Source of the DNA: a virus
Taxonomy: Duplodnaviria; Heunggongvirae; Uroviricota; Caudoviricetes
Strand: one strand, 5' to 3'
Virus record (IMG/VR): IMGVR_UViG_2700989169_000006
Length of the DNA: 8,988 bases
The notes under the pieces are model-generated. The model was not told where the DNA came from. It saw nothing but the letters and a program-made list of their open reading frames with translations, and ran no database searches. Below are positions 1-8,988 of this stretch, piece by piece. The translations under genes and the position numbers were made by a program. How positions within the stretch are numbered: the stretch's first letter is position 1; the number at the start of each line of letters is the position of its first letter.

Positions 1-42
1 CAGATGGCTGCTTAAAAAAAGAACAAATGGTAGTGTCCGCTA

Positions 43-366
43 TTGCCAGTACACCTCAAACTACTCATTGCCAGATGGGAACTGACCGCAGAACAGGCTG
101 TCGCACAGCAGTTAAAAAATCAGGTGTCAAAAGGAAATCTTATCGATACCGGATTTTGTATTTTTGCCCTTAGTAAGCTGGCGATGGCTTTATCCAGTAC
201 GCTTGACTCCATTCCTTTGTCCATGCAACGACAGTTCCCGGATTTAACGCCGCGTCATATTGATCATCTGAAAATCCTTATTGCTAAGGGAGCGAATCAG
301 TGCGCGCGTGCGGGGGATAAATTACCGGATTTACTCGATGAATATATCAGAACAACAACTGAGTAA
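43..366 (+). CDS. nu1: Terminase small subunit (Nu1-like), C-terminal large-subunit-interaction region only; reading frame is closed upstream by stops at 13-15 and 31-33, so the N-terminal DNA-binding part is absent in this frame
   Basis: The translation (...FCIFALSKLAMALSSTLDSIPLSMQRQFPDLTPRHIDHLK...LPDLLDEYI) parallels the lambda Nu1 C-terminus as I recall it (...FCTFVLSRIAGEIASILDGLPLSVQRRFPELENRHVDFLK...IPGLLSEYI). The stop TAA at 364-366 overlaps the start of the downstream A homolog, as in lambda. The ORF-track start at 43 is a TTG, not an ATG. Confidence 0.7.
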   Translation: MPVHLKLLIARWELTAEQAVAQQLKNQVSKGNLIDTGFCIFALSKLAMALSSTLDSIPLSMQRQFPDLTPRHIDHLKILIAKGANQCARAGDKLPDLLDEYIRTTTE

Positions 367-2305
367 TATGATGGTGGCAGTCACTATCGCACTGCAGCCA
401 CTGGTCAGGGTATTGCCGGTGACGGCTGTAGAATGGGCCGATCAAAATTATTACCTGCCTAAAGAATCGTCATACGGTGAGGGGGAATGGAAAACGCTGC
501 AGTTTCAGGTCGCCATCATGAACTGCATGGGCAATGACGAGATTCGTACAGTTAACCTGATTAAATCTGCCCGTGTTGGTTATACAAAAATGGTGCTTGG
601 TGTGATCGGGTATTTTATTGAGCACAAATCCCGCAACACTCTTCTTTTTCAGCCGACGGACTCAGCTGCTGAAGATTTTATGAAGTCTCACGTGGAAGCA
701 ACAATTCGTGATGTTCCTTGCCTGAAAAAACTTTCTCCCTGGCTGGGCCGGAAACACCGGGATAATACGCTCACACTGAAGCGTTTTTCCTCTGGTGTGG
801 GGTTCTGGTGTTTGGGTGGTGCTGCTGCCAAAAACTACCGTGAAAAATCTGTCGATGTGGTCTGCTATGACGAACTCTCCTCGTTTGAACCGGATGTGGA
901 AAAAGAAGGTTCGCCAACACTGCTTGGCGATAAACGTATTGAAGGTTCGGTATGGCCAAAATCCATACGCGGTTCAACGCCAAAAATTAAAGGCTCCTGT
1001 CAGATTGAAAAAGCTGCGAATGAATCTGCGCATTTCATGCGGTTTTATGTCCCTTGCCCTCATTGCGGGGAGGAGCAGTATCTGAAGTTTGGCGATGATG
1101 CGACGTCGTTTGGCCTGAAATGGGAGAAGGGTAAACCGGAAACGGTGTATTACCTGTGTGAACATAATGGCTGCGTGATCCGTCAGTCTGAACTTGATCA
1201 GACCGGGGGGCGCTGGATTTGTGACAATACCGGGATGTGGACGTGTGACGGTCTGACGTTTTTCAGTGCTTCGGGTAATGAAATTCCGCCGCCGCGCTCC
1301 ATCACTTTCCATATATGGACGGCGTACAGTCCGTTCACCACCAGGGTACAGATAGTCTGTGACTGGCTGGATGCACTGAAAGATCCCAACGGCGTGAAAA
1401 CTTTTGTGAACACCACGCTGGGCGAGACCTGGGAAGAGGCCGTGGGCGAAAAACTCGATCACCAGGTACTGATGGATAAGGTTGTGCCTTACACGGCAAC
1501 GGTGCCTGTCCGGGTGGTTTATCTGACGGCGGGCATTGACTCGCAGCGAAACCGTTTTGAGATGTATGTCTGGGGGTGGGCTCCGGGAGAGGAAGCCTTT
1601 CTGGTGGATAAAATCATCATCATGGGACGTCCTGATGAGGAAGAGACGCTGTTACGTGTGGATGCGGCGATCAATAAAAAATACCGCCATGCAGACGGTA
1701 CCGAAATGACCATTTCCCGTGTCTGCTGGGATATCGGGGGGATCGATGGCGAAATCGTGTATCAGAGGTCAAAAAAACACGGTATTTTCCGGGTACTGCC
1801 GGTAAAAGGTGCCTCTGTCTATGGCAAGCCGGTGATCACCATGCCGAAAACCCGCAATCAGCGGGGTGTGTATCTGTGTGAGGTGGGGACGGATACCGCA
1901 AAAGAAATTCTCTATGCCCGAATGAAGGCCGATCCCACCCCTGTGAATGAGGCCACATCGTATGCCATCCGCTTTCCTGATAATCCGGAGATTTTTTCGC
2001 AGACAGAGGCACAACAACTGGTGGCGGAGGAACTGGTGGAAAAGTGGGAAAAAGGAAAGATGCGTCTGTTGTGGGATAACAAAAAGCGGCGTAACGAAGC
2101 GCTGGACTGCCTGGTGTATGCCTATGCGGCATTACGTGTGTCCGTGCAACGCTGGCAACTTGATCTGGCTGGGGGNNNNNNNNNNNNNNNNNNNNNNNNN
2201 NNNNNNNNNNNNNNNNNNNNNNNNNNNNNNNNNNNNNNNNNNNNNNNNNNNNNNCTGCACAACCGACCCTTGAAGAACTGGCAGCGAAGCTGTCCGGAGG
2301 AGTGA
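338..2305 (+). CDS. A: Terminase large subunit (lambda gpA-like; ATPase/endonuclease)
   Basis: The long ORF 281..2305 contains an internal Met at 338 beginning MNISEQQLS..., matching the recalled lambda gpA N-terminus MNISNSQVN.... Many colinear motifs follow: TAVEWAD.NYYLPKES, KNYREKSVDV, DKRIEGSVWPKSIRGSTPK, CPHCGEEQYLKFGD, FVNTTLGETWE, YLTAGIDSQ, KKRRNEALDC. The C-terminus is interrupted by an N-run at 2176-2254, so the end and frame after the gap are uncertain. Confidence 0.93.
   Translation: MNISEQQLSNMMVAVTIALQPLVRVLPVTAVEWADQNYYLPKESSYGEGEWKTLQFQVAIMNCMGNDEIRTVNLIKSARVGYTKMVLGVIGYFIEHKSRNTLLFQPTDSAAEDFMKSHVEATIRDVPCLKKLSPWLGRKHRDNTLTLKRFSSGVGFWCLGGAAAKNYREKSVDVVCYDELSSFEPDVEKEGSPTLLGDKRIEGSVWPKSIRGSTPKIKGSCQIEKAANESAHFMRFYVPCPHCGEEQYLKFGDDATSFGLKWEKGKPETVYYLCEHNGCVIRQSELDQTGGRWICDNTGMWTCDGLTFFSASGNEIPPPRSITFHIWTAYSPFTTRVQIVCDWLDALKDPNGVKTFVNTTLGETWEEAVGEKLDHQVLMDKVVPYTATVPVRVVYLTAGIDSQRNRFEMYVWGWAPGEEAFLVDKIIIMGRPDEEETLLRVDAAINKKYRHADGTEMTISRVCWDIGGIDGEIVYQRSKKHGIFRVLPVKGASVYGKPVITMPKTRNQRGVYLCEVGTDTAKEILYARMKADPTPVNEATSYAIRFPDNPEIFSQTEAQQLVAEELVEKWEKGKMRLLWDNKKRRNEALDCLVYAYAALRVSVQRWQLDLAGXXXXXXXXXXXXXXXXXXXXXXXXXXXLHNRPLKNWQRSCPEE
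2176..2254. other. Run of 79 N (assembly gap or masked sequence) inside the 3' end of the terminase large subunit gene
   Basis: Literal n characters in the sequence. Confidence 1.
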
Positions 2306-2509
2306 ATGGTTACAGTCGCTGAACTGCAGGCGCTGCGTCAGGCGCGCCTTGATTTATTAACCGGTAAACGGGTTGTGTCGGTACAGAAAGACGGTCGCAG
2401 GATCGAATATACGGCAGCGTCCCTGAATGAGCTTAACCGTGCGATCAACGATGCGGAGTCGGTTCTGGGTACGACCCGACGCCGCCGACCGCTGGGAGTG
2501 AGGTTATGA
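2306..2509 (+). CDS. W: Head-tail joining / head completion protein (lambda gpW-like)
   Basis: The 67-aa product contains LLTGKRVVSVQKDGRRIEYTAASLNEL, matching recalled lambda gpW ([27 protein letters not shown]). Its ATG at 2306 directly follows the A stop (TGAATG), and its TGA at 2507-2509 overlaps the B start. Confidence 0.9.
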   Translation: MVTVAELQALRQARLDLLTGKRVVSVQKDGRRIEYTAASLNELNRAINDAESVLGTTRRRRPLGVRL

Positions 2510-3561
2510 AACGAACGCCTGTCCTGATTGATGTGAACGGCGTTCCGCTTCGTGAGAGTCTCAGCTACAACGGAGGCGGCGCAGGATTTGGCGGGCAAAT
2601 GGCAGAGTGGTTACCACCGGCGCAGAGTGCCGATGCGGCCCTGTTGCCTGCATTGCGTCTGGGGAATGCCCGGGCAGATGATCTGGTGCGCAATAACGGT
2701 ATCGCGGCTAATGCGGTGGCCCTGCATAAGGATCATATCGTCGGGCACATGTTTCTTATCAGCTACCGTCTGAACTGGCGTTGGCTGGGGATGCGGGAGA
2801 CCACGGCAAAAAGTTTTGTCGGGGAGGTGGAAGCAGCCTGGTCGGAATACGCAGAAGGAATGTTTGGCGAGATCGACGTGGAAGGGAAACGCACGTTTAC
2901 GGAATTTATCCGTGAAGGGGTGGGCGTGCATGCCTTTAACGGCGAAATCTTTGTGCAGCCGGTCTGGGATACGGAAACCACGCAGTTATTCCGTACGCGT
3001 TTTAAAGCCGTGAGTCCGAAACGGGTGGACACGCCAGGACACGGTATGGGGAACCACTTTCTGCGGGCCGGGGTTGAGGTCGATCGGTATGGGCGGGCGA
3101 TTGCGTACCATATCTGTGAGGATGATTTTCCGTTCTCTGGTGCCGGACGCTGGGAGCGGATCCCGCGTGAGCTTCCCACCGGGCGTCCGGCCATGCTGCA
3201 TATTTTTGAGCCGGTGGAGGACGGGCAGACCCGTGGGGCTAATCAGTTTTACAGCGTAATGGAGCGGATGAAGATGCTGGACTCCCTGCAGGCCACGCAG
3301 CTTCAGTCGGCCATTGTGAAGGCGATGTATGCAGCCACAATCGAAAGTGAACTTGATACCGAAAAGGCATTTGAATATATCGCGGGGGCACCGCAAGGTC
3401 AGCAGGATAATCCGCTTATTAATATTCTGGAGAAGTTCACCCGCTGGTATGACACGAATAACGTGACGCTGGGCGGTGTTAAAATTCCGCACCTTTTTTC
3501 CTGGCGATGCGCTGAACCTGCAGACAGCGCAGGATTCAGACAATGGATTTTCGGCGCTTGA
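2506..3561 (+). CDS. B: Portal protein (lambda gpB-like), N-terminal segment in frame 1; homology to gpB ends near 3497 where the frame breaks
   Basis: The translation shows GNARADDLVRNNG, HAFNGEIFVQ, SPKR, IPRELP, FEPVEDGQTRGANQFYSVMERMKMLDSLQATQLQSAIVKAMYAATIESELDT, matching recalled lambda gpB. After ...GGVKIPHLF the frame-1 translation (SWRCAEPADSAGFRQWIFGA) no longer resembles gpB. Confidence 0.85.
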   Translation: MKRTPVLIDVNGVPLRESLSYNGGGAGFGGQMAEWLPPAQSADAALLPALRLGNARADDLVRNNGIAANAVALHKDHIVGHMFLISYRLNWRWLGMRETTAKSFVGEVEAAWSEYAEGMFGEIDVEGKRTFTEFIREGVGVHAFNGEIFVQPVWDTETTQLFRTRFKAVSPKRVDTPGHGMGNHFLRAGVEVDRYGRAIAYHICEDDFPFSGAGRWERIPRELPTGRPAMLHIFEPVEDGQTRGANQFYSVMERMKMLDSLQATQLQSAIVKAMYAATIESELDTEKAFEYIAGAPQGQQDNPLINILEKFTRWYDTNNVTLGGVKIPHLFSWRCAEPADSAGFRQWIFGA

Positions 3562-4159
3562 ACAGGCGCTGCTGCGGTATATTGCAGCCGGTCTTGGCGT
3601 TTCCTACGAACAGTTGTCCCGTGATTACTCGAAGGTCAGTTACTCAAGTGCCCGCGCCTCCGCCAATGAGTCGTGGCGCTATTTTATGGGGCGGCGAAAA
3701 TTTATTGCGGCCCGGCTGGCCACGCAGATGTTTTCCTGCTGGCTGGGAGGGGNNNNNNNNNNNNNNNNNNNNNNNNNNNNNNNNNNNNNNNNNNNNNNNN
3801 NNNNNNNNNNNNNNNNNNNNNNNNNNNNNNNNNNNNNNNNNNNNNNNNNNNNNNNNNNNNNNNNGGCGCGTTCAGCCTGGTCACGGGCAGAGTGGATTAG
3901 CTCCGGAAGAATGGCCATTGACGGGCTCAAGGAGGTCCAGGAATCGGTGATGCGCATTGAGGCCGGACTGAGCACGTATGAGAAAGAACTGGCACTGATG
4001 GGCGAAGATTATCAGGACATTTTCCGCCAGCAGGTCAGGGAATCCGCAGAGCGCGAAAAAGCCGGACTCTCACGTCCGGTGTGGATAGCCCAGGCGTATC
4101 AGCAGCAGATAGCGGAGAGTCGCAGGCCGGAAGAGGAGACAACATCACGTGAGACGTAA
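3476..4159 (+). CDS. B: Portal protein (lambda gpB-like), C-terminal segment in frame 2; its real continuation begins at about 3497, not at the GTG at 3476
   Basis: The translation PGDALNLQTAQDSDNGFSALEQALLRYIAAGLGVSYEQLSRDYSKVSYSSARASANESWRYFMGRRKF...SGRMAIDGLKEVQESVMRIEAGLSTYEKE matches the recalled lambda gpB C-terminal half. It is interrupted by an N-run at 3753-3864. Confidence 0.85.
   Translation: MLKFRTFFPGDALNLQTAQDSDNGFSALEQALLRYIAAGLGVSYEQLSRDYSKVSYSSARASANESWRYFMGRRKFIAARLATQMFSCWLGGXXXXXXXXXXXXXXXXXXXXXXXXXXXXXXXXXXXXXXARSAWSRAEWISSGRMAIDGLKEVQESVMRIEAGLSTYEKELALMGEDYQDIFRQQVRESAEREKAGLSRPVWIAQAYQQQIAESRRPEEETTSRET
3753..3864. other. Run of 112 N (assembly gap or masked sequence) inside the portal gene
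   Basis: Literal n characters in the sequence. Confidence 1.
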
Positions 4160-5687
4160 TCTTTCACATATTATCGCTGCGGCATTCAATGAGCCGCTGC
4201 TTCTGGAGCCCGCCTATGCGCGGGTTTTCTTTTGCGCGCTCGGGCGTGAGATGGGCGCAGCAAGCCTTTCGGTACCGCAACAGCAGGTACAGCTTGACGC
4301 TCCCGGGATGCTGGCTGAAACGGACGAGTACATGGCCGGAGGCAAACGACCTGCCCGTGTTTACCGGGTGGTGAACGGTATTGCTGTACTGCCGGTGACC
4401 GGCACGCTGGTACACCGGCTGGGTGGCATGCGGCCATTTTCCGGAATGACTGGCTATGACGGCATTGTCGCCTGTCTTCAGCAGGCAATGGCGGACACTC
4501 AGGTACGGGGCGTACTGCTGGACATTGACAGTTCTGGCGGGCAGGCCACCGGCGCGTTTGACTGCGCTGACATGATTTACCGTCTCCGGCAGCTGAAGCC
4601 TGTCTGGGCACTGTGCAATGACACGGCCTGTTCAGCCGCCATGTTACTGGCATCGGCCTGCTCCCGACGGCTGGTTACCCAGACATCCCGTATCGGCTCC
4701 ATTGGGGTGATGATGGGCCATGTCAGCTATGCCGGTCATCTGGCACAGGCCGGTGTGGATATCACGCTGATTTACGCCGGATCGCACAAGGTGGATGGCA
4801 ATCAGTTTGAATCCCTGCCAGCAAAGGTTCGCCAGGACATGCAGCAGCGCATTGATGCGGCGCGCCGGATGTTTGCTGAAAAAGTGGCGATGTATACCGG
4901 TTTATCTGTGGATGCGGTTATGGGAACAGAGGCCGCCGTTTTTGAAGGTCAGTCCGGTATTGAGGCCGAACTGGCGGATGAATTAATCAATGCGTCGGAC
5001 GCCATCAGCGTGATGGCTGCGACGCTGAACACACACGATACAGGAGGCACTATGCCGCAATTAACTGCAACGGAGGCTGCCGCGCAGGAGAACCAGCGAG
5101 TGATGGGGATCCTGACGTGTCAGGAAGCGAAAGGACGTGAACAACTGGCCACGATGCTGGCAGGGCAACAGGGTATGAGCGTTGAGCAGGCCCGGGCGAT
5201 TCTGGCCGTGGCGGCACCGCAACAATCTGGTGTATCTGCGCAGAGTGAAGCCGATCGCATTATGGCATGTGAAGAGGCGAAAGGACGTGAACAACTGGCG
5301 GCAACGCTGGCGGCGATGCCGGAGATGACGGTGGAAAAAGCCCGTCCGATTCTGGCTGCTTCACCGCAGGCGAATGCCGGACCCTCACTTCGTGATCAGA
5401 TTATGGCCCTGGATGAGGCAAAAGGGGCAGAGGCGCAGGCTGAAAAACTGGCGGCCTGTCCGGGGATGACCGTGGAGAATGCCCGGGCTGTACTGGCGGC
5501 AGCCTCANNNNNNNNNNNNNNNNNNNNNNNNNNNNNNNNNNNNNNNNNNNNNNNNNNNNNNNNNNNNNNNNNNNNNNNNNNNNNNNNNNNNNNNNNNNNN
5601 NNNNNNNNNNNNNNNNNNNNNNNNNNNNNNNNNNNNNNNNNNNNNNNNNNNNNNNNNNNNNNNNNNNNNNNNNTGATGCGGACGTGA
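4149..5687 (+). CDS. C: Prohead protease / minor capsid protein C (lambda gpC-like, S49/ClpP-type peptidase) with the scaffold (Nu3-like) region in its C-terminal part; 3' end uncertain because of the N-run at 5508-5673
   Basis: The N-terminal region ...AAFNEPLLLEPAYARVFFCAL..., NGIAVLPVTGTLV, GAFDCADMI, KPVWAL, SRRLVTQTSRIGSIGVMM, ITLIYAGSHKVDGN and AARRMFAEKVAMYTGLSV match recalled lambda gpC. The start is a GTG at 4149, overlapping the portal end by 11 nt, with GAGGAG upstream at about 4132-4137. Confidence 0.88.
   Translation: MRRNLSHIIAAAFNEPLLLEPAYARVFFCALGREMGAASLSVPQQQVQLDAPGMLAETDEYMAGGKRPARVYRVVNGIAVLPVTGTLVHRLGGMRPFSGMTGYDGIVACLQQAMADTQVRGVLLDIDSSGGQATGAFDCADMIYRLRQLKPVWALCNDTACSAAMLLASACSRRLVTQTSRIGSIGVMMGHVSYAGHLAQAGVDITLIYAGSHKVDGNQFESLPAKVRQDMQQRIDAARRMFAEKVAMYTGLSVDAVMGTEAAVFEGQSGIEAELADELINASDAISVMAATLNTHDTGGTMPQLTATEAAAQENQRVMGILTCQEAKGREQLATMLAGQQGMSVEQARAILAVAAPQQSGVSAQSEADRIMACEEAKGREQLAATLAAMPEMTVEKARPILAASPQANAGPSLRDQIMALDEAKGAEAQAEKLAACPGMTVENARAVLAAASXXXXXXXXXXXXXXXXXXXXXXXXXXXXXXXXXXXXXXXXXXXXXXXXXXXXXXXXMRT
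5052..5687 (+). CDS. nu3: Scaffolding protein (Nu3-like) from an in-frame internal start within C; 3' end uncertain (gap)
   Basis: An in-frame ATG at 5052 is preceded by a strong AGGAGG at 5042-5047. The downstream sequence (ENQRVMGILTCQEAKGREQLA...PGMTVE.AR.ILAAA.PQ) parallels the recalled lambda Nu3 region (ENSRIMGILNCEEAHGREEQARVLAETPGMTVKTARRILAAAPQ). Lambda is known to express Nu3 from an internal in-frame start in C. Confidence 0.5.
   Translation: MPQLTATEAAAQENQRVMGILTCQEAKGREQLATMLAGQQGMSVEQARAILAVAAPQQSGVSAQSEADRIMACEEAKGREQLAATLAAMPEMTVEKARPILAASPQANAGPSLRDQIMALDEAKGAEAQAEKLAACPGMTVENARAVLAAASXXXXXXXXXXXXXXXXXXXXXXXXXXXXXXXXXXXXXXXXXXXXXXXXXXXXXXXXMRT
5097..5507 (+). repeat. Tandem in-frame repeat array (at least 3 copies, about 141-159 bp each) encoding the Nu3/C C-terminal motif; the array runs into the N-gap
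   Basis: The 23-mer gcgaaaggacgtgaacaactggc occurs identically at 5127-5149 and 5277-5299, exactly 150 bp apart. The protein-level units are RVMGILTCQEAKGREQLATMLAGQQGMSVEQARAILAVAAPQQ / RIMACEEAKGREQLAATLAAMPEMTVEKARPILAASPQ / IMALDEAKGAEAQAEKLAACPGMTVENARAVLAAAS. Confidence 0.75.
5508..5673. other. Run of 166 N (assembly gap or masked sequence) at the 3' end of C/Nu3, directly after the tandem repeat array
   Basis: Literal n characters in the sequence. Confidence 1.
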
Positions 5688-5746
5688 AAATGCTCATGGC
5701 CATGCCATGAAGTCAGTGCTGACCATCAATATGAGGTTTTTACAAT

Positions 5747-6094
5747 ATGGTAACGAAAACCATCACTGAACAGCGTGCGGAAGTACGTATTTTTGCCGGT
5801 AATGATCCGGCCCATACCGCCACAGGCTGCAGCGGGATTTCCTCGGCAACACCGGCTCTGACGCCCCTGATGCTGGATGAGGATACCGGGAAACTGGTGG
5901 TCTGGGACGGACAGAAGGCAGGCCATGTGGTTGGCATACTGGTACTGCCGCTTGAAGGTACAGAGACGGTGCTGACGTATTACAAGTCGGGGACCTTTGC
6001 GACGGAGGCCATCCACTGGCCTGAGAGAGTGGATACACACAAAAAGGCGAATGCCTTTGCCGGCAGTGCCCTGAGTCACGCAGCGCTGCCGTAA
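5747..6094 (+). CDS. D: Head decoration protein (lambda gpD-like)
   Basis: The 115-aa product contains NDPAHTAT, TPLMLD, KLVVWDG, YYKSGTF, WPE and AFAG, matching recalled lambda gpD. GAGG lies about 10 nt upstream of the ATG. Confidence 0.92.
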   Translation: MVTKTITEQRAEVRIFAGNDPAHTATGCSGISSATPALTPLMLDEDTGKLVVWDGQKAGHVVGILVLPLEGTETVLTYYKSGTFATEAIHWPERVDTHKKANAFAGSALSHAALP

Positions 6095-6151
6095 CATTTT
6101 ATCAGGTCACTGCGGTAGCCTGACTGATTTCTGAATGAAAGGAACTGATTT

Positions 6152-7180
6152 ATGGGATTGTTTACGACCCGCCAGTTACTCGGTTATACCGAACAAAAAG
6201 TTAAATTTCGTGCGCTGTTTCTGGAGCTGTTTTTCCGCCGTACGGTGAATTTCCATACCGAAGAGGTAATGCTGGACAAAATTACCGGAAAAACGCCGGT
6301 GGCGGCCTATGTCTCCCCGGTTGTTGAAGGAAAGGTGTTGCGTCACCGTGGCGGTGAAACTCGTGTACTGCGCCCGGGCTACGTTAAGCCGAAACACGAA
6401 TTTAATTACCAGCAGGCGGTGGAGCGTCTTCCCGGTGAAGATCCGGCCCAGCTGAACGGCCCGGCTTACCGTCGCCTGCGTATCATCACCGATAACCTCA
6501 AACAGGAAGAGCACGCCATTGTCCAGGTGGAAGAGATGCAGGCGGTGAATGCCGTGCTGTATGGCAAATACACCATGGAAGGAGAGCAGTTTGAAACTGT
6601 TGAGGTCGATTTTGGCCGGTCGGTGGGAAATAACATTACGCAGGCAGGAGGGACGGAGTGGAGCGCTCAGGACCGCGATACCTTTGATCCGACGCATGAT
6701 CTGGATGCGTACTGTGATTTTGCTTCCGGCACCATCAATATTGCCATTATGGATGGTAAGGTCTGGCGTCTGCTGAATGGCTTTAAGCTGTTCCGCGAAA
6801 AACTGGATACCCGTCGTGGCTCAAATTCACAGCTGGAAACGGCAGTGAAAGACCTGGGGGCGGTGGTGTCCTTCAAAGGGTATTATGGTGATCTGGCAAT
6901 CGTGGTGGCAAAAACGTCCTATGTGGCAGAGGACGGTACCGAAAAACGTTATCTGCCGGACGGCACACTGGTACTGGGAAATACGGCCGCAGAGGGTATT
7001 CGTTGCTACGGTGCCATTCAGGATGCGCAGGCATTGTCTGAAGGCGTGGTGGCGTCTTCCCGTTATCCGAAACACTGGCTGACCGTGGGTGATCCGGCGC
7101 GTGAATTCACCATGACGCAGTCCGCGCCGCTGATGGTGCTGCCGGATCCGGATGAGTTTGTGGTGGTGCAGGTGAAATAA
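6152..7180 (+). CDS. E: Major capsid protein (lambda gpE-like)
   Basis: The 342-aa product is colinear with recalled lambda gpE: PGYVKPKHE, AIVQVEEMQAVNAVLYGKYTMEGE, NNITQAGGTEWS, EKLDTRRGSNSQLETAVKDLG, LPDGTLVLGNT, GDPAREFTMTQSAPLMVLPDPDEFVVVQ. AAAGGA lies upstream of the ATG. Confidence 0.95.
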   Translation: MGLFTTRQLLGYTEQKVKFRALFLELFFRRTVNFHTEEVMLDKITGKTPVAAYVSPVVEGKVLRHRGGETRVLRPGYVKPKHEFNYQQAVERLPGEDPAQLNGPAYRRLRIITDNLKQEEHAIVQVEEMQAVNAVLYGKYTMEGEQFETVEVDFGRSVGNNITQAGGTEWSAQDRDTFDPTHDLDAYCDFASGTINIAIMDGKVWRLLNGFKLFREKLDTRRGSNSQLETAVKDLGAVVSFKGYYGDLAIVVAKTSYVAEDGTEKRYLPDGTLVLGNTAAEGIRCYGAIQDAQALSEGVVASSRYPKHWLTVGDPAREFTMTQSAPLMVLPDPDEFVVVQVK

Positions 7181-7186
7181 TCCGTG

Positions 7187-7213
7187 AGCGGGAGCTAAAT
7201 GCTCCCGTTTTTC
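7187..7213 (+). terminator. Putative intrinsic (Rho-independent) terminator or attenuator hairpin directly downstream of the major capsid gene
   Basis: Perfect inverted repeat cgggagc (7189-7195) / gctcccg (7201-7207) with a 5-nt loop (taaat), followed by TTTTT (7208-7212), 7 nt after the E stop codon. Confidence 0.45.
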
Positions 7214-7231
7214 ATTCAATCAGGAGCGGGT

Positions 7232-7618
7232 ATGGCTACGAAAGAAGAAAACCTGAAACGTCTTTGTGAGCTGGCTGAGAGGCTGGGGCGTGAACCGGAT
7301 GTCTCCGGTAGTGCGGCAGATATTGCGCAGCGAGTGGCGGAACTGGAGGAAGAGCTTGGAGATGCGGGGGAGGTCGCAGAGCCGGATACGTACTCACCAT
7401 CGAAAGATGATCCGACCGCGCATAAAGGCGAGTCAGTTCCTGAACAGCCAGGCATTGTTACCGGAGACGAAACGGGGCAGGTTACGGTGGTGGCACTGGC
7501 GACACTGCATACAAAATGTAATGGTTCAGTGATATTTGTTTCACCGGGAACGTCGTTTCGTGTTTCTGCTGAGGTGGCTGCCAGCATGGCGGCAGGTGGT
7601 CTGGCAAAAAGGCAGTAA
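7232..7618 (+). CDS. FI: DNA packaging protein FI (lambda gpFI-like)
   Basis: The C-terminal region VTVVALATLHT...VSPGTSFRVSAEVAASMAAGGLAKRQ matches recalled lambda gpFI (VTVVALVKLHT...VLPGTAFRVSAGVAAEMTERGLARMQ), and the N-terminal region has the same acidic/alanine-rich character. The start is chosen at ATG 7232, preceded by AGGAG at 7222-7226; the ORF-track start at 7199 lies inside the terminator region and is less likely. Confidence 0.85.
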   Translation: MATKEENLKRLCELAERLGREPDVSGSAADIAQRVAELEEELGDAGEVAEPDTYSPSKDDPTAHKGESVPEQPGIVTGDETGQVTVVALATLHTKCNGSVIFVSPGTSFRVSAEVAASMAAGGLAKRQ

Positions 7619-7629
7619 CAGGAGATGTC

Positions 7630-8007
7630 GTGGACGGTTTCGATAATCTGTTTGATGCTGCGCTTGCCGGTGTCAATGAAGTCATTCTCCGTGATATGGG
7701 GATCAGCGCCGTCATTACGTCCGGAGAACTTGAGGGGACACACCTGACAGGGGTTTTTGATGATCCCGAAAGTATTTCTTTTGTTGCCGGGGGGATCCGG
7801 CTTGAGGATTCCTCACCGTGCCTGTTTGTGAAAACGGCAGATATATCGCAGTTACGCCGTCAGGATACGTTAACTATCGGGGATGATTCTTTCTTTGTGG
7901 ATCGTATTACTCCGGATGACGGGGGATGCTGTTATATCCGGTTAAGGCGGGGCAGTCCTGCCCCACAGAATAATGCCAGAATGAGGCGATATGATGAAGG
8001 GACTTGA
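7630..8007 (+). CDS. FII: Head-tail connector / head completion protein FII (lambda gpFII-like)
   Basis: DGFDNLFDAA, GVFDDPESISF, SSPCLFVKT, QLRRQDTLTIGDDSFFVDRITPDDGG match recalled lambda gpFII (ADFDNLFDAA, GVFDDPENISY, SSPSLFVRT, QLRRGDTLTIGEENFWVDRVSPDDGG). The start is a GTG at 7630 with GGAG at 7621-7624. Confidence 0.88.
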   Translation: MDGFDNLFDAALAGVNEVILRDMGISAVITSGELEGTHLTGVFDDPESISFVAGGIRLEDSSPCLFVKTADISQLRRQDTLTIGDDSFFVDRITPDDGGCCYIRLRRGSPAPQNNARMRRYDEGT

Positions 8008-8578
8008 GAATGCCATCCGCAATCTGAACAGCCTCGATACCCGCATGGTGCCACAGACCAGCGCATGGGCGGTAAACCGTGTGGCGGCAAAGATTGTTTC
8101 TGTCGCCACACGGCAGGTTGCGCAGAATACCGTTGCCGGGGATAACCAGGTGAAAGGTATTCCCCTGAAAACGGTCAGGGAGCGTGTCAGGCTGCTTAAA
8201 GCCAGCCCCTCAGGAAAAATGTATGCCCGCATGCGTGTTAACCGGGGTAACCTGCCCGCCATTAAGCTGGGTACCGCACAGGTCAGACTGGCCCGCTCCC
8301 GGCATGGCAGCAACTCACGTCATCGTGGCAGCGTACTGAAAGTGGGGAAATACCTTTTCCGGGATGCGTTTATTCAGCAACTGGCGAATGGTCGCTGGCA
8401 TGTGATGCGGCGTATTGACGGCAAAAATCGTTACCCCATTGATGTGGTGAAAATCCCGATGTCCGGACCGCTGACACAGGCATTTGAAGATGCCCGCGAC
8501 CGCATCATTGCTGCGGAAATGCCGAAACAGCTGGGGTATGCCCTGAAACAACAACTGAGGTTACATCTGAGTAAATGA
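7991..8578 (+). CDS. Z: Tail assembly/completion protein Z (lambda gpZ-like)
   Basis: KGLENAI, VNRVA, AFIQQLANGRWHVMRRIDGKNRYPIDVVKIPM and LGYALKQQLR match recalled lambda gpZ (KGLEQAV, INRVA, AFIQQLKNGRWHVMQRVAGKNRYPIDVVKIPM, LGYALQHQLR). It overlaps the FII 3' end; the start is ATG 7991 or 7994. Confidence 0.88.
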   Translation: MMKGLENAIRNLNSLDTRMVPQTSAWAVNRVAAKIVSVATRQVAQNTVAGDNQVKGIPLKTVRERVRLLKASPSGKMYARMRVNRGNLPAIKLGTAQVRLARSRHGSNSRHRGSVLKVGKYLFRDAFIQQLANGRWHVMRRIDGKNRYPIDVVKIPMSGPLTQAFEDARDRIIAAEMPKQLGYALKQQLRLHLSK

Positions 8579-8976
8579 ACCGACACACACAAATCCGTCA
8601 GAGCGTGCTGGCACGCCTTCGGGAACAGTGTGGAGACAGCGCCACGTTTTTTGACGGGCTTCCGGCATTTATTGATGCGCAGGAACTGCCCGCCGTGGCG
8701 GTGTGGCTGAGTGATGCGCAGTACACCGGAAAAATGACGGATGAGGACGACTGGCAGGCTGTTCTGCATATTGCCGTTTTCGTCCGTGCACAGGCGCCGG
8801 ATTCTGAGCTGGATACGTGGATGGAGAACACCATATTTCCGGCCATGAAGGATATTCCGGTGCTTTCCGGACTCATCGACACCATGATCCCACTCGGTTT
8901 TAACTATCAACGTGATAATGAGATGGCCACCTGGGCGATGGCGGAAATCACGTACCAGATCACGTACACGAATTAA
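8575..8976 (+). CDS. U: Tail terminator / tail tube completion protein U (lambda gpU-like)
   Basis: ATFFDG, PAVAVWL, AQYTG, PDSELDTWME and ITYQITY match recalled lambda gpU (ATFFDG, PAVAVYL, AEYTG, PDSELDAWME, LTYVITY). Its ATG overlaps the Z stop (ATGA). Confidence 0.9.
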   Translation: MNRHTQIRQSVLARLREQCGDSATFFDGLPAFIDAQELPAVAVWLSDAQYTGKMTDEDDWQAVLHIAVFVRAQAPDSELDTWMENTIFPAMKDIPVLSGLIDTMIPLGFNYQRDNEMATWAMAEITYQITYTN

Positions 8977-8988
8977 GGAGGTGGTAAT
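8977..8988 (+). promoter_or_regulatory. Ribosome-binding site (AGGAGGTGG) for the next gene, expected to be the major tail protein (V-like) starting just beyond the window
   Basis: GGAGGTGG immediately follows the U stop (TAA 8974-8976). In lambda, V follows U by a few nucleotides. Confidence 0.4.

Follow-up and report, generated by a model that had tools for sequence, protein, structure and literature searches.

In phage lambda, the N-terminal segment of the small terminase subunit Nu1 is a winged-helix domain that binds cosB, and the C-terminal part of the protein serves self-association and the binding of the large subunit gpA. The insertion sequence IS600 was first described in Shigella. 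It is a member of the IS3 family with a 3-nt target sequence (PMC9397093). We analysed an 8,988-nt stretch of a Caudoviricetes record (IMGVR_UViG_2700989169_000006), hereafter the window, which starts within an IS600 copy inserted in a small terminase gene (terS); the supposed truncated Nu1 at its left edge is an ordinary insertion junction that has already been sequenced. The reading we favor, with a probability of roughly 95%, is that IS600 transposed into terS of a Shigella flexneri prophage, that the window begins inside the element, and that most of the genomes concerned later suffered a deletion.

The IS600 end and the terS fragment at the window start

Direct reading of the window placed a TAA at 13-15 and a TAG at 31-33, both in frame 1, where positions 1-366 translate as QMAA(stop)KKNKW(stop)CPLLPVHLKLLIARWEL...TTTE(stop) and the TTG at 43 is the earliest in-frame start. 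The initial annotation had reported the two stops and the ORF from this TTG, and had seen nothing resembling Nu1 in the other two forward frames; we confirmed both points, as translation of frames 2 and 3 at the window start gave no terminase-like sequence. The ORF is a hybrid of 5 IS-encoded codons followed by the 3' part of terS.

The product of window 58-363 matched Pfam Phage_Nu1 (PF07471; E = 5.1e-19, profile positions 86-163 of 164) and the PHROG family phrog_57, "terminase small subunit" (E = 1.6e-37, positions 88-189 of 199), and the terS 3' fragment also matched a second PHROG "terminase small subunit" family, phrog_1790. This similarity is far above chance and is limited to the C-terminal half of Nu1-type small terminases. 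It had been described as beginning at about nt 37; the similarity itself is real but native terS begins at nt 59, and the alignment then quoted was partly wrong, since the residues CPLLPVHL (nt 34-57), and with them its LLPVHL, are encoded by the right inverted repeat of IS600. The N-terminal HTH DNA-binding domain is missing from the ORF, with the IS in its place, and no cos site (cosN plus cosB) lies upstream of the terS fragment within the window. The ORF is a gene fragment and no functional member of the Nu1 family, though gene callers routinely report the 107-aa hybrid as a Nu1-family protein. The terS stop (364-366) lies beyond the start of terL, so that the two genes overlap with terS just upstream, and the terL counterparts in the related loci L005-L014 match Pfam GpA_ATPase and GpA_nuclease.

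When window 1-500 was compared by BLAST with complete E. coli genomes and phage records, the query split in two, 1 to about 59 and 58-500, the latter matching annotated small and large terminase subunit genes. The first 59-60 nt were found in 86 Stx-phage records, and matches to 1-500, which numbered as many as 43 in one E. coli genome, also occurred on plasmids. A full copy of the element, of 1264 bp, is present in a phage record (L002 1295-2558), where it starts TGAGGTAGCC... and terminates ...GTACACCTCA. RefSeq carries elements with 100% identity to this copy under the label "IS3-like element IS600 family transposase", and the name IS600 was taken from that annotation. Its orfA (100 aa) matches HTH_Tnp_1 (E = 1.5e-20), and its orfB (272 aa, L002 1697-2515), which ends ...REKYHQMAA, contains HTH_21, rve (E = 3.2e-26), rve_3 and rve_2 domains; the window's share of these transposase genes is confined to the final four orfB codons and their stop. 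The right repeat, which terminates ...ACACCTCA at window 58, is found at all IS600 right ends in loci L002-L014, and the left repeat begins TGAGGTAGCC... in related loci, giving the element TG...CA ends. The TAA at 13-15 is the orfB stop, and the last base of the TAG at 31-33 is also the first of the right inverted repeat. The apparent in-frame stops are a property of the IS, not of a mutated gene.

The intact gene used for comparison was terS of E. coli FDAARGOS_943 (L001 3800-4309; 510 bp, 169 aa), to which, together with the start of terL, window 58-500 is 100% identical. There was identity to intact terS from window 58 on and none before it. The BLAST alignments begin at 58 because the final IS600 base, A58, is by chance the same as terS nt 202; native terS resumes at window 59, which is terS nt 203, in codon K68 of 169. 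The view that terS is truncated and without its N-terminal DNA-binding part was borne out by this alignment. Both sides of the element can be read in two loci (L014 and L012), where the left junction is ...GAAGAGAAAC/TGAGG and the right junction CCTCA/AACTACTC, against GAAGAGAAACTACTC in the intact gene; AAC (terS nt 203-205) is duplicated there. Three further IS600 copies in the loci are likewise flanked by 3-bp duplications (ATC, TAT and GAC).

Table 1. Features at the left end of the window (window coordinates, + strand throughout)
Feature	Position	Strand	Description	Evidence
IS600 (IS3 family) right end	1..58	+	last 58 nt of the element	identical to L002 2501-2558
IS600 orfB, 3' end	1..15	+	last four codons and TAA stop (...YHQMAA, stop)	frame 1 reads QMAA(stop); full orfB has the same end
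IS600 right terminal inverted repeat	33..58	+	GTGTCCGCTATTGCCAGTACACCTCA, ending ...CA	imperfect reverse complement of the left repeat TGAGGTAGCCTGAGTTTAACGGACAC
Hybrid ORF	43..366	+	107 aa; TTG start at 43 inside the IS600 repeat, TAA stop at 364-366	ORF listing
Target-site duplication, right-hand copy	59..61	+	AAC, 3 bp, terS nt 203-205	junctions in L014 and L012
terS 3' fragment, Nu1-type	59..366	+	codons 68-169 and stop; C-terminal region only	identity to intact terS; Pfam; PHROG
terL, large terminase, gpA type	338..2305	+	interrupted by the N run at 2176-2254	start equivalent to that of annotated terL in L001

Two arrangements of the junction in complete genomes

The exact 40-mer spanning the junction was found in S. 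flexneri SFBU1023 and in the 4.44-Mb ECMA0423, which is labelled "E. coli". The exact hybrid ORF has been recorded in 362 assembly blocks; the longest contig is above 1 Mb in 27 of the 362 and only 5-10 kb, comparable to the window, in 171. The prophage with this junction is found throughout S. flexneri, and many complete genomes share the junction.

Ten chromosomal loci were taken with 10-kb flanks, and two arrangements were seen among them. In type B (L012, CP000266.1; L014, UGYS01000001.1) the start of terS, its first 205 nt and the upstream cos-like region adjoin the left repeat of IS600, with the duplication of AAC noted above; this is plain transposition into terS. In type A (L003-L011 and L013) the left repeat instead adjoins the spanin gene Rz at codon 134 (...CGGGACGG-G/TGAGG) with no matching duplication; the AAC duplication is absent from these loci because of a deletion. 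The left flank of type A is 100% identical to that of type B up to exactly the junction base, and what type A lacks corresponds to L014 2959-6176, a stretch of 3.2 kb that contains 1.26 kb of another, inverted IS600 copy as well as the cos-like site and the 5' part of terS.

The history we propose has two steps. A 1264-bp IS600 copy transposed into the Nu1-type terS of a lambda/phage-21-like prophage in S. flexneri; it entered behind terS nt 205, reading in the direction of the late operon, and duplicated AAC. A second, IS-associated event then removed the approximately 3.2 kb between Rz codon 134 and the left end of IS600 in most of the genomes with the junction, taking out the cos-like site together with the terS 5' part. 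This deletion may have arisen by recombination between two IS600 copies, or by an IS-mediated adjacent deletion.

Several further features of these loci were observed. At the left junction of type A a single G, belonging to neither sequence, stands between the last Rz base (...CGGGACGG) and the left repeat of IS600 (position 1558 in L004, 8752 in L005-L009, L011 and L013, and 7457 in L010). In some genomes a further element has inserted into the IS600 copy in terS (L004 1934-3175; L012 7665-8878; L014 6344-7607 and approximately 7630-8880). One of these nested interruptions is a second IS600 (duplication TAT), and the others, at different positions, consist of another IS3-family element that shares 97.8% identity with E. 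coli copies; the nested insertions are independent events. Some 7 kb upstream, type A loci contain an additional Rz/Rz1 fragment in inverted orientation beside another IS (L006 1413-1648, also L008, L009 and L011); it is 98.7% identical to the prophage's own Rz. It was considered as the reciprocal product of an inversion, and this was rejected, as the fragment extends across the junction point and therefore represents a second copy of Rz.

With the left junction lying outside the window, we assigned the window's source to an arrangement by identity alone, and it is probably type A. In none of the four aligned blocks (about 8.6 kb, outside the N runs) does the window differ from the type A loci L006, L008, L011 and L013 (100% identity), whereas the type B loci show 5 mismatches to it in 1-2171 and 24-25 in 5674-8988. 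A genome in which the insertion is equally real but the 5' part of terS and cos still stand just to the left of the IS is an unlikely source. It is true that at least two complete or near-complete records have the type B form and that the window, covering only the last 58 nt of the IS, does not reach its own left junction; set against this are the mismatches to type B beside perfect identity to four type A loci, and the terL frame of the window, which after the first N run ends with the frameshifted tail typical of type A, the indel itself falling under the N run.

The lost N-terminal region, the cos-like site and the fate of the fragment

The terS of the window is without codons 1-67. The N-terminal domain is present in the intact relative and, in type B, to the left of the IS. 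In BLASTP the intact TerS and lambda Nu1 share 45% identity between residues 73-167 and 86-180, respectively (E = 4e-27); only this C-terminal part aligns, and the N-terminal 68 aa have no significant direct match to lambda Nu1. When these 68 aa were searched separately, Pfam returned only a weak match to Sigma70_r3 (E = 0.046) and the N-terminal part of Phage_Nu1 went unmatched, NCBIfam gave no match, and the sequences of solved structures gave chance matches only. The 68 aa did match phrog_57 over profile positions 12-87 (E = 2.2e-11), and residues 1-68 of lambda Nu1 match the same profile over 11-75 (E = 8.6e-26). This shared profile is the one link between the two, and it suggests that the lost segment may be equivalent to the winged-helix domain of Nu1; the 5' part of terS that was lost or displaced would on this alignment encode the N-terminal domain at the profile positions of the lambda DNA-binding domain.

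Two other PHROG families divide the intact protein between them. The N-terminal half of TerS (L001 3800-4306) is matched by phrog_7289 (91 positions, "unknown function"; E = 2.5e-58) and its C-terminal half by phrog_1790 (114 positions). These look like families built from fragments of split small terminases, and the "unknown function" label of phrog_7289 could be resolved through such an origin.

Both L001 and L014 have, about 200 bp upstream of terS, a cos-like site (GGGCGG...CTATTTATGAAAATTTT) that could be aligned to the lambda left end. Three copies of the repeat ACCGGACAT come after it, of which one is inverted (region L001 3545-3740 and L014 5715-5910). The site and the repeats are candidates for cosN and cosB. 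A search of the intact relative for the exact lambda cosN, GGGCGGCGACCT, with at most 2 mismatches found nothing, and the alignment later showed the diverged cos-like site.

The terS fragment retains only the part of Nu1 for self-association and binding of the large subunit, and so it could not direct terminase to cos. A prophage in this state would be unable to recognize or cut cos and to package its DNA, and would be cryptic; the damage to its portal gene and, in type A, to terL points in the same direction.

We also considered a decoy role, in which the C-terminal fragment, produced from the TTG at 43 or through read-through of the IS, might bind the large terminase of lambdoid phages entering the cell and so prevent the packaging of their DNA. 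Such a fragment would be a domesticated, dominant-negative anti-phage remnant rather than debris. It keeps the region that matches the self-association and gpA-binding parts of Nu1, its DNA has not diverged from the intact gene (100% identity), and it has been kept in hundreds of assemblies, but retention in a clonal species and full identity are equally expected from recent, neutral inheritance. Moreover, a search of window 1-500 for an outward promoter or a terminator found none, there is no obvious ribosome-binding site by eye ahead of the TTG, and the neighboring terL and portal genes are themselves decaying. We regard a decoy role as very improbable.

Draft quality, further decay and comparison with known systems

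The window is a draft scaffold whose three N runs (2176-2254, 3753-3864 and 5508-5673) are scaffold gaps. The stretches that fail to align and contain these runs measure 83, 118 and 166 nt, against 26, 58 and 110 nt in the identical complete genomes. The alternative that the N runs are masks of unchanged length was rejected, each unaligned stretch being 56-60 nt longer than the sequence it replaced. Immediately to the left of the first two runs the window carries G-rich miscalls (...CTGGGGG and ...GGGAGGGG), and the third run breaks the frame of the S49 protease gene artificially. The window ends (8983-8988, ...GGAGGTGGTAAT) with the first two bases of the start codon ATG of the major tail gene V, and no IS was evident at this right end, where all complete genomes continue into the native tail gene V.

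Such a draft might have joined an IS600 end wrongly to the middle of terS, or its first 58 nt might be sequencing error, given that its N runs exceed the true length by 56-60 nt and that two of them have miscalls next to them; the chance of this is negligible, since the identical junction occurs in many independently assembled complete chromosomes and the type B junction has the 3-bp target duplication expected of real transposition. A point mutation or frameshift in a contiguous terS, for which only the presence of stops ahead of the Nu1-like ORF would speak, is just as improbable, as the sequence before nt 59 has no alignment with terS in any frame and these 58 nt are identical to an IS600 end, including the C-terminus and stop of orfB.

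The initial annotation had offered a frameshift or truncation, a recombination junction or a local sequence error as explanations. Neither a frameshift inside a contiguous gene nor a local error fits these results, the sequence to the left of nt 59 being the right end of IS600 in many independent assemblies, and the recombination junction came nearest, with IS600 itself unrecognized. Upstream, there is neither an intact N-terminus joined in frame nor another small-terminase gene immediately adjacent. Both halves of its suspicion, a decaying prophage or a low-quality draft, proved right: the window has the three N runs, and the same prophage carries a portal frameshift, an altered terL tail and IS insertions.

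The portal gene has a real +1 frameshift: 3494-3499 reads T6 where the intact E. coli relative has T5, and the gene is thereby broken into two ORFs, 2506-3561 and 3476-4159. This frameshift is common to all S. flexneri loci and is therefore no artefact of this draft. In type A loci, a 1-nt deletion with nearby substitutions converts the last 30 residues of terL into an out-of-frame tail, giving 636 instead of 642 aa (L006 12130-12206; window 2172-2305); the window reads the same tail after the N run, which hides the indel. Within the window only the portal frameshift is to be taken as real, and the frame oddities at N runs should not be interpreted. In three loci (L003 1999-4169, L004 4060-6230 and L010 10296-12206) terL shows two single-base gaps relative to the window, which leave ORFs of 201 and 397 aa; these are either further decay or homopolymer errors in the assemblies.

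The finding is ordinary and already known, the locus being present in hundreds of public assemblies, and it carries little biological weight beyond a further case of IS expansion eroding Shigella prophages.

Compared with IS600, the part visible in the window and the full copy agree in the right end, the TG...CA repeats, the orfA and orfB domains, the length of 1264 bp and the 3-bp duplication. No difference was seen within the window's visible part, and in some related genomes the copy in terS is interrupted by another IS. Compared with lambda Nu1 and gp1 of phage 21, the C-terminal two thirds of the protein are homologous, and as in those phages terS overlaps a gpA-type gene and heads a lambda-like head-gene module; the window's gene differs in being without codons 1-67, and the N-terminus of the intact relative is too diverged for pairwise detection. 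The three ACCGGACAT repeats differ from the aligned lambda sequence, which suggests that the cosB specificity may differ from that of lambda. The locus is typical of the IS-driven decay of cryptic prophages in Shigella and shows no difference from it: here too there are several and nested ISs, a deletion bounded by an IS, and frameshifts in terL and the portal gene.

Follow-up and report, generated by a model that had tools for sequence, protein, structure and literature searches.

The window analysed here, an 8,988-nucleotide stretch of viral DNA, contains a portal gene whose reading frame breaks at a run of six T residues (T6). The question raised by this locus is whether the break is a true mutation, an error in a poor draft contig, or a site at which a full-length portal protein is made by some form of frameshifting. 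The answer depends on what the gene becomes when one T is removed, on how the run is read in independent assemblies of the same element and in its relatives, and on the state of the genes around it.

Gene organization of the window

The window holds the head module of a phage-21/lambda-like prophage, from a remnant of Nu1 to U (Table 1). Both here and in related loci the portal lies between gpW and the S49 protease/scaffold gene, the position that it has in a lambda-like head module, and the gene order Nu1-A-W-B-C-D-E-FI-FII-Z-U of phage 21 and lambda is also the order in the window.

Table 1. Features of the head module, in window coordinates
Feature	Position	Strand	Evidence and remarks
IS600 right end; window begins inside the IS	1-57	+	continues the 1,264-nt element at L006 2346-3609
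Small terminase gene, 3' remnant (Nu1/gp1-like)	58-366	+	PF07471; first 201 nt (67 codons) absent
Large terminase gene (gpA-like)	338-2305	+	interrupted by N-run 2176-2254; 636 aa gene call
gpW-like head-tail joining gene, intact, 67 aa	2306-2509	+	ORF list; PF02831 in matching gene calls
Portal pseudogene, 5' ORF, frame 1	2506-3561	+	351 aa; PF05136; translation
T6 homopolymer with one-base insertion causing the frameshift	3494-3499	+	T5 or TTTTC in intact relatives
Portal pseudogene, 3' part, frame 2	3500-4159	+	translation; PF05136; contains N-run 3753-3864
S49 protease/scaffold gene (gpC/Nu3-like), 501 aa	4149-5710	+	PF01343; = L006 7584-9089; contains N-run 5508-5673
Head decoration gene, intact, 115 aa	5747-6094	+	PF02924
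Major capsid gene, intact, 342 aa	6152-7180	+	PF03864
FI homologue, open	7232-7618	+	PF14000
FII homologue, open	7630-8007	+	PF05354
Z homologue, open	7994-8578	+	PF06763
U homologue, open	8575-8976	+	PF06141

The contig is poor near its gaps, and suspicion of a homopolymer within it is reasonable. Its three N-runs (2176-2254, 3753-3864, and 5508-5673) represent real assembly gaps of the wrong length, being 57, 60, and 56 nt longer, respectively, than the real sequence. G-rich miscalls precede two of them: GGGG is found at 2172-2175 where the reference has TGCA, and GAGGGG at 3747-3752 where it has AAGAGG. Because the lengths of the N-runs are wrong, the protease gene falsely appears to stop at 5687 instead of at 5710, its real stop. 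The T6 run itself is ~250 nt away from the nearest gap.

At the far end of the window, the U gene exists in two types, one shared by the window, L006 (a gap-free copy of the locus, described below), and L009, and the other found in Shigella flexneri 2457T and L007. The two types differ by 22 substitutions within ~240 nt (8691-8928), and the segment of ~3 kb that precedes this patch (5674-8690) is nearly identical between them. The cluster looks like a patch introduced by recombination or gene conversion from another lambdoid prophage. Substitutions among the Shigella copies are few, and most of them fall inside this one patch.

The break in the portal reading frame

There are exactly six T residues at the site, in the local context ...ccg cac ctt ttt tcc tgg... 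(cac ctt ttt tcc spans 3490-3501). In frame 1 the portal ORF reads ...GGVKIPHLF and then, from 3499, continues for 21 unrelated, out-of-frame residues to a stop, giving it the C-terminus ...GGVKIPHLFSWRCAEPADSAGFRQWIFGA. The portal sequence is taken up again in frame 2 as (F)FPGDALNLQTAQDSDNGFSALEQ... and runs to a stop at 4159; the mechanical ORF that contains this second part begins at a GTG at 3476. In Pfam, the profile of the lambda-family portal, PF05136, is covered from position 2 to position 288 by the first ORF and from position 288 to position 354 by the second (the latter match being taken on the gap-free copy L006). Since the two halves meet at profile position 288, the break lies inside one continuous domain. 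An earlier note on this DNA had placed a switch from frame 1 to frame 2 at this run, and the sequence and both translations bear this out. No single uninterrupted portal reading frame is present, and because the frame is broken at T6, the locus is a portal pseudogene rather than a portal gene.

The effect of the sixth T was assessed by deleting one T in L006. Its removal restores an open portal ORF of 1,593 nt, encoding 530 aa. The restored protein is a full-length match to the family (326.5 bits, E = 2.8e-97, profile positions 2-354 of 354). It differs by 2 residues from the intact portal of the prophage in E. coli FDAARGOS_943, and it shares 61% identity with lambda gpB, whose HLMPGD falls opposite HLFPGD in the protein alignment. 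The earlier note had anticipated both this parallel and a single ORF for a T5 allele, and in these respects it was correct; its estimate of ~550 aa was too long, since only ~52 real bases belong where the 112-N run lies (3753-3864). Among known systems, the portal of phage 21, gp4, has the same length as the restored ORF (530 aa) and is near-identical to it in the protein alignment, and at the DNA level the phage 21 portal is ~93% identical to that of the window. Unlike gp4 and gpB, however, the gene in the window has a one-base insertion and yields only a 351-aa N-terminal fragment, while its C-terminal piece is left untranslated or is called separately.

Relatives outside Shigella

The nearest relatives of the locus are E. 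coli prophages, which have T5 at the site and 0-1 mismatches over 1,492 nt around it. These include the intact portal of the FDAARGOS_943 prophage (WP_197939909.1) and the allele of E. coli CFSAN029787, both of which have the same neighbour genes as the window; the two prophages differ from it in having T5, in having a full small terminase gene, and in keeping the region upstream of that gene. Functional phage 21 has TTTTC at the site. The earlier note had proposed a comparison with the portals of related prophages, and when this is done, near-identical E. coli T5 alleles prove to be in frame at this position. As in a pseudogene, then, the frame in the window is disrupted relative to intact, near-identical orthologues. 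No match to the T6 allele at 100% was found in 5,426 complete E. coli genomes. (It may be added that the portal of CFSAN029787 [L001 4707-6298] has T5 and yet is annotated as frameshifted at another, downstream position. Its annotation covers 1,592 nt, with ORFs at 4707-6089 and 5873-6298, and represents either a different lesion or an assembly error.)

The T6 allele in Shigella assemblies

In Shigella the picture is different. The prophage is common to essentially all S. flexneri genomes, and each of the 12 independently assembled Shigella-type loci that were fetched reads T6, among them Sanger-finished S. flexneri 2457T and several complete genomes from long reads. A public assembly collection indexes the truncated product, with exactly the same 351 aa, in 2,587 blocks, and at least 1000 contigs carry it; complete genomes with this protein include AE014073 (2457T), CP007037, CP026765, CP026792, LR213452, and CM001474. 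The protein has been deposited as AAN42336.1 (strain 301), AAP16213.1 (2457T), ABF04804.1, and ADA73063.1, and the C-terminal piece as AAN42337.2 (strain 301) and AAP16214.1 (2457T). The window itself is 100% identical over its four non-N segments to L006 (GCA_008973575.1, a Shigella-type chromosome contig), and these segments are 99.3-100% identical to 2457T (AE014073, L012) and to other complete S. flexneri genomes. Within the portal region its DNA is 100% identical to that of 2457T, and what the window holds is a draft version of that locus, with gaps. Furthermore, S. flexneri 301 and 2457T have a split 'head-tail preconnector gp5' pair, each piece of which agrees with its counterpart in the window at every amino acid, which identifies them as the same locus; the locus is thus already known, as a split gp5 CDS pair, from published S. 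flexneri genomes. In the NCBI annotations of three complete genomes the portal interval has no called protein, which is consistent with pseudogene status.

These observations bear directly on the possibility that the extra T is a homopolymer error in a low-quality, gapped contig and that the real gene is an intact T5 portal, an explanation that the earlier note had put forward. The window does have three N-runs of the wrong length and miscalled G-rich edges, and a T5 version of exactly the same protein does exist in 20 S. flexneri contigs that were read, namely one complete genome (CP037996.1) and a group of Logan assemblies. (The public 'intact' S. flexneri portal is WP_134799197.1 / QBQ21922.1.) However, an artefact should be irreproducible in independent, higher-quality assemblies, and here Sanger-finished and long-read complete genomes keep T6; the lesion is reproducible across assemblies and strains, and L006, an independent assembly, agrees with the window at every readable position. 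Moreover, it is the T5 contigs that show signs of error. When ten of them (L017-L026) were aligned to L006, 8 of the 10 had further one-base losses or indels elsewhere, mostly at G6, A6, A7, and T6 runs in the large terminase and FII regions, and the remaining 2 come from the same run series as the others. Losses of this kind are a hallmark of homopolymer under-calling. Because the same assemblies shorten other runs of at least 6 identical bases, their T5 calls are likely artefacts. The complete genome CP037996.1 also has other indels in addition to T5, which suggests a sequencing error there as well, and the public 'intact' portal is probably a sequencing artefact. An error in the window is therefore very improbable, and the recurrence of T6 in every fetched locus and on so many contigs refutes this explanation.

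Other lesions in the same element

The portal is not the only damaged gene of this prophage. The IS600 copy whose right end opens the window is 99.6% identical to an annotated 'IS3-like element IS600', and at its junction (57/58) it abuts nt 202 of the small terminase gene. Homology to the CFSAN029787 prophage resumes at L001 2315, corresponding to nt 202 of the small terminase gene of that prophage (2114-2623), and the Shigella loci lack L001 1109-2314. IS600 thus stands in place of ~1.2 kb of the E. coli prophage: the end of an Rz-like lysis gene, a DUF4406 gene, and the small terminase gene's upstream region together with its first 201 nt. By analogy with the annotation of phage 21, the lost upstream region would be where cos lies.

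The large terminase is also altered, with a gene call of 636 aa where phage 21 and other S. flexneri strains have 642 aa. In a 2457T-like sublineage, TGCTGGCGGCATCC has been changed to TGCAGTTGCATCC, with a net loss of 1 nt (L006 5724-5749 versus L007 5723-5749), which shifts the frame of the last ~30 codons and takes the protein from 642 to 636 aa. TGCAGTTGCATCC and GGATGCAACTGCA, which lies downstream, form a perfect 13-nt inverted repeat, the loop being CGCAA, and to judge from this arrangement the change looks like a quasi-palindrome templated mutation. In the window the site falls under the N-run at 2176-2254. The window matches the 2457T-like sublineage wherever it can be read, and, as there, its large terminase ORF ends at 2305, adjacent to the start codon of W; the unshifted gene overlaps W by 17 nt. 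Two further single-base indels (L002 coordinates 3192 and 3320) split the large terminase in L004, L005, L010, and L019, a sublineage that includes a genome labelled E. coli ECMA0423, the locus of which is Shigella-type. In some complete S. flexneri genomes (L027-L029, ~11900-16700), the tape-measure (H), L, or K genes have no protein calls, which suggests strain-specific pseudogenization. The element therefore carries further inactivating lesions in essential functions, as expected if its portal is a pseudogene.

Programmed frameshifting, slippage, and phase variation

A broken frame might still be productive if a functional full-length portal were made at the T run by a programmed +1 shift of the ribosome or by slippage during transcription. 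The site has some of the needed features. On CUU UUU UCC, tRNA-Phe could re-pair from UUU (3496-3498) to UUU (3497-3499), so that the codon itself is slippery, much as the CUU of the prfB-type +1 frameshift (CUU UGA C) permits re-pairing. The slipped product would have exactly the wild-type HLFPGD, with the junction peptide KIPHLFPGDALNLQ, and the 91 nt downstream of T6 fold somewhat better than shuffled sequences (z = -2.0). In addition, transcriptional slippage is used in S. flexneri where T runs are longer, such as that of mxiE. The likeness to prfB ends there, however. At T6 the A-site codon is UCC, which is neither an in-frame stop nor a rare or hungry codon, and no Shine-Dalgarno-like stimulator is present 3-15 nt upstream of the run (no GGAGG/AGGGGG-like motif within 15 nt). 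Unlike a prfB-type site, the shift is also not conserved in functional homologues. Where selection acts on the gene, as in phage 21, lambda, and intact E. coli prophages, the portal is in frame (T5 or TTTTC) and the shift is thus not kept, and the flanks are identical in the T5 relatives, so no dedicated frameshift signal has evolved. The downstream fold, with its z of -2.0, is unremarkable and is common to the in-frame T5 alleles. Efficient transcriptional slippage is a property of runs of about 8-9 nt or more, and T6 falls short of this length. Finally, the element has no cos and no Nu1 N-terminus, so that a portal would have nothing to package. In the titles and abstracts returned by a full-text literature search, neither the locus nor a programmed frameshift in a lambdoid portal gene was found. 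A designed frameshift or slippage mechanism was rejected on the strength of the nonconserved shift, the missing stimulator, and a fold that is not specific to T6, and we give this explanation scarcely any chance; the earlier note, which had ranked it as the least likely, was right to do so.

A weaker version of the same idea would be that spontaneous +1 slippage, by the ribosome or by RNA polymerase, gives a little wild-type portal. Together with the open protease, decoration, capsid, and tail genes, this might produce some particles, to be used by another element or to function with another lambdoid prophage that supplies terminase and cos. Such a residual role would be highly unlikely. Even less probable, to the point of being negligible, is that the T run is a phase-variable contingency tract, with slipped-strand mispairing as the switch for the portal. 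S. flexneri assemblies do contain this allele in both forms, T5 and T6, but the split between them is extreme, with T6 on at least 1000 contigs (2,587 blocks) as against 20 contigs read with T5. The additional losses of one base at unrelated homopolymers in the T5 contigs point to platform error rather than biology. Contingency tracts are usually longer than six bases, for which the present run is short, and the element is otherwise non-functional.

Origin and fate of the insertion

The recurrence of T6 across assemblies, the T5 relatives, and the other lesions all support an inactivating frameshift in a decaying prophage, which the earlier note had offered as its other explanation. It is very probable that the portal gene of this phage-21/lambda-like prophage truly gained one base (T5 to T6), in a single event in an ancestor of the sampled S. 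flexneri strains, and that the insertion has since been passed on by vertical descent, leaving a pseudogene in a decaying element. Replication slippage would have inserted one T into the T5 run, and the insertion, which appears to have had a single origin, would then have become fixed in the ancestor of the sampled strains. Translation from the portal start would go out of frame after His-Leu-Phe and stop 21 codons later. The resulting 351-aa fragment, without the C-terminal ~200 residues, would not be expected to form a portal ring, and without a portal ring no procapsid should assemble; a loss of portal function is accordingly what the reading frame predicts. Either before or after this event, an IS600-associated deletion would have removed cos together with the N-terminal, DNA-binding part of the small terminase. 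The portal lesion presumably persists because there is no selection on the portal gene, and T6 would then be one among several marks of neutral decay. A counter-point is that the other head genes (C, D, E, FI, and FII), as well as Z and U, are still open, and the element is not heavily eroded. We attribute these open genes to a putative recent origin rather than to selection.

For the reading of draft viral sequence, the lesson is that a homopolymer frame break in a poor contig was real in this case, and that it is the rare 'repaired' T5 versions that are likely to be the errors. The biological weight of the finding is small: the split portal adds one pseudogene to those of the IS-rich, decaying prophages of Shigella flexneri. 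Nevertheless, the fixed T6, the IS600/Nu1 junction, and the terminase change could be markers of S. flexneri lineages.

Follow-up and report, generated by a model that had tools for sequence, protein, structure and literature searches.

Judged from its gene order and alignments, the window (the whole 8,988-nt stretch of viral DNA analyzed here) is a phage-21-type lambdoid head operon, in which the prohead protease/scaffold gene carries three consecutive in-frame units of 41-45 amino acids each at positions 5088-5507. On alignment, these are the Tri boxes that have long been part of the annotation of the head protease/scaffold gene of phage 21, and they are therefore already known. The best explanation as a whole, which we regard as very probable, is a phage-21-type Tri-box array that arose by an ancient triplication and is followed by a routine assembly gap, with units predicted to form small helical bundles and to have a docking role.

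The genes of the window are arranged in the order terminase, W, portal, S49 peptidase, HDPD decoration protein, and Phage_cap_E. The protease/scaffold gene (4149..5710, plus strand, broken by a run of N) follows the portal gene and precedes those for the decoration protein and the major capsid protein (the latter at 6152-7180), and closed relatives are annotated in identical order. It was delineated from its open reading frame and translation, a Pfam search, and alignment to closed relatives as a gp5 or lambda-C-like S49 prohead protease-scaffold gene. The translated frame starting with GTG at 4149 carries all three units, and Peptidase_S49 (PF01343) was found at amino acids 147-292 (E = 2.6e-33; bit score 115.6, cutoff 24.9). 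Ser162 and Lys214 of the window protein align with the catalytic Ser166 and with Lys218 of lambda gpC, and the only PDB sequence matches of the protease were to SppA. A putative internal in-frame start for a scaffold product (the gp6 or Nu3 analogue; 5042..5054, plus strand) comprises the Shine-Dalgarno sequence AGGAGG at 5042-5047 and an ATG at 5052-5054, which align with the annotated (putative) ribosome-binding site and start of gene 6 in phage 21 (M81255). The initial annotation correctly placed the array in a nested protease/scaffold gene, but not in the C-terminal region of the scaffold, since the units occupy residues ~13-152 of the ~200-residue internal product. The draft assembly is of low quality: it contains three N-runs, and the portal gene is frameshifted at a homopolymer.

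Translation, repeat search, and HMM analysis located the units on the plus strand as follows: unit 1 (Tri1 box, ENQRVMGILTCQEAKGREQLATMLAGQQGMSVEQARAILAVAAPQ) at 5088..5222 (aa 314-358), unit 2 (Tri box, EADRIMACEEAKGREQLAATLAAMPEMTVEKARPILAASPQ) at 5247..5369 (aa 367-407), and unit 3 (Tri3 box, LRDQIMALDEAKGAEAQAEKLAACPGMTVENARAVLAAAS) at 5388..5507 (aa 414-452, nt 5388-5504). The final two codons of unit 3 lie inside the gap, going by the phage 21 annotation. In the repeat search, the start-to-start spacing was 150 nt and then 141 nt. Units 1 and 2 share 73% DNA identity over 94 nt (72-78% in a 36-nt core) and 63% amino acid identity, whereas unit 3 stands furthest from the others (51-58% amino acid identity), as had been proposed. 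Local protein alignments of the unit pairs scored 82-106 against shuffle means of 22-24 (z = 13-19), with all 2,000 shuffles below the real scores, so that the three consecutive in-frame units described earlier were confirmed by translation, repeat search, and alignment scores. Tandem Repeats Finder returned no rows for the whole window because the copies are too diverged in DNA. The reported 23-mer shared by the first two units 150 bp apart (GCGAAAGGACGTGAACAACTGGC, encoding EAKGREQLA in unit 1) was found at 5127..5149 and 5277..5299 on the plus strand; such repeats are expected by chance ~6e-7 times in 8,988 nt, calculated as (8988^2/2)/4^23. Phage 21 lacks this exact match, which was created by four substitutions in the window lineage.

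Genes 5 and 6 of phage 21 (head-tail preconnector gp5/gp6; M81255, OL657228) share the gene order of the window, with a putative scaffold frame likewise nested in the protease gene. They carry three units at the same positions with ~90% DNA identity over the array, and the protein is also 501 amino acids long. The two sequences show point differences only, for example in the linker between units 1 and 2 (QQSGVSAQ in the window, QQPVASTQ in phage 21). The gene 6 annotation in M81255 reads "Tri1 box / Tri box / Tri3 box, function unknown", and these boxes map to 5119-5222, 5259-5369, and 5400-5513 of the window. Lambda C contains a homologous S49 domain (60% identity over the protease part, catalytic Ser conserved) and likewise a scaffold of ~200 residues nested in frame with the same unit motif. 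However, it has one unit (aa 357-400) compared to three in the window, which bears out the suggestion that a motif single in lambda C/Nu3 has been triplicated. The boxes were reportedly first described by Smith and Feiss (Gene, 1993). The Nu3 start is located 63 codons further upstream, at Met239, where the window has Ile, and lambda has a low-complexity segment before its single unit. Thus, lambda Nu3 (201 aa, one unit) and the 21-type gp6 (200 aa, three units) are alike in length because the internal start has moved. A literature search on the Tri box, phage 21 head genes, gpNu3 structure, and S49 proteases with scaffolds found nothing specific beyond the lambda interaction map (PMC3224144).

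Unit 3 adjoins a 166-nt N-run (5508..5673), which was analyzed by alignment to closed relatives and by comparison of gap lengths. In four closed relatives (L002, L004, L005, and phage 21; up to 98.5% identical to the window), the counterpart of this gap is 110 nt of unique sequence. By comparison with these relatives, the N-run would replace ~110 nt of non-repeat sequence coding for most of the C-terminal tail (G.AEPVSASTTAMFEHFMANHSPAAVQGGV.QTSADG). The three N-runs of the window measure 79, 112, and 166 nt against 23, 52, and 110 nt in the relatives, an excess of 56-60 nt each, and the two other runs lie in unique sequence. The open reading frame read across the gap to 5687 is therefore spurious. 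The last 11 codons and the stop (DADVKMLMAMP*) were identified at 5674..5710 on the plus strand by alignment to closed relatives. They are out of frame with 4149 when the N-run is counted literally, and the aligned sequences of closed E. coli O121 and of phage 21 served to fix the frame after the gap. The true stop is the TGA at 5708-5710, and the reconstructed gene of 1506 nt encodes 501 amino acids. Reading the N-runs as length-preserving masks was rejected, as the window would then differ from all relatives by three independent insertions of ~56-60 nt, and one of these would shift the frame of the protease/scaffold gene.

The initial annotation considered the copy number uncertain and the gap a possible repeat-induced collapse, in which case the array would continue into the N-run with four or more units. 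The position of unit 3 next to the N-run, the 56-nt excess over the homologous sequence, and the presence of 551-aa four-unit proteins in databases all speak for such a continuation. Against it, all closed relatives have the 110 nt of unique sequence at this place, and the excess of +56 nt, similar to that of the other gaps (+56 and +60 nt), falls short of the 141 to 150 nt that a fourth unit would add. The inter-unit DNA identity is ~73%, and the longest common word of 23 nt would be too short for a short-read collapse. Neither further copies in the counterpart of the gap in closed relatives nor near-identical units, the marks of a collapsed repeat, were found, and the four-unit database entries themselves resemble artefacts. 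A longer array is thus highly improbable. The opposite possibility, that the repeats are mis-assembled duplicates of a single lambda-like unit, draws some credit from the low-quality draft with its three N-runs and portal-gene frameshift, but the units differ by at least 27% in DNA and are therefore not copies of one read-set. In addition, phage 21, whose sequence dates from around 1992, has the same three units, as do isolated phages and ~1,865 complete genomes, which leaves this explanation practically no probability. By comparison with the closed relatives, the N-run is a routine scaffold gap of a draft assembly over unique tail sequence, and the gene therefore has three units and a 501-residue product. 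Consequently, neither the suspected collapse nor the doubt about copy number was supported, and the array end placed earlier at 5673 takes in the whole gap, which contains no repeat.

The array is widespread among related phages and prophages. A match over at least 80% of its length was found in 1,865 of 5,426 complete E. coli genomes, and the matching places in the complete E. coli genomes number 2,923. The three-unit span was uninterrupted in 58 of 60 closed records, which were sampled with even spread, and complete in all phage-21-like phage records (19/19). The IMG/VR scan revealed 80 loci with only near-identical three-unit forms. In Gifsy-1, all 199 residues were matched with 54% identity over a comparable span of 576 nt, and this array is taken to contain three units as well. 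The window units are more similar to the units at the same position in Salmonella-type relatives (78% for unit 1, 71% for unit 2, 65% for unit 3) than to paralogous units (51-63%). This positional orthology, as read from the protein identities, demonstrates a triplication that is old and fixed in the phage-21-type lineage. Thus, the possibility raised at the outset, that three copies are an ordinary family feature of related phages, proved to be the case in both phages and prophages. In the wider family, the matches to the 152-aa array were all short or partial proteins, and the full-length protein was used as the query instead. The unit is carried by 1,580 representative proteins; among the best 140, there is one unit in 126, two in nine, and three in five. 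The architecture of a unit plus a tail of ~39-50 residues is conserved across the family, with the tail unrepeated.

Rare natural variants of the array were also detected. In the two-unit forms, units 1 and 2 have been joined in register at five or more distinct points, and in the 451-aa variant L087 the crossover is located within the 23-mer. One two-unit junction is present in the closed genome NZ_CP195488.1, and a 44-nt query for the 23-mer junction matched no closed genome. An 86-nt junction query was unable to separate two- from three-unit genomes, with BLAST joining the pieces. The two-unit genes reside in head-tail operons with a full-length product for every called gene. A 482-aa class with unit 2 partly deleted was found in at least 56 closed genomes. 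Two 551-aa proteins with four units (P0094 and P0095) were examined as a candidate expansion and rejected as probable assembly artefacts. Both are from a single assembly series and contain a perfect 151-nt repeat with a period of 150. In addition, N occurs twice at a distance of 150 nt, and the GMT|EMT junction is out of register. Unequal recombination may occasionally delete or hybridize units, because the units retain short identical DNA stretches. The proposal that the array is a recombination hotspot thus receives some support from the rare two-unit variants, with their at least five junctions, and from those lacking part of unit 2.

Each unit is predicted to be a small three-helix bundle that folds independently. 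Among the five AF2 unit models, one was confident (a single unit with pLDDT 84.5 and helices at residues 2-10, 18-25, and 32-41), and the other four had pLDDT values of 58-64. The model of the whole scaffold (pLDDT 60, pTM 0.24) was too low in confidence for a fold search. Flexible Pro/Gln/Ala-rich linkers are predicted to join the units like beads on a string. Fold matches in BFVD with TM scores of 0.85-0.91 all fell on this module in S49 proteases of other phages. The Pfam search found no family on the unit, and the PDB searches retrieved neither a solved structure for it nor a scaffolding-protein fold. Conservation between lambda Nu3 and gp6 is strongest in the unit, which is also the best-preserved stretch in comparisons with distant phages, a cyanophage among them. 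The E-A-x-G-x-E loop of the unit is invariant and exposed. Scaffolds of the P22 gp8 and phi29 gp7 type are likewise flexible and largely disordered and bear a small helical module that is presumed to contact the capsid interior, a functional analogy only. Their coat-binding element is a C-terminal helix-turn-helix, whereas the window module is internal, repeated, shared with the protease, and predicted to be three-helical. No PDB sequence or fold match linked the unit to the P22 gp8 helix-turn-helix (residues ~264-303). Tandem three-helix-bundle binding modules that can be listed alongside include the staphylococcal protein A domains, GA modules, UBA/CUE domains, and RuvA domain III.

We propose that the unit may be a protein-docking module anchoring the protease and the scaffold inside the assembling procapsid. 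Its partners would be the major capsid protein and/or the portal, and three copies would make the scaffold multivalent. The exposed, conserved E-A-x-G-x-E loop would be the best candidate for the contact surface. Lambda Nu3 has been reported to interact with E, B, C, and itself, and the lambda scaffold is degraded by the protease, with both missing from mature heads (PMC3224144). Unit copy numbers range from one in lambda to three in the phage 21 lineage, with two or ~2.5 in the rare natural variants. It is possible, though less likely than not, that the unit is a three-helix docking domain by which phage S49 proteases and their nested scaffolds attach to the capsid interior or the portal, and that its copy number, changed in the rare variants by repeated in-register unequal crossovers, tunes scaffold valency. 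The ~200-residue scaffold length kept by the moved start would then reflect selection on scaffold size.

It is possible, but rather unlikely, that the units are instead spacers, scaffold self-association modules, or protease substrate sites. In that case, the unrepeated C-terminal tail (~40-50 aa) could be the real capsid-binding element. Only the unit has been multiplied, while the family-wide unit-plus-tail layout has been kept, which would suit a binding tail. In other phages, including HK97 (gp4) and phi29 (gp7), the protease or scaffold is targeted to the capsid by a peptide at its C-terminus, in line with this alternative. The self-association of Nu3 (PMC3224144) also agrees with it. The nearly equal scaffold lengths with one and three units (201 aa in lambda Nu3, 200 aa in 21-type gp6) hint that length matters. 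However, two-unit variants with a scaffold of ~150 residues are found in operons of full-length called genes, which argues against strict length selection, and the conservation of the unit with its invariant exposed loop is unusual for a mere spacer. A multivalent docking role of the units is the interpretation tentatively adopted here.

As a discovery, the triplication counts for little: its annotation in phage 21 dates back to the early 1990s, and it is among the commonest prophage features of E. coli. The suspicion of an assembly collapse no longer attaches to the repeat, and the revised gene model comprises 501 amino acids with a stop at 5708-5710. The unit itself emerges as a widespread unnamed module of phage S49 protease/scaffold proteins, which is normally present in single copy. 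The natural one-, two-, partial-, and three-unit alleles represent a ready series for work on scaffold valency and length in the assembly of lambda-type procapsids.

The window holds a lambdoid head operon, as seen from its ORF map, Pfam matches and the annotated closed relatives. The terminase large subunit gene is followed by W (2306-2509), the portal gene (2506-4159), an S49 peptidase gene starting with GTG at 4149, a lambda-D-type decoration gene (5747-6094) and a lambda-E-type major capsid gene (6152-7180). The translation from 4149 contains an SppA-like protease domain (Pfam PF01343, aa 147-292, E = 2.6e-33), and an internal AGGAGG-N4-ATG is located at 5042-5054, upstream of three in-frame units. 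The portal ORF is broken into 2506..3561 and 3476..4159 by one additional T in a homopolymer at 3494-3499 (T6 in the window, T5 in the closed relatives L004 and L005); this T is a sequencing error in the homopolymer, or else the gene is a real pseudogene. A mosaic boundary is found at approximately 7360-7534, with the identity to L005 falling from 97.6% to 87.9% downstream of ~7534, and near 7959 the window runs on unbroken at a site where ISEc60 has inserted in L004.

The three units, all in frame from 4149, are ENQRVMGILTCQEAKGREQLATMLAGQQGMSVEQARAILAVAAPQ (unit 1, 5088-5222), EADRIMACEEAKGREQLAATLAAMPEMTVEKARPILAASPQ (unit 2, 5247-5369) and LRDQIMALDEAKGAEAQAEKLAACPGMTVENARAVLAAAS (unit 3, 5388-5504), with start-to-start spacings of 150 and 141 nt. 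Their pairwise protein similarity (z = 13-19 against 2,000 shuffles) is far above chance, and the tandem triplication in the scaffold region reported in the initial annotation is therefore correct. Tandem Repeats Finder reported no repeat for the array because the copies are too diverged: units 1 and 2 share 73% DNA identity over 94 nt. They also have in common the exact 23-mer GCGAAAGGACGTGAACAACTGGC, at 5127 and 5277. This identity (5127-5149, 5277-5299) is specific to the lineage of the window and the O121 strain and is absent from phage 21, relative to which it rests on four differences, two in each unit and all homogenising, a pattern suggestive of short gene-conversion tracts between the units.

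A megablast search of window 4900-5507 against phage records matched 19 Escherichia phages with ~90-92% identity, including phage 21 (M81255). Gene 6 of M81255 carries three annotated repeat regions, "Tri1 box", "Tri box" and "Tri3 box", described in GenBank as "function unknown; putative", which align with window 5119-5222, 5259-5369 and 5400-5513 and correspond to units 1, 2 and 3, respectively. The three-unit feature is thus already known. In phage 21, the analogues of lambda C and Nu3 are genes 5 and 6, the latter an internal product in frame with gene 5, and its ATG aligns with window 5052. Lambda C (439 aa) contains just one unit (aa 357-400), as the initial annotation had stated, whereas the window has three, so the array is triplicated relative to lambda. 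The scaffolds are nevertheless alike in size (Nu3, 201 aa, start Met239; gp6, the phage 21 gene 6 product, 200 aa, start Met302), because the internal start has moved: the putative start in the window lies 63 codons further downstream than that of lambda, and the position of the Nu3 start codon is occupied by Ile.

The window contains three N-runs (2176-2254, 3753-3864 and 5508-5673), in place of which the closed relatives compared (L004, strain FDAARGOS_943, 98.5% identity over the window; L005; L002, an O121 strain, 98.5% identity over the array; and phage 21) have 23, 52 and 110 nt of unique sequence. The N-runs therefore exceed the sequence of the relatives by a nearly constant 56, 60 and 56 nt, which looks like a systematic scaffolder bias unrelated to repeats. 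The initial annotation had proposed that the third gap may be a repeat-induced collapse and that the true copy number is unknown, and neither proposal was supported. In the relatives, the 110 nt encode the non-repeated tail G-R/K-AEPVSASTTAMFEHFMANHSPAAVQGGV.QTSADG, Tri3 loses at most its last two codons to the gap, and the +56 excess equals that of the gap in the terminase gene. Assembly collapse would also not be expected from copies with 73% identity and a longest common word of 23 nt. A hidden fourth unit was rejected, since it needs +141 to +150 nt. The ORFs that span N-runs, 281..2305 and 4149..5687, are wrong in their frame or their end; the mechanically called ORF 4149..5687 is spurious, since 166 and 110 nt differ by a length not divisible by three. 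Past the gap, translation in the real frame gives DADVKMLMAMP before the stop codon TGA at 5708-5710, and the reconstructed protease/scaffold gene has 1506 nt (501 aa), the same as in phage 21.

The three-unit array is very common. Of 5,426 complete E. coli genomes, 1,865 contain a match to at least 80% of its length. Among 60 of these matching records, sampled at even spacing, the three-unit span aligned without interruption in 58, the other two being one of a 482-aa class and one truncated. The full 600-nt three-unit scaffold region is present in all 19 phage-21-like phage records (among them phage 21, ev017, 4A7, D2, 1W, 3W, Lambda_4C10 and the PhiR series), and the best 80 IMG/VR loci likewise have three units. 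In Salmonella phage Gifsy-1 all 199 residues matched (54% identity, 576-nt span), and from this match length we take it to have three units. Three copies are thus essentially an ordinary family feature, an outcome which the initial annotation had set against its own reading. The closest array match (98.5%) is E. coli O121 CP119441 (L002 1-8700), where the array is in a rearranged prophage remnant between IS1A copies, with a truncated portal gene and a partial second capsid gene set.

Each unit most resembles its same-position counterpart in Salmonella-type and other relatives (78%, 71% and 65% for units 1, 2 and 3), whereas paralogous units show only 51-63% identity, so the triplication is older than these lineages. 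A unit profile searched against 1.84 billion cluster representatives (E ≤ 0.001) found 1,580 proteins. Among the best 140, 126 have one unit, nine have two and five have three, even though the ranking favours multi-copy proteins, and the unit is thus normally single-copy. Having three units is a special trait of the enterobacterial phage-21-type clade, with a few independent duplications outside it (e.g. the homologous proteins P0246, P0220/P0316 and P0261). The usual domain order is S49 domain, linker, unit and a ~39-50-aa tail, and an alternative architecture is a small stand-alone scaffold in which this unit and tail recur. The PHROG families are annotated accordingly, phrog_53 as head maturation protease, phrog_8399 as head scaffolding protein and phrog_8940 as capsid assembly protein.

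In a full-length protein search, homologue lengths fall into discrete classes: 439 aa with one unit (lambda), 451/452 aa with two (25 clusters among the 120 matches listed), 472 and 482 aa with unit 2 partly deleted, 501 aa with three (phage 21 and the reconstructed window gene), 551 aa with four (two entries) and 657 aa with 5.5 (one entry). In the assembly collection, 3,592 blocks index the exact sequence of P0122, a protein of 482 aa, and its junction occurs in at least 56 closed genomes. The two-unit proteins reveal at least five different in-register unit 1/unit 2 crossover points (CQEA|NGRE, EAKGREQLA|ATLAAM, EQAR|PILAA, ILAA|SPQ, and AAAPQ|ADAG and AAAP|LADAG), the second of which falls within the 23-mer at the DNA level. 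One two-unit junction is present in the closed genome NZ_CP195488.1, and two-unit genes were found in head-tail operons with a full-length product from every called gene; the prophage of one 452-aa allele is visibly degraded. Recurrent unequal recombination is therefore real but rare, which supports the array being prone to recombination, as the initial annotation suspected, and the three-unit allele dominates.

Both 551-aa entries (L086 3001-4656, GCA_900537015.1; L091 1274-2929, GCA_900536945.1) come from one assembly series and were rejected as genuine expansions, given that each contains a 151-nt stretch repeated perfectly with a period of 150, two N positions separated by exactly 150 nt and a GMT|EMT junction that is out of register; these S49 peptidases are probably assembly artefacts deposited as proteins. 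The 657-aa protein (closed E. coli genome CP007136.1, L094 2501-4474) contains a 468-nt tandem duplication (460 nt identical) that starts where the protease domain ends, reaches the middle of unit 3 and is either recent or artefactual. Its junction looks non-homologous, and by our reading of the homologous window sequence, rather than L094 itself, the breakpoint would share GAGGC. In P0176 (721 aa) and P0179/P0180 (577 aa), the S49 protease-scaffold is joined right after unit 3 to a stretch that bears no relation to the scaffold tail, tail-fibre-like at a guess, and we suspect deletions in decaying prophages.

Searches of Pfam and of PDB sequences found no family over the units and no relative of them, respectively, and lambda C retrieved only SppA (residues 81-298) from the PDB. 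In an AlphaFold2 model of the whole scaffold (pLDDT 60, pTM 0.24), each unit consists of three helices and the linkers are of low confidence. For a single unit (22-sequence unit alignment), the best model reached pLDDT 84.5 (others 58-64), with helices at 2-10, 18-25 and 32-41. Foldseek found nothing for it in the PDB (E > 3), and among predicted viral structures its only matches were to this module in the S49 proteases of other phages (Salmonella phage 37, Synechococcus S-ESS1 and one Siphoviridae contig; TM 0.85-0.91). The invariant unit positions are core hydrophobics and an E-A-x-G-x-E loop.

Lambda Nu3 contacts E, B, C and itself (PMC3224144). Our best inference, a tentative one, is that the unit is an independent docking module which would tie protease and scaffold alike to the inner side of the assembling shell, the portal or both; three units on flexible linkers would then make the phage 21 scaffold multivalent. 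In the main alternative, which we consider somewhat less likely, docking would be the task of the unrepeated tail, and the units would determine length or serve self-association, a reading favoured by the apparent length constraint on Nu3 and gp6 (201 and 200 aa) despite one and three units. Along with the corrected 501-aa gene model, the value of the array lies in recognising the putative docking unit as a widespread module without a name or a solved structure, for which a natural allelic series exists for testing scaffold valency.
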